From an uncultured Pseudomonadota bacterium (GTDB lineage: Bacteria; Oederibacteriota; Muellerivitia; Muellerivitales; Muellerivitaceae), in NCBI GenBank assembly GCA_963836235.1, contig CAWIIP010000002.1, forward strand, positions 288,001 through 352,000: 64,000 bases of DNA. Direction: 5' to 3'. Made by a program: the position numbers and the translations under genes. Within the stretch, counting starts at the first letter, position 1. Every line of letters begins with the position of its first letter. This document shows positions 1 through 64,000 of this stretch, piece after piece. The notes beneath the pieces are model-generated. The model was given only the letters and a program-made list of their open reading frames with translations, had not been told where the DNA came from and did not search any database.

Positions 1-303
1 ACCCGGGAGTTCCAAAAGGTCAAAAACCTTATAGATGTCCGGGCTAACATTGGCGATTTTGATGTCCCCTCGGTTTTTACGGACGTCCTTGATGATGCTC
101 ATCAAAACACCAAACCCCGCGCTGGAAATATAGGTCAGCTTTTTCATGTTGAGGACGATTTTGTATTGTTTCTTTTTAAAGAGTTCCTGAAGAATAGCTT
201 CGAATTCTCCGACGGTATTGATATCCAAAACTCCCTCGATATCAACTACCGTCACCGAAGTATTGGACATGGCGGCTCGAGTGGCAAGCACCAAACGTTC
301 CAT
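1..303 (-). CDS. STAS-domain anti-sigma factor antagonist (partial, runs off window)
   Basis: Manual translation from ATG 303 (RBS GGAGGAG): MERLVLATRAAMSNTSVTVVDIEGVLDINTV...LNMKKLTYISSAGFGVLM...DIYKVFDLLELPG; contains the STAS YISSAG motif. Not in the ORF track. Confidence 0.85.
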   Translation of the reverse strand, partial: MERLVLATRAAMSNTSVTVVDIEGVLDINTVGEFEAILQELFKKKQYKIVLNMKKLTYISSAGFGVLMSIIKDVRKNRGDIKIANVSPDIYKVFDLLELPG

Positions 304-315
304 GTAAACTCCTCC

Positions 316-1239
316 TTAAACGTTTACAACCGGATCCGGGACCAAAGCTTCCGCGAACAATTTCGGATCATAAGGAATCAAGTCTTCCAAACATTCCCCC
401 ACTCCCAAATAACGGACTGGAAGCTCCATTTGTTCTGAAAGGGCGACCGCAATGCCGCCTTTAGCCGTTCCATCCAATTTCGTCAGCACCAAACCTGTCA
501 ACTGAACTTCTTTGTTAAACTCCCGAGCCTGGTTCAAGGCATTTTGACCGGTATTAGCGTCCAAAACCAGCCACTTCTCTTGTTGAATTCCCGGGGCGGC
601 TTTTTGCGCAACCCGAATAATTTTTTGCAGCTCTTCCATTAAGTTCTGGCGGTTATGAAGCCTTCCGGCTGTATCCACCAGCAAACAATCTAGCCCACGG
701 GCAATCCCGGATTTTAACGCGTCGAAAACAACCGCCGAAGGGGCCGCTCCATGGGAACCTCGGACGAACTCTACTTTAGCACGTTCAGCCCACTCCGTCA
801 GCTGTTCTTCTGCCGCGGCACGAAAAGTATCTCCGGCGGCCAAAAGCACTTTTCTGCCTTCTGAGGAAAAACGAGCCGCCAATTTGCCCGCTGTCGTCGT
901 CTTACCGGCACCATTGACCCCCGCCAACAGGATGACCACTGGATGGGCCAACTTCAGGGGAGTATAAGCCTTAAAAAGTCTTAGATATACCGCCTCTCGT
1001 AAATAATGAGCCAGGGTCTCCGGCGAAGGTTCCCTCTCGCTTTTCAATTTTTCCTGAACTTCCCGGATAATCGCCTGGGCGGTAGTAGCCCCCATATCGA
1101 TTGAGACAAGCCTTTCTTCCATCTCATCCAAGGTGCTTTGGGACAGCTTGGCAGTGCCCCTCAAAACCGAATCCAAGTTTGCGGTCAGTTGTTGTGCGGT
1201 TTTTCGAAGTCCGTTTCGAAATTTGTCGAATAAACCCAT
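316..1239 (-). CDS. ftsY: SRP receptor FtsY
   Basis: GVNGAGKTTT, DTFRAAA, DTAGR, TKLDGTAKGG motifs. Confidence 0.97.
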   Translation of the reverse strand: MGLFDKFRNGLRKTAQQLTANLDSVLRGTAKLSQSTLDEMEERLVSIDMGATTAQAIIREVQEKLKSEREPSPETLAHYLREAVYLRLFKAYTPLKLAHPVVILLAGVNGAGKTTTAGKLAARFSSEGRKVLLAAGDTFRAAAEEQLTEWAERAKVEFVRGSHGAAPSAVVFDALKSGIARGLDCLLVDTAGRLHNRQNLMEELQKIIRVAQKAAPGIQQEKWLVLDANTGQNALNQAREFNKEVQLTGLVLTKLDGTAKGGIAVALSEQMELPVRYLGVGECLEDLIPYDPKLFAEALVPDPVVNV

Positions 1240-1370
1240 TTTAAGCCCACTATCCTTTTGGATTTCTCGTACAGGTCTACTGGGGCCGGTTGAGCCCTTA
1301 AAAGCTACTCCTATTTCACAAAATCTTTAATGACAACAATCAAAAGTTTTTTTTTTGGAAATATGAAGAC

Positions 1371-4300
1371 TTAAGACACCGAAGATTCTTCCGGAGAATT
1401 TTCCCTAAACTTCGTTGAAATTATCTTTGAGACGCCCGATTCTTGCATGGTGACGCCATACATAACATCTGCCGTTTCCATACTCACTTTGCTGTGAGTA
1501 ATCATGATGAACTGGGTCTTCTTGCTGAATTCCCTCAACAAATGGGTAAAGCGACCCACATTCACATCATCTAGTGGTGCGTCAATCTCATCCAATAGGC
1601 AGAAGGGACTCGGCTTCACCATGAAAAGCGCGAATAGGAGCGCGATAGCCGTCAGGGCTTTTTCACCGCCCGACAGCAGGGATACAGATTGAAGACGCTT
1701 TCCCGGAGGACGGGCCACGATTTCAATCCCCGATTCCAATACATCTCCCTCGTCGATCAGAATCAATTCCGCCCGTCCGCCCTCGAACAACCGTTGGAAA
1801 GTATCTTTAAAATTTTCTTGAACCGTAGCGAAAGTGGAAGTGAATAATTCTTTCGAGGTAAGATTAATCTTATTGATTGCCTTTTGAAGGTCGTCTTTCG
1901 CCTTCAAAAGATCTTCCCTTTGTTCGGTAAGGAACTTATACCTTTGGTTTAATTCGTCATATTCCTCGACCGCGACCATGTTCACCAAGCCGAGGCGTTC
2001 AATTTTCGCGCGCAATTCGACCGATTCCTTTTCAGCGTCGTCTCCGTCAAAACCCTTTTCGAGAGCTACCGGAGGATTTTCTAAATCTACCTTATACTCA
2101 ACTTGCAGTTTTTCCTCGATATTACGGACTTCCACGTTCATCTGGGCTTCCTGAAGCTCAAAACCATGAACTTCCTTCTGGACTTCCTCAAACTTGGAAC
2201 GGGAATGGCGCACCTTCTCCGCTCTTTCTTCGGTTTCGATGGCGATCTTCTCTCGTTTTTCCACGAATATTTTGACCCGGGCATCGGCTTCTTGTTTTGA
2301 CTCGGACAATCCGCCAACTTTTTTCTCGAGATCGTTCAAATCCAAGAAAAGTTGCTGTTCCTGTAAATCAAGCTGTTGGTTCTCTTCCCTCTTTTGAACT
2401 ACCGATTGGGTAAGTTGGTCTTGTTCCTTTTGATAACGCTCAGCCTCTTCCTTAGAACGTGCCGCGACTTCATCCAGACTGGCCAACTCAAGTTCTATTT
2501 GCAGAATTTGTTTCGCGATTTCGTCTTTTTGGGCCTGCAACTCTTGCAGCTGCCGCCGGGCTTCGGAAATCTCTTCTTGTGTCAGGTCATGAGCTTGGTC
2601 ACTTTGAGCTACCAGTTGGTTGAGTTCTAGGATACGGCTCTTATCGGTATTCCAATGCTCTTCCAATTGATTCTTCTCATTTTCTTTTGAGGTTTTTTCG
2701 GATTGCAACCGGGACAAAGTCTCGTGTAATTGGGTGATTTCCTTCTCGGCCTCAGCCAAACGGATTTTTAACTGGTGACGCCGGGTTTCGGCGCCCAAAA
2801 GATTATCTTCAGTTTCTTTCCGCTGTTTTTTGGTTTCACCTAACGCGGATTCGGTTTCCTGGAGCTGATTCTCCAAATTTTTCAACTTTCCAGCCATCTC
2901 GGACATTTCACGGTGGCGGCCCATCAGCGAAACACCCGAAACCGCCGAACCAGCCTTAATGAATCCCAGGGGACCCAACCGGTCCCCTTCCTTGGTGACA
3001 AAACGAGTACGGGAGTAACGTTCGGTCAATTCTTCGGCTACAGCCAAATCCTGCACAAAAAGATCCTGTTCAAAAAGAAAACGCACCACCGGTTCCATTT
3101 CAGGATTATATTTCAAAAGAGAAAGTACCGAAGCCTCCACGCCCCGCTCGGAAAGAACGCTTTCGGCAAAACCCTGACCCTGCAATTTAACGAGATCATC
3201 CAGTATGAACAGGGATACTTTCCCCTGGCCCTCAGTCTTCAAATAGGAAATAACCTTTTCGGCGGCTGCACGGTTTCGAACAACCAAAGACTGTAATTGG
3301 CCACCCAATAAAGCTTCCACAGAACTCTCGTGAACTTGGTCAACTGAAATGAGATTCGCCACCACGCCCAGAACCTCCTGCCACATCAGGGGCTCCGTCT
3401 GCTTGGCCAATAGAACCGCCTTTACTCCAGAATCATAGCCCGTCAGCTTGTTCTGAAGTTCTTCAAGAACGCTGTAACGAGAACGGACTTCCGAACAGCT
3501 GTTATTAAGTTGCTTAAGCAACATATTTGTTTCGTCAATTTGGGTTTCCTGTTGCGAAAGGACACTTTGAAAATGGAGTATCCTCTCATCAACTTGTGTC
3601 TCCTCGATTTGGGCGGCATTTTTATCTTCGTGGATCTTAGCCAAACGTTCATCAGCGTTCGCAATTTCGCTTTGAAATCTTCCCACTTGGGCGGCCAAAT
3701 CATTGACGCGCCTAGATGTTTCTTCGTCTTGGGACTTCAACGATTCCAATTCGGCCTTCATGTGAGCTGATTTTTTCATCAGATCCATAGCGGCGGTGTT
3801 TTTGCTTTCCAAGTCCTGGCTTTTGAAGGAAAAATCGCTGCCCAACGCCGACAATTTTGAGCTTAGCTCCTCTTTCAATTTATTCTTTTCTGATTTCTGG
3901 AATTCCTTATTTTGGGATAATTCAATCCTTTCTAATACCCAAATTTTCAACTGCTCGATGCGGCCTAAAGCTTCTGCCTGTTGCTGTTCATTGCGCAGTT
4001 TTTGATCCGCAAGCATATGGCGGTGGCGTTTGGTTCCTTCCATTCGACCTTGGGTAACTTCGACTTCGCTACTAACTTTATAAGCCTGTTCCCGTACACC
4101 GGCCAATTCCTGCTCAATTTCCATTAAATGGGCTCTTTGTTGCTTTTCGTCATGTTCCAATTTATGGGTTTCACCCTGGGCTTCATTTAAACGGTCTTTT
4201 ACCAAGCTCATTTTATGATTGAGGTCTTTGAGTTTGGACTTCAGTTTAGACAACTTATCTAAATGGATCTGAACTTGGAGTTTTCCTAGTTCTTCTTTGT

Positions 4301-4952
4301 ATTCGCGATATTTTTCAGCTTGCTTGGCTTGTCTTTCCAGGGTGGAAATCTGTCGTTTAATTTCAGCGATAATGTCTGAAATACGGATGAGATTTTGTTC
4401 AGTAGCGTCCAATTTACGTAAAGCCTCAACCTTGCGGGCCTTATACCGGGTAATACCCGCGGCTTCCTCAAAAATGGCCCGACGTTCCGCGGGCTTAGAT
4501 GTGACGATTTGATCCATTTGGCCTTGGGCCATGACGGAGTAAGTGCTGACCCCAAGCCCCGTGCCCATAAATAGTTCTTTCACATCTTTTAAACGGGCAG
4601 GCGTTTTATTGATGAGATATTCGGATTCTCCTGACCGGTAAACCCTGCGGGTAATGGAGATTTCGTTGTACTCAAGGGGTATTGTCTTGTCTTCGTTGGA
4701 AAGGGTAAGGGTGACTTCTGCCATGCTGGAAGGGTTTCGAGAATCCGTTCCATTGAAAATAACATCCGTCATTTCGGAAGCCCGAAGTCCCTTGGCGGAC
4801 TGCTCCCCCATGACCCAACGGACGCTGTCGGAAACGTTGGTTTTACCACAACCATTAGGCCCCACGACAGCGGTAACACCTGGCTCAAATAAAAGCTCGG
4901 TCTTATCGGCGAAGGATTTGAACCCGTGAATTTCTAGTTTTTTTAGATACAA
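1371..4952 (-). CDS. smc: Chromosome segregation protein SMC
   Basis: GFKSF, Walker A GPNGCGKT, long coiled coils with a hinge, LSGGE signature, LDEIDAPLD. Confidence 0.97.
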   Translation of the reverse strand: MYLKKLEIHGFKSFADKTELLFEPGVTAVVGPNGCGKTNVSDSVRWVMGEQSAKGLRASEMTDVIFNGTDSRNPSSMAEVTLTLSNEDKTIPLEYNEISITRRVYRSGESEYLINKTPARLKDVKELFMGTGLGVSTYSVMAQGQMDQIVTSKPAERRAIFEEAAGITRYKARKVEALRKLDATEQNLIRISDIIAEIKRQISTLERQAKQAEKYREYKEELGKLQVQIHLDKLSKLKSKLKDLNHKMSLVKDRLNEAQGETHKLEHDEKQQRAHLMEIEQELAGVREQAYKVSSEVEVTQGRMEGTKRHRHMLADQKLRNEQQQAEALGRIEQLKIWVLERIELSQNKEFQKSEKNKLKEELSSKLSALGSDFSFKSQDLESKNTAAMDLMKKSAHMKAELESLKSQDEETSRRVNDLAAQVGRFQSEIANADERLAKIHEDKNAAQIEETQVDERILHFQSVLSQQETQIDETNMLLKQLNNSCSEVRSRYSVLEELQNKLTGYDSGVKAVLLAKQTEPLMWQEVLGVVANLISVDQVHESSVEALLGGQLQSLVVRNRAAAEKVISYLKTEGQGKVSLFILDDLVKLQGQGFAESVLSERGVEASVLSLLKYNPEMEPVVRFLFEQDLFVQDLAVAEELTERYSRTRFVTKEGDRLGPLGFIKAGSAVSGVSLMGRHREMSEMAGKLKNLENQLQETESALGETKKQRKETEDNLLGAETRRHQLKIRLAEAEKEITQLHETLSRLQSEKTSKENEKNQLEEHWNTDKSRILELNQLVAQSDQAHDLTQEEISEARRQLQELQAQKDEIAKQILQIELELASLDEVAARSKEEAERYQKEQDQLTQSVVQKREENQQLDLQEQQLFLDLNDLEKKVGGLSESKQEADARVKIFVEKREKIAIETEERAEKVRHSRSKFEEVQKEVHGFELQEAQMNVEVRNIEEKLQVEYKVDLENPPVALEKGFDGDDAEKESVELRAKIERLGLVNMVAVEEYDELNQRYKFLTEQREDLLKAKDDLQKAINKINLTSKELFTSTFATVQENFKDTFQRLFEGGRAELILIDEGDVLESGIEIVARPPGKRLQSVSLLSGGEKALTAIALLFALFMVKPSPFCLLDEIDAPLDDVNVGRFTHLLREFSKKTQFIMITHSKVSMETADVMYGVTMQESGVSKIISTKFRENSPEESSVS

Positions 4953-5137
4953 ACCCTATTTTCTCCAAGAAAGAAATAGAAAATAGGCCGAAAAGTGTAG
5001 GAAAAATGTAGAAACGGCTTAATTTTACTGACTTTATCATTACTAGGGGTAGATGGCAAGAGCTTTAAACCTACCAAGTATAGAATACAACGCCATAAGG
5101 ATTTCTTATTTAGAATCTTCAGCGGGATAACTTTTCC

Positions 5138-6244
5138 TTATTGTTGGAAAGCATAACGAATAAACCGATTAACAGGCATCTCAAAAAGATAATATGAAGC
5201 GGCCATAATTCCCGTTGATAGTATGGCAAAAATTGAAAAGACTATAAAAATATTTTGATTTCGAAGAAATGGGTAATAAATAAAAGGATAAAAAAATCTT
5301 GAGTAAATCAAGGGATGAAAAAGATAGATACCGTAACTAAATTTACCAGTCCAACTAAGAAAACTCAAATACTTTGACTCAAAAAAATTTAGATGGAGCC
5401 CACCCAAAATAAAGGAAAAAGCCCCCAACGCTACAAGCGTCGGACCGTAAATATCATCCATTATCCGTTCATTCATGTTGGTAAAAAAATACACCCCAAT
5501 TAATAAGCTGATACCTACCCCACATAGCAGAATGCTGAAAGTTTTATGCGTCGATAGACAATTTCTAAATCTTTTAGATGCCATATAAAGAAGAATACCA
5601 AAAGCGATTTGATCAAAGGCGCCGAAAGAAGTTTTATAAAAAAAATCGCGGCCTTTCGAGGGATACATAAGCATGCCACTTCTCCATAAAAGCCCGAAAA
5701 CGATGATCCCCAACAAAAGCGAAACAAATGTTTTGAGTCGACCAATGTTCTTCAAGACCATCGGATAGAAAAAATAAAATTGTTCCTCTACCGCGAGAGA
5801 CCATAAGAGTCCCCAATAGATTCCAGGCATGGGATTCGGATAAAAGGCTTGGAACCAATTAAAGAAAAAGGTGAAAATAGAAATCCAAAAAAGCGTTTGA
5901 AAATGGGTGACGTTATGGACGATGTAGGCGCCTATACCCACATGGATGATCAACAAAGGGAGAATCCGCGCTACCCGGCGAACATAAAAACTCCTCACCC
6001 CCGGGTCGAAAAGCTGATTGTTTTTGCCATCAATCAAACGTGTGATCAAAAAGCCGGAAACAACAAAAAAAACACAAACACCATAAACACCGTTAACCGA
6101 AAAAGGTTTCCATAACCATTGGAAAGAAGACCCGGATGGGGCAATCCCAACCAAGTGACAGGCCAGAACTGAAAGGATGGAAAAAGTCCTGACCAAATCG
6201 ATAACCTGTAGCTTGTCAGTGGAAGGCGGAACACTTTTTCCCAA
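5138..6244 (-). CDS. Acyltransferase family 3 (OafA-like membrane O-acyltransferase)
   Basis: GVCVFFVVSGFLIT, FYVRRVARILP, WSLAVEEQFY, SYGIYLFH motifs; AT-rich. Confidence 0.9.
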   Translation of the reverse strand: MGKSVPPSTDKLQVIDLVRTFSILSVLACHLVGIAPSGSSFQWLWKPFSVNGVYGVCVFFVVSGFLITRLIDGKNNQLFDPGVRSFYVRRVARILPLLIIHVGIGAYIVHNVTHFQTLFWISIFTFFFNWFQAFYPNPMPGIYWGLLWSLAVEEQFYFFYPMVLKNIGRLKTFVSLLLGIIVFGLLWRSGMLMYPSKGRDFFYKTSFGAFDQIAFGILLYMASKRFRNCLSTHKTFSILLCGVGISLLIGVYFFTNMNERIMDDIYGPTLVALGAFSFILGGLHLNFFESKYLSFLSWTGKFSYGIYLFHPLIYSRFFYPFIYYPFLRNQNIFIVFSIFAILSTGIMAASYYLFEMPVNRFIRYAFQQ

Positions 6245-6264
6245 CTCCGTCCCTAAGCGGCTGA

Positions 6265-6765
6265 TTAATTAAACTCCAAAAGCGAGAAGGCCAAATTAGT
6301 ACGGCGAAGTCGGCTGGAAATAAGGCTGATCAAAGTGCAGAAAACTTCATAGGCTACTTCCGGGTTTTTCTTGAGGAATTTCTTAAAATCATCACCTTTG
6401 ATCACGTGAACCGAACAATCCTCGCGCGCCTTAACCGTGGCAGAATAGGGGGCATCGTCAAAAACGCTCATTTCCCCAAAAATAGAGCCTCGGCTAAGGT
6501 CAGCCAAATATTTCTTTTCACCCGGTTGTTTACCGGATTTCGAAACTTCCGCCCGACCGTTAATCATGATGTGGAGGTTTCCGCCCGCTTGTCCTTCTTC
6601 AATAATACCTTGACCAGCTTTGAAATTCTGAACTTTCCCCAACTTGAAAATTTGGCTTAAAGTCTTATCCTGCATGCCATCAAATAAGCTGACTTCTTTT
6701 AAAAAATCAGTGGTAGGCACTTCTTTACGGGTTGGCATAGTTTTTCTCTCCGGAAGTAAAATCAA
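6265..6765 (-). CDS. Stand-alone cyclic nucleotide-binding protein
   Basis: FGEMSVFDDAPYSATVKA cNMP motif, C-terminal SSRLRRTN helix, no HTH. Confidence 0.85.
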   Translation of the reverse strand: MILLPERKTMPTRKEVPTTDFLKEVSLFDGMQDKTLSQIFKLGKVQNFKAGQGIIEEGQAGGNLHIMINGRAEVSKSGKQPGEKKYLADLSRGSIFGEMSVFDDAPYSATVKAREDCSVHVIKGDDFKKFLKKNPEVAYEVFCTLISLISSRLRRTNLAFSLLEFN

Positions 6766-6986
6766 AAGGTGGATTTCGTTAAGTAGATAAAAACTTCTAT
6801 TCTAGACTTCTTGTTCTGCCCCAGCCCTCTCACGCGAATGCGGCTGGACTCTTTCTGTTTTTCTACCTTTATTCATCCGCCAGATTAAATAATAAGTTCT
6901 GACTACAACGAATGCCATGGCTAAAAAGCCGATTCCAAAAAAAACATAAGACACGGAATGTTTCAGCATGTTCTTGTTTACGAGCC

Positions 6987-7820
6987 TTATTCATCCGCCG
7001 ATTCTTGGGAATAACGATAAGGCGCTTCCCAACTAGCAACGATACGATTGGGAGTTAATCGGCGCCCAAACTTCTTTTTAATAAGATGGAGAGCCGCTAA
7101 ATCGGCGTTTCGGATTTTTTGGGCTTGGGTCAGTGAATATTCAGCGGGCGGAACAGCTTCTCCCGGGCCAACTCTTAACCAAACTTTTTTCCCCGATTGG
7201 CGGACATAAACCTGAACGATCAATTTAGACTTAGGGGCGGTAAAATTGAATTGGCGCCACTGGCGTCCCTCCTGACCGTCATAACTGCCTTCTTCTTGCT
7301 TGCCATCAAGGGGACTTATTAATTTGTATTTTTTGAAAAGAAGGGCGTTAAGTACTTCTTGGGAAGTCCAAGCTATTCGGGAAGATTCGTTCCCCCCTTT
7401 CGCCTTCACCCATCCACCAAAAATAACATTCGGTCTATATTTTGAAACCTGCCAGGGCTTGACTGAATGATGGTGTTTTTTAGCTTTAGTCGCCTCGGCA
7501 CCTGGAGTAGCGACCGCAACTTGGGTGGTCGGAGACTGACTTTGATCATTACTTGTTGGAGGCAAGGGAGGATTCGATAGGGCCGGGTTCGCTGGAGACG
7601 CTTGTGTAGCAGCGGCTTGGTCACCGGGAAGTGGTGGCAAAGCTGGTGCCGCATTAGAAGAGGCCGGTTGATTCGCCGAGGACGCTGGGGCGGTGGAACT
7701 TGCATTAGAAGTAGCTGCCTGACTTTGATCGGGTAAAGGAGGAAGCGGGGGCATATCTTGGGCTGAAACAAAACCTACCGTCATCGAAAAAAGGATGAAC
7801 CCCAAAAATCGTTTCATCAT
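6987..7820 (-). CDS. Exported hypothetical protein with Pro/Ala/Ser-rich N-terminal region
   Basis: Signal peptide, low-complexity linker, RBS AAGGAG. Confidence 0.7.
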   Translation of the reverse strand: MMKRFLGFILFSMTVGFVSAQDMPPLPPLPDQSQAATSNASSTAPASSANQPASSNAAPALPPLPGDQAAATQASPANPALSNPPLPPTSNDQSQSPTTQVAVATPGAEATKAKKHHHSVKPWQVSKYRPNVIFGGWVKAKGGNESSRIAWTSQEVLNALLFKKYKLISPLDGKQEEGSYDGQEGRQWRQFNFTAPKSKLIVQVYVRQSGKKVWLRVGPGEAVPPAEYSLTQAQKIRNADLAALHLIKKKFGRRLTPNRIVASWEAPYRYSQESADE

Positions 7821-7920
7821 GCCGAATGCTCCTTAACCCAAAATATTAGCCCTTTTCAGAGGGTCCTTATTTTAACCACTTTGATTGAACCCCCAACAAA
7901 ATTCTTACGTTAAAGAGAGC

Positions 7921-8415
7921 TTAAAACTTCATTGTTACAATCGGAACGTTGAATGCTAGGAACTGAGGGTGGGAAAGGTTTTCGACATAAGTGGAAGAGG
8001 ATGGAGGAGGGTATTTATTCGTTAAAACTGAAACGCAAGCGATAGTAGTGGACCCCAATCCAGCCGCAACCACAAACGGAAGAAAATAATCCCCTCCGAC
8101 TCCGAAATTGCCTCGCGTCGCCAAAGAAACAAGTCCAGTTATCCCAAAACTTGCCAAAGTCGTAAATGGAAGCGAAGTAATGAAAATAACCTGAAAATCC
8201 TCAGCTTGGTTTTCTTTATATTCCACTCCTTCAGGGTCATAACCATAAGCTTGCCGCTCATATTCATAGGGTTTGGCAAACCCTCCACTAATCTCCGCAT
8301 TATCGGAGAGGTTTGAGCTATCGTCGGGTATGGACAATTGCGCCAGACCTGCTGAAGGCCGGAATGCCATCAGGGCAATAAGACTAAGAAAAGCTAAAAA
8401 AGCGCGTAAGGACAT
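7921..8415 (-). CDS. Hypothetical membrane protein
   Basis: Signal peptide plus two hydrophobic segments. Confidence 0.6.
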   Translation of the reverse strand: MSLRAFLAFLSLIALMAFRPSAGLAQLSIPDDSSNLSDNAEISGGFAKPYEYERQAYGYDPEGVEYKENQAEDFQVIFITSLPFTTLASFGITGLVSLATRGNFGVGGDYFLPFVVAAGLGSTTIACVSVLTNKYPPPSSSTYVENLSHPQFLAFNVPIVTMKF

Positions 8416-8468
8416 AGGATTATTTTAACTTGAGGCAAATCCGAAAGAAACAACCAAAGCCTTTCCTT

Positions 8469-9452
8469 TTATTTTGAGATGTTTTCAACATGAACTCCTG
8501 GGACCCTGGAAAAACCTCCTCGCTTCAAGGTTTGTTCCAGTCCTCGGTCACCTTTAACATAAGCATCCCAAAAAAGTAAGGAAGCCTGCTCGATCCACTG
8601 GTGAACAGACGAATCACGAACCTTCCCATTAAATTGGGCATCGGCAAAATCCATATGGTTCGCTCCTTGAATAACCGACAAATATTTGTGGCCCGGCCTT
8701 AAGTGCTCAAAAGCCTTAAGACGCCACAGGTAAGGTTCTCCATTTTCAAGACCTCTGTCCCGCGTCCCAGTCATCATGAACATGGGGCGATGGATCATAT
8801 CCCAAGAATCCTCTTTAAAAGCCCAACCACCAGGGCCTTGAGGCGATAAAACCAAGAAGGCTTCCACCCGAGTATCCTCAAACCCCAATGGCTTATCGGA
8901 AGAGGCGTAAACTTTTGCTCCCGCCACCGCCATGCTGGTGTAAGCTCCAAAAGAATGGCCCCCTACTCCCACCCTTGTGGGATCCAGGTGTCCCTTTAAT
9001 GCTGGCACCCTATCTTCCAATTGAGGCAAGGAATCCAAAAGAAAGGTGACGTCCTTAGGCCTATTCACCAAGTTGGCTTTTTCATTGACCATCTGGCGCA
9101 CTACTCGCAAATTGTAAAAAGGACGCAACCGTTTCAAGAGGGATTTGTCGCTTCCCAAGTGGGTAGGATTCAGCACCACGAAACCATTAGCGGCCCAGTA
9201 GCGGCTCAAATAGGCGTAACCATCTTTGGATCCGCCGGCGCCATGGGAAAAGACAAGAACCGGAAACCGGTGAGATTCACGAGTCTGGGGATAGTAAATT
9301 TTCAGGGGTACGTCCCTATTTCGAGTAGCGTCACGAAGGATGATATCGGCGGACCCAACTGGATAATTCTCGGCTAATACCGTATGACTCAGCAACAGAG
9401 CCATAAAGATGAACACCCCAATCCATCGTTTCAACATAAAAAAATCTCCCAT
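8469..9452 (-). CDS. Exported alpha/beta hydrolase (dienelactone hydrolase/chlorophyllase-like)
   Basis: FSHGAGG, GHSFG nucleophile, GTRD, GANHMDF; signal peptide. Confidence 0.85.
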   Translation of the reverse strand: MGDFFMLKRWIGVFIFMALLLSHTVLAENYPVGSADIILRDATRNRDVPLKIYYPQTRESHRFPVLVFSHGAGGSKDGYAYLSRYWAANGFVVLNPTHLGSDKSLLKRLRPFYNLRVVRQMVNEKANLVNRPKDVTFLLDSLPQLEDRVPALKGHLDPTRVGVGGHSFGAYTSMAVAGAKVYASSDKPLGFEDTRVEAFLVLSPQGPGGWAFKEDSWDMIHRPMFMMTGTRDRGLENGEPYLWRLKAFEHLRPGHKYLSVIQGANHMDFADAQFNGKVRDSSVHQWIEQASLLFWDAYVKGDRGLEQTLKRGGFSRVPGVHVENISK

Positions 9453-9582
9453 CGCATAGAGGTTTTAAATTTCAATTTTAAAATACCAAACAAAATCATC
9501 CAATCACTCCCTTGAACTCAATGAATAAAACAGTTTAGACAGTTTTTCGTTTAACGCTCCTTCTTTTCCTGAACACTAACAT

Positions 9583-11949
9583 TTGACCAATGATAAAAAT
9601 CAGAATCAGGCAGTGAATATTAAAACACTGCTTTTAGTTTCAATGACTAATGGTAAACTCAATTCCGTTGCTTCGCTCCTCCAAACCATTCCACACCGAA
9701 TAGGGACAAGCTCGATGCTTTCCAGCGCACGGCTTAAAAAAATTACTCAAACGATCCAAATACTCTCGTTGATGCTCGCGATTCCCGCTTTCGCCCAAGA
9801 CACCTCTCGCCAAAGCTTTTTCACTACCAGTGACCAGGTGAAACTTCACTATCGGGAAGCCGGCCAGGGAGAAGCGATCCTCTTTCTTCCCGGTTGGCTG
9901 ATGCCGGGGGATATCTGGGAACCGCAATTCCAGGAACTTTCCAAAGACTATCACGTGATCTTGCTGGACCCCCGCTCCCAAGGCCAATCCGACATGACCC
10001 CACTGGGAGATGATCCCTTGCGTCGCTCCAGGGACATACAGGAACTCCTGGAACATCTCCATCTTGATTCGGTGGTCCTGGTGGGCTGGGCATTAGGCGC
10101 CTTCGATGCCCTCGCCTATTTGGACCAGTTTGGAAACGACAAGCTCAACGCCTTGGTCCTGGTCGACAGCCCCCTGGGGGCGCCATCAGCCCCCAGCACC
10201 CAACGCAGCCCATTCCTTCGAGGTTTTCAACTCGACCGGCAAAACTCCAATCGAAATTATGTTTGGGGCCTGTTCAAAAAACACGCTACGGCAAGTTTTT
10301 ACAGGAAATTGATCCAGTCGGCGGCCCTCGTTCCAACTAATATCGCCTTAGCCGCCTTGAACAACACCATACCGGGGGATAACTGGCAGCCCAGCCCAAG
10401 GGCGCTTCGCCAGATACCCTTGCTTTACGCCATCACCCCGAAATTCGCCGCGCAAGCCGCTTACCTCCAGCAGGTGGATCCCCAGGCAAAGGTTGAAACT
10501 TTCGACCATTCGGGCCATGCCTTGTTCGTGGATGAACCGGAACACTTCAACGCCATGATCAGGGATTTCATGCATCAGGCTTCCCTTTATCCGGCGGGCT
10601 TGCCCTCGGTTCACATCCGCGTGGCTTCACCGGGCCTCGCCTTAACACCCAATCCTGTGCCCACATCGCTCCCCTTGGCCACCTTCACCCCCCTGCCAGT
10701 CGCTCCCCTATCCCCGACGCCGGTCCCCGAAATGGCTTCCCCGACTCCACCCGATTCAGCTACTCCGACCTTGTTGGTCGTGGTGATCCCATTGTCGTCA
10801 CCATCGCCCATCTTGAGCCCAACCGCTTCGCCGTCTCCTATAATGTCTCCAACCCCGCCAATAGCTGTGACTTCCCTCGAATCCCAAATGGTTTCAGTCG
10901 AGGCAACTCCTACAACTACGACTTCATTTACTACTAAACTGGCACAAACTTGGGCGGCATTCATGCACAAATCAACCGAGCCGACCCCAAATGAAGAACC
11001 CTCGCCAACACCCCATCCACGTCACAAAGCCTCGACGGAAACCACAAGTGAGAATCCAATCCAAGACGGCTTTTTCACCACTAGCGACCACATCAAGCTC
11101 CACTACCTGGAAGCGGGCCAAGGCCAGGCCCTGGTTTTTATCCCCGGCTGGCTTTTGCCCGCCGATATTTGGAAATTTCAGCTTGAGGGACTTTCCCAGG
11201 ATTTCCATGTCATAGCCCTAGACCCCCGGTCCCAGGGCGAATCCGATATCACTCCTCTCGGGGATGAACCCCTGCGCCAAGCCAGGGACATCCAGGAATT
11301 GCTGGACCATCTTCAACTGACTTCCGTCGTCCTGGTGGGTTGGTCCCACGGCGGCTTTCAGGTCCTGGCTTATATGGGGGAATTCGGCACCGACCGCCTC
11401 TACGCCGCGGTTCTGGTGGATTCGGCGCTGGGGGCCGCTTCCAACCCCGCCACCTCGGCCTCCCAGGCCCGCTTCCTGGAACAGTTCAAAACCGACCGGC
11501 CAAAGGCCGTCCGCAGCTTTGTCTGGGGTTTATTCAAGAAATCCCCGCCGGGGGATTTCTTAAAGAAGCTCGACGACGAGGCGGTTAAACCACCCACCGA
11601 TATCGCCCTGGCCTTGATGAACAACGCCTTCCCGGGCGAAAGGTGGCAGCCCAGCCTTAAGATTATGAATCAGGTACCCTTGCTTTATGCGGTCACTCCC
11701 AAATATACCTCTCAGGCCACCTACTTGACGCAGGTGGACCCCCTGGCCCGTGTTGAATTTTTTCAAAATTCCGGCCATGCCTTATTCGTGGACGAATCGG
11801 ATCATTTCAACGACGTGATGAGGGATTTCCTGAAGCACGCCGCCCTATATCCGGCGGGTCTGCCCGAACCCCAACACAAACAAGCGGGTCCGCTTCACCC
11901 GGCCACTCGACCAGCAGCGGTTGGGGGCCCGTCCCCAGCGAATCCTTAA
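9583..11949 (+). CDS. Tandem double alpha/beta hydrolase with Pro/Thr-rich linker (true start probably ~9715)
   Basis: Two near-duplicate domains (FFTTSD..KLHY..LDPRSQG..SGHALFVDE) joined by a P/T/S linker. Confidence 0.85.
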   Translation: MTNDKNQNQAVNIKTLLLVSMTNGKLNSVASLLQTIPHRIGTSSMLSSARLKKITQTIQILSLMLAIPAFAQDTSRQSFFTTSDQVKLHYREAGQGEAILFLPGWLMPGDIWEPQFQELSKDYHVILLDPRSQGQSDMTPLGDDPLRRSRDIQELLEHLHLDSVVLVGWALGAFDALAYLDQFGNDKLNALVLVDSPLGAPSAPSTQRSPFLRGFQLDRQNSNRNYVWGLFKKHATASFYRKLIQSAALVPTNIALAALNNTIPGDNWQPSPRALRQIPLLYAITPKFAAQAAYLQQVDPQAKVETFDHSGHALFVDEPEHFNAMIRDFMHQASLYPAGLPSVHIRVASPGLALTPNPVPTSLPLATFTPLPVAPLSPTPVPEMASPTPPDSATPTLLVVVIPLSSPSPILSPTASPSPIMSPTPPIAVTSLESQMVSVEATPTTTTSFTTKLAQTWAAFMHKSTEPTPNEEPSPTPHPRHKASTETTSENPIQDGFFTTSDHIKLHYLEAGQGQALVFIPGWLLPADIWKFQLEGLSQDFHVIALDPRSQGESDITPLGDEPLRQARDIQELLDHLQLTSVVLVGWSHGGFQVLAYMGEFGTDRLYAAVLVDSALGAASNPATSASQARFLEQFKTDRPKAVRSFVWGLFKKSPPGDFLKKLDDEAVKPPTDIALALMNNAFPGERWQPSLKIMNQVPLLYAVTPKYTSQATYLTQVDPLARVEFFQNSGHALFVDESDHFNDVMRDFLKHAALYPAGLPEPQHKQAGPLHPATRPAAVGGPSPANP

Positions 11950-11963
11950 GGGAGGATAGATAA

Positions 11964-14477
11964 ATGCCAACCGCAAGTCCCGAGGGCCGTTACCAGCTTT
12001 CCAAGCCGAACACCCAGTTGCTGGTGGCTCTTTTCGCCGTTTCCGCGGCCAGTATCGGTTTTGAGATTATGCTCACCCGTTACTTCGCCATTGCCAGCTG
12101 GTCCGAATACGGCTATTGGGTTATTTCCATTGCCATGGCCGGCTACTCCGCCAGCGGGGTCGCCCTAAGCCTTTTCAAGGATTTCTTTTTCCGACGGGCC
12201 CACCGCTTTCTTTTCTTCATCCCCCTTTTATTGCCGCCCCTAGCCTGCCTAGGCTATTACCTGGTAACCCTGAACCCATTCAACCCCCTGGAACTGCAGG
12301 ACACAAACCTTTGGATGGACCAGTTCCAAAACATCGCCAAATACTACGGCGCCCTTTTCCCGGTCTTCTTTTTGTCGGGCCTCTATATCAGCTTGAGTTT
12401 CCTGGCTCTGACCAATGAAAAAATTGGGGCGGTTTACGCCGCCGACCTAGTGGGCGCCGGTTTCGGGGCCCTGGCCCTATTGGTGGCCATGTTCTGGATC
12501 AATCCCTTTTACCTGCTTTGTGCACTGATTCCCTTTTGGACGCTGGCCGCCCTGGCGGCCCAATACCGGGCCCGGTTCCAAGCTAAGGCCTGGAAATGGT
12601 CGGTCGCGGTTCTGCTGGTTTTCCTGATGAGCGAGGCGGCCGCTGTAAAATTCAACAAGTCCCACTTTTGCCAATACAAGATGATTACCCCCGCCTTGAA
12701 CGTGTCGGACGCCCATGTGAAACAGCGAGTCTTCTCACCCTGGGGTTATTACATGCTTTTGGATAACTTTACCGAACGCCTCGACATCGACCTTTCCAAC
12801 AATTACGTCCTCTTGAAGGTGGACGGGCCGCCCCTGGCCTACGGCCTCTACCTGGACGGCAACCGGATAGGATCATTCCCCAAAAGCTCCAAGACCGATC
12901 TTTCCTATGTCAAGGGCAGTTTGGATATCTTTCCCTATATCCTCAAACCGAACAGCCGTGCGCTCTTGATCGGCACTCGGGGTGGTTTTCGAATCGGCGA
13001 AGCCCTGGCCTATAAGACCTCCGAACTCGTGGCCTTAGAAAGCGACCCTAATATCCTGGCCCTGATGCGGGGCACCTTGGCCCACAATGAGGGCCCCTGG
13101 CTCAAAAACCCGAGTGTCACCCTGCTGCGCCAGGCCCCCGAATCCTATTTGGCGGGGTCAAAAAAAGGCTTCGACATCATCGACCTCTCCTCCGAGTTTC
13201 TGGGGCAGGCCGATGCCAACAAATACGCCTACACGCGCCAAGCCTTGCAGGGTTACTTCAAGGCCTTAAACCCCGGCGGTCTAGTCTCCCTGCCGGTCAG
13301 TACCCGTGAATTCACGGTCTATGCTCTCAAGCTTCTGGAAACCGCCCGGGAAGCCCTGCAAGACCTCGGCATCCAGGACCCCGCTTCCCACTTGGTTCTC
13401 TACCGTTCCTCCTGGAATGTTCGGCTCCTGATATCCAAGGACCCTTGGACACCAGACCAACTGGCTTCCCTCAAATCCTTCTGCGATAGCCGTTCTTTCG
13501 ACATTTCTTACTATCCCGGCATTAAGCCCGGTGAATTGGAAATCTTCAACGATCTCCCTCCCACCGTCTGGGCGGGGGCGAACGACCAGGTGGCAGCGCC
13601 TGAGGAGACCAGCGATTCCCTGATGGACGACAGCATCAAACTTCTCTCCGGCCAGGGCCCAGATTTCCTGAAATCCCAATTCTTCAACCTGGAGCCCTCC
13701 ACCCAGGACAGGCCCTTCTTTTTCTCCATCCTGCGCCCTTCCCACTTACGGGAAATCCTCAATAACCTCTCCCAGATTCCCCGGGAAGAAATCGGTTATC
13801 TCATCAACCTAGCCGTTTTGGCCCAATCCCTGCTTTGGGCCCTGCTGGTCTTGGCCCTGCCTTTACTGGGGCGTGCCCGCAGCGCGGTACCCTTACCGCA
13901 ACTGGGAAAGACCTTGGTTTATTTTTCCTGTTTGGGGCTGGGTTTTCTTTTTATTGAAATTGTGTTGATTGAAAAAGGGGCTTATTTCCTGGGCGACCGC
14001 ACCCTTTCCTTTTCACTGGTTCTCTCGGCAATGCTGATTTTTTCAGGCTTGGGGAGCTGGTTTTCCGGCAGCTTCCTGCGCCGCCCCCAGGACGGCCTGC
14101 GTCCCGCTGGCATAGCCCTGGTCGTCTGGTTTCTCTTGAGCCTGGGCGCGCTGGATGGGGTGTTGGGAGCCCTGCTTTCCTGGCCGCTCCCGGCAAAGTG
14201 TATCTTCCTGGGAGGCTGGGCCGCCTTGGCTTCCGTTCCCCTGGGCTTTTTCTTTCCCTTAGGCTTAAGCCGTCTGCCCCGGGAAAGCAGTTTGATTCCT
14301 TGGGCCTGGGCCTTGAACGGCGCCTTCTCCGTGGTAGCCACTCCCCTGGCTAACCTACTGGCCATTGCCGAGGGTTACCGCCCGCTGATTTTATTGAGCC
14401 TGGCCCTCTATGGGCTGGCTTACCTGGCTTTTCCAGCGGGTCCTTCAAAACCCGAGAATTCGGGGAGGCGCCCATGA
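11964..14477 (+). CDS. Polytopic membrane protein with central spermidine synthase-like SAM-binding domain
   Basis: N-terminal TMs with YAADLVGAGFG, central LLIGTRGG / FDIIDL, C-terminal TMs with PWAWALNGAFSV. Confidence 0.8.
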   Translation: MPTASPEGRYQLSKPNTQLLVALFAVSAASIGFEIMLTRYFAIASWSEYGYWVISIAMAGYSASGVALSLFKDFFFRRAHRFLFFIPLLLPPLACLGYYLVTLNPFNPLELQDTNLWMDQFQNIAKYYGALFPVFFLSGLYISLSFLALTNEKIGAVYAADLVGAGFGALALLVAMFWINPFYLLCALIPFWTLAALAAQYRARFQAKAWKWSVAVLLVFLMSEAAAVKFNKSHFCQYKMITPALNVSDAHVKQRVFSPWGYYMLLDNFTERLDIDLSNNYVLLKVDGPPLAYGLYLDGNRIGSFPKSSKTDLSYVKGSLDIFPYILKPNSRALLIGTRGGFRIGEALAYKTSELVALESDPNILALMRGTLAHNEGPWLKNPSVTLLRQAPESYLAGSKKGFDIIDLSSEFLGQADANKYAYTRQALQGYFKALNPGGLVSLPVSTREFTVYALKLLETAREALQDLGIQDPASHLVLYRSSWNVRLLISKDPWTPDQLASLKSFCDSRSFDISYYPGIKPGELEIFNDLPPTVWAGANDQVAAPEETSDSLMDDSIKLLSGQGPDFLKSQFFNLEPSTQDRPFFFSILRPSHLREILNNLSQIPREEIGYLINLAVLAQSLLWALLVLALPLLGRARSAVPLPQLGKTLVYFSCLGLGFLFIEIVLIEKGAYFLGDRTLSFSLVLSAMLIFSGLGSWFSGSFLRRPQDGLRPAGIALVVWFLLSLGALDGVLGALLSWPLPAKCIFLGGWAALASVPLGFFFPLGLSRLPRESSLIPWAWALNGAFSVVATPLANLLAIAEGYRPLILLSLALYGLAYLAFPAGPSKPENSGRRP

Positions 14478-15457
14478 ACCGGATTATGCGCTTGCTTCTG
14501 ATCTTGGCCTTCCTGCTTCTCCCGACCTGGCACTTGGCGGCGCAAGAAACACCGACCGACAAGCCAACGGAGGCGCCCGCCGACAAAAGCGCCGATAAAA
14601 CCACCCCCAACAAGGGAAAGAGCGACCAGGGATGGACCTATAAAAAATTCCTCAAGGTTTTCAAGAAAAGCGGCCGAACAACCGATCTAACAGCCAAGGA
14701 ATTTGCCAGGCTCCAGGACCGCAAACTGGCGATGTTGAAGGATATCCACCGCTACCTGGACCGGAAATTCGGCTGGGCCGATCCACGCTTGATGAAGGCC
14801 TTTGAGGACCTGCCTCGCGAGTATTACCATTACGATTATCAGGGAGGGGTCGACCTATCGAAATTCGCCTATGAGTATCCGCCCCGCACCTGGGGCCTGG
14901 GTTGGGGCTCGGCCTTGAGCGACTACGAAGGACAGGCCTACATGGCCCAATTGGCCCATCCCGGGCCCAAGAGCAAGGTATTGGAAATCGGTACCGGCAG
15001 CGGCTACAACATCTCCCTGCTTTCCCGCGTGGCCAAGGACGCCTATTCCATCGAGATCATCAGTCCCCTGGGCCGAGCAGTGTCCCATATCTTCAAACCT
15101 TTGGGCTACACCAACATTCACACCCGGGTAGGCGACGGTTATTACGGCTGGAAAGAAGCCGGGCCCTTCGACATCATTATGTTCACCTGCGTGGCCCAGT
15201 TCGTGCCACAGCCCCTCTTTAAACAGCTCAAGCCCGGCGGCCGGATCATTATTCCGATCGGCCAGCCTTTCAAGCATAACCAGGTGCTCTACGTCTATCG
15301 CATGGACCAGCGGGGCCGGGTCCACTCCAAGAAATATATCCCCGTCTATTTCATCCCGATGAAAGGAACGATGGGGGCCGCCGCCGCGCAGATAGGCATT
15401 TCCCTTCCGGGTGGCGAAAAATTGGCCAAGCATTCCAAGGCTAAACCCACACCCTAA
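14474..15457 (+). CDS. pcm: Protein-L-isoaspartate O-methyltransferase-like protein with signal peptide
   Basis: VLEIGTGSGY, GDGYYGWKEAGPFD, QLKPGGRIIIPIG; ATGA overlap with the upstream gene. Confidence 0.85.
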   Translation: MNRIMRLLLILAFLLLPTWHLAAQETPTDKPTEAPADKSADKTTPNKGKSDQGWTYKKFLKVFKKSGRTTDLTAKEFARLQDRKLAMLKDIHRYLDRKFGWADPRLMKAFEDLPREYYHYDYQGGVDLSKFAYEYPPRTWGLGWGSALSDYEGQAYMAQLAHPGPKSKVLEIGTGSGYNISLLSRVAKDAYSIEIISPLGRAVSHIFKPLGYTNIHTRVGDGYYGWKEAGPFDIIMFTCVAQFVPQPLFKQLKPGGRIIIPIGQPFKHNQVLYVYRMDQRGRVHSKKYIPVYFIPMKGTMGAAAAQIGISLPGGEKLAKHSKAKPTP

Positions 15458-15513
15458 TGGACCGCTTCCCCGGAAAATAGCCTGTCACGCCTTCATCAGA
15501 AAATCCGGATAAC

Positions 15514-15552
15514 AAAAAGCCCCGCCCACATTTCCATGGGCAGGGCTTTTTT
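15514..15552. terminator. Bidirectional intrinsic terminator
   Basis: AAAAAGCCCCGCCCA..TGGGCAGGGCTTTTTT between convergent genes. Confidence 0.8.
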
Positions 15553-15576
15553 ATTTAAACTGATTTTTAAAAAGAC

Positions 15577-16176
15577 TTACTTCTTGTCATCTCCAGCGGC
15601 AGGGGTGCTTTTGGCATCCGCATCAGACTTGGACCCGCCATCCATCTTGTCCAGCCGGGGCTGCAGGGCTTGAAGGTTTCCTTCCGCCTTGGCTGAGCTG
15701 GCATTGGCCGCCTTGGCCGCGTCAATGGACTTCTGGTAGGCGTCTTTCGCCTTTTCGAGATCGCCGGTCAACTCATAGGCGCTACCCAAGTTGTTCCAAG
15801 CCACATAGTTGCTGTCGTCAGTGGTCGTGGCCTTTTCCAACAGCGGCACGGCTTTGTCGGGAACCGGCGTGGCGGCAGTCAGGTAGGCATGGGCTTCGTT
15901 ATTAAGCCTCCAAGCCTCCATGTTCTTCGATTTCAGCACGCCGATTTTTTCATAGGCCGCGATGGCCTCGTCGGTCTTGCCGGCCGCCGCCAAATCATTG
16001 GCCGCCACCATGGCGGTATAGGCCGGGCTTTGGTGTTTGGCGGGCTTGGCCGCGGCAGTCGTGTCCGTGGCAGGCGCGGCAGCAGCCGTAGGGGTTGCGT
16101 TATCCGCCCAAGAACTTCCAACTGACGCTAACAACCCGGCCGCGAAAAACAAAAAGGTACGCTTGTACTGCATCAT
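15577..16176 (-). CDS. Exported TPR protein
   Basis: Signal peptide; AWNNLGSAYELTGDLEKAKDAYQKSI TPR motif; RBS GGAGG. Confidence 0.8.
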   Translation of the reverse strand: MMQYKRTFLFFAAGLLASVGSSWADNATPTAAAAPATDTTAAAKPAKHQSPAYTAMVAANDLAAAGKTDEAIAAYEKIGVLKSKNMEAWRLNNEAHAYLTAATPVPDKAVPLLEKATTTDDSNYVAWNNLGSAYELTGDLEKAKDAYQKSIDAAKAANASSAKAEGNLQALQPRLDKMDGGSKSDADAKSTPAAGDDKK

Positions 16177-16476
16177 GGCATCCTCCTAAAAAAAATTAAA
16201 ATAATGGTGGGACACGAAACGGAAGCGTCTCGTTCACAACCCGAATAAAGCCTAAAGTATTTTGAAATTTTATTCTAACCACTTTTAAAGTCGAGAAAAT
16301 TCATTTCTTAAGCCCTCAAGTTGGACCTGTTTAAGGCTGCTTGTCCAAACTGCTTGCGGGTTTCACGACTAACCATCTCGAAACAAAAATCAATTTTCTA
16401 TCGATTGCTCCATCCTTTCCACTGATGAATAATTAGTTTTTTTTAGGGAGATAAAAAATTTCTATGGACAAAAGGC

Positions 16477-18348
16477 TTAGGCCCTTGGGTTTTGGGCCAT
16501 TTGCTCAAGAATTTGTTTGGCGGAACTCTTGGCCGTCTGTTTCTCGGATTTCATGCGATGTTCGTTATTTAAAATCTTTTTGCGCATGCGAAGATTCAGG
16601 GGTGTGACTTCAAGCAATTCATCGTCCTGAATATATTCCAGGCATTGCTCCAGGGAGAAAATGGTGGGGGGTTCCATGGTGAGCGCCTCGTCGGAAGACT
16701 TACTCCTCATATTGCTCAAATGCTTGGTCTTGCAGGGATTGACCGCGATGTCGTTTTCACGGGTGTGTTCCCCCACGATCATTCCCTCGTAAACCTCCAA
16801 GCGGGAATTGATGAAAAATTTACCCCGGTCAGCCAATTGGAACATGCCGTAAGCCGCGGTAACGCCGGCCTCAAAAGCCACCAGCACGCCCCGGCTCCTC
16901 CCACCAATATCGCCCTTAAACTCACCATATCCGGCGAAAACATGGTGAAGGACGCCCTCACCCTTGGTGTCGGTCATGAACTCGGTGCGAAAGCCCAGTA
17001 AACAACGGGCCGGAATTAAAAACTCGATGCGGGTGGTCACTTCCGAAAGTGGAGTCATGTTTTTCATCTCGCCTTTTCGGGCTCCTAATTTTTCCATGGC
17101 AATGCCCACGCAATTGTTGGGAACGTCGACGATGAGATTCTCGTAGGGCTCCTGTAATTTCCCATCCACCATTTTGAAAATAACTTGGGGGCGGGATACC
17201 TGAAATTCGAATCCTTCGCGCCGCATGGTCTCGATCAAAATTCCCAAATGCAATTCACCCCGGCCCGCGACTTTATAAGCATCGGGGCTTTCGGTATCGC
17301 TGATTTTCAAGGTTGGGTTAGCTTCCGCTTCTTTATATAAGCGGTCTCTCAAATGCCGCGACGTCACGAATTTCCCTTCCTTCCCGGCGAAGGGGCTGTT
17401 GTTGACGGAAAAAACCATGGACATGGTGGGTTCATCGATCGCGATAGCGGGCAGTGCCTCGGGCGCCAAAACTGAGGCCACGGTTTCTCCGATTTGAACA
17501 TCTTCCAATCCGGCCAGAAGGATGATATCTCCCGCCATGGCTTCCGGACACTCAACCTGCTTGATCCCGTTGTAGGTAAAAAGCTTCGTGGCGTTGCTGT
17601 TGACCTTGCGGCCGTCCAGCTTGATGAGGGTAATGGGATCGTTCAACTTGATCTTTCCCCTTTTGACGCGTCCAACAGCCATACGGCCAAGGTACTCATT
17701 ATAGGAAGTGGTCGTGACCAACATTTGAAAAGGTGATTCCAAGTCGACTTCAACGGGTTTAAAGTGGTTCACAATGGTTTCGAAAAGAGGTGTCAAATCG
17801 GCACCCGATTTTTCCAAATCCAGGGTGGCTTTTCCTTCGCGCGCAATAGCGTAAACCACGGGGTAACCGATCTGGTGTTCATTGGCCCCTAAGGCGATGA
17901 ACAGATCCAGGACCGCGTCCACCACTTCGTGGGGCCGGGCGTCCTTCCGGTCAATCTTATTGATGACCACAATGGCGTCCAGGTTTTGCTCCAGGCTCTT
18001 GCGAAGAACGAATTTGGTCTGGGGCAAGGGGCCTTCCGCCGCGTCCACTAGAAGGAGGACACCGTCCACCATGGATAGGATACGCTCCACTTCCCCGCCG
18101 AAATCGGCGTGGCCCGGCGTGTCAACGATGTTGATGCGGGTGCCGTTCCAAATGACCGAGGCGTTTTTGGAGAAAATGGTGATGCCGCGTTCTTTTTCCA
18201 GGTCATTGGAATCCATGACCCGTTCTTCCATGTGTTCATTCGCACGGAAAACACCCGATTGTCGGAACAGAGCATCCACCAGGGTGGTTTTGCCATGGTC
18301 AACGTGGGCAATAATGGCGATATTGCGTAAATCATTTCGAAGCGTCAT
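16477..18348 (-). CDS. typA: Translational GTPase TypA/BipA
   Basis: [41 protein letters not shown]-terminus. Confidence 0.97.
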
Positions 18349-18411
18349 TTCAACCTCGGTCTAAAAATAAGAAGCCGGCGGGCATAAGCCAACCGGCTTC
18401 AGGGAGGCGAG

Positions 18412-18439
18412 AGTATACCCAAAAGGGCGGGCAAATCAA
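18412..18439 (-). promoter_or_regulatory. Putative sigma70 promoter of typA
   Basis: TTGATT-N16-TATACT on the minus strand, followed by a leader hairpin. Confidence 0.5.
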
Positions 18440-18469
18440 AGGATTTATGAAAGTTGGAATGTTTAAAGG

Positions 18470-19282
18470 CTAGGTGGAAACACTCTTCAAAAAGGGAACC
18501 AATACCTTTAGAAATCCCTCGGAATTATCGCGAAAGACGGCGTGCTCGGCCTTTTCCACTACGACAAACCGCCCCTGGGGGATCAACTCTTTGATTTTCT
18601 CCGCTTCCTGGGGTGAAACATAATTACTATCGCCGCCTTTAATAAAAAGAATAGGGCACTTCACCTTGGCCAGCCAGTCATAAGTTTCTTTTTCCCGCCC
18701 CAGCTTTTGGGTTTTCCAGGCCGCCGCGGGAGAAAAATTCCAGTCCCATTCCCCGCTGTCTTTCTTCCAGAATTGGCCTTTGTAATAAACAATGTGCCTT
18801 TCGTCTCCTGAAAACTTCTTTTTCAGGAACTTATCCAAAGTTGGTTCATCGGCAAAGGGGGTGGGATATTCAGTATAACGGGTGAGGTATTTCTTCCAGC
18901 TTTCCAAATCCGCCGTTAAGGTCTGGTCCACGATCGTCAAAGTCTGGGCCCTTTCCGGATAAAGGACGGAAAAAACCATGGCGTTGCGTCCACCGGTGGA
19001 ATGGCCAACCACCTGGACTTTAGCGTGACCCAATGCCACGGCCCAGGCCTCGACATCGGACGCATGGTCTTCAGGACCATACCCTTCTTCCGGCTTGTCA
19101 CTTTGGCCATGTCCCCTCATGTCGAAGACGAAAACATGGAACCCAATCTTGGCCAGCATGTCAGGGATGCTCCCCCAATCCTGCGCCTTGGCGGTCAAAC
19201 CATGGAGCAGGTAGACCACTGGTCCCGAAGAACGATATTCCAAGTAAAAAAATTTCCCACGATCGGTTTGGACAAAAGGCAT
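18470..19282 (-). CDS. Alpha/beta fold hydrolase
   Basis: LLHGL, DMRGHGQS, GHSTGG, AEHAVF. Confidence 0.9.
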   Translation of the reverse strand: MPFVQTDRGKFFYLEYRSSGPVVYLLHGLTAKAQDWGSIPDMLAKIGFHVFVFDMRGHGQSDKPEEGYGPEDHASDVEAWAVALGHAKVQVVGHSTGGRNAMVFSVLYPERAQTLTIVDQTLTADLESWKKYLTRYTEYPTPFADEPTLDKFLKKKFSGDERHIVYYKGQFWKKDSGEWDWNFSPAAAWKTQKLGREKETYDWLAKVKCPILFIKGGDSNYVSPQEAEKIKELIPQGRFVVVEKAEHAVFRDNSEGFLKVLVPFLKSVST

Positions 19283-19376
19283 TGGACTCCTTTAGGTAAT
19301 TAATCTTTGCATTTTAACTCTGGACTGGCTTTACCCGCTTTTTATTTCGACTTTTGGCCGATACAATGCGGTTCCA

Positions 19377-20630
19377 ATGCCCGCGAAAACCTTGCAAAAA
19401 AAACATAACCCTTATGCCGCCTTCCGATACGCAAATTACCGTTATTACACTCTTGGTAATTTCCTCTCGGTCATAGGCCAGCAAATGCTGCGGCTTGCGG
19501 TCGGTTATAAAATTTATCACCAAACCCACTCTTTTTTGGCCTTAGGTCTGGTGGGCCTTTTCATTTGGATCCCCATCTTCTTTTTCATGCTGCCGGGTGG
19601 AGGTGTAGCCGACCGTTTCAACCGAAAATACATTGTTCTCATTTGCAACTTGCTTTACGCCCTATGCGCAACCGGGCTGGCCCTAGCGCCCCTCAGTTCG
19701 AACCCTATCCCTTTAATGTATGTCTTTCTTTTTCTCACCGGCCTGAATAGGGCCTTTTGTGATCCAGCCCGGCAAGCCCTCTTGCCCCAGTTGGTGCCAA
19801 AAAAGGACTTTACCAATGCCATTACTTGGAACAGCAGTATATTCCAGATAGCTTCGGTCACCGGACCCGCCATTGGAGGAATACTCTATGCCGTCATAGG
19901 TTATTCAAGGGTTTGTGGTTTGGAAGTGCTCTTGGAACTCATCTTTTTTGCCAATGTGCTGGCCATTCGTCAGGCCCCATTAAATTTCAAACGCGAACCT
20001 GTCACGTTGCAATCGCTTCTCACGGGTCTTCGATTCGTTCGTCAAAACAAATTGATTCTCGCCACTATTACAATGGATCTTTTCGCGGTTCTGTTAGGTG
20101 GGTCGGTGGCTATGTTGCCCGCCTTTGCCGATGATGTGTTGCATTGCGGACCGGTGGGTTTAGGCTGGCTTCAGTCCGCCCCATCCTTAGGAGCCTTTCT
20201 GGTAACTATGTTCATAACCCACCTTCCCCCCATGAAAAAAGCTGGCCGAGTCCTGCTTTGGGCGGTGGCTGGATTTGGTGCCGCTACGATCGTTTTTGGA
20301 ATGTCCCACTCTTTTTGGCTGTCCTTCTTGATGATGCTGCTGACGGGGGCGTTGGACCTCATCAGCGTGATCGTGAGGGGAACCCTTGTCCAAGTATTGA
20401 CTCCCGATTCGATGCGGGGCCGGGTAAATGCGGTAAGCTATATTTTTATCCATTCATCAAACGAACTTGGAGGGTTTGAATCCGGTTCGGCTGCAGCTCT
20501 TGTAGGCCTGGTCCCTTCAGTGGTTTTGGGAGGTTTGGGAAGTGTTTTGGTTGTCCTGGCCGTTACTCGAATTTGGCCTCAAGTGGCACAGCTGGGATCA
20601 CTGCAGAATCCCTTGAGAGATTCCGCTTAA
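19377..20630 (+). CDS. MFS transporter (DHA3/EntS-like)
   Basis: About 12 TMs, GGVADRFNRK motif A, TPDSMRGRV. Confidence 0.9.
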   Translation: MPAKTLQKKHNPYAAFRYANYRYYTLGNFLSVIGQQMLRLAVGYKIYHQTHSFLALGLVGLFIWIPIFFFMLPGGGVADRFNRKYIVLICNLLYALCATGLALAPLSSNPIPLMYVFLFLTGLNRAFCDPARQALLPQLVPKKDFTNAITWNSSIFQIASVTGPAIGGILYAVIGYSRVCGLEVLLELIFFANVLAIRQAPLNFKREPVTLQSLLTGLRFVRQNKLILATITMDLFAVLLGGSVAMLPAFADDVLHCGPVGLGWLQSAPSLGAFLVTMFITHLPPMKKAGRVLLWAVAGFGAATIVFGMSHSFWLSFLMMLLTGALDLISVIVRGTLVQVLTPDSMRGRVNAVSYIFIHSSNELGGFESGSAAALVGLVPSVVLGGLGSVLVVLAVTRIWPQVAQLGSLQNPLRDSA

Positions 20631-20677
20631 CCGCAAATCATCGAAGTTCTTGGAAAATACTTGATTACAAAAAATAT

Positions 20678-22069
20678 TCATTTTCCAAGTTCCCAACGAA
20701 GCGCTGATTCCAGGGTGGGATAAAGAAATTGAAACCCGGAGTCGAGGAGTTTCGCCGGTTTCACCTGTTGCCCTTCTAATAAGAGGGCATCTCCCATCTC
20801 TCCGAAAATAGCCTTCACCATGAAACCAGGCAGGGGAAACAGGACCGGTCTTTTCAAAACTGCTCCTAAAACCTTAGTAAATACCGAGTTCATTGCGGCC
20901 TGGGGTGCCGTCGCGTTCACCGGCCCCGAAAGAGAATCGGCATAGATCAGATAGTGATAGATTCCGATCAAGTCTTCGAGGGAAACCCAGCTCATCCATT
21001 GTTTCCCCGTTCCGATGATTCCTCCGGCGCCCATTTGAAAAGGCGTCAGCATCTTGGCCAAGGCACCGCCCTGGGAAGTCAGGACAATCCCCGTTCGGAC
21101 ATTTACCACTCGAATACCGGATTTTCGGGCGGGCTCTGTTGCCTCTTCCCAAGCCCGGCAGACTTCCGGCAGAAACCCCGCACCAACCACGCTTGTTTCA
21201 GTCAAATCCTCATCACCCCGATTACCGTAAAAGCCGATGGCTGATGACGATAGCATTACGCGAGGAGGATGCTTCAAGGAAGCCAAAGTTTCCGCGAGGA
21301 ACCGGGTGCCTTTCACACGGCTTTTGAGAATTTCATCTTTGCGCCTTGCGGTCCACTTTCCCGCCCCGATATTCTCACCGGCCAAGTGGATGAGGACATC
21401 GGTACTTTCCAAGGCCGTCTTATCCACTTCCCCGTGGTAAGGGTCCCAAAAGATTTCCGAACTTTCCAATTGCGGTGGGCGGCGCACCATCGTCCTGACT
21501 TGGTGGCCTCCACAGGACAAATAGGCGCCTAAGACGCTCCCGATCATTCCAGAAGCCCCGGTGATCACTATTTTCAAAGGCGGCTTATCCGCGTAAGGAT
21601 GGTAACGCTTCAGGTCGTTTTGGGTCCGGGAATGACGAAAACCAAAGGTGCGTTCCAATTTTTTTCGGATATATCCACCGGCAATCGCCCGCCCCAGTAA
21701 TCCCAAGGGCGGCTGATACTCGATATGGTCGGAAAGAACGCTGGTCTTGTCAGTGTCAGGAAGGAACTGATGGGTATGGACCCACTTGGAGAAAGGTCCC
21801 TGCACTTGCTCATCACAAAATTGGCGGCCTTCAATGTAACCACTATGTGAGGCGGTCCAACGGCGATGGAAAGGGCCTTGTCGCATTTCAAATACCATCC
21901 GGCCTCCATCGGTAATACCGCCCTTCCTTTCAATGATTTTGATCTTTTCCCAGGGTGGGGTAAGCCGCTCAAAAGTCTGAAGCCGATTGTGCCAGCCGAA
22001 TAACTCCTTGACGGAAACGTCGATAATCGATTTCTTTTCGAAAAGAGGCAAGTAGATCCTTTCGCTCAA
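20678..22069 (-). CDS. SRPBCC domain fused to TIGR01777-family NAD-dependent epimerase-like oxidoreductase
   Basis: FERLTPPW / GPFSKWVHTH SRPBCC domain; ITGASGMIG, SSAIGFYG, GKQWMSWV. Confidence 0.9.
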   Translation of the reverse strand: MSERIYLPLFEKKSIIDVSVKELFGWHNRLQTFERLTPPWEKIKIIERKGGITDGGRMVFEMRQGPFHRRWTASHSGYIEGRQFCDEQVQGPFSKWVHTHQFLPDTDKTSVLSDHIEYQPPLGLLGRAIAGGYIRKKLERTFGFRHSRTQNDLKRYHPYADKPPLKIVITGASGMIGSVLGAYLSCGGHQVRTMVRRPPQLESSEIFWDPYHGEVDKTALESTDVLIHLAGENIGAGKWTARRKDEILKSRVKGTRFLAETLASLKHPPRVMLSSSAIGFYGNRGDEDLTETSVVGAGFLPEVCRAWEEATEPARKSGIRVVNVRTGIVLTSQGGALAKMLTPFQMGAGGIIGTGKQWMSWVSLEDLIGIYHYLIYADSLSGPVNATAPQAAMNSVFTKVLGAVLKRPVLFPLPGFMVKAIFGEMGDALLLEGQQVKPAKLLDSGFQFLYPTLESALRWELGK

Positions 22070-22102
22070 ATGGTATTTGGATAGATCATACCGCCTTTAA
22101 AC

Positions 22103-22131
22103 AAAAAAGCCGCCTCCCAAGGGAAACGGCC
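22103..22131 (-). terminator. Intrinsic terminator after the Spy/CpxP-like gene
   Basis: GCCG..CGGC stem followed by a T6 tract on the minus strand. Confidence 0.6.
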
Positions 22132-22191
22132 TATCGTTTCGACTTTAATTCAAACTGAAAGTCAGTTGGTTTTCACACCGCCATTATCGCT

Positions 22192-22768
22192 TTAATCCTT
22201 ATTACCCGATCCGTCACTGTCGGGAGGCGGCCCTTTTTTATCACCGTCTTTTCCCTCATGGTGCCAGCTACCTTTCCATCTCTTCATCATTTCCATTCCT
22301 CTTTCTTTCATACCGAGGACAAATTTGGCCTGCTGAGTGGGGATCAATATTTCCCGCAAGCTGATCTTCCATTTTCTGCCGGGCGGTTTCCATGCTTTTG
22401 CGGTCCGTCTTCAGGGTCTCCAAAACTTTCTTAATTTCATCTTCCGAAGCCTTCGTGTCGACTTTCTGCTGAAGCGTGTCCATATCGATCTTCATTTGAT
22501 CCCGAAGGGGCTTCATGTTTTCCATTTGTTTCTTGAAAAGTTCTTTCAGTTTGTCGGCCTGACTGTCGGTCAAACCCAATTTTTCCTTTATCCGATCCAT
22601 GTGACCGCCCATCATCCCTCCCTGCATCCCATCCGGGCCGCCCTGGACATCCATCATTCCCCGCTTACCGGTTCCCGATGCCGATTGGTCATCGTCCGCT
22701 TGAACAACCAACACCAATCCAAAAGTCAGGGCCGCCAAAAGGCTCGCTAAAGCCATCCATTTTTTCAT
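22192..22768 (-). pseudogene. Spy/CpxP-family (LTxxQ) periplasmic chaperone with a 1-nt frameshift at ~22360
   Basis: ATG 22768 with RBS GGAGGTG; LGLTDSQ motif; second motif LREILIPTQQAKF..NKD* lies in the adjacent frame. Confidence 0.7.
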
Positions 22769-22976
22769 CTTCACACCTCCAAAAGATTTGAACCACAAAA
22801 ACAGCCGTCGACGTTTTTCTCGTGGCAACAATGATTAGACGTTTCCCATGGATAAAAGTGCCGTGACTCGAAAATTTATATTTTCAGTGCCTTTTTTGGG
22901 GATTGAAACTTTTGCGGTATACCCGACGTCAAAAAAACAGGAAGTTGATTCGATTCATTTAAACGAGGAGATTAAA

Positions 22977-23615
22977 ATGAAAAAACAGGTTTTTTTACTC
23001 ACGGCTTTATTTTTACTGGCGAGCCTCAATGCCGCCCGGGCCCAAGTTCAAGTGGGTGTCAACATTGGTGGCGGTGGTGATAGTTTCCACTTAGCCATCG
23101 GCGATTACTATCACGCGCCGCCGGATCAGGTGAACGTCTGCGTACAACAGCGCATTCCAGATGAGGAGCAACCCGTGGTTTTTTACGTCGCCCAACGGGC
23201 CGGTGTTGCCCCGGGCGCCATTATCGATCTTCGCGTTCATGGAATGCCCTGGGTTGATATCCTTCACCGGTACCGTTTAAGCCCCAGGATTTTTTATGTC
23301 CCTATCCGTGGAAGCGTGTATGGCACCCCTTACGAGAGGTTCTATGCTTATTACAATGGCCGTGGGCCGCGTGTACGTTTGTTGGATGCGGACATAGTGA
23401 ACATGGTGAACCTGCGTTTCGCCTCCGAATATTACCACCGCACACCGGAGGAAATCATTCGGCTTCGGGCGGGAGGCAGAAGCTTTGCCTATATTCATGA
23501 CCAATATCATGGTGGATACCATGGTGACCGCCGTTACGACGATCACCAAGACCACCCCCATCATTTCAATGACGATCATGATCGGAACCATCGGGACGAT
23601 GGATATAGCCGCTAA
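22977..23615 (+). CDS. Exported hypothetical protein with His/Asp-rich tail
   Basis: RBS GAGGAG before ATG 22977 (MKKQVFLL), signal peptide, DDHQDHPHH tail. Confidence 0.7.
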   Translation: MKKQVFLLTALFLLASLNAARAQVQVGVNIGGGGDSFHLAIGDYYHAPPDQVNVCVQQRIPDEEQPVVFYVAQRAGVAPGAIIDLRVHGMPWVDILHRYRLSPRIFYVPIRGSVYGTPYERFYAYYNGRGPRVRLLDADIVNMVNLRFASEYYHRTPEEIIRLRAGGRSFAYIHDQYHGGYHGDRRYDDHQDHPHHFNDDHDRNHRDDGYSR

Positions 23616-23642
23616 GCCTTCTTTAAAAATTTATGCCATTCT

Positions 23643-23669
23643 AAGGGCGGAATTATTTCGGCCCTTTTT
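23643..23669 (+). terminator. Intrinsic terminator
   Basis: AAGGGC..GCCCTTTTT hairpin. Confidence 0.6.
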
Positions 23670-23786
23670 ATTTTGAGCGTCATGAAAAACCATTAGAAAG
23701 GCTCTTTATTATTTTGGAACTTTTTTAAAAGCTCATTGGTCTAACCATCTGAAGGTGATGTTCAAACAATCAGGAGGAGAGAAGAA

Positions 23787-24116
23787 ATGAAAAAGTTATT
23801 GGCCGCAGCGATGATTTTATTTTTTGTCGGTGCCAACGGTTTGGCTCTGGCTCAGGATGCCAACGGAAAGAACCCCGCAATGAGCCCGAAAGCCCGTTTA
23901 AAACGCCAGCACAGGCGCATTAAACAAGGCGTAAAAAGCGGAAAAATCAGCAAATCCGAACATAAGCAATTGGCTCAAGAGGGTAAGGATATCAATCAGG
24001 AACGTAAAGCCGATTTGGCGAAAGACGGGGGCAAGTTGGATAATTCAGACCGTAAATCCCTGGAATCCCAGGAAAACCTTCGTTCTGAGCAAATCAAACA
24101 GGACAAAAGCAACTAA
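23787..24116 (+). CDS. Small exported basic helical protein
   Basis: RBS GGAGGAG, signal peptide, RIKQGVKSGKIS motif. Confidence 0.75.
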   Translation: MKKLLAAAMILFFVGANGLALAQDANGKNPAMSPKARLKRQHRRIKQGVKSGKISKSEHKQLAQEGKDINQERKADLAKDGGKLDNSDRKSLESQENLRSEQIKQDKSN

Positions 24117-24137
24117 TTAAGTAGCAATGTCTGAAGT

Positions 24138-24172
24138 AAAAAAGGGCTGGCAATAATTTCCCAGCCCTTTTT
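24138..24172. terminator. Bidirectional intrinsic terminator
   Basis: AAAAAAGGGCTGG..CCAGCCCTTTTT between convergent genes. Confidence 0.8.
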
Positions 24173-24181
24173 ATTTCCCAT

Positions 24182-24682
24182 TTATTCCGCAATGTATTTA
24201 CCAATATGCACTTGGTTCGCGACGGCACCATCCACATAATCCTTGGCGAGTTTGGCTTTCGGGGTATCCACGGGGGCCAGTTCCAGATACTTTTTCCAGC
24301 ATTCCACAGCTTTATCTTTGTAACCCCGGTTCAAGTAGATCGCTCCCAGGGAAAAATGGACATCGATATGGGCAGGATCCAGTTGAAAAACCCTTTCATA
24401 TTCCACCATCGCCTCTTCCCACCACATTTTGGAGTAATAGGCGTTGCCCAGGTGAAAATGGGCGGAAGGATGGTCGGGACGGAGGGAAACGGCCTTAGTA
24501 CATTCCTTGATGGCATCGTCATAACGCCCTGCTTTAAAAAGAAGGATGCCTATATTGAGCTGTGCGGGAAAATAAGAATGATCCAGCTTAATGGCTTCCC
24601 GATAAAGTTCTTCAGCTCCGTGAAAATCCTGGTTCTTATAGAGATGAACCGCTTCCTTGTTCAGTTCTTCCGCTGTTGCCAT
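24182..24682 (-). CDS. TPR protein
   Basis: Four TPR motifs, e.g. AHFHLGNAYY..EEAMVEYERVFQLDP. Confidence 0.85.
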   Translation of the reverse strand: MATAEELNKEAVHLYKNQDFHGAEELYREAIKLDHSYFPAQLNIGILLFKAGRYDDAIKECTKAVSLRPDHPSAHFHLGNAYYSKMWWEEAMVEYERVFQLDPAHIDVHFSLGAIYLNRGYKDKAVECWKKYLELAPVDTPKAKLAKDYVDGAVANQVHIGKYIAE

Positions 24683-24717
24683 CCAAACCTCAAAAAACTT
24701 CAGTGGTAATTCTGAAT

Positions 24718-25593
24718 TTATGGAATGACTTTGTTAAGGGGATACTCCACGATTCCTTCGGCGCCAGCTTCCTTCAGCTTGGGAACAATTCCACGGACGA
24801 TTTTTTCATCCACCACCGTATCCACATCTACCCAATCCTTGTCCTGCAAATCCGCCACCGTTGGCGAATTCAACGCCGGCAATACTTTCAAAACCTTGTC
24901 CAGGTCTTTGCGCCGGACATTCATTTTCAAGCCAACTTTTTCCTCGGCGGCTAAAGCGCCTTTCAACATCAGGACCATATCTTCGACCTTCTTCTTCTTC
25001 CAAGGATCGCCCCAGGCGGCCTTATTGACGATAACCACGGTATTGGATTCCATAATGGTTTCAAGAATTACCAGATTATTGGCCCTTAAAGACGAGCCCG
25101 TTTCAGTGACCTCAATGATGGCGTCCGCCAGTTCGGGCGGCTTGGCTTCGGTGGCACCCCAGGAGAACTCCACATGGGCCGTCACACCGTTCTTCTTTAA
25201 GTATTCTTTGGAAACGTTCACCAGTTCGGTGGCGATTTTCTTCCCTTGCAGGTCCTTGACCGACTTGATGGGGGAATTGGCGGGCGCGGCCAAAACCCAA
25301 CGGACCGGCCTTAACCCTTGCTTGGCGTAAATCAACTCGGCAATTTCCATCACGTCGGAGCCGTTTTCCTTAACCCAGTCCCGGCCCGTCATACCCACAT
25401 CCAAGGTGCCATCCTCCACGTAACGGCTCATTTCTTGGGCGCGGATCAGCATGGGCTTCATTTCAGAATCGTCGATACTGGGAAAATAAGAGCGGGACGT
25501 GGAAGAAATCTTGTACCCCGCCTTGGCGAATAAATGAAAAGTGGATTCCTGAAGGCTGCCCTTGGGCAATCCTAGCTTTAACAAGTTGGACAT
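24718..25593 (-). CDS. hisG: ATP phosphoribosyltransferase (long form)
   Basis: [22 protein letters not shown]-terminal SPTV regulatory domain. Confidence 0.96.
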
Positions 25594-25735
25594 TTAAAAT
25601 TCCTTGAGGGTTTTGGTCTAAAACGAGCTTATTTAACAGCCTGCCTTTGGCTTTGGCAAGGTCTGTTTATCCCTTTATAAGGGCTTATGAACTTTTGTAG
25701 ACTAACCCCCTCTAAAAAAGCGAAGGATAAAAACC

Positions 25736-26827
25736 GTGGAAAGCCCCGTTGATTTTTATAACTACTCCCGAGAAGAACTGATCAGCCTCTTCACCGAATG
25801 GGGCTCGCCTAAACACACCGGAACCCAAGCTTTCCATTGGCTTTACCAAAAGCACGCCGGAAGTTTCGATGATATGACCGATCTTTCCAAGGAACTGCGG
25901 CAGGACCTATCCAAGAAAGCTACCCTCTCCACCCTAAAACTTCACACCCGCCAGGTTTCACAAGATGGCACGGCAAAATATCTCTGGCAATTACCCCCCG
26001 ACGAACATGGCCATACGGCCTTAGTGGAAAGCGTCCTAATTCCCATGGCTCGGGACGAAGAAGGTGAGCCTGGTCGTTTCACCGCCTGTCTTTCCACCCA
26101 GGCGGGTTGCCGGATGAAATGCACCTTCTGCGCAACCGGCGTGCCCAAGTTCCAACGTGACCTCACGACCGGCGAAATTGTGGCCCAAGTCGCGGGCATG
26201 GAAAGGAATTCTGCGGTCAAGTTCAACAACGTTGTGGTTATGGGCATGGGCGAACCCATGGATAATTATGAAAACACCGAAAAAGCCATGCGAATCCTCC
26301 ATGACCCGGAAGGCCTTAATCTTGGCCGGCGCCGAATCACCGTTTCTACTTCCGGGCTAATTGACAATATCGAACGCTTTACGAAGGATGACTGGCCAGT
26401 GTCTCTGGCCGTCTCCCTGCACAGCGCGGACCCCGAAATCCGTAGCCGCCTCATGCCTATCAACCGGTCCAATCCCCTGGACCGGCTCTGGAAAGTCATG
26501 CGGAAATATACTTATGCCCGCCGCCTACCCGTAACCCTCGAATATATCCTCTTAAAAGACGTCAATGACCGCCCCGAGGATGCCGCCAAACTCGCCTCCT
26601 ATTGCAAGTATTTGCTTTGCAAGGTCAACCTGATCCGTTATAACCCCGTGCCGACCCTGCCTTTTGACGCGCCCTCCGAAGAACGGGTAACGGCTTTTAA
26701 GGAAAACTTGAGGAACCAGGGAATGAAAGTTTTCTTGCGGGAACGTAAAGGCGTGGATATCGCAGCGGCTTGTGGCCAATTGGGATTTGAGAATACCCCC
26801 TCTTCCCAAAAGGCGGAGACAGTTTAG
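25736..26827 (+). CDS. rlmN: 23S rRNA/tRNA m2A methyltransferase RlmN
   Basis: CRMKCTFC radical SAM motif, MGMGEP, AACGQL. Confidence 0.96.
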   Translation: MESPVDFYNYSREELISLFTEWGSPKHTGTQAFHWLYQKHAGSFDDMTDLSKELRQDLSKKATLSTLKLHTRQVSQDGTAKYLWQLPPDEHGHTALVESVLIPMARDEEGEPGRFTACLSTQAGCRMKCTFCATGVPKFQRDLTTGEIVAQVAGMERNSAVKFNNVVVMGMGEPMDNYENTEKAMRILHDPEGLNLGRRRITVSTSGLIDNIERFTKDDWPVSLAVSLHSADPEIRSRLMPINRSNPLDRLWKVMRKYTYARRLPVTLEYILLKDVNDRPEDAAKLASYCKYLLCKVNLIRYNPVPTLPFDAPSEERVTAFKENLRNQGMKVFLRERKGVDIAAACGQLGFENTPSSQKAETV

Positions 26828-26829
26828 AA

Positions 26830-27810
26830 ATGCCCCCACTTTTCCTAAAAATAAAACTGACCCCCACCGAGAAAAACCTCACCCGAAAGGCCTTATCCCT
26901 TTTGGGAACTTTTACTCTCATTACGATACTGACAGCCTTGAGCGCCATGTTTTATACCCAGATGCACCAGCCGATGATCGTTCCCAAAATTATTGGAATG
27001 GACGAAAAGCAAGGCGAGAAGGCCCTTTCTTCCAAAGGCCTTCATATGAAAATCCTTCGGGCCCAATATGACGAACACGTCCCGGAAGGATTGGTGTGTG
27101 AACAGGACCCCAAGGCCAATTACTACGTCAAGCGGGGACAAACCGTCAGCGTCATATTGAGCAAGGGAAACCCCAAAGTGAAAGTGCCGTCTGTGGTCGC
27201 CATGTCCTTTCCCCAGGCCCAGGTTTCCCTCGCGGGAGCCCATTTGAGGGTGGGCCGGGAATCCCTGATGAACTCCACGGAACCAAGGGACTCGATCCTA
27301 GCCCAAGTCCCGCCTGCCGACGAGGTGGTGGATTCCTTCACCGATGTGAATCTCTTGGTTTCCGACGGACCGGTTGATCCCAGTTATCTCATGCCGGACT
27401 TAAGAAACCAACCGCTGGAAAAAGCCTTCAAAACCCTCCGGCCCGCGGGAATCACCATCGAAAAAATCAAAAGCGAGGTTCATGACGACCTGGATTCCGA
27501 AATGGTTCTTTCGCAGCTTCCCCCCGCCGGATCAAAGATCCAGCCCAAAGACAGCGTTTCCTTCGTTGTCAGCGCCAAAAGTTCTGAGGGAAATTTGAAA
27601 CCCCGATACGCCAAGATCGCTTTTGATATGCCGGAAGGAAATCCCCGCCGCCTGCAAATCGATATTTTCGACGGTTCCGGCACCCGAACTATTTATAACA
27701 AGATGGAATCTCCAAAAGATCATGTGGAGCTGGGAGTCAGCGTTACGGGGAAGGCTTCCGCCCAAATCTACTTAAACCAAGAGTTCGTCAAAGAAATACC
27801 CATCGAATAA
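26830..27810 (+). CDS. Membrane-anchored PASTA-domain protein (three PASTA repeats, no kinase)
   Basis: TM followed by VPKIIG, VPSVVA and MPDLRN PASTA starts. Confidence 0.85.
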   Translation: MPPLFLKIKLTPTEKNLTRKALSLLGTFTLITILTALSAMFYTQMHQPMIVPKIIGMDEKQGEKALSSKGLHMKILRAQYDEHVPEGLVCEQDPKANYYVKRGQTVSVILSKGNPKVKVPSVVAMSFPQAQVSLAGAHLRVGRESLMNSTEPRDSILAQVPPADEVVDSFTDVNLLVSDGPVDPSYLMPDLRNQPLEKAFKTLRPAGITIEKIKSEVHDDLDSEMVLSQLPPAGSKIQPKDSVSFVVSAKSSEGNLKPRYAKIAFDMPEGNPRRLQIDIFDGSGTRTIYNKMESPKDHVELGVSVTGKASAQIYLNQEFVKEIPIE

Positions 27811-27912
27811 TCCATCTTCCCGCCTTTAGCCAATTCCCAGCCATACCTAGGATGTTGAAACCCTTTTTGCTAAGATACCGTCTCAACCAACTCATCCCCA
27901 TCAAGGAATTTC

Positions 27913-28578
27913 ATGAAACCCGTCAAAGTTTCAGCCTCCATCCTCTCCGCTGATTTCGGCAATCTGCTCGCGGCGACCCAAAAAGCCATCGATGCGGGCG
28001 CCGACATGGTGCATATGGACGTGATGGACGGCCACTTCGTTCCCAACATTACCTTCGGAGCGCCTGTCATCGCCGGGCTCAAAGGCAAAATCAACGTACC
28101 CATGGATACCCACCTGATGATCGAGAACGCGAACAAGTACATCCCCGATTTCATCAAGGCCGGTTCTACCTACATCCTTTTCCACGCCGAGGCGGTGGAA
28201 AATCCTGTGGAAACCATTCACCTCATCCGCCAGGACGGCTGTAAGGCCGGGATGGTCCTGAACCCCACAACCTCCGAGGAAGTTTTAAAACCCTACGCCA
28301 AAGACCTGGAATATGTCCTCTTCATGTCGGTTTGGCCCGGCTTTTCCGGCCAATCTTTTATCCCGGAGGTCGTCCCCAAAATCGCCCGTTTCTCTAAATG
28401 GTGTGAAAAGGAAAGACTCAGCCCCCTCATCGCTGTGGATGGCGGCATTTCTCCCGTGACCGCCCCCCGGGTGGTGGATGCCGGGGCCAACTTGCTGGTA
28501 GCCGCCACGGCCATCTTCAAAGCGCCGGATATGAAAGAAGCTATCGCCGCCCTCAAATCCGCCGGGCAAAAAAATTGA
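27913..28578 (+). CDS. rpe: Ribulose-phosphate 3-epimerase
   Basis: SILSADF, HMDVMDGHFVPNITFG, VDGGI. Confidence 0.97.
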   Translation: MKPVKVSASILSADFGNLLAATQKAIDAGADMVHMDVMDGHFVPNITFGAPVIAGLKGKINVPMDTHLMIENANKYIPDFIKAGSTYILFHAEAVENPVETIHLIRQDGCKAGMVLNPTTSEEVLKPYAKDLEYVLFMSVWPGFSGQSFIPEVVPKIARFSKWCEKERLSPLIAVDGGISPVTAPRVVDAGANLLVAATAIFKAPDMKEAIAALKSAGQKN

Positions 28579-28579
28579 A

Positions 28580-30721
28580 ATGAAAAAGCCAGCCGCAAAT
28601 GGGCGCGAATTTTCGCGGTCAAGGCCAAAAACTTTTTACCCTTCTTCCAAAACTTCCCCCACCCTATTTTCATTTTTTTTGTTTGGCGCTCGTTTGCGCC
28701 TATTCGCGACCGAGATTTTTGTTCTTTTTATTTTCCTCTCTGTAACGCTTCTTTCCGGCTGCGCCTCTACTTCCAACATTAAAACTTCTGCGCCACCGGC
28801 CGACGAAAACTCAGCCTATCTCTCCCAAGCTGCCAGCCAATTCGCGTCCCCCACCGCCCCCAAGGCCCTCAACCTTTTGGACGATGCCCAGGTGGAATGG
28901 CACAACGACAGAAGCATCCGTATCACCGTTCACCAGCTTTGGGCCACAAGGGTGAAACCCGACCATCCCTTCCCCACCATCGCCACGATCAACCAGGATT
29001 CCCAAAACCTGAACGTCGAAACACTGAAGCTCTACCAAATGGACGCTAATGGAAATTTCACGCCGGCCTCCGTCCAACCCCAAATTCAACGAGTCCCGCC
29101 CCAGGAAAACCTTCCTTTGAGCCTTTCCAAGATCACCTCCGTCCGCTTGCCCGAGCTGGAAGCCGATCAGGCCCTGGAATTGAAATACACCTTAGAAAGC
29201 AAGATTTCCGCCCTGCTGGTCGGCAAGGACATCCATAAAGATCCGGAAGACGCGAAAAAGCCCCACCCCGTGCCGCCGGAACCGAGCTTCGCCTTTCGTT
29301 GGAACGACTTCACCCCATCCCTGGAAAAGGACCTCACCCTTAAAATTCCGGGCGGCCTGGAGCTTTTGGGAACCCGCCTGCGCCTTCCCACAAATCTGGC
29401 GGTGGACGAAAGCAAGCCAAACTCCGCCAGGGAAAAAACCGTTCATTTCAGCATAGGGGTTCAAGACCCCGTTCCTTATGAAAGTTTCCAACCCTCCCTG
29501 CAGGACTTGTCTCCCTTAACCGCCTTCACCCTGAACAAAACGTGGGATGAAGCCGTATTCCCCTATCGCAAACGGGTAAAGCAATTTTGGGACGGCGACC
29601 CCAAGCCGGTGGAAGAACTGATCGGCGACGCGGGAAGCAACACCGCCGAGGCTTTAGCTGACCGCATCGCTGAGGTGAAGAAGGCCATCAACGAAAAAGT
29701 AGATTGGGTGGACACCGGCCTTCCTATTTACCTGAACCCCGACCGTTTGCTCCCCGAGGTGATTGAAAGCGCCAAAGGCACTTCCCATGACATGGCCATA
29801 CTCCTGATGGTCGCTCTCAAGTCGCTCAAGATGACCCCCCAGATTTATCTTTATCGCCAGGCCACCAGCGGGGAGCTTTTGACTGACCTACCCGCCCTTT
29901 CCCAATTCGACGGGATCCTAATCGGCGTTCCATCAGGAAAAGATTATATTTGGATTGACCCCACCGAATCCCTGGCCGCACCCGGAGTTTTGCCCCTGGT
30001 GGCCCTGGACCGCAAGGCCCTGGGAGTTCTCATGCCCTTGAGCTGGAAGCTGACCCCGCCCTTCGGCGCCAAAGACCACCGCCGCCATCGGGACATTAAA
30101 ATGGATTTCGATGCCCAGGGAAATCTCACTTGTTCCGTGGATGTCCTGGCTTATGGGTCCTCTGAACTGGCCTTGCGCCAGTTCTTCCGGATCACCACCG
30201 ACGACAAGAGGCGGGACATCGTCTATCGGGGCCTCTTGAAGCGTTTCCCCGGCGTGACATTGACCGATTACCGTTTCGGCGACTACCGGGATATTTCCAA
30301 ACCCCTTGACGTCCATTTCACTTTCCAAATCCCCAATTACGCCAAGTTCAAAAATGATGGAAGCTTTATCTTTTATCCGATTGTGTTTGAGGACGTGGAG
30401 GATTTTTTCGCCACCCTTCGCAATTCCCGTCAGACCCCGGTTCTGGTCCCCCAAAACTTCAATTCGGAAACCCAGGCCATCGTTACCTTGCCCCACGGTT
30501 ACAAGCCGGGCGACCTTCCCAAGGAAGTTTCCTTCGCCAACGCGGTGGCGGAGTTTTCCGCCAGCGCCAAGGTGGATTTCGGCACCCTAAGTTACGAGCG
30601 TGACTTGGGCTTGAAGCAAAGGTCCATTTCCCTCGGCAAGGAATACCAGGACTTGATGGCCGTTTACCAGACCGTCCTCACCCAGGACCGCACGCCTTTT
30701 ACGGCCGTTCGAGGGCAATAA
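28580..30721 (+). CDS. DUF3857/transglutaminase-like lipoprotein
   Basis: LLSGC lipobox, WIDPT motif; domain layout typical of DUF3857-TGase-DUF3858 proteins. Confidence 0.65.
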   Translation: MKKPAANGREFSRSRPKTFYPSSKTSPTLFSFFLFGARLRLFATEIFVLFIFLSVTLLSGCASTSNIKTSAPPADENSAYLSQAASQFASPTAPKALNLLDDAQVEWHNDRSIRITVHQLWATRVKPDHPFPTIATINQDSQNLNVETLKLYQMDANGNFTPASVQPQIQRVPPQENLPLSLSKITSVRLPELEADQALELKYTLESKISALLVGKDIHKDPEDAKKPHPVPPEPSFAFRWNDFTPSLEKDLTLKIPGGLELLGTRLRLPTNLAVDESKPNSAREKTVHFSIGVQDPVPYESFQPSLQDLSPLTAFTLNKTWDEAVFPYRKRVKQFWDGDPKPVEELIGDAGSNTAEALADRIAEVKKAINEKVDWVDTGLPIYLNPDRLLPEVIESAKGTSHDMAILLMVALKSLKMTPQIYLYRQATSGELLTDLPALSQFDGILIGVPSGKDYIWIDPTESLAAPGVLPLVALDRKALGVLMPLSWKLTPPFGAKDHRRHRDIKMDFDAQGNLTCSVDVLAYGSSELALRQFFRITTDDKRRDIVYRGLLKRFPGVTLTDYRFGDYRDISKPLDVHFTFQIPNYAKFKNDGSFIFYPIVFEDVEDFFATLRNSRQTPVLVPQNFNSETQAIVTLPHGYKPGDLPKEVSFANAVAEFSASAKVDFGTLSYERDLGLKQRSISLGKEYQDLMAVYQTVLTQDRTPFTAVRGQ

Positions 30722-30739
30722 ATCCCACAAACACGCCTT

Positions 30740-31423
30740 TTGAATCGGGTTATAATCCTTCGTCCGATACCCCCGAGGAGGCAATCCATGCGGCGTTTGA
30801 CCGGCTTCATATTGGTCCTTCTTCTCTGTGGCGGCTGTGCCAGCCTCAATTACTACTCCAAACTAAATCCCGATTGCGTGGGTTTGCAATATCAGCGCAT
30901 TCTCATCCAATTCGTCGATCCCGAACCGGGTTACGCCCAGTTCGGGGAGAATGTCGCCAAGGATGAAATCGAGAAACAATACGGCACTACCCTCCAGTGT
31001 TACCCCATTTCAGACCTCCTCTACGCGGGTCTTCAGACCCGGGCCGAGATCGAAACTGAAGTCCGAAAAATAATCCAGGATAAAAAGATCGATGCGCTAT
31101 TGAGATGCGTTAGCGGACAGGCAGTCAAAAAGCAGACCAATGTCATCTATAACCCGGCGACAGGTACGACTTACGCGAATAACGACCAAAAGAATGCCGG
31201 TTATCGGATGGAGTTGTTCGACATCAGGACTAATAAGTCGGTTTGGTACTCTACTGCCCATGCCGAAGCCAATAGTTTTTTCAATTCTTTCCAGGGAATG
31301 ATGAAAGGGTTCATCCAAAAATCAGTGACCGATATGAAGGAAAACAACATTCTGGGCCCGGACAACCGACCCGATGCCTTGCCACTTCCCACCGAACCAC
31401 AAAAAACCAAAGAGGAAATTTAG
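30740..31423 (+). CDS. Putative lipoprotein (true start likely MRRLTG at ~30788)
   Basis: RBS GAGGAGG; LCGGC lipobox-like signal. Confidence 0.65.
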   Translation: MNRVIILRPIPPRRQSMRRLTGFILVLLLCGGCASLNYYSKLNPDCVGLQYQRILIQFVDPEPGYAQFGENVAKDEIEKQYGTTLQCYPISDLLYAGLQTRAEIETEVRKIIQDKKIDALLRCVSGQAVKKQTNVIYNPATGTTYANNDQKNAGYRMELFDIRTNKSVWYSTAHAEANSFFNSFQGMMKGFIQKSVTDMKENNILGPDNRPDALPLPTEPQKTKEEI

Positions 31424-31555
31424 GTTCGTCTTGTTATTGTTCTAAAAGGCCAACGATAATCTACTGGACCGCTAAGGGCTCCCAGACACAAAGGTGAATA
31501 GGTTGTGGTTCAAAAGGGTTTTTGGCTTTTAATAAAGGTTTTGAGGAGAAATAAA

Positions 31556-32122
31556 ATGGCGCAACTCAACTTGGACGAACTAGGACCTCTCCAAAATCTG
31601 GTGGGGACTTTCAAAGGAAATATCGGTGACGATATCGCCCCCTCGGATGACCGGGGCACCGAGAACAACAAATTCCACGAGGTGATCGTCTTTACCCATA
31701 TCCTTCCCGCCGCCAACCACGAGCAGACGCTTTATGGCCTGCGATACCACCAGCAAGTTTTCCGCCACGGCGAGGAATTCCCCTTCCACGACCAGGTGGG
31801 TTACTGGCACTGGGACCCCAAGGCCAAGCTGGTGATGCAGTCCCTGACTATTCCCCGGGCCATGGCGGTCCTGGCCGGGGGCCACGCGGAACACGATTCC
31901 AAATCGTTTAAATTAAAGGCGGAACTGGGCTCCAAGACCTTCGGGATAGCTTCCAATCCTTTCTTGGATAAGGAATTCGAGACTGTCGAATATGAAATCC
32001 AAATAACCTTTTTGGATGATGAAACTTTCTCCTACGACCAGGTGACGAAAATCAAAATCAAAGGCCAGCCGAAAATTTTTGAACACCGAGACAAGAACAC
32101 CCTCACACGAGTGAACGCTTAA
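31556..32122 (+). CDS. Nitrobindin/FABP-like heme-binding beta-barrel (DUF1794-like)
   Basis: LGPL..LVG, LYGLRY, FHDQVGYW, FEHRDKNTL; RBS GAGGAG. Confidence 0.8.
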   Translation: MAQLNLDELGPLQNLVGTFKGNIGDDIAPSDDRGTENNKFHEVIVFTHILPAANHEQTLYGLRYHQQVFRHGEEFPFHDQVGYWHWDPKAKLVMQSLTIPRAMAVLAGGHAEHDSKSFKLKAELGSKTFGIASNPFLDKEFETVEYEIQITFLDDETFSYDQVTKIKIKGQPKIFEHRDKNTLTRVNA

Positions 32123-32224
32123 CAAATAGTAAAGTGTCCAAGACGGGGACCCGTCGCGGGAAGGTTGTTTTGAAGGCCGGGTTTTAACTCACTCGAAAAT
32201 CGGATCGAATATTGGGGGAAGGTT

Positions 32225-32473
32225 ATGAACAAGAAGAAAACGATCCTAGTGGAAAAAATTGAAAAAAAAGAAAGCCCGGCGATGGTAATTTTACGCTCGT
32301 ATATAATGCTCGCTATTTTTTTCTTAATTTTAATGTTCGTTTATTCTCATTTGCCAGAAACGAGTCCCTTTGCCAATGGAGTAATTTTTTTACTAATCTT
32401 TGTGGCCATTCTCTTTAGTTGGCGTATTTTCTTGAAAATAAGAAGCGTTTTTAAAAAGCAGAAACAATTCTAG
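32225..32473 (+). CDS. Small two-TM membrane protein
   Basis: Two hydrophobic helices. Confidence 0.55.
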   Translation: MNKKKTILVEKIEKKESPAMVILRSYIMLAIFFLILMFVYSHLPETSPFANGVIFLLIFVAILFSWRIFLKIRSVFKKQKQF

Positions 32474-32496
32474 AAGAATTCCTTGTCTACAACGGG

Positions 32497-33189
32497 GTGG
32501 TGTTTTTGAAAAAACAATTTTTAGCTTTATTTTTTTCTATCTTGCTTTGTCTCACTTCACACGTCTGGAGTAAGGGTTCTCCCCTCAATGCTCCGGGGAC
32601 GGTTTTCATCCGTCAAAAAATCTCAGATTTCAAAACCTTTCGCCAAGTCTTCGTCGATCAAAAGCAAAACCTCAAGGACCATGGCTTTTCCGCTTACAGC
32701 CTTCATCGGGATTTGAACGATCCCCTGACCTATATCCTGACCCTCAAATGTTCCGATCTGGAAAAGGGCGTGGATTTTGTTAGGTCAGCCAATTTCATGG
32801 CCTCCATGGACAAAGCGGGGGGCAAAATCCCAATGGTCTGGTACGGGCTGGATTCGAAAGAGCGGAAATACACCGATCAGCCCAAGATGACGGGTGGCGT
32901 CGTGATCGCCCGAAATGAAGTGCGGGACTATAAATTTTGGTTGGACTGCTTCTATAAAGAGGACGGGGGAAAGCACAATCACCCCGGTCGGAAATATAAA
33001 AACAGCAATTACAGCATCCACCATCTGCCGGGTGAACCGGCGGTGGCGATTGTGGTTCACGAAGCCTCCGATGTCTCGAAAGCCCCGGTCTTTATGACTT
33101 CCGACCCCATGAACGGTGAAATGGAAGCCACGGGTGTGATAGGCTTGGAAATCTGGTACGGGATCAATTTGGAAGAAGGTCTGTTTTAA
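32497..33189 (+). CDS. Exported protein with tandem ABM/cyclase-like alpha+beta domains
   Basis: Internal duplication: IRQKISDF..YSLHR..MDKAG versus ARNEVRDY..YSIHH..MEATG. Confidence 0.55.
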   Translation: MVFLKKQFLALFFSILLCLTSHVWSKGSPLNAPGTVFIRQKISDFKTFRQVFVDQKQNLKDHGFSAYSLHRDLNDPLTYILTLKCSDLEKGVDFVRSANFMASMDKAGGKIPMVWYGLDSKERKYTDQPKMTGGVVIARNEVRDYKFWLDCFYKEDGGKHNHPGRKYKNSNYSIHHLPGEPAVAIVVHEASDVSKAPVFMTSDPMNGEMEATGVIGLEIWYGINLEEGLF

Positions 33190-33215
33190 AAGTCTTAAAA
33201 GCGGAGAAATCGATA

Positions 33216-34001
33216 ATGCAAAACACCGATAAAATCCAACAACCGGTAATGAACAAGCCCCTGACGGTTCCTACCTATTCCAAGTGGACGGAAGACGAAT
33301 TAATGAAACTCAGTGCGAACGAGTTCATGCAAAAGCTTTACCACCGCGCCAAGGATATCGGCGACGACCTCTACGATTCCGAGAAATACGAGTTCTTCAC
33401 CCTGGACCCTGAAGTTTACAGGGAAAACCTAGTCGCTTACATGAGACGTCGGGCTTGGTCTGAGTGGTATTTCGGAACCGTGGCCCAAGCGAGGGAAATC
33501 ACCCTTTTGCCCGAAAACCAGGTTGACCTGAAGTTGCGGCTGGCCAGGCAGATCCAAGATGAAATGCGACATTACGATGTCTTCGCCCAGCAACTTCGCC
33601 GTTTCGGGTCCGAACCCCGCATTTCCGATTTTGTATTGCCTGAAATCCTAGTCCAAATGCAGAAGGTCCAAGTGGAGGCCGAGACGGCTTCGGAAATCGC
33701 CGCCGCCAACCAGTTTGCCGGTGAAATCGTGCTTTCCTCCATGACGGACCTGGAAACCAGCATATTCAAGCGCTTATTCGATGAGGAACTGATGAATGCC
33801 ATTTACGATATTGAGAAAGATGAACCGCCGCATATCGCCAATGGGAAGGACTTGATTCTTTTGGATTGCGGAACTTTCGAGCGGAGGCGGAAATTGGCCT
33901 TGGCCCAGGAAAAGTATCTCGGTTACATGATGCAGTTACACGTCACCGAAATCGTAAAGCTAGGCTGCCGCCGCCTCGGCCCCTTGCCTATTTTTAATTA
34001 A
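33216..34001 (+). CDS. Ferritin-like diiron-carboxylate protein
   Basis: E..(QDEMRH)..E..(DEPPH): two D-E-x-x-H motifs with ferritin-fold spacing. Confidence 0.75.
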   Translation: MQNTDKIQQPVMNKPLTVPTYSKWTEDELMKLSANEFMQKLYHRAKDIGDDLYDSEKYEFFTLDPEVYRENLVAYMRRRAWSEWYFGTVAQAREITLLPENQVDLKLRLARQIQDEMRHYDVFAQQLRRFGSEPRISDFVLPEILVQMQKVQVEAETASEIAAANQFAGEIVLSSMTDLETSIFKRLFDEELMNAIYDIEKDEPPHIANGKDLILLDCGTFERRRKLALAQEKYLGYMMQLHVTEIVKLGCRRLGPLPIFN

Positions 34002-34012
34002 TTCGCCTGACA

Positions 34013-34687
34013 TTACTTGGCCGCGTTGATGAATTCCGTTAGGTGGTTAAAGTAATTCCCCCAAACCGATAAGCCGAACTTAAAACCTGATAACAGTTCT
34101 TCCCATCCACCATTAGTTTCAGCCTCTTTCACCATGATCATAGTGATTTCCTTGACATGGTCTTCCTCCAGCACCAGGTGTTTCTCGAAATATTCCTGGT
34201 CCGCGCCGGGATAGTGGGGTTTCAAGACCTTATAAATGTGGGTCAAAGCGGGCTGAGCCAGATATTCCCCGGCGGCCAGGGCTCCCAGCACAGTCCCGGC
34301 GCTTTCGGCGTTCTTAATATAATTAGACAGACAGGTTCTCCATTCCGAAGCGAAGTCGTTTTCGGAAATGGTGGAAAGGTCGATGCCCGCCGTGGAAAGG
34401 AACTTACGGTAAATGGCATAATGGGTGCGCCGGGTGTCCCCTTCCCCGCATTCCTGATACAAATTCACTGCCAGAACCGAGCGGGATTCCTCGTCCGTCA
34501 TGCGCGCCGCCCCTGCCGCGATCAAAGCCGGAAAACTTTTTACAAGGGCGTCAAAGGTAACGAGGAATTTCCCGCACATCGTCCGGTCGATAAGGCCCTC
34601 TTTCCAAATCACGAAAAACGGACAGTTTTTCATGAAGGTCTCGATTAATCCGTCGAGATCATGCTTTATTTTTTCTTCAGAAATCAT
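34013..34687 (-). CDS. Heme-oxygenase-like diiron oxidase (HDO; CADD/PqqC/TenA superfamily)
   Basis: NLYQECG..TH, GE, YFEKHLVLEEDH ligand pattern. Confidence 0.8.
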   Translation of the reverse strand: MISEEKIKHDLDGLIETFMKNCPFFVIWKEGLIDRTMCGKFLVTFDALVKSFPALIAAGAARMTDEESRSVLAVNLYQECGEGDTRRTHYAIYRKFLSTAGIDLSTISENDFASEWRTCLSNYIKNAESAGTVLGALAAGEYLAQPALTHIYKVLKPHYPGADQEYFEKHLVLEEDHVKEITMIMVKEAETNGGWEELLSGFKFGLSVWGNYFNHLTEFINAAK

Positions 34688-34797
34688 CTTAGAAAGCCTT
34701 TTTCAGAACCAGTTTTAGAAACCTAGTATAAACTGAGTCGGATTTATTGACCCCCACTATGTTTTAGAGTTCAAATAGCGCAAAGGCGGAAATCAAA

Positions 34798-35850
34798 ATG
34801 ATAAGACCCCGAAAGCACCTGGAAAAACTAACCCGTCATAAACAAAATTGGGACACCCGCGCCGATTTCCTACGGCTGGATCTCAATGAAATTGTTCCCC
34901 ATATAGATGAGAAGGCCTTTCATCAAATGATGGGGGCGATCAAACCCTGGATGGTTTCGGCCTACACCGATACGAACCCGGTCTATGCGGCCTTGTCTCA
35001 TTCCCTGAAAATGTCGGAAGATCATTTAATCCTGACCAACGGCGCCGACGCGGGCATCCGGCAGGTGTTGGAGGTCTTTTGCGATCCGGGGGATGAAATC
35101 CTTACCCCCTACCCCACTTACGAGTTTTACCGAATCTACGTTGAAATTCTCAATTTAAAGTGCGTAAAGGTTAAGTACTCGAAAGAATTCGAGATTTCGA
35201 TTGGCGAAATTCTTAACAACATCAGGCCCGCTACGAAAGTCATCGCCATCGCCAATCCCAACGGCGTCATTGGGTGCGTCATGGAGGCCCACGATTTGGA
35301 GCTGGTCATTGATAAAGCCTCGGCCAACGGAACCATCGTGCTCCTGGACGAGGCCTACGTCGAATTTTATGGGGATTCTTGGATCAACCGCGTGGATGAA
35401 TTTGATAATTTGATCGTGCTCCGCACCTTCTCCAAAGCCGGGGGGCTGGCCGGACTCCGCTTCGGCTATATCGCCACAAACCCGGAAGTCCGTCAGTGGC
35501 TGTATAAAACCATCCCTAACGTGGAAATCAACAGCATCGCCGCCTGCGCTGGCCGGTATTTGATGGAAAACCCGCAAGTAATCAGCTCCGCCGTTCAGAA
35601 GACTTTGGAGGGCAAAAGCTACTTCATCCAGGCCCTCAAGGAATTAGGGTTGGGCGGCTACGCCGGGCATGCCAATTTCATTCTCGTGAAATTTGGTGAA
35701 AAACGAAAAAATATTTTAGAAGCTTTCACCCATGAAAAAATAAGGGTGAAGGATTTCGCGGGTGATGAACTTTTGGATGAATACACCCGAATCACGCTTG
35801 GGCCAAAAGAATATATGGAGAAGGTAGTGGAAATCATCAAGGGTATTTAA
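34798..35850 (+). CDS. PLP-dependent class I/II aminotransferase (HisC-like)
   Basis: RLDLNE, ANPN, DEAYVEF, RTFSKAGGLAGLRFGY. Confidence 0.85.
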   Translation: MIRPRKHLEKLTRHKQNWDTRADFLRLDLNEIVPHIDEKAFHQMMGAIKPWMVSAYTDTNPVYAALSHSLKMSEDHLILTNGADAGIRQVLEVFCDPGDEILTPYPTYEFYRIYVEILNLKCVKVKYSKEFEISIGEILNNIRPATKVIAIANPNGVIGCVMEAHDLELVIDKASANGTIVLLDEAYVEFYGDSWINRVDEFDNLIVLRTFSKAGGLAGLRFGYIATNPEVRQWLYKTIPNVEINSIAACAGRYLMENPQVISSAVQKTLEGKSYFIQALKELGLGGYAGHANFILVKFGEKRKNILEAFTHEKIRVKDFAGDELLDEYTRITLGPKEYMEKVVEIIKGI

Positions 35851-35865
35851 AGACAACAAGAACTC

Positions 35866-35977
35866 TTTGAACCGCAAAGACACTAGAAACAGCTAAAAAC
35901 AAAGAGGTTCAAATTAGGATGAGAATACAAATTTCAGTTTTGATTTTCTTGATGCCTTGGTGCTTTGGTGATTCAAA
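35866..35977. repeat. Degenerate palindromic REP/MITE-like element (AACCACnAAGACAC family)
   Basis: TTTGAACCGCAAAGACAC ... GTGCTTTGGTGATTCAAA imperfect inverted arms, related to 44320-44409. Confidence 0.4.
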
Positions 35978-36872
35978 TTTTTTTCTTTGGGCTGGCGATG
36001 TTCCCACCACTCCATCCCCCCTATCTCATCCCTATTTGGCCCAATGGGGCGGCTCGGGCCCGGGCAAGGGGCAATTGTGGGGCGCCTTTGGAATCGCCGT
36101 GAATCAAAGCGGAAACGTCTACGTGGCCGATTATGTCAATGACCGCATTGAAGTGTTCGATTCCTTCGGGGCTTATGTCAACCAATGGGGCAGTAAAGGC
36201 AACGGAAGCCTACAATTCCACCACGCTTTGGGCGTGGCGGTGGATTCCAAGCAAAATGTCTATGTCGCGGATACCCTGAACGACCAAATCAAAAAATTCG
36301 ATTCCTCCGGCGTCTATATCACCGAGTGGGGGGGATATGGGGACAGCAAAGGCCAGCTTTTCAATCCCACTTCTCTTTCGACGGACAAGGCCGATAACGT
36401 CTATGTCGTGGATTCGGCCAACAACCGCGTCCAAGAGTTCACTTCCGTCGGAGTCTATTTAAACGGCTGGGGCGGGCTGGGCAAGGATGAGGGCCAATTC
36501 GATTCCCCCAATAGTGTCGCGCTGGACTCTACTGGAAATGTCTACATTTCGGATTTTCACAATAACCGCGTTGAGAAATTCACCGCTTCCGGAGCCTTCC
36601 TCACCCAATGGGGAAAGATCGGTAATGAGAATGGACAATTTAGCGGTCCGGATGGAATCGCCATCGACGGCAAGGATCATGTATATGTGGTGGATTCGGA
36701 CAACAACCGTGTTGAGGAGTTCACTTCCGCCGGAACCTATTTGACCCAATGGGGCGCATCCGGCAAGGGCGATGGCCAATTTTCCATGCCCGCAGGCGTT
36801 GCCGTAGATAACAAGGGCAACCTCTATGTTGTGGACTGGGGCGCCGACCGCATAGAGAAGTTCGGGCCCTAA
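35919..36872 (+). CDS. NHL-repeat beta-propeller protein
   Basis: Six repeats of GQF..P.GIAVD..GNVYVAD..N.RV.KF. Confidence 0.92.
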   Translation: MRIQISVLIFLMPWCFGDSNFFLWAGDVPTTPSPLSHPYLAQWGGSGPGKGQLWGAFGIAVNQSGNVYVADYVNDRIEVFDSFGAYVNQWGSKGNGSLQFHHALGVAVDSKQNVYVADTLNDQIKKFDSSGVYITEWGGYGDSKGQLFNPTSLSTDKADNVYVVDSANNRVQEFTSVGVYLNGWGGLGKDEGQFDSPNSVALDSTGNVYISDFHNNRVEKFTASGAFLTQWGKIGNENGQFSGPDGIAIDGKDHVYVVDSDNNRVEEFTSAGTYLTQWGASGKGDGQFSMPAGVAVDNKGNLYVVDWGADRIEKFGP

Positions 36873-36950
36873 TAGAATTTTGCCCTAAAACGCAAATGCG
36901 GGGCGGTAAGTTACCCGCCCCTCATTATCCAACCCATTATCCTTCAAACT

Positions 36951-38861
36951 TTACTGAGGCCGAAATCCACCTGGCCTTGGTTTTCCCGGTCCAGACCTTT
37001 TAAAGCCGCCCTTGGGATGGAAATTCCCAGGACGGTGTTCTCCCCCCGGACGACCCCCACTGAAGGAGCGCTCACCCGGGCGGTGTTCGGAACGATGCTG
37101 ACCATCCCGGGCAAAAGGCCGGGGGCCGCTATGGGGTCTCTCCCCTTGTGACGGCCTGCGGTGCGGAGCGCCGCTGGGGCCATTGAACCCGCCTTCCCGA
37201 CGGAAACCGGAACGGTCCTGGAAACCACCACGGCTCTGCCCGGGGCGACCTTCCCTACGGTATCCACCGCGATCCTCACGGGGAAAGGGGCGGCTGGGAG
37301 AAGAGGGCCTTCCTCCTCCCATGAATTTCTGGCCCATTCGTTGAATAAAGCCCACGGGCTTTCCCCAATTGCGGGATTCGTTCGACATCGGCTGTTTCTC
37401 ATCGGCTTCATCAAAAGGCGTGGCGGCATTGGCCGGCGCCTCTTCCCTCGGAGCTTGGAATCTTTCCTGGTGCATTTGCGATCTCTGCTGGTGCCTTCCA
37501 TCCGGATGGCGATTTTTCTGACGGAAATCCTGCGACTGGGAATCCCGGTGTCCGCCTTGGAACCCACGGTTTTCCTGCTCCCGCTGAGGGGGGCGGCCAT
37601 GGGAAGGACTATGAGGCGCCCGGCCTGGATGGGGGCCGGAAGGCCTGCCTCCGGGTGCCCGGTTATGCCTTTGAGGCCCGTGCGACGAGGGGCGGTGCCC
37701 CTGGGAGTGGCTCGAAGCCGACCCTTCCTTAGGAGCGGTGAAGCCAAAATGGGAAGGCTTGACTTCGATGGTTTCCTTGTTGGCACCCATCAGTTTCAAG
37801 ATTCTTCCCCATAATTCCCGGTCCTCGGGAGTCAGGAAACACAAGGCTTCGCCTTCGGCCCCCGCCCTGGCGGTGCGGCCCACGCGATGAATATAGTCTT
37901 CCGGGTTGCGGGGCAGATCATAGTTGATCACATGGGCGATATGGTGGATATCCAAACCCCGGGCCGCGATGTCCGTGGCCACCAGGATGAGGAACTTCCC
38001 TTCCCGGAACTGGTCGATAGCCTGGCGCCTTTGGGATTGGGTGCGGCCCCCGTGGATACGGGTGACCTTGAGGCCCTCTTCCTTGAGGCGGTTCATGACG
38101 CGGTCCACCCGATGTTGGGTACGGGTAAAAATGAGGATCGAGCCCTGCCTTTCCTTCAGTTCGGCGGAAAGCTCCTCAGGTTTCTTCGCTTCGGTGGTGT
38201 AGAGAATCTTCTGGGCGATCTTCTGAAGGGGCTGGGTGGTGGAACCAATGGTGATGCGCACCGGGTTTTTCAAATACTTCGAGGCCATCTGTTGGATATT
38301 GTTTGGGATGGTGGCGGAGAAAAGAAGAGTCTGGCGCTCCCCTGTCAGCCTCTTGCGGATTTCATCCAATTGGGGCGCGAAACCCATGTCCAGCATGCGA
38401 TCCGCCTCGTCCAAAACGAGGAAGCCCGTGTGGCTCAGGTTCAAGGACCCGCGGTTGAGATGGTCGATCACCCGGCCCGGCGTGCCGATAACGAGCCGGG
38501 GCTTGCGGGTAAGCTGGGTGAATTGGGTGCTCATGTTGGCGCCACCGATAAGAAGCACGGACCCACCCAAATGATGGGTACCGCTGAGTTTGCGCAGTAC
38601 TTCCTGCACCTGCACGGCCAGTTCCCGAGTAGGAGTCAAAATGAGCGCGGTCTTGTCCTTATGTTTTTCCAGGTAATTGAGAAGGGGAATGCCGAAGGCG
38701 GCGGTCTTTCCCGTACCCGTTTGGGCGGAGGCGATGACGTCCTTGCCTTCCAATCCCGGCGGGATGGCCTGCGCCTGTACCGGCGTGGGCTTTTCGAAAT
38801 TCATCTGCTTGATGGAGTGCGCTAAAAACTCGGGCAATCCTAACTCTTGAAAACTTTCCAT
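36951..38861 (-). CDS. DEAD-box RNA helicase with long Gly/Arg-rich disordered tail
   Basis: Q motif, AQTGTGKT, PTRELA, DEAD, SAT, HRVGRTAR. Confidence 0.95.
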   Translation of the reverse strand: MESFQELGLPEFLAHSIKQMNFEKPTPVQAQAIPPGLEGKDVIASAQTGTGKTAAFGIPLLNYLEKHKDKTALILTPTRELAVQVQEVLRKLSGTHHLGGSVLLIGGANMSTQFTQLTRKPRLVIGTPGRVIDHLNRGSLNLSHTGFLVLDEADRMLDMGFAPQLDEIRKRLTGERQTLLFSATIPNNIQQMASKYLKNPVRITIGSTTQPLQKIAQKILYTTEAKKPEELSAELKERQGSILIFTRTQHRVDRVMNRLKEEGLKVTRIHGGRTQSQRRQAIDQFREGKFLILVATDIAARGLDIHHIAHVINYDLPRNPEDYIHRVGRTARAGAEGEALCFLTPEDRELWGRILKLMGANKETIEVKPSHFGFTAPKEGSASSHSQGHRPSSHGPQRHNRAPGGRPSGPHPGRAPHSPSHGRPPQREQENRGFQGGHRDSQSQDFRQKNRHPDGRHQQRSQMHQERFQAPREEAPANAATPFDEADEKQPMSNESRNWGKPVGFIQRMGQKFMGGGRPSSPSRPFPREDRGGYRREGRPGQSRGGFQDRSGFRREGGFNGPSGAPHRRPSQGERPHSGPRPFARDGQHRSEHRPGERSFSGGRPGGEHRPGNFHPKGGFKRSGPGKPRPGGFRPQ

Positions 38862-39279
38862 TTTTTTCCTTTTTAATGGGCTGTTGTTGCGAAGAATGTC
38901 CGGTGAATAAAGGACAGCGACGAAGCAACCCCAGTTTAAAAAGACCGATCAACTTGGATGGCTTAGGCCGGTCCTGTTTTGATAAAAACAGGCCACGGCG
39001 ATCGCAAAAGCAGCGTTTAATTTTTATTTTGGAATGAATCGGGGGAAATATAAGGATTGAAACTCCGTCACGCTATTTCTGCGGTGCCTATCGGCTGCCG
39101 CCACCCCGTGACGTCAATGAAGAAGGGTAACCAAATACATTCGGTACAGCGCACATACAATAACTTAAAAAGCTCTTTTTGGGGAAGATTCTTTCGTTTT
39201 CCACCATTTTAGATTTTGGTTCAGGAGCCGTCTTTTCATCGAAACTTCTATGATAAACTTGCCTTGATCATCACTAAAC

Positions 39280-41664
39280 ATGGATAAAGCCATCAAAAAG
39301 TTCTTTTTCTTCCTCACAATACTTCTCATGGGTAACAACCTCCGGGCGGCTACCATCACTTTTACCGTCAACGCGGGGGCTGCCGGTTTGACCATCCCTC
39401 CTTATACCTATGGCTCTAACGATCTCATCACCAATAATCCGACCACCGTCACTACCCCAACCGTAATCCTTGTTCACGGAATCCCACTGTATCGTCAGGG
39501 TGGTAATCGCCTGACCGCCTACAATTGGGAAAACAACGCCTCCAACGCCGGAACCGACTACGGTCCCAATCATGAGGATTGGTACATGGTGCCCAATGGA
39601 GTGACGCCTCCGGGAATGCCTGCCACGACCTTAACGACATTCATTGCCGGTAATAACGCCCTCAATGCCGCTTCCTTGGTCACCCTGCAAATGGCAGGCT
39701 ACGTTTCGGCCGATGGTAATTGTAATTGCGACGTGACGGAAACCGGGGCGGCAGACACCAGCGGAACCTATTGGAAGGCCGTCAGTTTTACCGGAAGTGC
39801 TCTGACAGGGACCACCGCGCCTGTCACCACCGACAAGGTTGTCTATATGAACGAAGAAATGTCCTATCTTTTAGCCACCGTGGGCGGAGCCAATTCGGGT
39901 GGCGCCAAGTTTTACGACCTGGATAACGAACCGGCCCTTTGGAATAGCACCCATCCCCTGGTCCATCCCAGCCAAGCCGCCTGCACTGAGGTGGCCGGGA
40001 AAGGCATCAGTCTCTCTACTGTTATCACCGCCGCCGATTCTAATGCCCAGGTTTTGGGGCCGGTCGCTTATGGCTGGAGTGAATACGTGAATAACCAAGG
40101 GGCGCCGGACGATAGCCCGACCTTGAATGCCTATTCAGGCAATCCCAATATTATCGCCTACCTGGATTATTACCTGGCCACGATGAAAACCGCCTCGAAC
40201 ACCGCAGGCCGGCGGCTATTGCATTATCTGGATTTACACTGGTATCCAGAAGCTACAGGATTGGACGCAGGTACCGCCGTACGCATCACCAATGACGATA
40301 CGACCTATGGAGTGGCGGTAGCCCGCATGCAAGCCCCCCGCAGCCTCTGGGACCCGACTTACACGGAAACGAGCTGGATCGCGCAGGATTCCACAGGCGG
40401 CCCCATTACTCTGATCCCCCGCCTTCAGTCCGCTGTCAGCCAATATTATCCCGGCACGGGACTCTCTTTCTCCGAATACCAATATGGATCGGGCGAGGAT
40501 ATTTCAGGCGGCGTGGCCCAAGCGGACGCGTTGGGAGTCTTCGGCCAATATGGCGCCATTGCCTGCCGGTGGGACGACGGGACGAACAACACCTACGTTG
40601 CCGCCGCCTATAACCTTTACTTGAATTACAACGGAGCCGGGGCCAGCTTCGGCAACCTTTCCATCCCCGCCACTAGTTCCAGCGTATCCTTGATGTCGGC
40701 TTACGCCTCGCGAAGCGCCGTCTCCCCCAACATGATCTGGGTGGTGGTGATCAACCGCGATTTCCCCAGCCCCGGTACCGCCGTCACCGACACGGGCAGT
40801 TTCAGCATCAATAATTTGGCCGGGGGGCAGTCCATCGCTTCCATCCGGGCCTATCGATTCGATCCCACCCACTCCTCCCCCACCAGTGTTGCGGCTCCCT
40901 CTTTCACCACGAATACCTTTACGGACAGTTCCATCCCTGGACGTTCGGGAACCCTTTACGAAATTACCTTGAACCAATACACGCCCACCCCCAGCAATAC
41001 CGCCACTTCCACACCCACAGCCACCCACAGCTCAACGCCGACATCCTCCCCGACATTCACCTCCAGTCCCACGGCAACCAACAGCCCCACCCCAACGTCC
41101 ACTTCGACGGTTTGTACCGACGGATCGGGAAACACCTGTACCTTTACTTCCACCTTTACCGCAACGAACACTTTTACGACAACCGCCACCCCGACCTGGA
41201 CCGCCTCACCGACCGTGACATCTACCTTCACTTCAACTCCCACTTTTACTTCTACCGCGACCCCGACCAACAGCTTCACCCCCACCCACACTTACACTCC
41301 CACTTCTTCGCCGACCGTCACTTCAACACCGACAATTACCTTTACCCCCACCATCACCCCAACCACCTTCAACGGCCCTCCCATTGGCGGCCTATTCATT
41401 TACCCCAATCCAGTTTACGGTTCTGGCCCGGTGAGTATCCAGTTCGCTTTGAATGGCTCGGCGGGACAGGTGAATCTGAAACTCTTCACAACGGCTTTTA
41501 GAAAAGTGAGGGAATCCTCGTTACAAAACACTCCGGCAGGCCTGGTCCAAACCCAATTGAATATGGTGGACGACCATGGCACCCCCTTGGCCAATGGCCT
41601 TTATTACTTGGTGATTACCGCCCCCCAAGGCCATGTCGTCGGTAAAATCATTAACCTCCAATAA
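39280..41664 (+). CDS. Exported glycoside hydrolase family 44 (endoglucanase/xyloglucanase-like) with Thr-rich linker and C-terminal YPNP domain
   Basis: RQGGNRLTAYNWENNASNAG, LDNEPALW, LDLHWYPE, SEYQYG; TPT repeats; IYPNP..LANGLYY. Confidence 0.85.
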   Translation: MDKAIKKFFFFLTILLMGNNLRAATITFTVNAGAAGLTIPPYTYGSNDLITNNPTTVTTPTVILVHGIPLYRQGGNRLTAYNWENNASNAGTDYGPNHEDWYMVPNGVTPPGMPATTLTTFIAGNNALNAASLVTLQMAGYVSADGNCNCDVTETGAADTSGTYWKAVSFTGSALTGTTAPVTTDKVVYMNEEMSYLLATVGGANSGGAKFYDLDNEPALWNSTHPLVHPSQAACTEVAGKGISLSTVITAADSNAQVLGPVAYGWSEYVNNQGAPDDSPTLNAYSGNPNIIAYLDYYLATMKTASNTAGRRLLHYLDLHWYPEATGLDAGTAVRITNDDTTYGVAVARMQAPRSLWDPTYTETSWIAQDSTGGPITLIPRLQSAVSQYYPGTGLSFSEYQYGSGEDISGGVAQADALGVFGQYGAIACRWDDGTNNTYVAAAYNLYLNYNGAGASFGNLSIPATSSSVSLMSAYASRSAVSPNMIWVVVINRDFPSPGTAVTDTGSFSINNLAGGQSIASIRAYRFDPTHSSPTSVAAPSFTTNTFTDSSIPGRSGTLYEITLNQYTPTPSNTATSTPTATHSSTPTSSPTFTSSPTATNSPTPTSTSTVCTDGSGNTCTFTSTFTATNTFTTTATPTWTASPTVTSTFTSTPTFTSTATPTNSFTPTHTYTPTSSPTVTSTPTITFTPTITPTTFNGPPIGGLFIYPNPVYGSGPVSIQFALNGSAGQVNLKLFTTAFRKVRESSLQNTPAGLVQTQLNMVDDHGTPLANGLYYLVITAPQGHVVGKIINLQ

Positions 41665-41754
41665 AAAGCAACTCTCTATTTATTCCCGCCATTTTAAAGA
41701 TTTATCAACCTTTTGGCGTCATGAACACGTCCAATAGAGGCGAGCAAATCCACT

Positions 41755-42561
41755 TTGAGGAGAGGAACAATGAACCTTCGCCTGCAAATCGCGCCCATGG
41801 CTCTCATGGCCGCTGCTTTTCTAACAGCGTCCCTTTCTTACGCCGATGACAAGGCTTGGGTCCAATATTTAAAGCTTTCGAAAACTCAGATGATGGAACT
41901 CCGCAACGCGAATCAGACCAGAAAAGGAACGGTGCAACCCGAAAGGCAGGAACAGGAAGTCGCCACCCAAAGCCTGATGAACCAGGTCCTGGCCAATGCC
42001 GGGGATTCGGCGGTTCAACCCATTCTCAACCAGATTTTAGGGAAAATTAAAACGATCGACGGCGCCGATGAAAATTATTGGCAATCCTTAATGGGAGCCC
42101 TGAACCCAGCCCAAGTCGCCAAAATTTACTTGAAAGACCATCCCCCCAAAAACCCTTCGGCGGCGGCTTCCACCCCGGTAGCTCCCATACCCAATCCGGC
42201 GCCTCCCTATAACTGGAACGCTTATTTCGGCCTCACCCAAGACCAGCAAACCAAGTTAAAGGCGGCGGATCAGGACAAAAACAGCCAGATGAAATCAAAC
42301 CGGGATGAGAAAGAAGCCGCGGTCGAGCAATTAGACCAACTCGTCAATTCCAACGCTCCGGACGGTTCCATCCAACCGACTTTAGAAACCCTTTTCGCGG
42401 ATATACAAATTGAGCACCAAGGCAACCAGGCCTTCTGGGGAACTACATTACCGGGATTCTTGTCATCGACCCAAATGGCCAAGCTTTATCTTCACCGTCA
42501 CACACCGAAAGGGGTATTTAATCCGCCCGCGGTTCTTTCTCCGGCGGCCGCTTCTCATTAA
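41755..42561 (+). CDS. Exported protein with two Spy/CpxP-like helical repeats
   Basis: Duplicated units LKLSKTQ..LNPAQVAKIYL and FGLTQDQ..LSSTQMAKLYL. Confidence 0.6.
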   Translation: MRRGTMNLRLQIAPMALMAAAFLTASLSYADDKAWVQYLKLSKTQMMELRNANQTRKGTVQPERQEQEVATQSLMNQVLANAGDSAVQPILNQILGKIKTIDGADENYWQSLMGALNPAQVAKIYLKDHPPKNPSAAASTPVAPIPNPAPPYNWNAYFGLTQDQQTKLKAADQDKNSQMKSNRDEKEAAVEQLDQLVNSNAPDGSIQPTLETLFADIQIEHQGNQAFWGTTLPGFLSSTQMAKLYLHRHTPKGVFNPPAVLSPAAASH

Positions 42562-42620
42562 ACCAAAAACAACAAAGAGCCGATAATTTGCCGGCCCTTT
42601 GTTAATTCACCCGTCTTTTA

Positions 42621-44288
42621 TCATTTTTCCGACAGCTCAATGATACCCTGCCAGTCTTTCGGGGGACGGCGGCGATGCACTTCGGCCAGGGTCTTGATAT
42701 AACGGGCCGGACGGTCGCTGGGGGGCAGGTGGTCCAATATCTCATAGGCGCTTTCCCAGGCGCCTTTCTCGAATTCTTCCAGGCCCTTGGCGAAAAGTTT
42801 CTCATGATCCAAGTCAGCCGCCAGGGAATGGATCTCAAACAGGTCCAGGGCCACGTTCATTCCCGCGGGCTGGAACCTACCAATACGCCTGACACCGATC
42901 GTATCCAAGGTAATTTTGTTCGCCACTTCCCGGGTAACCAGGATGGGAACCTCGACGATTTTGGTAATGCCTTCGAGCCGGGAGGCCTGGTTGACCACCG
43001 GCCCCATCACCGTATAGGAAAAGAGTTGTTTAGCCCCCATGGATCCGGCCACAACTTGGCCCGTGTGGATGCCGATACCGCAACGCCAGGTAGGTGCTAC
43101 TTTTTCCAGGGCCGCCACCATGGCCAAAGCCGCGCGGCAGGACCGGTTGACGTGCTCAGGATCGGGGAAAGGCAGGTTCCAGCAGGCTAATATCCCATCG
43201 CCCAGGAACTGGAGCACGACCCCGTTTTCCTTGAAAATTTCCTCGGTCATGGCGGTCATCACGTCCTGCAGTTCCCCGGTTTTTTCCAGGATCTTCTCAG
43301 CCCTTCCCTCCGTGAGCTTGGAAAAACCCCTGATATCGAAAAACATGACGGTTCCTTCCGTGAGTTTGGGCTTGAGCTCGTCGGCCTCGGAGGATTCGAT
43401 GATTTTGGAGACAACTTGGCCCGAGAAAAACCTCTGGAGTCTTTCCTTCAACCCCTCCAGCCTCTGCACGGATAAGCTGCGGCCCACCATGTCGGCGATG
43501 AGCCCCACCAGGCGGCAATTGTCCTTGAGAATGGGTTCGTTCCCGCCCTGGCCCGCCACGTAAAAAAGTAGGGGCTCCTCGCCGGGAATTTGGGTGGCGG
43601 CACAAACCGCCCAGTCCGCGCCTTCCTGCAGTGTGGCGGAAAGGCTTTGTTCCCCGCTGGTCCAGCAATAAAGGAAAGGATGGGGGGCGTTTTTCAAAGC
43701 CTCCTCAATGAGGGTCCGGCTGGTCCTGAACCCCGTCGAATCAATCGCCGAATCGACCGCCAATACCTTTCCGCCCGGGCGCATGATCTGGGACCAAGCG
43801 CCCCCGCTGACCGATCTGAGGAGGCTGGCAATATGGGCAAAGGAATCGGAATCAGATTTTTCCCGCAGGATTTCGGGAAGTTCCAGAAGGTCTAAGATAC
43901 GCAAGCGATCGGAAACCTCGCTTTTTTCGTAAATTTCTGCGTGGCCCATCGAAAGTTTCAGGTCTGGTTTTACTTCATCCCGGCGGGAACTTAACAGAGA
44001 GAAAAGAAAACGGGTTTTGCCCACGACGAACTGGTCGCCGTTCTCGATGAAGAAGGCTTCCTTTTCCTGTCCCTGGTGGAAGACGGGATTGGTGGCCCCG
44101 GTTAGGCGCTTGACGTTCAAGCGGCCCGATTTCATGCGCAATTCCAGGTGCCTTCGGCTAAGAAATTTCTCGTGAGAAACCGGCCAATCGGATTCGTCCG
44201 TGCGGCCCAACACCACGGACTGGTTTTCGCCTAACTCGAAGCGAAGGGTGGTCTCGCCCTGCCGGATGGCCTCTACGACGGCCTTCAT
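42621..44288 (-). CDS. FHA-domain adenylate/guanylate cyclase (class III)
   Basis: LGR..SRRH..NP FHA domain; FFDIRGFS, FLGDG, GIHTG, VNQASRLE; likely start ATG 44288. Confidence 0.9.
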   Translation of the reverse strand: MKAVVEAIRQGETTLRFELGENQSVVLGRTDESDWPVSHEKFLSRRHLELRMKSGRLNVKRLTGATNPVFHQGQEKEAFFIENGDQFVVGKTRFLFSLLSSRRDEVKPDLKLSMGHAEIYEKSEVSDRLRILDLLELPEILREKSDSDSFAHIASLLRSVSGGAWSQIMRPGGKVLAVDSAIDSTGFRTSRTLIEEALKNAPHPFLYCWTSGEQSLSATLQEGADWAVCAATQIPGEEPLLFYVAGQGGNEPILKDNCRLVGLIADMVGRSLSVQRLEGLKERLQRFFSGQVVSKIIESSEADELKPKLTEGTVMFFDIRGFSKLTEGRAEKILEKTGELQDVMTAMTEEIFKENGVVLQFLGDGILACWNLPFPDPEHVNRSCRAALAMVAALEKVAPTWRCGIGIHTGQVVAGSMGAKQLFSYTVMGPVVNQASRLEGITKIVEVPILVTREVANKITLDTIGVRRIGRFQPAGMNVALDLFEIHSLAADLDHEKLFAKGLEEFEKGAWESAYEILDHLPPSDRPARYIKTLAEVHRRRPPKDWQGIIELSEK

Positions 44289-44319
44289 GAGGCACCACCA
44301 CTCAAAGGCAAAAACCTTT

Positions 44320-44409
44320 TGAACAACCAAGACACAAAGGGCACCCTGCCAACCTCTTTGAAAGGTTTATGGAAGGTCGACATGGTGTTCTTTGTGTCTT
44401 CGTGGTTCA
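44320..44409. repeat. Palindromic intergenic element with 26-bp inverted arms
   Basis: TGAACAACCAAGACACAAAGGGCACC versus the reverse complement of GGTGTTCTTTGTGTCTTCGTGGTTCA (22/26). Confidence 0.7.
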
Positions 44410-44412
44410 TGT

Positions 44413-47400
44413 TTATTTTTCGCCTTTACGGTATTGCACCCATAATCGTACCCACTGGTCCGCGGGTACCGGATCCAAGGAGCCTTGGGAATTGACTTGG
44501 CACCGCCCCGCCACCTGTGAGGCCAGTAAAAGCCGTTCCGGGTCCGCCTGGGGGCTCACCCAATCGGCATCAATCTTGGTTAGGGTACCGTCCTTGCCCA
44601 ACAGTTTGACGTAATTTTCAGAGGGATCAAATCCCATGGCCCGGACCAAGGTTCCGTCCTGCACTTCTTCGCTGATGGCTTCCCCAGTTCGGGTATCCCA
44701 CCATTGCCATCCCCCATCCTGATAGGCCACGAAAAGGGCTTCGCCTTTCGGACTGAAGGAACAGTCCTGGATCGGCCCCTCATGCTTCAAGGAATTACCG
44801 ATGGGTAAGCCTGTAACGAGGTCCCAAAGACGGATGTTTCCGTCCCCTCCCAAGGTAGCTGCCTTCTTGCTGTCCGGGCATAAGATCGCGCCCGAAAGCC
44901 CCGGACCATGTTTTAAGCTCAAAAGGATCTTGCCGGTCTTCGTGTCATATAGAACCGCCGTGGAACCGGAGTACAAAAGCAGGCTGCCGCTATCCGGGCT
45001 GAAAACGGCATTTTTCACGCCCTTCTCGATTTTCACCAATGGCTTCATATCCCCCTCGCCCGCCGGATAAAGTTTGAAGCCCCCGTTCACGCTCAAGGCC
45101 GCCATTTTCTCCCCGTCCGGGGAAAGCAGGGCTTTGGTGATGTTCAAACCCGTTGGAACTGGCTTACCCCATTCCTCACCGGTTGAGGCTTTCCAAGACC
45201 TTAAATACTTATCCTCGCCGCCCGTTAGGATTTTCATTCCATCCGCGCTAAAAGCCCCTCCGTGCACGGCCTTTTCATGAGGAAGGGCCGTGAATTTGCC
45301 CGTCGCTAGGTTCCAAAGGCGGGCTTCATTGTCCTTGTCACATATCAACAGGCTTGAGCCGTCCGGATTAAAAACAGCCCGCAAAATGCTTCCCCCGGCG
45401 ACCATAACCTCACCCACCGGACCACCGGTGGCCGCGTCCCATAAGCAAGCGGTCTTGCCCCCATAGGTCAGGACTTGCTTCAAATCCGGGCTAAAAAGGG
45501 CATGGTCCTGGAGTTTTTTGAAATGTTCCCGGCCGGATTTTTCCCATTCGAGCGAAGCCGGGTCTTCTTCATCCCCGCCTCTTTTCCAAAGACAGGCCAA
45601 TCCATCCTTGCATCCAGTCGCCAAGCTATTCCCCTGGGGCTGGAAAGCTGCAGCAGTGATCATGTCTCCCTGCCAAAAAGCGTGGTCCAGCAGTTCGCCC
45701 CGTTGGGCGTCCCAAACCCGGACTACATGGTCGGTGTCGCCGGTGAGAATCTCGCTACCGTCTGAATTAAAGGCAAGGACCATGATCTTGCCCGGCGTTT
45801 TCAGACTAAATTTCAAGGGGAGGTGGGATTGGGCGCCCCAAACCCGGGCCAACCCCACCGCCCCGCCAAAAACAACCGAGGTCAGCACGCGTTTTCCATC
45901 CGGGCTATAAACAGCCCGGGCTCCCACTCCATCCAGAAAAAGCGGATGCCCCGACCGCCGGGCCTTATTGTCGTAAAATTTCACCGTTCCATCCCATCCG
46001 GTAACCAGGAAACCCCTTCCGTCCGGGTTAAAAACTACGCTGGGCTTATACCAAGCCGGTGCTCCTTGGAGATCCACTTTAATGGAATCGCCCAAAGCGT
46101 TGCCGTTGTCCGCCTCCCACAGTTGGACGGCTCCTTCCTTATCCACCGTCAAGACCCTATCGGCGTTCGGGTTGAAAGCCGCCAGAAAAAGGGGCCGGTC
46201 ATGTTCCATCGGGGTCGCCAAAGGCCTTCCGGTAGCTGTGTTCCATTCCCGTGCGATGCCGTCCGCACTGGCGGTGAGCACTTTTTGACCGTCATCGCTG
46301 AAGGATACGGAGGTGATTTCTTTTTTCTGCTCGACTTGGCGGCCCACGGCCTTTTGGGTGGCCACATCGAAAACCTGGGCTTCCCCTTGTGAGTCTCCCA
46401 GAACCAATTTGGAACCGTTCTTGCTGAAAGCCGCAGCGGTTAAGGCTCCGCCCAACTTGAGAGGACGGCTCACGGCTTGCCCTGTTTCAGCGTCCCAAAG
46501 CTTGGCTCCCAAGGTGCCGCCCGCGGTCAAAAGGATTTTCCCGTCCGGACTGTAGGCCACCGCCACCACGCTTCCATCGTGGGCGAAAAAACGCTTCGGA
46601 ATTGGCGGCATGTGCAATACGGCGTTGCCCCGGGCCAAAAGTGATGGAAACATCTTGTTGGAAGCGGCGAAATAGGCGGTTGCCGAAGCCTCATCCCCCT
46701 TCTCCAGAAATTCCCTTCCCCGCAGGACATAGTTAAAAGCGGTATCCTGGATTTGGGCCTTTTGGTGCTGGGATACAATGAAAAGCGCGGCCAGCACTGC
46801 CACGAGGGCCGCACAAGTGACCAACACCGAGGTCCGGTAACGCAGGAAGAATTTACCCAGCCAATAGCCCAAATCCTGGGAGAGGGGGCTGACCGGCTTG
46901 CCTTCCCGCCGGTTTTTGAGGTCCTTGAGCACCCCGGCAGCAGAGCTATACCTTTCATCGGGATTAGCCCTCATGCATTTGGCCACAATAGCCGAAAGGT
47001 CCCGATCCACCGCGCCTTTGGTGCGGGTGAAAAGGTCAGGTACGGTCTGGAATTCGATGGCCTCGCGGTAGATTTTTAATCTTTCACTCACGCCGGGGGC
47101 CATCTCCAATTGGTCCGATATTTCAGCATGGGGAACTTGGTGGGCCAGGACGGCATAAATGGTGCACCCTAAGGCGTAAATATCCCACCGGGGATCGGGT
47201 TGGGGAGGATTTTCCGGATCTTCCATTAAGGCCTGTTCGGGTGCCATAAAAAAAAGGGTTCCCAGGGCTCCGCCCGATTCCCTCAAAATCCGGGAGTTTC
47301 CAAAATCCGCCACCCGAACATGCCTTTCCTCATCCAGAAGAACATTAGCGGGTTTGAGATCGCAATGGACCATCTGTTTGGCATGGACATATTGAAGGGC

Positions 47401-47883
47401 CTGGGCGATTTCCTCCATCCAATCGGCGACCTCGCCCGTTTCCAAAGCCTCTTTCCCTGCCCGACCGCTTTCCATCAACTGCTCCAGGGAACCTTCCTGG
47501 GCCAGGTCCATCACGTAATAGGGAATCTCGCCGCTGAGGTCCGCGTCCAACAGGGACACGATATGGGGATGCTTGTCCAAACGAATGAGGCGATCGGCCT
47601 CCCGTTGCAGGTAAAACCAATAGACGCCGCTTTTTTTGGTGAAGATTTTCACAGCAACGAATTTACGCGTGCGGAGCTGAACGGCTTCCCAAACCTCGGC
47701 ATAGGCCCCACGGCCAATGGGCTTCAGGAGCATGTAACCGGTGATCTTAGGGGCATCGGAATGCTGTTTTAAATCCGGCAATTCAGACAACTTCTGGGAA
47801 ACCTTTTGGGCATCTATCGTTTGGGCCATGGTGTGGAGGATATTGTCGGGTTCTTCGGATGGGTTTTTCTTTTTCCGAGCCAT
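44413..47883 (-). CDS. Hanks-type Ser/Thr kinase with TM segment and WD40 repeats
   Basis: IGRGAYAEV, VAVK, HCDLKPANVLL, DFG, APE; many FSPDG..WD repeats. Confidence 0.93.
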   Translation of the reverse strand: MARKKKNPSEEPDNILHTMAQTIDAQKVSQKLSELPDLKQHSDAPKITGYMLLKPIGRGAYAEVWEAVQLRTRKFVAVKIFTKKSGVYWFYLQREADRLIRLDKHPHIVSLLDADLSGEIPYYVMDLAQEGSLEQLMESGRAGKEALETGEVADWMEEIAQALQYVHAKQMVHCDLKPANVLLDEERHVRVADFGNSRILRESGGALGTLFFMAPEQALMEDPENPPQPDPRWDIYALGCTIYAVLAHQVPHAEISDQLEMAPGVSERLKIYREAIEFQTVPDLFTRTKGAVDRDLSAIVAKCMRANPDERYSSAAGVLKDLKNRREGKPVSPLSQDLGYWLGKFFLRYRTSVLVTCAALVAVLAALFIVSQHQKAQIQDTAFNYVLRGREFLEKGDEASATAYFAASNKMFPSLLARGNAVLHMPPIPKRFFAHDGSVVAVAYSPDGKILLTAGGTLGAKLWDAETGQAVSRPLKLGGALTAAAFSKNGSKLVLGDSQGEAQVFDVATQKAVGRQVEQKKEITSVSFSDDGQKVLTASADGIAREWNTATGRPLATPMEHDRPLFLAAFNPNADRVLTVDKEGAVQLWEADNGNALGDSIKVDLQGAPAWYKPSVVFNPDGRGFLVTGWDGTVKFYDNKARRSGHPLFLDGVGARAVYSPDGKRVLTSVVFGGAVGLARVWGAQSHLPLKFSLKTPGKIMVLAFNSDGSEILTGDTDHVVRVWDAQRGELLDHAFWQGDMITAAAFQPQGNSLATGCKDGLACLWKRGGDEEDPASLEWEKSGREHFKKLQDHALFSPDLKQVLTYGGKTACLWDAATGGPVGEVMVAGGSILRAVFNPDGSSLLICDKDNEARLWNLATGKFTALPHEKAVHGGAFSADGMKILTGGEDKYLRSWKASTGEEWGKPVPTGLNITKALLSPDGEKMAALSVNGGFKLYPAGEGDMKPLVKIEKGVKNAVFSPDSGSLLLYSGSTAVLYDTKTGKILLSLKHGPGLSGAILCPDSKKAATLGGDGNIRLWDLVTGLPIGNSLKHEGPIQDCSFSPKGEALFVAYQDGGWQWWDTRTGEAISEEVQDGTLVRAMGFDPSENYVKLLGKDGTLTKIDADWVSPQADPERLLLASQVAGRCQVNSQGSLDPVPADQWVRLWVQYRKGEK

Positions 47884-48010
47884 GGTTTCCTCAAGGTGTC
47901 ATCACCGGGGTCACCCGGCGGATAGATCGAGACCAAATGATACCTGATTTAAGGGGAACAAAAAAGCCGGGATCCTCATCGAAGTTTTCCTTGAAGATTG
48001 TGATTCGAGG

Positions 48011-49246
48011 TTAAAACCAGTAGCGGAAACGAAAAAAAATCGCTGAAAGGATTTTGCTCCAAAGAGGTCTTTGTTTCAACTCCGCTAAATTAATTTCTCG
48101 GCAATGAGCTTGGTCTTTTTCAAACCGAAGTTCCAAATTTAGGAGAGATTTTTTTTCCTGGGGAATGACATTGACTTCCAAATCCTTTCGTAGGCTTCGG
48201 TAATCCAAATTGCTGGAACCCACCAAAGCCCAAGAATCCATTAAAATCGTTTTTGCGTGAAGAATCCGTCCCTCCAATTCGAAAATTCGGCAACCTGCTT
48301 TCAGAAGGGAGGGAAAATAAGTCATGGAGACCCATCGCACCATGGGAACATCCGATCTGCCGGGCAAGATCAGGCGGACGTCACAGCCCCTTTTGGCCGC
48401 CCGGACCAGCCCCCTTAAAAGAGGCCCAGTTGGAATAAAATAAGGCGTGATCAGCCAAGTGCGGCGCCGGGCCGAGCCGATGCGTTGAAGTAATTCCCTC
48501 CGGAACAACCGACGCAGTTTTCGGCTGGCGGTCATACGAATGGGGCTTCCCATCACATCGTTCGTAAGCCACTTGATCAGGGAATGACGGTACAAGTGGG
48601 CGAAATGGTGGGGCCAGGGATCTTCCCAAGCCACATGGAAGGCCAGTTGAAAAACCAGGCTATGAACTCCTGAAAGACCGATACCCGTGTCCCGCCAGGC
48701 CGTCTTCCCTCTCACCTTTTCCAAGTGCCAATCGGAAACATTGAAACTTCCGATCCAAACCTTCTGACCGTCAACAATATATTGTTTTCGGTGGTCCCGG
48801 TGTTTTCCGCTGTTAAAGATGGAAAACGCGTATTGGACGGATTGAACCGGACGAAGAAACCGAAAACGGTGGAGGATGGATGAAAAAAAAGTGGGCCAAG
48901 AACGGTATATCCGGTGCTGAACCCGCCCTTTTTCCAATCGCGGGCCATAATGGGCAAGAAAGTCGGGTGAACCAACCCCATCCACCAATAATCGCACCCG
49001 GACGCCGCGCCGTTGGGCTCGAATAAGGGCATCGACCATTTGATCCGCCAAACGGCCCGGCTCGAAGATATAGGTTTCGATATCAATGTTCTTACGGGCT
49101 TTTTTAAGGGCTTTCAAGACATCCCGGAAATAATCGTCGCCGCGGAAATAAATTTTTTCTTTGGCCCAGTTTTTTCTGGATTTAGCCGCAGGGGGCTGTT
49201 TCGATAGGGTTGAAGGAGATTTCATGGATTTGTTCGGATTCCTCAA
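48011..49246 (-). CDS. Cardiolipin synthase B-like phospholipase D
   Basis: Two HKD motifs (HRKQYIVD, HAKTILMD), GSSNLD, no N-terminal TMs. Confidence 0.88.
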   Translation of the reverse strand: MRNPNKSMKSPSTLSKQPPAAKSRKNWAKEKIYFRGDDYFRDVLKALKKARKNIDIETYIFEPGRLADQMVDALIRAQRRGVRVRLLVDGVGSPDFLAHYGPRLEKGRVQHRIYRSWPTFFSSILHRFRFLRPVQSVQYAFSIFNSGKHRDHRKQYIVDGQKVWIGSFNVSDWHLEKVRGKTAWRDTGIGLSGVHSLVFQLAFHVAWEDPWPHHFAHLYRHSLIKWLTNDVMGSPIRMTASRKLRRLFRRELLQRIGSARRRTWLITPYFIPTGPLLRGLVRAAKRGCDVRLILPGRSDVPMVRWVSMTYFPSLLKAGCRIFELEGRILHAKTILMDSWALVGSSNLDYRSLRKDLEVNVIPQEKKSLLNLELRFEKDQAHCREINLAELKQRPLWSKILSAIFFRFRYWF

Positions 49247-49339
49247 AGAGACATGGTTGATCGTAACCTTTGTACCCCTCCAAACCTATAAAAGGAAGGT
49301 TGGATTGCTTTTTAAAAAGGACAGGGCTAATTTAAAGAC

Positions 49340-49732
49340 ATGAGTTTTAAAAACATCTTCTTAATCATGGGTATTTTTCTCTGGTTGGCCGAACCCTTCC
49401 TCACCCCGGGGGTGACCACTCAGCGCGCCAAGACCCAGGTTTGTTCCACTTGCGGGATGAAAAACACCTGTGGTGTCGTTTGTTGCTGCTCTCATTCCCC
49501 CTGTTCAAAGCAGTCCTCTCAACAAGTGCCGGGTCTTTACGCCGCCGGTTGCCATCCGGACGGTTCCCGTTCCAGCCTTTTTCCCAATAGCTTCGCAAGG
49601 TGGATGCCCCCTCCGGGTTTTAAAATCCTTCCCCTCTTCACCCAGCATAAGCTGACCCTCATGACCGTCGTTCCTTTGGCAGTCTTTTCGGAAGTTCCTA
49701 CCCCTCCTCCTAATTTGGATTTTCGCTCGTAG
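49340..49732 (+). CDS. Cys-rich small protein with C-terminal PTPPP (DUF2946/CutF/CruR-like leader candidate)
   Basis: Hydrophobic N-terminus, CSTC..CGVVCCC..C, ends EVPTPPPNLDFRS. Confidence 0.55.
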   Translation: MSFKNIFLIMGIFLWLAEPFLTPGVTTQRAKTQVCSTCGMKNTCGVVCCCSHSPCSKQSSQQVPGLYAAGCHPDGSRSSLFPNSFARWMPPPGFKILPLFTQHKLTLMTVVPLAVFSEVPTPPPNLDFRS

Positions 49733-49764
49733 TTTTTTCACAAAAATCCAAAGGAGAAAATTCA

Positions 49765-50796
49765 ATGATGAATCAATGGCGTTTGCTGTTTTTGTTATTA
49801 GCTTGTTTCTTAACGGCATTTCAATCGGTAATGGCTTGTTCGGTCTGCGGTTGCGGCGACCCCTTGGCTTCCTCGGGCAGCGCCCATCCGATGGCGGATT
49901 CCTTCCGGTTGGATTTCGAGAGTATTTATCTCACGGCCGCCGCGATAGGCGACGCCCCCGGCGATACCCAATGGGAATCATTGCGCCAAGTCAACTTAAA
50001 CACCACCTTGAGCTATGCTCCAACTGACGACATCTCGCTTATAGTGATGCTGCCATTGGTTGAAAAGTATTGGTCGCTTTCAGCCGGACCCGGCAACGCA
50101 TATGCCGTTGTACCGGGCGGGGACATAGCGGATACGGGCACACCTTTCGGTATTGGTGATATTAATATCGGAGCCCGTTACTTTTTTTGGCAGGAGACCG
50201 ACTTCAAAACGAAAATACACCAGGCCTTGGCGCTTTCCGTCGGTTCTTATCTGCCTACCGGCACGACAAACATTATCTCCGGCATTACGGGAAATCCGAT
50301 TGATACCCATGCCCAATTAGGCACGGGCGCTTTTGGACTTTACGCCGGTTTGTTATACAACCATGTTTGGGATGATTTTACCCTGAGCGCAAACGGGAAC
50401 GTGATTTTCCATACAGCCGCCCTTACGAACGACACCGATTCGGCGGTTTATGAATATACTTTTGGCACTTCTTACACCGGAGGTATTTCAGGTCAACTAA
50501 AGGTCGGAGATACCCTGGCGGTTGGTTTGGCGTTGGAAGGACGATACACAGACCCCGACACCGAACCCAACCCTAACGATAGCAACAGTGACGGAAGTAT
50601 AGCCGCCGGACAGCCCATATGGGACACGCCCAACACCGGTGGCACGGTCATCGATCTTTCACCTTCGGTTTATTGGAATGTGTCGGGCGATTCGGTTCTT
50701 TACGGAAAAGTTCAGATCCCCACGATCACCAATTTCATTGGTTCGCAGACACTGGGACCCACTTACGTTTTCGGCACCCAATTTCTTATCCACTGA
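49765..50796 (+). CDS. Putative outer-membrane beta-barrel transporter (MetA-pathway/SphA-like) with N-terminal CxxCGC
   Basis: Signal peptide then ACSVCGC; GIGDI, LPTG, QLGTG; alternating beta strands and aromatic C-terminus. Confidence 0.7.
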   Translation: MMNQWRLLFLLLACFLTAFQSVMACSVCGCGDPLASSGSAHPMADSFRLDFESIYLTAAAIGDAPGDTQWESLRQVNLNTTLSYAPTDDISLIVMLPLVEKYWSLSAGPGNAYAVVPGGDIADTGTPFGIGDINIGARYFFWQETDFKTKIHQALALSVGSYLPTGTTNIISGITGNPIDTHAQLGTGAFGLYAGLLYNHVWDDFTLSANGNVIFHTAALTNDTDSAVYEYTFGTSYTGGISGQLKVGDTLAVGLALEGRYTDPDTEPNPNDSNSDGSIAAGQPIWDTPNTGGTVIDLSPSVYWNVSGDSVLYGKVQIPTITNFIGSQTLGPTYVFGTQFLIH

Positions 50797-50827
50797 TATT
50801 TAAGAAGCAAGAATTCGGGTAGAATTG

Positions 50828-50862
50828 AGCTCGTTCGCAACAAAAAACCGAACGGGCTCTTT
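50828..50862 (+). terminator. Intrinsic terminator
   Basis: GAGCTCGTTCG..CGAACGGGCTCTTT. Confidence 0.6.
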
Positions 50863-50927
50863 ACTTAGGGCTCGGGATCATTTAGCTTTGTGCCCTTCCA
50901 TAATTAGCGGGTAAAGAAAGGAAAAAG

Positions 50928-51389
50928 ATGACTCTCTTTAAATATTTCAACCCTGTTTTTTTTCTCTTTATCTTGGGGATCCTGCTTCCGCGAACCCTCC
51001 TGGCGGACGCGAAAGATCTCAAAAGCCTTCAATCAGATTTCTCAAAAACGGCGCTTCCCATCCTCCAGCAAAGTTGTTTCGCCTGTCACGGTCCTAAGCC
51101 GCAAAGCACGGATGGCATCCAAGACTCCAACCTGAAGAAAAAGACCGTTAAAGTGATTGCCAAAGCCCAAAAAGAATTCTCCATGGTCGAAACTTTTCCC
51201 TTTCCCGAAAGCGATGATCCCAAGGACGATTTGAAAGATATAACTAAAGCACTTCAAAAAGGATGGATGCCTCCCAAATCTCAAAAAACTTTGAATTTGG
51301 GCCAACCCTTGAGCGCCCAGGATAAAAAAGTCCTTTTAGATTGGGCGCTCAGGACACTAAAATCAACTCCCGATAAATCCGTTCAATAG
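50928..51389 (+). CDS. Monoheme c-type cytochrome domain protein
   Basis: Signal peptide, CFACH, MPP distal Met, LS..DK..L.DW. Confidence 0.8.
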   Translation: MTLFKYFNPVFFLFILGILLPRTLLADAKDLKSLQSDFSKTALPILQQSCFACHGPKPQSTDGIQDSNLKKKTVKVIAKAQKEFSMVETFPFPESDDPKDDLKDITKALQKGWMPPKSQKTLNLGQPLSAQDKKVLLDWALRTLKSTPDKSVQ

Positions 51390-51397
51390 GAAAACCG

Positions 51398-52780
51398 ATG
51401 TTTGAGCAATTAACCGAAAAAATCCAAAAGGTTTTCAAGAACCTCCGCGGCCAGGGAAAAATTAGCGAGGAGAATATTCAGGAAGCTCTCAAGGAAGTCC
51501 GGCTCGCCCTTCTTGAGGCCGACGTCAATGTCGAAACGGTGAAACTTTTCTTGGAAAGGGTCAAGGCCAAGGCCCTCGGCAAAGAAGTGACCCTGAGCCT
51601 CACCCCAGGCCAGGTGATGGTAAAGATAGTTCATGAGGAATTAATTGCGCTTTTGACGCCTAAGGACAAAAACGCCAACAAACTTAAATTTGCTCCAGCC
51701 CCTCCCACGCTTATCCTTTTAGCCGGTCTTCAGGGAACGGGCAAAACCACTACCGCCGCCAAGCTGGCCCTGTGGCTTAAAAAAGACGGACGCAAACCGG
51801 GTTTAGTGGCCGCGGACTTGGTGCGCCCGGCGGCCATCAACCAATTAGCGGCGCTCGCCCAGGAAATCGGGGTTCCCTGCTTTAGGCCCGAAACCGGGGA
51901 AAAGGCTTTGGACGTTTGCCAAAGGGCGGTCAAAACTTGCCTCCAAAACGACGCGAACATCCTGATCTTGGACACGGCGGGCCGCCTGCAAATTGACGAA
52001 CAAATGATGAACGAGATCTCTGAAATTCAAAAAAAACTGAAGCCCACCAATATCATGCTGGTGGTGGACGCCATGACGGGCCAAAACGCCGTTCAAGTGG
52101 CGACGGCTTTCCACGCGAGGCTCCCCTTAACCGGCCTGGTCTTGACGAAAGCCGATGGCGACGCCCGTGGAGGGGCTATCTTTTCCATCACATCGGTGAC
52201 CGGGGTCCCAATTCAATTCGTGGGTGTCAGTGAGAAAATGGATGGATTAGAAGCCTTTTACCCGGACCGTATGGCTTCCCGGATTCTGGGCATGGGCGAC
52301 ATGCTGACACTCATTGAAAAAGCCGAGGAAGTGGCCCGCCAATCGGCCTTTGATAAACAAAAGATGGCCAAAGGGTCCGACTTCAACCTGGACCACTTGC
52401 TGGACCAGCTTCGCCAACTCAAGAAAATGGGTTCCATGGAAGAAATCATTAACATGCTTCCCGGGGACCATGCGCAGAAAAAACAAATGGCGGCCAACGC
52501 CCCCGACGAGAAGAAAATCAAGCGGATGGAAGCGATTATCCTTTCCATGACGGCCAAGGAACGTCAGTTCCCCCAATTGCTCGACGGTTCCCGTAAGCGC
52601 CGGATCGCGTCAGGAAGCGGCACCCAACCGAGTGAAATCAATACGCTTTTAAAACAATATGACATGATGAAGAAAATGGCCAAAAAGGGTGGCATGGCAC
52701 AGAAAGCCATGAACATGATGGGCGGGGGCATGCCGGGAAGCTTTCCTCCCGGAGGCCTTCCCCCGGGATTTCCTCGTTAA
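51398..52780 (+). CDS. ffh: Signal recognition particle protein Ffh
   Basis: LLEADV, GLQGTGKTT, DTAGR, RILGMGD, M domain SRKRRIASGSG. Confidence 0.97.
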   Translation: MFEQLTEKIQKVFKNLRGQGKISEENIQEALKEVRLALLEADVNVETVKLFLERVKAKALGKEVTLSLTPGQVMVKIVHEELIALLTPKDKNANKLKFAPAPPTLILLAGLQGTGKTTTAAKLALWLKKDGRKPGLVAADLVRPAAINQLAALAQEIGVPCFRPETGEKALDVCQRAVKTCLQNDANILILDTAGRLQIDEQMMNEISEIQKKLKPTNIMLVVDAMTGQNAVQVATAFHARLPLTGLVLTKADGDARGGAIFSITSVTGVPIQFVGVSEKMDGLEAFYPDRMASRILGMGDMLTLIEKAEEVARQSAFDKQKMAKGSDFNLDHLLDQLRQLKKMGSMEEIINMLPGDHAQKKQMAANAPDEKKIKRMEAIILSMTAKERQFPQLLDGSRKRRIASGSGTQPSEINTLLKQYDMMKKMAKKGGMAQKAMNMMGGGMPGSFPPGGLPPGFPR

Positions 52781-52820
52781 TAGATTCTGTTCCATCTTCC
52801 AAAGAAACGTCCGGTACAAG

Positions 52821-52850
52821 TTGACCTTTCAAAAGAACCGGCGATACAAT
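52821..52850 (+). promoter_or_regulatory. Putative sigma70 promoter
   Basis: TTGACC-N18-TACAAT upstream of the TPR gene. Confidence 0.45.
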
Positions 52851-52903
52851 GAACGTTCTCATTTCAATTGACTGAATTCAACCAAGGTTAAACGGCTCGG
52901 CTC

Positions 52904-54832
52904 ATGGGACTTTTCGGCAATAAAGAAGATAAAAAGAAAGAGTTGCTGGAGTCCGCCCAAAAACTCGCCGACCAAGGCGATACCCCTAAAGCCTTGAAAG
53001 AGCTTCAGAAGGCCCTGGAACTTGACCCCAATTACAAAGAAGCCCACACGGCCATGGGCTTCATCTATTCCGATATGGGCCAATCCGACGATGCCGTCCA
53101 GGTTTTTAAAAAAGTCATTTCCATCGACAACAATTCCCCCGAAGCCTGGAACAACTTGGGCCTTATGCTGGCCCGTTCCGAGAAATACAAGGAAGCCATC
53201 AAGACCTTTGAAGACGCCATTGCCCGCAACCCTAAAACAGCCACTTTCTACAATAATTTGGGTAACGTTTATTACGAACTCGGGCAATTTTCCCAAGCCA
53301 TGCAGGTTTTTCAAACCGCCGTTGAGTTGGATCCCTCTTACGCGGAGTCCTACCACCGCTTAGGTATCGACAAGAATACCGCCGGTAATATGGAAGTAGC
53401 GATGAAACGTCTAGAAGAAGCCGCCAAATCCGGAAAAAACAAAGCCAAGGTGGCCTACGATATGGGCACCCTCTACGCCAAACAAGAACTCCACGACAAG
53501 GCCATCAAATCTTTCCAAGACGCAACCCGCCTGGACGGGCGTTTTGAAGCGGCTTACATGGCCATGGGTTTCGCCTACGAACGCAAAGGCGACTTGCAAA
53601 AGGCGCTGGAGACCTTTGCGCAGGTTATCACTCTAAATCCTCAAAGCGCCAAAATTCACAATACGGTAGGACTTATCTACGACAAACTGCGACTTTATAA
53701 ACAGGCTATTAAGGAATACCGAATCGCAATCCAATTGGAGCCGAGTTACGCAAACGCGCATTTCATCTTGGGCCAAGTTTACGAGAACAAGGGGATTATG
53801 GAAAAAGCCGTGGCTGAGTACGAAAAGTTTGTCCGTATCCACGAGACCGGCGCCATGGTGGATGAAGCCAAGTCGCGAATCGCTAAAATAAAGAACATCA
53901 GTCTGGATGAATTAGAAAAATTGCTGAACATGAAGAAGTTAGATGCTCCCGCCAGTGCCGAAACCGCGCCTAAGGAGCCTATTCCTTCTTCCATTGACGC
54001 ACTCTCCAGTCCGACTCCGGCGCCAACACCGCCTAACGCCGCACCCCTACCGGCGGAAACCGGAGGAGTCAAACTGACCGATCCCAAGGAATACTTAAAA
54101 CAAGTTTTGGCCAAAGCTAAGGCCGCCAAAAACCCCCAGGGTACTGCTCCAACCACCGCCTCTTCAACCCAGGCCGCTACCGAAACATCCGAATCCAAAC
54201 CAATGGCCACCGCCGTCTTAACATCTCCTGTTTCAATCCTTGAACCTCCATCGGTGAGCATTCCCTCCATAACCCCGCATTCGACGGGAGTCCCCACTCA
54301 AACCGATCCTATTCCTCCAATCGAATCAGTTCAACCTTCATCCCGGCAAGCCACTGATCTCTCAAAAACCACCTTGCCTCCCATTGTGCCCATAGCTTTT
54401 CAAGCTCAGCCCGTCCCTGTCGTGGAAATATCGGCGGCACCTATAGAATTGGCCGCAACAGAAGTCCTTCATACACCCTATAGCGCCGAAGAAGAAACAA
54501 ACTCCTCTATCCCGGTCTACAATCCAGATCAACCTCTTCCCGCTTCGGCATTGGATGGTTATGTATTAGATGAACAGGAAGTACTCAACGCCATTGTTCA
54601 AGTTGATACCCAAAACGTCGAGCAAGAAGCTCAAGTCCTTGAAGCAGTAGAAGCCATGAGAGCCTCCCACATTACCGGGGATGAACTTTTGGAGGATTCC
54701 CCTCAGATGCCCCCCATACCAATATCCATACCCTCCCTTTCGTCTATCCCTAAGCCACCAACAGCCCCTCCGATCCCAACCCCACTTCCATCCACACCTC
54801 AAAAATCTACGATCAAACACGGCTTTTTCTAA
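52904..54832 (+). CDS. Multi-TPR protein with long Pro/acidic disordered C-terminus
   Basis: About 9 TPRs in the N-terminal half, then low-complexity sequence ending IKHGFF. Confidence 0.85.
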   Translation: MGLFGNKEDKKKELLESAQKLADQGDTPKALKELQKALELDPNYKEAHTAMGFIYSDMGQSDDAVQVFKKVISIDNNSPEAWNNLGLMLARSEKYKEAIKTFEDAIARNPKTATFYNNLGNVYYELGQFSQAMQVFQTAVELDPSYAESYHRLGIDKNTAGNMEVAMKRLEEAAKSGKNKAKVAYDMGTLYAKQELHDKAIKSFQDATRLDGRFEAAYMAMGFAYERKGDLQKALETFAQVITLNPQSAKIHNTVGLIYDKLRLYKQAIKEYRIAIQLEPSYANAHFILGQVYENKGIMEKAVAEYEKFVRIHETGAMVDEAKSRIAKIKNISLDELEKLLNMKKLDAPASAETAPKEPIPSSIDALSSPTPAPTPPNAAPLPAETGGVKLTDPKEYLKQVLAKAKAAKNPQGTAPTTASSTQAATETSESKPMATAVLTSPVSILEPPSVSIPSITPHSTGVPTQTDPIPPIESVQPSSRQATDLSKTTLPPIVPIAFQAQPVPVVEISAAPIELAATEVLHTPYSAEEETNSSIPVYNPDQPLPASALDGYVLDEQEVLNAIVQVDTQNVEQEAQVLEAVEAMRASHITGDELLEDSPQMPPIPISIPSLSSIPKPPTAPPIPTPLPSTPQKSTIKHGFF

Positions 54833-54970
54833 AACCAGTCGGCGACCGATAGCCAGAACTTTTTTAGTTTTTAGGCGCCAGTCGTTAAAGGCGACTATCG
54901 ACTTTTTATCCTTGCGTCTTCAAGGAAGAATCCTACAATTGGGGTGCACCCCATTACCCAAGGAGTTTTT

Positions 54971-55426
54971 ATGCCCGACGTGAGTTATTTGTCCAAATAT
55001 CCTCCCTTTAAATCCTTCGATGGAAATGATTTGGATGCGATGGGTGCGGCGGGAGAGGAAAAGGCAGTCAAAAAAGACGAGTTGGTTTTCGACGAAGATT
55101 CCAAGGGCGACAGTATGTACGTGATTAAATCCGGCGCTGTCAAGATCCTGAAGAAAGTCAAGAACCAGGAAAATACCATCGCCGTTTTAAACCCAGGCGA
55201 ATTCTTCGGCGAAATGGCGCTGTTAGACGGCCTTCCCCGTTCCGCCGCGGTCCGAGCCACCACCGATTCTGAACTTTTTATGGTTTCACTTGATGGCTAC
55301 CAAAAATTGAGAAAAGAAAAACCCCATACCGCTCTGAAATTAATGGATATCATCATCAAGGTTCTTTCCAACCGCCTCCGCCAAGCCAATAAAAATCTTG
55401 AAGTCATCAGCTTCTGGATTGAATAG
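54971..55426 (+). CDS. Stand-alone cyclic nucleotide-binding protein
   Basis: RBS AAGGAG before ATG 54971; FFGEMALLDGLPRSAAVRA; LSNRLRQAN. Confidence 0.88.
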   Translation: MPDVSYLSKYPPFKSFDGNDLDAMGAAGEEKAVKKDELVFDEDSKGDSMYVIKSGAVKILKKVKNQENTIAVLNPGEFFGEMALLDGLPRSAAVRATTDSELFMVSLDGYQKLRKEKPHTALKLMDIIIKVLSNRLRQANKNLEVISFWIE

Positions 55427-55530
55427 TAAAGACAGTTTTCAGTTCTAAGTTAAGCTGAGCAGCAACTTAAAACTTAGAACTCAAAATTTAAAAATTTTTT
55501 CCCTCAAACGGCTAAAAACAGATTGAGAGC

Positions 55531-55562
55531 AAAAAAAAGCCCCGGATGGGGATCCGAGGCTT
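55531..55562 (-). terminator. Intrinsic terminator
   Basis: GCCTCGGAT..ATCCGGGGC followed by a T8 tract on the minus strand. Confidence 0.75.
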
Positions 55563-55626
55563 CAAAGAGGGGGGGATCCCCTCAGTGCCCAGCGGTTAAG
55601 CGGAGCACAAGCTGTCTAAAATGGTG

Positions 55627-55905
55627 TTAATTTTGCTGTTGTTGCTTTTTTACCTGTTCCTCTTCCCATTGCTTACGACGGTTTTCGCGGGCTTCGTCCA
55701 GCTGCATGGCCACAACGATATTTCCGATACGCGCTTGGATATTCTGAAGGGCCTTGTCCTTGCCTCCCCCAAAATCCGGAACCATAACCTCGCCAAAATT
55801 ATTCACGTGGGTTTTGGCGAATACTTTTCCCTGTTTTTCAAAAAGCTCAATCTCAAAATCCTTTTCATGGATGATCACTTTTACTTTTTCCGTCGCTGGG
55901 GCCAT
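55627..55905 (-). CDS. Hypothetical protein (92 aa)
   Basis: Plausible ORF with RBS AGGTG and a downstream terminator. Confidence 0.6.
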   Translation of the reverse strand: MAPATEKVKVIIHEKDFEIELFEKQGKVFAKTHVNNFGEVMVPDFGGGKDKALQNIQARIGNIVVAMQLDEARENRRKQWEEEQVKKQQQQN

Positions 55906-56045
55906 GGGACACCTTTGAATGATTTATTGCGGGCAAAACCGTCAAAAGCGGCTTTGAGGCCGGTATATTAACGATCCCTCCTGGCTTTTGCAAGCCAAAC
56001 CGGCCGCTTTTGGCCAACTTTGTGGTTTTTTCCATGCATATTTTC

Positions 56046-56074
56046 TTGATAAACTTTGGAGGCCTTGTTATATA
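56046..56074 (+). promoter_or_regulatory. Putative sigma70 promoter of comM
   Basis: TTGATA-N17-TATATA with TG extension. Confidence 0.45.
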
Positions 56075-56120
56075 CCCCTCACAACTCCCTCCAAGTTATC
56101 CACAAATTAAGGGTGCGTAA

Positions 56121-57095
56121 ATGCTCGCAAATATCAGAAGCGCCGCTCTCTTGGGGATTGACGCCTATGCCGTCGAGTGCGAGGTCGATATTGCTCCCGG
56201 GCTGCCTACTTTCCAAACGGTAGGATTACCGGACGCCGCCGTCAAGGAATCCAAGGACCGGGTCAAAAGTGCCGTCACCAATTCCCAGTTCAATTTTCCC
56301 GTCCAACGTATCACGGTCAATTTAGCCCCGGCTGACACCAAAAAAGAGGGCCCTTCTTTCGACTTACCCATGGCTGTTGGAATATTGGTGGCTTCCGGCC
56401 GCCTCCCCCAAAAATCGGTCGAGGGTTATTGGATGGTGGGCGAATTGGCGCTCGATGGGAAAATCAGGCCGATTCGTGGGGCTCTTTCTATCGCCCTGGC
56501 TGCCCGGGATGCGGGCGTCAAAGGCTTGTTGGTCCCTTCCGAAAACGCCAAGGAAGCGGCGGTCGTCCAGGAACTTCCCGTCTATGCCGTTAAAAACTTG
56601 AAGGAAACCTTTGAGTTTCTCAATGGGAACAAGCAGTTGCATCCCACCCAGGTCAACATCGAGGAGGAGTTTCGCAATCACTCTAACTACAAGCTGGACT
56701 TTTCCGACGTTAAAGGCCAAGAGAACGCCAAAAGGGCTTTGGAAATCGGGGCTGCCGGCGGACACAATATTTTACTGGTGGGGCCCCCCGGCTCCGGGAA
56801 ATCCATGCTTACCAAGCGTCTTCCTACCATTTTGCCTTCCCTATCCCTGGAAGAAGCCATCCAAACCACCAAAATCCACTCCATCGCGGGTACCTTGGCC
56901 CGGCGCAAGGCCCTCATGGCCACCCGTGCCTTCCGATCACCCCACCATACGGTTTCGGATGCTGGTCTCATTGGCGGCGGGACTATTCCTAAACCAGGCG
57001 AGGTCAGTTTGGCTCACAACGGAGTCCTGTTTTTGGATGAGTTTCCGGAGTTTAATAAAAATGTGCTGGAAGTTTTGCGCCAGCCTTTGGAGGAC
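56121..57095 (+). pseudogene. comM: ComM/YifB Mg-chelatase-like AAA+ ATPase, 5' fragment (325 codons)
   Basis: [46 protein letters not shown], then non-homologous sequence. Confidence 0.93.
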
Positions 57096-57155
57096 TTTCG
57101 GGTAAGCGGAAGATTGCGGCTTTTTGGGTTTAAATTGGAGGTTGCAGAAAGGCAA
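57095..57155. repeat. Left direct repeat (remnant 5' end of a second XRE gene)
   Basis: 54/61 ungapped identity to 60789-60849; minus strand reads [20 protein letters not shown]. Confidence 0.9.
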
Positions 57156-57232
57156 AAAAACCATGCATCTTCGCCTACGCGAATATCATTAACAAAGAGT
57201 GAATCTCGGTTACGATCTTAACTGGTTTTCCA

Positions 57233-57895
57233 TTATTTTTTTAGTCGGCTTACTTTTTTTGGCAATATATATAAACTTTCAATTATGTGGTCAATAATAT
57301 CAATGCAAATTTTTAAGTCCTTTTCTGAATGATCACTTAGCTCATGTAAAGCTTCGTTTCCCAGCAACCTTATTTTATGAAGAAATTCTACCTGTTTATT
57401 GTTTAGAATCCCTTTCTCCGCAAGTCCATTCAGCTTTCCTTCCAATGTGTTCTTTGTTTTTACAAGGCCACTATTTTTATCAACAACAAGCCCTTTTAAA
57501 ACTGATTGTTCCTTGCAAATTCCTTCCAGCACCATTCTAATTCCAGCTGCGCACAAGTGAAAATGATTCGCGTTAAATGCCCAAATTGTTTGGTAGTAGA
57601 TGTTTTCTATGTCTTTCGGCGTTCCAGTAGAAGTTTTAATTTGGATATTATTTATTTTTCTGTCGGGATAAATAAATTCATGATCACCAAAATCATCAGC
57701 ATCCATATAATGCCTAAATGTAATTTGATCGCACCCATTACACCTAATAATTTGAAAAGTGTCATCGGTTTCCATTGCAGTGATATCACCGTCTATTTCA
57801 ACATCTTCATTGGAATGGCTTTTAATTTCTTTTAAAACTTTGTGGTGAGTTTTTCTTTTGCAGGAAAGACAATATACATTCATTAAATTTTCCAT
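57233..57895 (-). CDS. DUF4145 (HEPN-like) protein with N-terminal Zn ribbon
   Basis: CLSC..CNGC, AAGIRMVLEGIC, RLLGNEALH (Rx4-6H). Confidence 0.8.
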   Translation of the reverse strand: MENLMNVYCLSCKRKTHHKVLKEIKSHSNEDVEIDGDITAMETDDTFQIIRCNGCDQITFRHYMDADDFGDHEFIYPDRKINNIQIKTSTGTPKDIENIYYQTIWAFNANHFHLCAAGIRMVLEGICKEQSVLKGLVVDKNSGLVKTKNTLEGKLNGLAEKGILNNKQVEFLHKIRLLGNEALHELSDHSEKDLKICIDIIDHIIESLYILPKKVSRLKK

Positions 57896-57907
57896 TTGAT
57901 TTTCGAA

Positions 57908-58555
57908 TTACAACGGTTCAGTTGGCTGGGATTTTGATTTTGCCCAAAACAAACCCCAGATTTCATTTTCGGAGAATGTTTCATGCAGTAAGACTCTTGC
58001 CCCTTCAAAATGTGCACCACTCGTTGTGACATCGTCTAAAAGAGTTAAAATTTTTCCGCTTTTATGTTTTCTTCGAAAATCTTCATTTATTCGTAACGAA
58101 TCATAAACCGATTTCCAATTACGAGGCTTTTTCGATTCATGAAAGGCTGGCATTTTATCACCTTCCAGAATTGGAAAATATTCAACATTTTGGCATTGTT
58201 TTGCGATGGCCTGAGCAACCAAATCAATACGATCGTCATAGTCTTTATGGGATCTTTGTTTTGAACATGGCATTGGGATAATCAAAAACTTTTCGTCACT
58301 ACGCTTTTTCGAAGTCAAAAAATCCGTTACTTCTTGTGAAAACGTATCAATCGCTCCGTTGCGATATCCAATTCGGTTGCTTGGAGCTTTTTTACCCATT
58401 TGAAAATTGGCGATTAATTGATTGGTCTCGGAGAATCCGAAACCCTTGCCAGGAGTGTATGTTCTTGCATAATAAATGTTTTTTTCTAGGTGACCATTGC
58501 AACAATAAAAATCGTCAGTTTCGTCGGCCTGACGCCACCTTTTTTCATTTTGCAT
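57908..58555 (-). CDS. Phosphoribosyltransferase-like protein (ShosT/ComF-like)
   Basis: IIPMPCSK, LLDDVTTSGAHF PRPP-binding loop. Confidence 0.8.
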   Translation of the reverse strand: MQNEKRWRQADETDDFYCCNGHLEKNIYYARTYTPGKGFGFSETNQLIANFQMGKKAPSNRIGYRNGAIDTFSQEVTDFLTSKKRSDEKFLIIPMPCSKQRSHKDYDDRIDLVAQAIAKQCQNVEYFPILEGDKMPAFHESKKPRNWKSVYDSLRINEDFRRKHKSGKILTLLDDVTTSGAHFEGARVLLHETFSENEIWGLFWAKSKSQPTEPL

Positions 58556-58574
58556 GTTAAACCGATTCCCATAT

Positions 58575-59480
58575 CTAATTTAACGACTGTAGTTCATCTA
58601 CTAATTGTTTATCATCAGTAATTTTTATGGCACCTTTTTTAAGATATGTTTCTGGCCAGTTCAACCCTTTATCAAAACAAGACTTCAAAATAAATAATTT
58701 TTTACCTTGTTTAATGGCGGCTCGTGCCTGAATTAAAGAACCGCTTGTATCAGAAGCTTCAACTATAACTGTTGCCGCACTCAAGGCGGCCATCGTTACA
58801 TTTCTTGCGGGGAAAAAATTTCTTTTGTACTTCCAAAAAGTGCTCAAAGAATTTACATAAAATGGAACTTGGCTTAAAACCAAATACTCTTTAGCAATTT
58901 CTTCTTGGAGTGTTTTATTGTTCTTTGGATAAACTTCATTTAAGGCGGTTCCTAAAACTGCGATAGTTTTGCCTCCATTTTCAATAGTCGCTTGATGTGC
59001 GGCTGAATCAATGCCTTCTGCTAATCCCGACATAACCGTAAATTTATTTTCCACAAGAAGGCTTGCAACTTTTTTCGCTCTTTTAATGCCTTCAGGCGAA
59101 GCTTGTCGAGCACCAACTACAGAGACAATTCTAGATGAAAGTAAGTCTAGCGCTCCACGATAATAAAGAACTTCCAGTGGATACTCCGCCAATCTTAATC
59201 TTTCTGGATATTCAAAATCTTTGTGAAAAATTGCCGAATAACTTTTGAAAGGCATTAACCCATTTATTGTGTTTTTAATTTGTTCGATCTTTTCGTCAAC
59301 AATCCCAACTAATTTCGCAATATTTGATGGCAATTCGTAATTATGACTTTGGAATAGTTCGGCAATTTTTTTAACACTTGGGTATTTCTCCCATAAAGAT
59401 TCATAGGCGGAAATTTCCCAAGTAGGGCGTATCACATCATCTTGATTTTCAAAAAAACCTACCTGAGCACTTGTGTTCAT
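58575..59480 (-). CDS. DprA/Smf-family protein (ShosA-like)
   Basis: YPERL, VVGARQAS, SGLAEGIDSAAH, FPARN, VEASDTSGSLIQA. Confidence 0.9.
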   Translation of the reverse strand: MNTSAQVGFFENQDDVIRPTWEISAYESLWEKYPSVKKIAELFQSHNYELPSNIAKLVGIVDEKIEQIKNTINGLMPFKSYSAIFHKDFEYPERLRLAEYPLEVLYYRGALDLLSSRIVSVVGARQASPEGIKRAKKVASLLVENKFTVMSGLAEGIDSAAHQATIENGGKTIAVLGTALNEVYPKNNKTLQEEIAKEYLVLSQVPFYVNSLSTFWKYKRNFFPARNVTMAALSAATVIVEASDTSGSLIQARAAIKQGKKLFILKSCFDKGLNWPETYLKKGAIKITDDKQLVDELQSLN

Positions 59481-59640
59481 GGAAAATCTCCCCTATTTCG
59501 TGGATGGCGGATAGTATACGGGAGTATACTTTTAAAATTCAAGAGATTCTAATCCTAGCAGAATCAGACCTCATTTTAAGCGGTTTTCCTCTTAATAAAG
59601 TTCCTTAAATCTTCTAAATTATTTAGACCCCCATAAAATA

Positions 59641-60357
59641 TTATTCAGAAAACAAAAGCTGAAACCCATCAACTATTTTTTCATAGTCTATCGCCGTGGA
59701 TGACTCTGTCAGAGTTAGGCCGTTAACGAACCCTATAAATCGTACAGCGCGCTCATATTCTTCCTCGTACATTTTCAGGGTAATCACTTTTGGTGTGCCT
59801 CCAACACTCCCATCCTTTCCCAAAAGAACATAAAGAGAATTTTGTTTTCGTTTATCTTTTTTACCATTAGCAATTTTCATTGCTTCCTCATCCCAATCAG
59901 TACTTCCATAGCTGTATACTGGCCCCCACCTGCCAACTTTTTCAAACTTAAGAATATTCATCGAATCAGCAACTTTGCTTGGTAACCTAAAATCTCCTGT
60001 TTTCATTTGCTCTTTATGTCTCGCAAGCATTTCTTCAAAGTCGGGGGATAAATGGTCGACAATAATACTTAATAAATGTTTACAATTATGGTCGCGAGTA
60101 ATCCGAAGTATGTTTTTATTCCAAGGGATAACACCCTTAGCTACTAAATGAAGCAAAAATCCCTTGGCGCATTCTTCTTGTGAAATTACGGAAAGAAAAT
60201 AAGGCGTAGCCAGAGAATAATCCCACTCTTTTAAATGTTGGCTTTCTTCCAATAATCGATTTGCATTTTCAACACAAACCTTAATTGACCGTGTCCAATT
60301 TTTTTTCTTCTTCAATGTTTTTTCAATCCTAACGTGATGTATCCTGCCTTTTTTCAC
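59641..60357 (-). CDS. AbiV-family abortive infection (HEPN-like) protein
   Basis: ENANRLLEES..L, SQEECAK, DHNCKH, KQNSLYV pattern typical of AbiV. Confidence 0.7.
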   Translation of the reverse strand: MKKGRIHHVRIEKTLKKKKNWTRSIKVCVENANRLLEESQHLKEWDYSLATPYFLSVISQEECAKGFLLHLVAKGVIPWNKNILRITRDHNCKHLLSIIVDHLSPDFEEMLARHKEQMKTGDFRLPSKVADSMNILKFEKVGRWGPVYSYGSTDWDEEAMKIANGKKDKRKQNSLYVLLGKDGSVGGTPKVITLKMYEEEYERAVRFIGFVNGLTLTESSTAIDYEKIVDGFQLLFSE

Positions 60358-60411
60358 ACTATGAAATAGTCGGGTGACAAACCTGATTTTTCCATTTTCC
60401 CTGAAGCCGGA

Positions 60412-60855
60412 TTATTTCCTCGATTCTATTATTATCGAGAGCTTTTTAATGAGTTTTTTTGATGGCTCATGTTTCCCACGTTCCCACTTCGCGACAGTCG
60501 TTTCATCTACCCCGACCAATTGAGCGAATTTCTCCTGACTCAATCCATGGGTTAGGCGATAAAGCTTCATCTGTTCAACAACGTTGTCAGTTTTCTTGCA
60601 GTAGGGTGGTGGGGTGTACCCCAGGAAGGCAATGATCTTGGGTAGGTAGGTGAAATAGGGCGTGACCCGGTTCAGTTCCCAGTTTGTGACCGCCGATTCG
60701 GTGACCCCCAAGGTGGCCGCCACGTCTTTTTGCCACAGCCCCAGGTCAAGGCGGCGCTTCCTGATGTGATCCCCCAGGGTAGTCAGAGCTTTCGGGTAAG
60801 CGCGAGATTGGGGCTTTTTCGCTTTAAATTGTAGCTTGCAGAAAGGCAACGCCAC
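60412..60855 (-). CDS. Transcriptional regulator with two XRE HTH domains; start codon overlaps the comM junction
   Basis: LGDHIRKRRLDLGLWQKDVA..VTNWE and GLSQEKFAQLVGVDETTVAKWERG. Confidence 0.9.
   Translation of the reverse strand: MALPFCKLQFKAKKPQSRAYPKALTTLGDHIRKRRLDLGLWQKDVAATLGVTESAVTNWELNRVTPYFTYLPKIIAFLGYTPPPYCKKTDNVVEQMKLYRLTHGLSQEKFAQLVGVDETTVAKWERGKHEPSKKLIKKLSIIIESRK
60789..60849. repeat. Right direct repeat (5' end of the XRE gene)
   Basis: 54/61 identity to 57095-57155; minus strand reads LPFCKLQFKAKKPQSRAYPK. Confidence 0.9.
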
Positions 60856-61340
60856 CCTGCCCCTGTGGTTATTACACCGACCCTTCCAAGGAATGCACTT
60901 GCACGCCCCACCAAATACAGAAATACCTGAGCAAGATTTCCGGCCCCCTTTTGGATCGCATTGACCTGCATATCGACGTACCCGCTTTGAAATGGAAGGA
61001 AATATCCGATACTGAACCCAGCGAGCCTTCGGGAGCCATCCGTGAGCGGATCAGCAAGGCCCGGACCATTCAACAAAAGCGTTTCACGGGCGAGGGCTTA
61101 CATTGCAATTCCCAAATGGCGACTACCCAATTGCGCAAATACTGCGGCCTGGACGAGCCGTCCCAGTCCCTCTTAAAGAACGCCATGGAAAAATTCGGCC
61201 TCTCAGCTCGCGCTTACGACCGAATCCTGAAAGTCGCCCGCACCATCGCTGACTTGGATTCCGAAGAATTTATCAAACCCGCCTATATCGCCGAAGCCAT
61301 CCAATACCGTAACTTGGATAGAAGTGTTTGGCGGAATTAA
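60855..61340 (+). pseudogene. comM: ComM/YifB 3' fragment
   Basis: PCPCGYYTDPSKECTC..SKISGPLLDRID..LSARAYDRILKVARTIADL..EAIQYR. Confidence 0.93.
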
Positions 61341-61423
61341 ACAGTACTCTTCGAGTAAAAGATCGTGCCCGATAACTGGAATTAATCAAAATCTTGCTTG
61401 TAACCGTGGACCATCCATTTAAC

Positions 61424-62404
61424 CTACCGATTAACGGCGCTCATATCCGGATAACGCTGGCCGGCCGCCACACCCATTGGAAAAGCCTCGTTCAAGCGGT
61501 TCAAGTCGTCGGTCGTGAGTTTTACGTCTAAAGCCGCGGCATTTTCTTCCAAACGTGAAATCTTTCGAGTCCCCGGGATCGGAACAATATCCTCCCCTTG
61601 GGCCATTACCCAAGCCAGCGCCAACTGGGCGGGAGTGATTTTCTTTTCGTCCGCCAACTTTTTAACAAAATTGGCCAAATGAAGATTTTTCTCAAAATTC
61701 TCCTCAGTGAATCTGGGATTTTTCCGGCGCCAATCGCTTTCGGCCAAATCGTCCCGTTTTTGGAAAACTCCGGTCAGAAATCCCCTTCCCAAGGGGCTGT
61801 AAGATACGAACCCGATCCCCAATTCACGGGTGGTCTTCAACAGCTCGTCCTCCGGTTCCCTGCTCCAAAGGGAATATTCAGTTTGGAGGGCTGAAATGGG
61901 ATGCGCCGCGTTGGCTCGGCGGATGGTTTGGGGTCCCGCCTCGGATAAGCCCAGGTACCGCACCTTTCCCTGTTGGACCAGCTTGGCCATGGCCCCCACC
62001 GTGTCTTCGATGGGAACGGTGTTGTCTACCCGGTGCTGGTAATAAAGGTCAATCACATCGATTTTGAGGCGCTTCAATGAGGCGTCGCAACATTGGAGGA
62101 CATATTCGGGCTTTCCACTAATCCCCAGGAACTTCCCGTCCGTTGACCTCTGGTTTCCAAACTTAGTAGCGACGATGATTTGAGATCGCCTGCCTTGTAG
62201 AAACTTCCCCAACAATTCCTCATTGGTAAAAGGCCCGTACATATCAGCCGTATCGAGAAAATTAATCTCTAAATCCAGGGCCTTTTGCAGGACTTCTAGC
62301 GATTCCTGGTCATTGCGTGGCCCGTAAAAATCCGACATACCCATGCATCCCAATCCTAAACGCGAAACCCTGAGTCCCTGTCGTCCCAACGGAATTTTTC
62401 TCAT
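61424..62404 (-). CDS. Aldo/keto reductase
   Basis: [37 protein letters not shown]. Confidence 0.95.
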
Positions 62405-62642
62405 CCTGGTCCCCCTATAATCTTTGCAAAAGAAAAATCATCATAATTTCACTCATTCTGCCATTGCAATAGCCTGAAACGAGGGGAAAGGCCTCCAGTA
62501 TCCCTAAAAGATAGCCTCTTTATGGGCAGTTTTCAGGAATCTAACTCTGATGGATAATCACTCTGTTCAAAAGACGTAAATTGGAGTATCCCTCTATAGA
62601 AATATGAATGACCCTTCTTAAACCGCGCAGGCTTGGTTACCG

Positions 62643-64000
62643 ATGAACGCAAAAATCAAACTCATTTTCGGGATTTTCCTTTTTCTGGTTTTTTCAATTT
62701 TTGAGATCACTAAATCCGATAAGGGCACCCCCTTGGTCGTTTTGGGTATTCTTTCCGCCTGCGTCATTTGCGGTTTAGCCGGTTATTTCATCAACCGGCA
62801 AATCAACGAGCGGCAGGCGTTCCTGAACCACCTGAAATCCAGCGAAGAAAAATTTCGATTTCTCACCGAGACCGCGTACGATGCCTTTATTACCACAGAC
62901 TCCGATGGAAATATCACCGATATCAATCCGGCCGGGGAAGCAATGTTCGGTTATTCCAAACCGGAATTGGTCTGCAAACCCCTCTCGTTACTGATGCCTC
63001 AAAAATTCGACCTCGAAGGAATTGATTTATCCTTTGAGAAATTCGTTTCCATCGTCTCCGGCGTCCAAACCCTTGAGATCACGGGAATAAAGAAAGATTT
63101 GTCTATTTTCCCTTCAGAGGTCTCGGTTTCAAAGTGGAAAACGAAAGATGGAGTCTTTCACACGGCTATCGTCCGCGACATAACCGAAAGAAAATTTTTT
63201 ATCAAAACTCTATTGAATAACGAACACCGACTATTCCAATTTTTGGACGCCATTCCCATGGGGGTTCTGGTTCGAGATCCTACTGGTGCCCCCTATTACT
63301 CCAATCACGCCCACGATGAATTATTCGGATCGGACATGGTCAAAAACAAAACACTTATCGATCAAACACCGGAAGCCCACCATCTTTTCATTGCCGGGTC
63401 GGATCAGCCCTATCCTCCAGATGAATTGCCGGGGGCGAAAGCCCTGCTGGGGGAAAAATCACATATTGACGATATCGAGATGCGTCATTTAAATCGCGTC
63501 ATTCCATTGGAAGGCTGGGGATCCCCTATTCTGGACGAAAAGGGAGGCGTTAAATTTGCCTTGACCGCCATCATGGATGTTAGCCGTCAGAGAGAAATCC
63601 ACGAAGCCACGAAGGAGCGTGAGGAATTTTTCAGAAACTTGTTCGAGGAAAGCCCCATCGGCATGACTTTGACCTTTCCCGACGGCACTTTCGCCAACGT
63701 CAACCGGGCTTTTTGCGATATGTTGGGATACTCCAAAAACGAATTGATCGGCCTTTCCTGCATGAACTTTACCTTCGCCGAGGATGCTTCGGTCGAAAAA
63801 TCCTTAAACAAAAAGCTTTTTGAAAAAATACTGCCGAAGTACCAAATTGAAACACGCTACATCCCCAAGAATGGGGGTCTCATCCGGTGTAAAGTATCCG
63901 CGTCAGTGATGCGAAACCTAGAGGACGAACCCCTTTTCCGCCTCGCCATGACGGAAAATATCACCGAACAAAAAACCGCCGAAGCCGAACTGAAAGAGAG
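62643..64000 (+). CDS. Membrane-bound multi-PAS sensor protein (partial, runs off window)
   Basis: Manual translation MNAKIKLIFG..(2 TMs)..SEEKFRFLTETAYDAFI..NPAGEAMFGYS; further PAS/PAC repeats (VRDITERK, ENITEQK). Confidence 0.85.
   Translation, partial: MNAKIKLIFGIFLFLVFSIFEITKSDKGTPLVVLGILSACVICGLAGYFINRQINERQAFLNHLKSSEEKFRFLTETAYDAFITTDSDGNITDINPAGEAMFGYSKPELVCKPLSLLMPQKFDLEGIDLSFEKFVSIVSGVQTLEITGIKKDLSIFPSEVSVSKWKTKDGVFHTAIVRDITERKFFIKTLLNNEHRLFQFLDAIPMGVLVRDPTGAPYYSNHAHDELFGSDMVKNKTLIDQTPEAHHLFIAGSDQPYPPDELPGAKALLGEKSHIDDIEMRHLNRVIPLEGWGSPILDEKGGVKFALTAIMDVSRQREIHEATKEREEFFRNLFEESPIGMTLTFPDGTFANVNRAFCDMLGYSKNELIGLSCMNFTFAEDASVEKSLNKKLFEKILPKYQIETRYIPKNGGLIRCKVSASVMRNLEDEPLFRLAMTENITEQKTAEAELKE

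Follow-up and report, generated by a model that had tools for sequence, protein, structure and literature searches.

The defence island that interrupts the DNA-uptake gene comM in the window, the whole 64,000-nucleotide stretch of DNA analysed here, is probably (at a rough probability of 0.75) the immobilised remnant of a family of elements that insert into comM by a large serine recombinase (LSR) and carry attP inside the recombinase gene. Between the two halves of comM lie five minus-strand ORFs, encoding a double-HTH_3 XRE protein, an AbiV-like HEPN protein, ShosA, ShosT and a DUF4145/PD-T7-4-like protein. None of the five matched a recombinase or transposase family among the Pfam and PADLOC profiles, in agreement with a preliminary description of this DNA, which had found no integrase or transposase there. 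That description had regarded the XRE gene as the independent core gene of a recombinase-free cassette, bounded by a pair of att-like repeats and mobilised in trans, and it is in these points that the present reading departs from it.

The reading of comM breaks after LRQPLED (57095) and picks up again at PCPCG (60855), as previously described and confirmed by ORF reading. The 5' part (56121..57095, plus strand) comprises residues 1-325, ending ...VLRQPLED, and matches Pfam ChlI and positions 1-135 of the Mg_chelatase profile; the 3' part (60855..61340, plus strand) runs from PCPCGYY... to the stop codon and matches positions 158-206 of the Mg_chelatase profile together with Mg_chelatase_C. Synteny places both halves in their native context, as the aldo-keto reductase gene downstream of comM is common to the two closest relatives and a 92-aa gene upstream is kept in 11 of 11 relatives. 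The comM of relatives is 83-93% identical to the 5' part, and in 10 of the 10 loci read its LRQPLED is separated from PCPCG by 25 codons (75 nt, GMVTISRVQSSLTFPAQFMLAAAMN) that are absent from the window, where the 5' part stops 75 nt short of the recombination site. The comM of this organism is inactivated. The 75-nt deletion had been overlooked in the preliminary description.

Alignment also confirmed the direct repeat at the two ends of the island, in which positions 57095-57166 and 60789-60860 agree at 60 of 72 sites, the best 61-nt register gives 54/61 and the spacing is 3694; by comparison, 30 shuffles of the left flank yielded no match better than 32/61. These two copies are the only ones in the whole genome, where a search with the repeat, the core or the pre-tail block found no further copy. 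As had been stated, the repeat is not comM sequence: it is unlike the 75-nt segment of relatives, and its interpretation as a diverged or surrogate comM segment was rejected on this dissimilarity. The core ACC[A/C]TGC described earlier is indeed shared, and within it lies the crossover dinucleotide TG (57164-57165 and 60858-60859), with which the first Cys codon of PCPCG begins in comM. The attL, attR and attB sites of two relatives, L091 and L093, identify TG as the crossover, and in the sites tabulated the corresponding CA stands 8 nt ahead of the TTG start of the XRE gene, in hosts whose comM flanks are 43-89% identical.

The XRE gene (60412..60849, minus strand) is an intact ORF with two HTH_3 domains, a conserved TTG start and a GC content of 0.50. 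Its product is 49% identical to residues 501-639 of a 643-aa ORF (L059) in which Resolvase, Recombinase and HTH_3 domains are carried together, and 61% identical to a database protein of 659 aa with the same three domains (P0001). Similar proteins of 643-675 aa (P0001, P0003 and P0006) combine PF00239, PF07508 and PF01381, and in three further metagenome loci (L094, L078, L119) the LSR-tail ORF is unbroken up to the contig edge, although such LSR-contiguous contigs could be array junctions and not free circles. At least 80% of the LSR-tail protein was covered by none of the 584 matching phage records and none of the 289 matching plasmid records. From these alignments, the XRE gene is read as the detached C-terminal double-HTH tail of a split LSR gene whose ORF spans attP, not as a free regulator. 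With a dN/dS of 0.10-0.15 in 10 comparisons, the tail is a self-contained HTH module under purifying selection. The lineage nearest to this tail (tails of at least 75% identity, in G068, G002, G070 and L045-L051) yielded neither LSR-tail fusions nor LSR bodies, and the cognate enzyme of this sub-lineage is therefore unseen. The trait of a self-splitting integrase, with attP within the integrase ORF and the gene split on integration, can thus be recognised in relatives, and the window holds the C-terminal product only.

Since the XRE gene is read as the tail of an LSR gene split at attP, the repeat consists of the P half of attP and the first 23 codons of the tail. On this basis the right junction (60790..60859, the right repeat plus TG at 60858-60859) can confidently be read as a normal attR, in which the P half-site within the tail's first 23 codons is joined to the B' half-site of comM, and the same junction is present in relatives. 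The left junction, with equal confidence, is read as an attP-like site fused to truncated comM, composed of a pre-tail block (57166..57232, minus strand, P side, delimited by DNA alignment and upstream comparison), the TG at 57164..57165 and the stump of a second tail. This stump, the left repeat (57096..57163, minus strand), corresponds to the first 23 codons of a second LSR-tail gene according to the repeat match and tblastn with XRE residues 1-23; its nearest relative is the 5' end of the L045 tail, and it is identified by alignment as the P half-site of attP plus linker codons, joined non-site-specifically to comM-left. The pre-tail block is homologous to sequence upstream of free-standing tails (G068, G012b of G012, L045). 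In LSR-bearing relatives the 3' end of the LSR occupies the position of this block, and L091 retains the last ~20 LSR codons there; tblastn found no protein-level LSR remnant within 57166-57232, short remnants being confined to other lineages (L064, L100, L115/L118, L120/L122, L091). By inspection, the P' arm of the block is not palindromic with the P arm. No attL is present at the left of the island, where the 75-nt deletion took the comM-side B half-site with it, and the two repeats therefore constitute an attP-like site and attR instead of the attL and attR expected of element ends.

The adjacency of the XRE gene to comM PCPCG recurs with nucleotide precision in many unrelated hosts. Among 80 metagenome loci, 48 XRE starts abut comM-right, 35 of them at comM residue 362, and the junction is found in five genomes of this phylum (G002, G070, G058, G062 and the present one); one secondary site lies in a CDGSH gene, at CRCG. 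Homologous elements that bear the recombinase occupy this conserved insertion site inside comM. In L093 an LSR body of 506 aa reaches its end within antisense comM-left, and three tails lie upstream of it; in G058, from this phylum, one contig has an LSR 3' part and then comM-left, which stops at residue 366, and a second contig carries comM-right and the tail. Small elements without a recombinase do exist (L091, which keeps both junctions, and G070), but the family as a whole is not recombinase-free. The preliminary description had itself named the alternative, that such islands carry their own integrase and this one is a simple deletion derivative, and since complete relatives carry the recombinase body at comM-left, it is this alternative that was found; the present island has no encoded LSR and has attR but no attL. 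Most LSR homologs in the phylum are no longer intact, with two stops in G022, six in G068 and fragments in G029 and G001. The tandem stacking suggested earlier is borne out in L101 and L093 (three XRE copies each), L097, L047 and G012, with attP-like internal junctions in L047, L101 and L093. Homology among relatives stops exactly at the stop codon of the tail, beyond which the cargo differs in every locus, as had been expected. Simple attP x attB integration does not explain five loci (G070, L104, L075, L084, L087) in which a duplicate of the comM 3' fragment accompanies an intact comM; in G070 every pair of comM 3' copies is about 80% identical at the DNA level.

In the proposed origin, the free or attP-type form would encode a protein of ~640-675 aa in which catalytic, recombinase and zinc-ribbon/coiled-coil parts precede the double-HTH tail, the palindromic arms of attP being translated as ...MAE(R/G)Q... 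and ...ALPFC(H).... Exchange with comM at TG would split the LSR gene, leaving the LSR body at the comM-left junction and turning the tail into a separate XRE ORF that abuts comM-right, with cargo placed directly downstream of the tail. In the present genome, two related elements may formerly have been stacked, as in L047, L101 and L093, and a single deletion would have taken the inner element, from tail codon 24 through its attL, together with 75 nt of comM. Its outer neighbour would already have lost its LSR and carries the foreign low-GC block of AbiV-like, ShosTA and DUF4145 genes. This stacked-then-deleted history is one of several that would give the same end state.

The search for a serine or tyrosine recombinase elsewhere in the genome, proposed earlier, returned candidates but none that is cognate. 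Two serine recombinase genes and eight tyrosine recombinase matches are present, the latter all outside the window; since no match to the LSR of the family was obtained at 1e-30 and the better serine gene is 22.8% identical to it, the genome is considered to have no cognate LSR. Action in trans by six paralogous tyrosine integrases of ~370 aa was rejected, as no related site lies near them or elsewhere in the genome. Three Y1_Tnp genes also occur, and the tail of L043 adjoins one; mobilisation of Xer/dif type (IMEX), Tn7-like or HUH (Y1) was dropped because LSR bodies are found at the opposite junctions. As the island lacks an LSR, an attL and a B half-site and the genome offers no cognate LSR, the island is most likely a stranded remnant, predicted to be fixed in place. 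This copy, which has neither an attL/attR pair (two functional att sites) nor a cognate recombinase in the cell, is therefore unlikely to be mobilised in trans. A non-autonomous cassette that leaves as a 3694-bp circle through two functional att-like repeats, served by a recombinase in trans like pseudo-SCC, CIMEs or integron cassettes, would fit the two direct repeats with TG in common, the attP-like internal junctions of the arrays L047, L101 and L093, and L091 as a recombinase-less relative retaining both junctions. Nevertheless, it is an improbable account of an island whose left site is without a comM-side half-site, in a 99.4%-complete genome with no cognate LSR and no further copy of the site, and whose cargo block was found in none of the 30 other family genomes. 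In parts of one study (PMC3783163), moreover, serine integrases are reported to be unable to recombine pairings other than the standard ones, and the pairing of an attP-like site with attR falls outside those that they recombine.

Very unlikely is an origin without any site-specific step, in which the locus is a hotspot whose cargo is swapped, following DNA uptake, through homologous recombination or homology-facilitated illegitimate recombination, the XRE gene and comM being mere conserved flanks. The left junction is an illegitimate join, relatives' homology ends exactly at the tail's stop codon, and an intact comM with a diverged 3' duplicate, as in G070 (80% DNA identity), could arise in this way; against it stand a comM-tail junction that is nucleotide-identical across hosts with comM just 43-89% identical, similar sequence at the secondary site in another gene, and LSR bodies at the matching opposite junction. 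An assembly artefact at the left junction is scarcely credible: the genome appears to be metagenome-assembled, but it comprises 5 contigs with 99.4% completeness and 0.14% contamination, and native synteny holds on both sides. Mismatches occupy 7 of 61 positions between the repeat copies, and their longest identical run, 14 nt by inspection, is too short for assembly collapse.

Recombinase-less cargo islands with att-derived repeats, stacked at the site of a recombinase element, include ccr-less pseudo-SCC and composite SCC arrays at staphylococcal rlmH (serine recombinases) and the CIMEs of streptococcal ICEs (tyrosine recombinases). Pseudo-SCC and CIMEs retain both att sites in usable form and are found together with their cognate recombinase, whereas this copy has one att site and no cognate recombinase. 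Integron gene cassettes are promoter-poor cargo units stacked at a single site; the window differs in having no IntI, a repeat that reads as the coding P half-site of the tail and not as attC, and relatives with another enzyme family. Passages of Durrant et al. 2022 (PMC10083194) report that 12.4% of predicted site-specific LSRs target the Mg-chelatase/ATP-dependent-protease (comM/yifB) gene. The elements described there share with the island's relatives the target gene, the enzyme class, a 2-bp crossover and a palindromic attP, whereas this copy is without LSR and attL; an attP inside the LSR ORF and a double-HTH tail detached on integration, as in the island's family, go unmentioned in the passages concerned, although the supplements may list such members. 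According to parts of PMC9203015, the serine recombinase of Wolbachia phage WO sr1WO integrates into an Mg-chelatase gene and HTH_XRE regulators lie at the other end of the prophage, the 3' one, a likeness drawn from the descriptions; these are full prophages, and continuity of a recombinase-XRE ORF across attP is unstated in those parts. Among archaeal viruses and plasmids with 'suicidal' tyrosine integrases of SSV type, as outlined in sections of PMC7253208, attP lies in the integrase ORF, integration splits the gene so that one end of the element receives the N part and the other end the C part, and tandem integration restores an intact gene. The island's family resembles them in these respects but is built on a bacterial serine recombinase (Resolvase and Recombinase Pfam domains), without the SSV tyrosine fold or an archaeal host, and its N part retains all canonical LSR domains and its C part is a self-contained HTH module. 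No description of an LSR with attP inside its own gene at comM, or of a 'suicidal' serine integrase, was found among open-access papers and bioRxiv.

Site-specific serine integrases are known to target comM more often than any other gene, so a broken island in it is ordinary. If the XRE gene is a detached integrase tail, former integrase sites are marked by what every annotation calls a small transcription factor, and the tail becomes a nucleotide-exact landmark for locating such islands and their cargo. A more tentative idea is that the family does in bacteria, with a serine recombinase, what the self-splitting integrases do in archaea, except that fission sheds the double-HTH tail without killing the enzyme and serves as a directionality or expression switch. 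The free element would then make LSR-HTH, and the integrated element a tail-less LSR and a separate XRE protein; the tail would be needed for, or bias, attP x attB, and once detached might act in trans as a repressor or excision co-factor. It might also outlive the enzyme as a resident regulator of cargo, which would explain an intact tail under purifying selection in recombinase-less defence islands. Were the split functional, it would provide a natural, self-contained dependence of serine-integrase reactions on integration state, which engineers reportedly obtain by fusing directionality factors to integrases (PMC5737554).

The present function of the island is most likely that of its cargo, a predicted defence of abortive-infection type, and the conserved tail possibly acts as a stand-alone regulator. 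All cargo genes lie on the minus strand. A zinc-ribbon and DUF4145 protein (57233..57895; Pfam DUF4145 1.6e-14; GC 0.33) has a weak likeness to PD-T7-4 (PADLOC 8.6e-5). Next in coordinate order come ShosT, the phosphoribosyltransferase-type toxin of ShosTA (57908..58555; PADLOC ShosT 2.7e-35), and its DprA/SLOG-type partner ShosA (58575..59480; PADLOC ShosA 2.2e-80; Pfam DNA_processg_A 3.4e-56). These two adjacent genes, on the same strand and 19 nt apart, form a predicted ShosTA system, a ShosT phosphoribosyltransferase gene beside a ShosA DprA-like gene. The AbiV-like HEPN protein (59641..60357) matches Pfam HEPN_AbiV at 1.6e-13 and, weakly, PADLOC AbiV at 0.0049. Of the five genes previously called AT-rich, these four are so (GC 0.33-0.38), and the XRE gene, at 0.50, is like the window (0.50). 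The view of such islands as a store of defence genes holds in part, as recognised systems occur in 6 of 25 relatives' cargo regions and in this island. For this organism, the outcome would be the inactivation of comM and the gain of a fixed ShosTA/AbiV-type defence block. A promoter and terminator scan of 56900-61500 gave an uninformative 14 promoter-like sites, against 10.3 +/- 3.2 expected.

comM is interrupted in the window. Its 5' part (56121-57095), with Pfam ChlI and Mg_chelatase domains, ends at ...VLRQPLED, beyond which sense is lost, while its 3' part (60855-61340) comprises the last 161 codons, from PCPCGYY... to the stop. Between the two lie five ORFs, all on the minus strand, encoding a double-HTH_3 XRE protein (60849-60412 from its TTG), an AbiV-like HEPN protein, a DprA-like ShosA (PADLOC 2.2e-80), ShosT (PADLOC 2.7e-35), and a zinc-ribbon/DUF4145 protein with weak PD-T7-4 likeness. 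The preliminary description had presented all five genes as AT-rich, which holds for the four cargo genes (GC 0.33-0.38) but not for the XRE gene, whose GC of 0.50 equals that of the whole window. It had also stated that none of the five is a recombinase, and a Pfam domain search agreed, detecting no body of a large serine recombinase (LSR) among the island's ORFs. The cargo DNA was found in none of 30 other genomes of the family.

The preliminary observation is confirmed. The direct repeat at the ends of the island is genuine: its copies agree at 60 of 72 positions, or 54 of 61 in the best register, whereas shuffled sequences (n=30) reach at most 32/61. Only two copies occur in the 3.97-Mb, 5-contig, 99.4%-complete assembly. 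Read on the minus strand, the right copy makes up codons 1-23 of the XRE ORF (LPFCKLQFKAKKPQSRAYPK). The left copy represents these codons in a second XRE gene, the rest of which is absent, and it is joined directly to the antisense of the 5' part of comM. Beside it, the 68 nt to its right (57165-57232; the pre-tail block) are homologous to the DNA that precedes free-standing XRE genes in G068, G012, and the metagenomic locus L045; a protein-level search of this block found no LSR 3' remnant. The complete XRE gene is flanked differently, with comM sequence beginning 8 nt upstream of its TTG.

A query with the comM 5' part matched 27 of the 31 genomes searched, and in all 10 comM loci then read, the gene is uninterrupted and 25 codons (75 nt) separate LRQPLED from PCPCG. 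These 75 nt are absent from the comM of the window. The possibility that the repeat represents the missing segment was rejected, as the two bear no resemblance; the repeat is indeed not comM sequence, unlike the segment of the relatives. Downstream, an aldo-keto reductase is common to the window and its two closest relatives, and upstream, a 92-aa gene is common to 11 of 11 loci; both flanks are native. With native flanks and 75 nt of comM missing, the locus is therefore an insertion plus a deletion rather than a clean insertion. Protein identity to the closest relative, G006, is 93% for the 5' part and only 81% for the 3' part, values uncalibrated for the domains' normal conservation; both frames are open.

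Homologs of the XRE gene were present in 9 of 99 genomes of the phylum, the window's genome included. In G002, G070, G058, and G062, the gene begins directly next to a comM 3' fragment, and in G029 a short comM remnant lies at its start. A metagenome scan yielded 375 relatives, from which 80 loci were kept. In these loci, 48 XRE starts abut an opposite-strand comM fragment, 35 of them exactly at comM residue 362, which bears out the proposed site specificity at PCPCG. Three others directly follow an LSR gene (a fourth, L078, was classed as "other" owing to its short LSR piece), three lie at contig edges, and 33 were classed as "other", including two second-HTH self-matches and several array-internal junctions. 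The adjoining comM fragments are only 43-89% identical to the reference comM, and many hosts are therefore involved. The site table places CA (TG in comM orientation) 8 nt ahead of the TTG. At one locus (L044, G027:C47, ~7060-7110), the tail start instead meets a gene with a CDGSH iron-sulfur domain, at a ...QCRCG... sequence that resembles comM PCPCG; this is likely a secondary integration site.

The XRE gene had been regarded as the free-standing core of a recombinase-free family, and neither view survives comparison with relatives. In L059, a single 643-aa ORF carries Resolvase, Recombinase, and HTH_3 domains, and its ...NLCYVPSSSELVSTGQRNFTP passes straight into ALPFCKIELK...YPTALYTLGDHIRKKRLDLG, so that the XRE gene corresponds to the C-terminal double-HTH tail of an LSR gene. 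The same continuity extends as far as the contig edges in L094, L078, and L119. Fused database proteins P0001, P0003, and P0006 (659, 643, and 675 aa) all contain PF00239, PF07508, and PF01381; P0001, annotated only as "recombinase family protein", is 61% identical to the XRE protein of the window. Split forms were also identified. In L093, the LSR body is 506 aa long and extends a few codons into the antisense of the comM 5' part before it ends; in G058, of the same phylum, the 3' part of an LSR is followed by a comM 5' part ending at residue 366 on one contig, and the comM 3' part joins the XRE gene on another. According to the attL, attR, and attB sites of L091 and L093, crossover occurs at TG, and the attP of L094 is an imperfect palindrome, ATGGCAA-N5-CAACGCA-N4-CA-N4-TGCGTTG-N5-TTGCCAT, both arms of which are translated. 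Taken together, the fused ORFs, split loci, TG crossover, and translated arms place attP inside the LSR gene. Integration splits the double-HTH tail off the LSR gene, and the 61-bp repeat of the window is made up of the P half-site and linker codons.

The tail shows purifying selection (dN/dS 0.10-0.15 in 10 comparisons), and part of this signal may stem from time spent inside intact LSR genes. Most of the phylum's LSR homologs are broken, with 2 stops in G022, 6 stops in G068, and fragments in G029 and G001. The LSR-bearing loci L059, L082, L093, L094, L104, L119, and L124 (more weakly L118) have in common a backbone gene whose product is a TrwB/VirD4-like ATPase of 680-1020 aa with PADLOC 'mad8' likeness, often accompanied by bPH_2 and HTH_36 proteins. 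This gene content suggests a small conjugative or mobilisable element, not a phage. Among matching phage and plasmid records, 0 of 584 and 0 of 289, respectively, cover at least 80% of the fused protein.

According to Durrant et al., 12.4% of predicted site-specific LSRs target Mg-chelatase/ATP-dependent-protease homologs (PMC10083194), and sr1WO of phage WO integrates in a Mg-chelatase gene, with HTH_XRE regulators at the far end (PMC9203015). SSV-type tyrosine integrases are described as having attP within their own ORF and as "so far restricted to archaea" (PMC7253208); in the comM family, by contrast, it is a serine recombinase that holds attP in its ORF. No description of such a serine recombinase was found in the main texts of open-access papers and preprints.

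As proposed, cargo is variable: homology among relatives ends at the stop codon of the tail, and the cargo is different everywhere. It includes TetR/NmrA/GAPDH in G070, OYE, KatG, and pirin in G002, a TOTE primase-helicase in G012, transporters in G029, and RHS toxins, kinases, and Fic in metagenome loci. Recognised defence systems occur in 6 of the 25 loci having at least 2.5 kb after the tail, namely a Thoeris-type TIR with QueC/TGT (L059), CBASS (L069), a type I MTase with PtuA (L074), SoFic (L084), SIR2-pAgo (L104), and Gabija (L111).

In the window, the right site is an ordinary attR. The left site is attP-like, consisting of the pre-tail block, TG, and a tail stump, and is fused to the comM 5' part at an arbitrary point; the comM-side half-site falls within the 75 deleted bases. 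Mobilisation in trans had been envisaged, but the window's genome holds no match to the family LSR at 1e-30, its closest serine recombinase being 22.8% identical. Relatives illustrate what, by analogy, are probably precursor states. L047, whose tail is 82% identical to that of the window, runs from a comM fragment and tail through cargo to a second, decaying tail and lacks an LSR. The predicted tandem stacking is evident in L101 and L093, with three units each, and the internal junctions of arrays are attP-like. L091 is a 2.1-kb element without an LSR; its two junctions are both preserved, and attL retains the final ~20 LSR codons. Two units would formerly have been stacked at the window's comM, a history of which the end state alone is shown, and a single deletion, starting at codon 24 of the inner unit's tail and running past attL into comM, would have removed that unit. 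The island is most likely a fixed remnant. In itself, it is an ordinary case of decay at an integrase hotspot that is well known, and its interest rests on the nature of the tail gene.

Several loci carry duplicated comM sequence. L038 (G070), L104, L075, L084, and L087 each contain an intact comM and, beyond it in this order, cargo, the tail gene, and a diverged duplicate that covers residues 362-525 of comM. The two copies in G070 share 80% DNA identity, the tail-adjacent one is frameshifted, and the decayed stump of a tail is found immediately after the stop codon of the intact comM. Simple attP x attB integration does not yield such loci; one idea is that comM was repaired through uptake of a foreign allele. 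In L036 (G002:C8, 6430-6475), a second comM 3' fragment, separated from the other by KatG and a pirin-like gene, has nothing before it but the core and a tail stump of ~45 nt; it is another unit from which the tail has been lost, and it can be compared with the window's left repeat. In addition, ~50 nt of the comM 3' end recur ~85 nt past the intact comM stop in L013 (G005, 3123-3176) and L019 (G009, 3125-3169), possibly the scar of an earlier event at the locus.

The window's genome also encodes six ~370-aa tyrosine integrase paralogs with near-identical N-termini, MS(R/K)PNVHGLPQ.LRKD..GYFLDYF, scattered over the genome (C2:509098, C5:272844, C4:245282, C2:1374385, C2:1186149, and C4:196578). 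One of them adjoins a 529-aa serine recombinase, the ORF of which runs into tRNA-like sequence. Within the island, a 30-nt imperfect direct repeat (70%) at 57226-57255 and 60388-60417 coincides exactly with the two borders of the low-GC cargo block. Both copies include a stop codon (that of DUF4145 or that of the tail gene) together with an ATGGAAAA motif; the repeat may record how the cargo block entered or be due to chance in AT-rich DNA.
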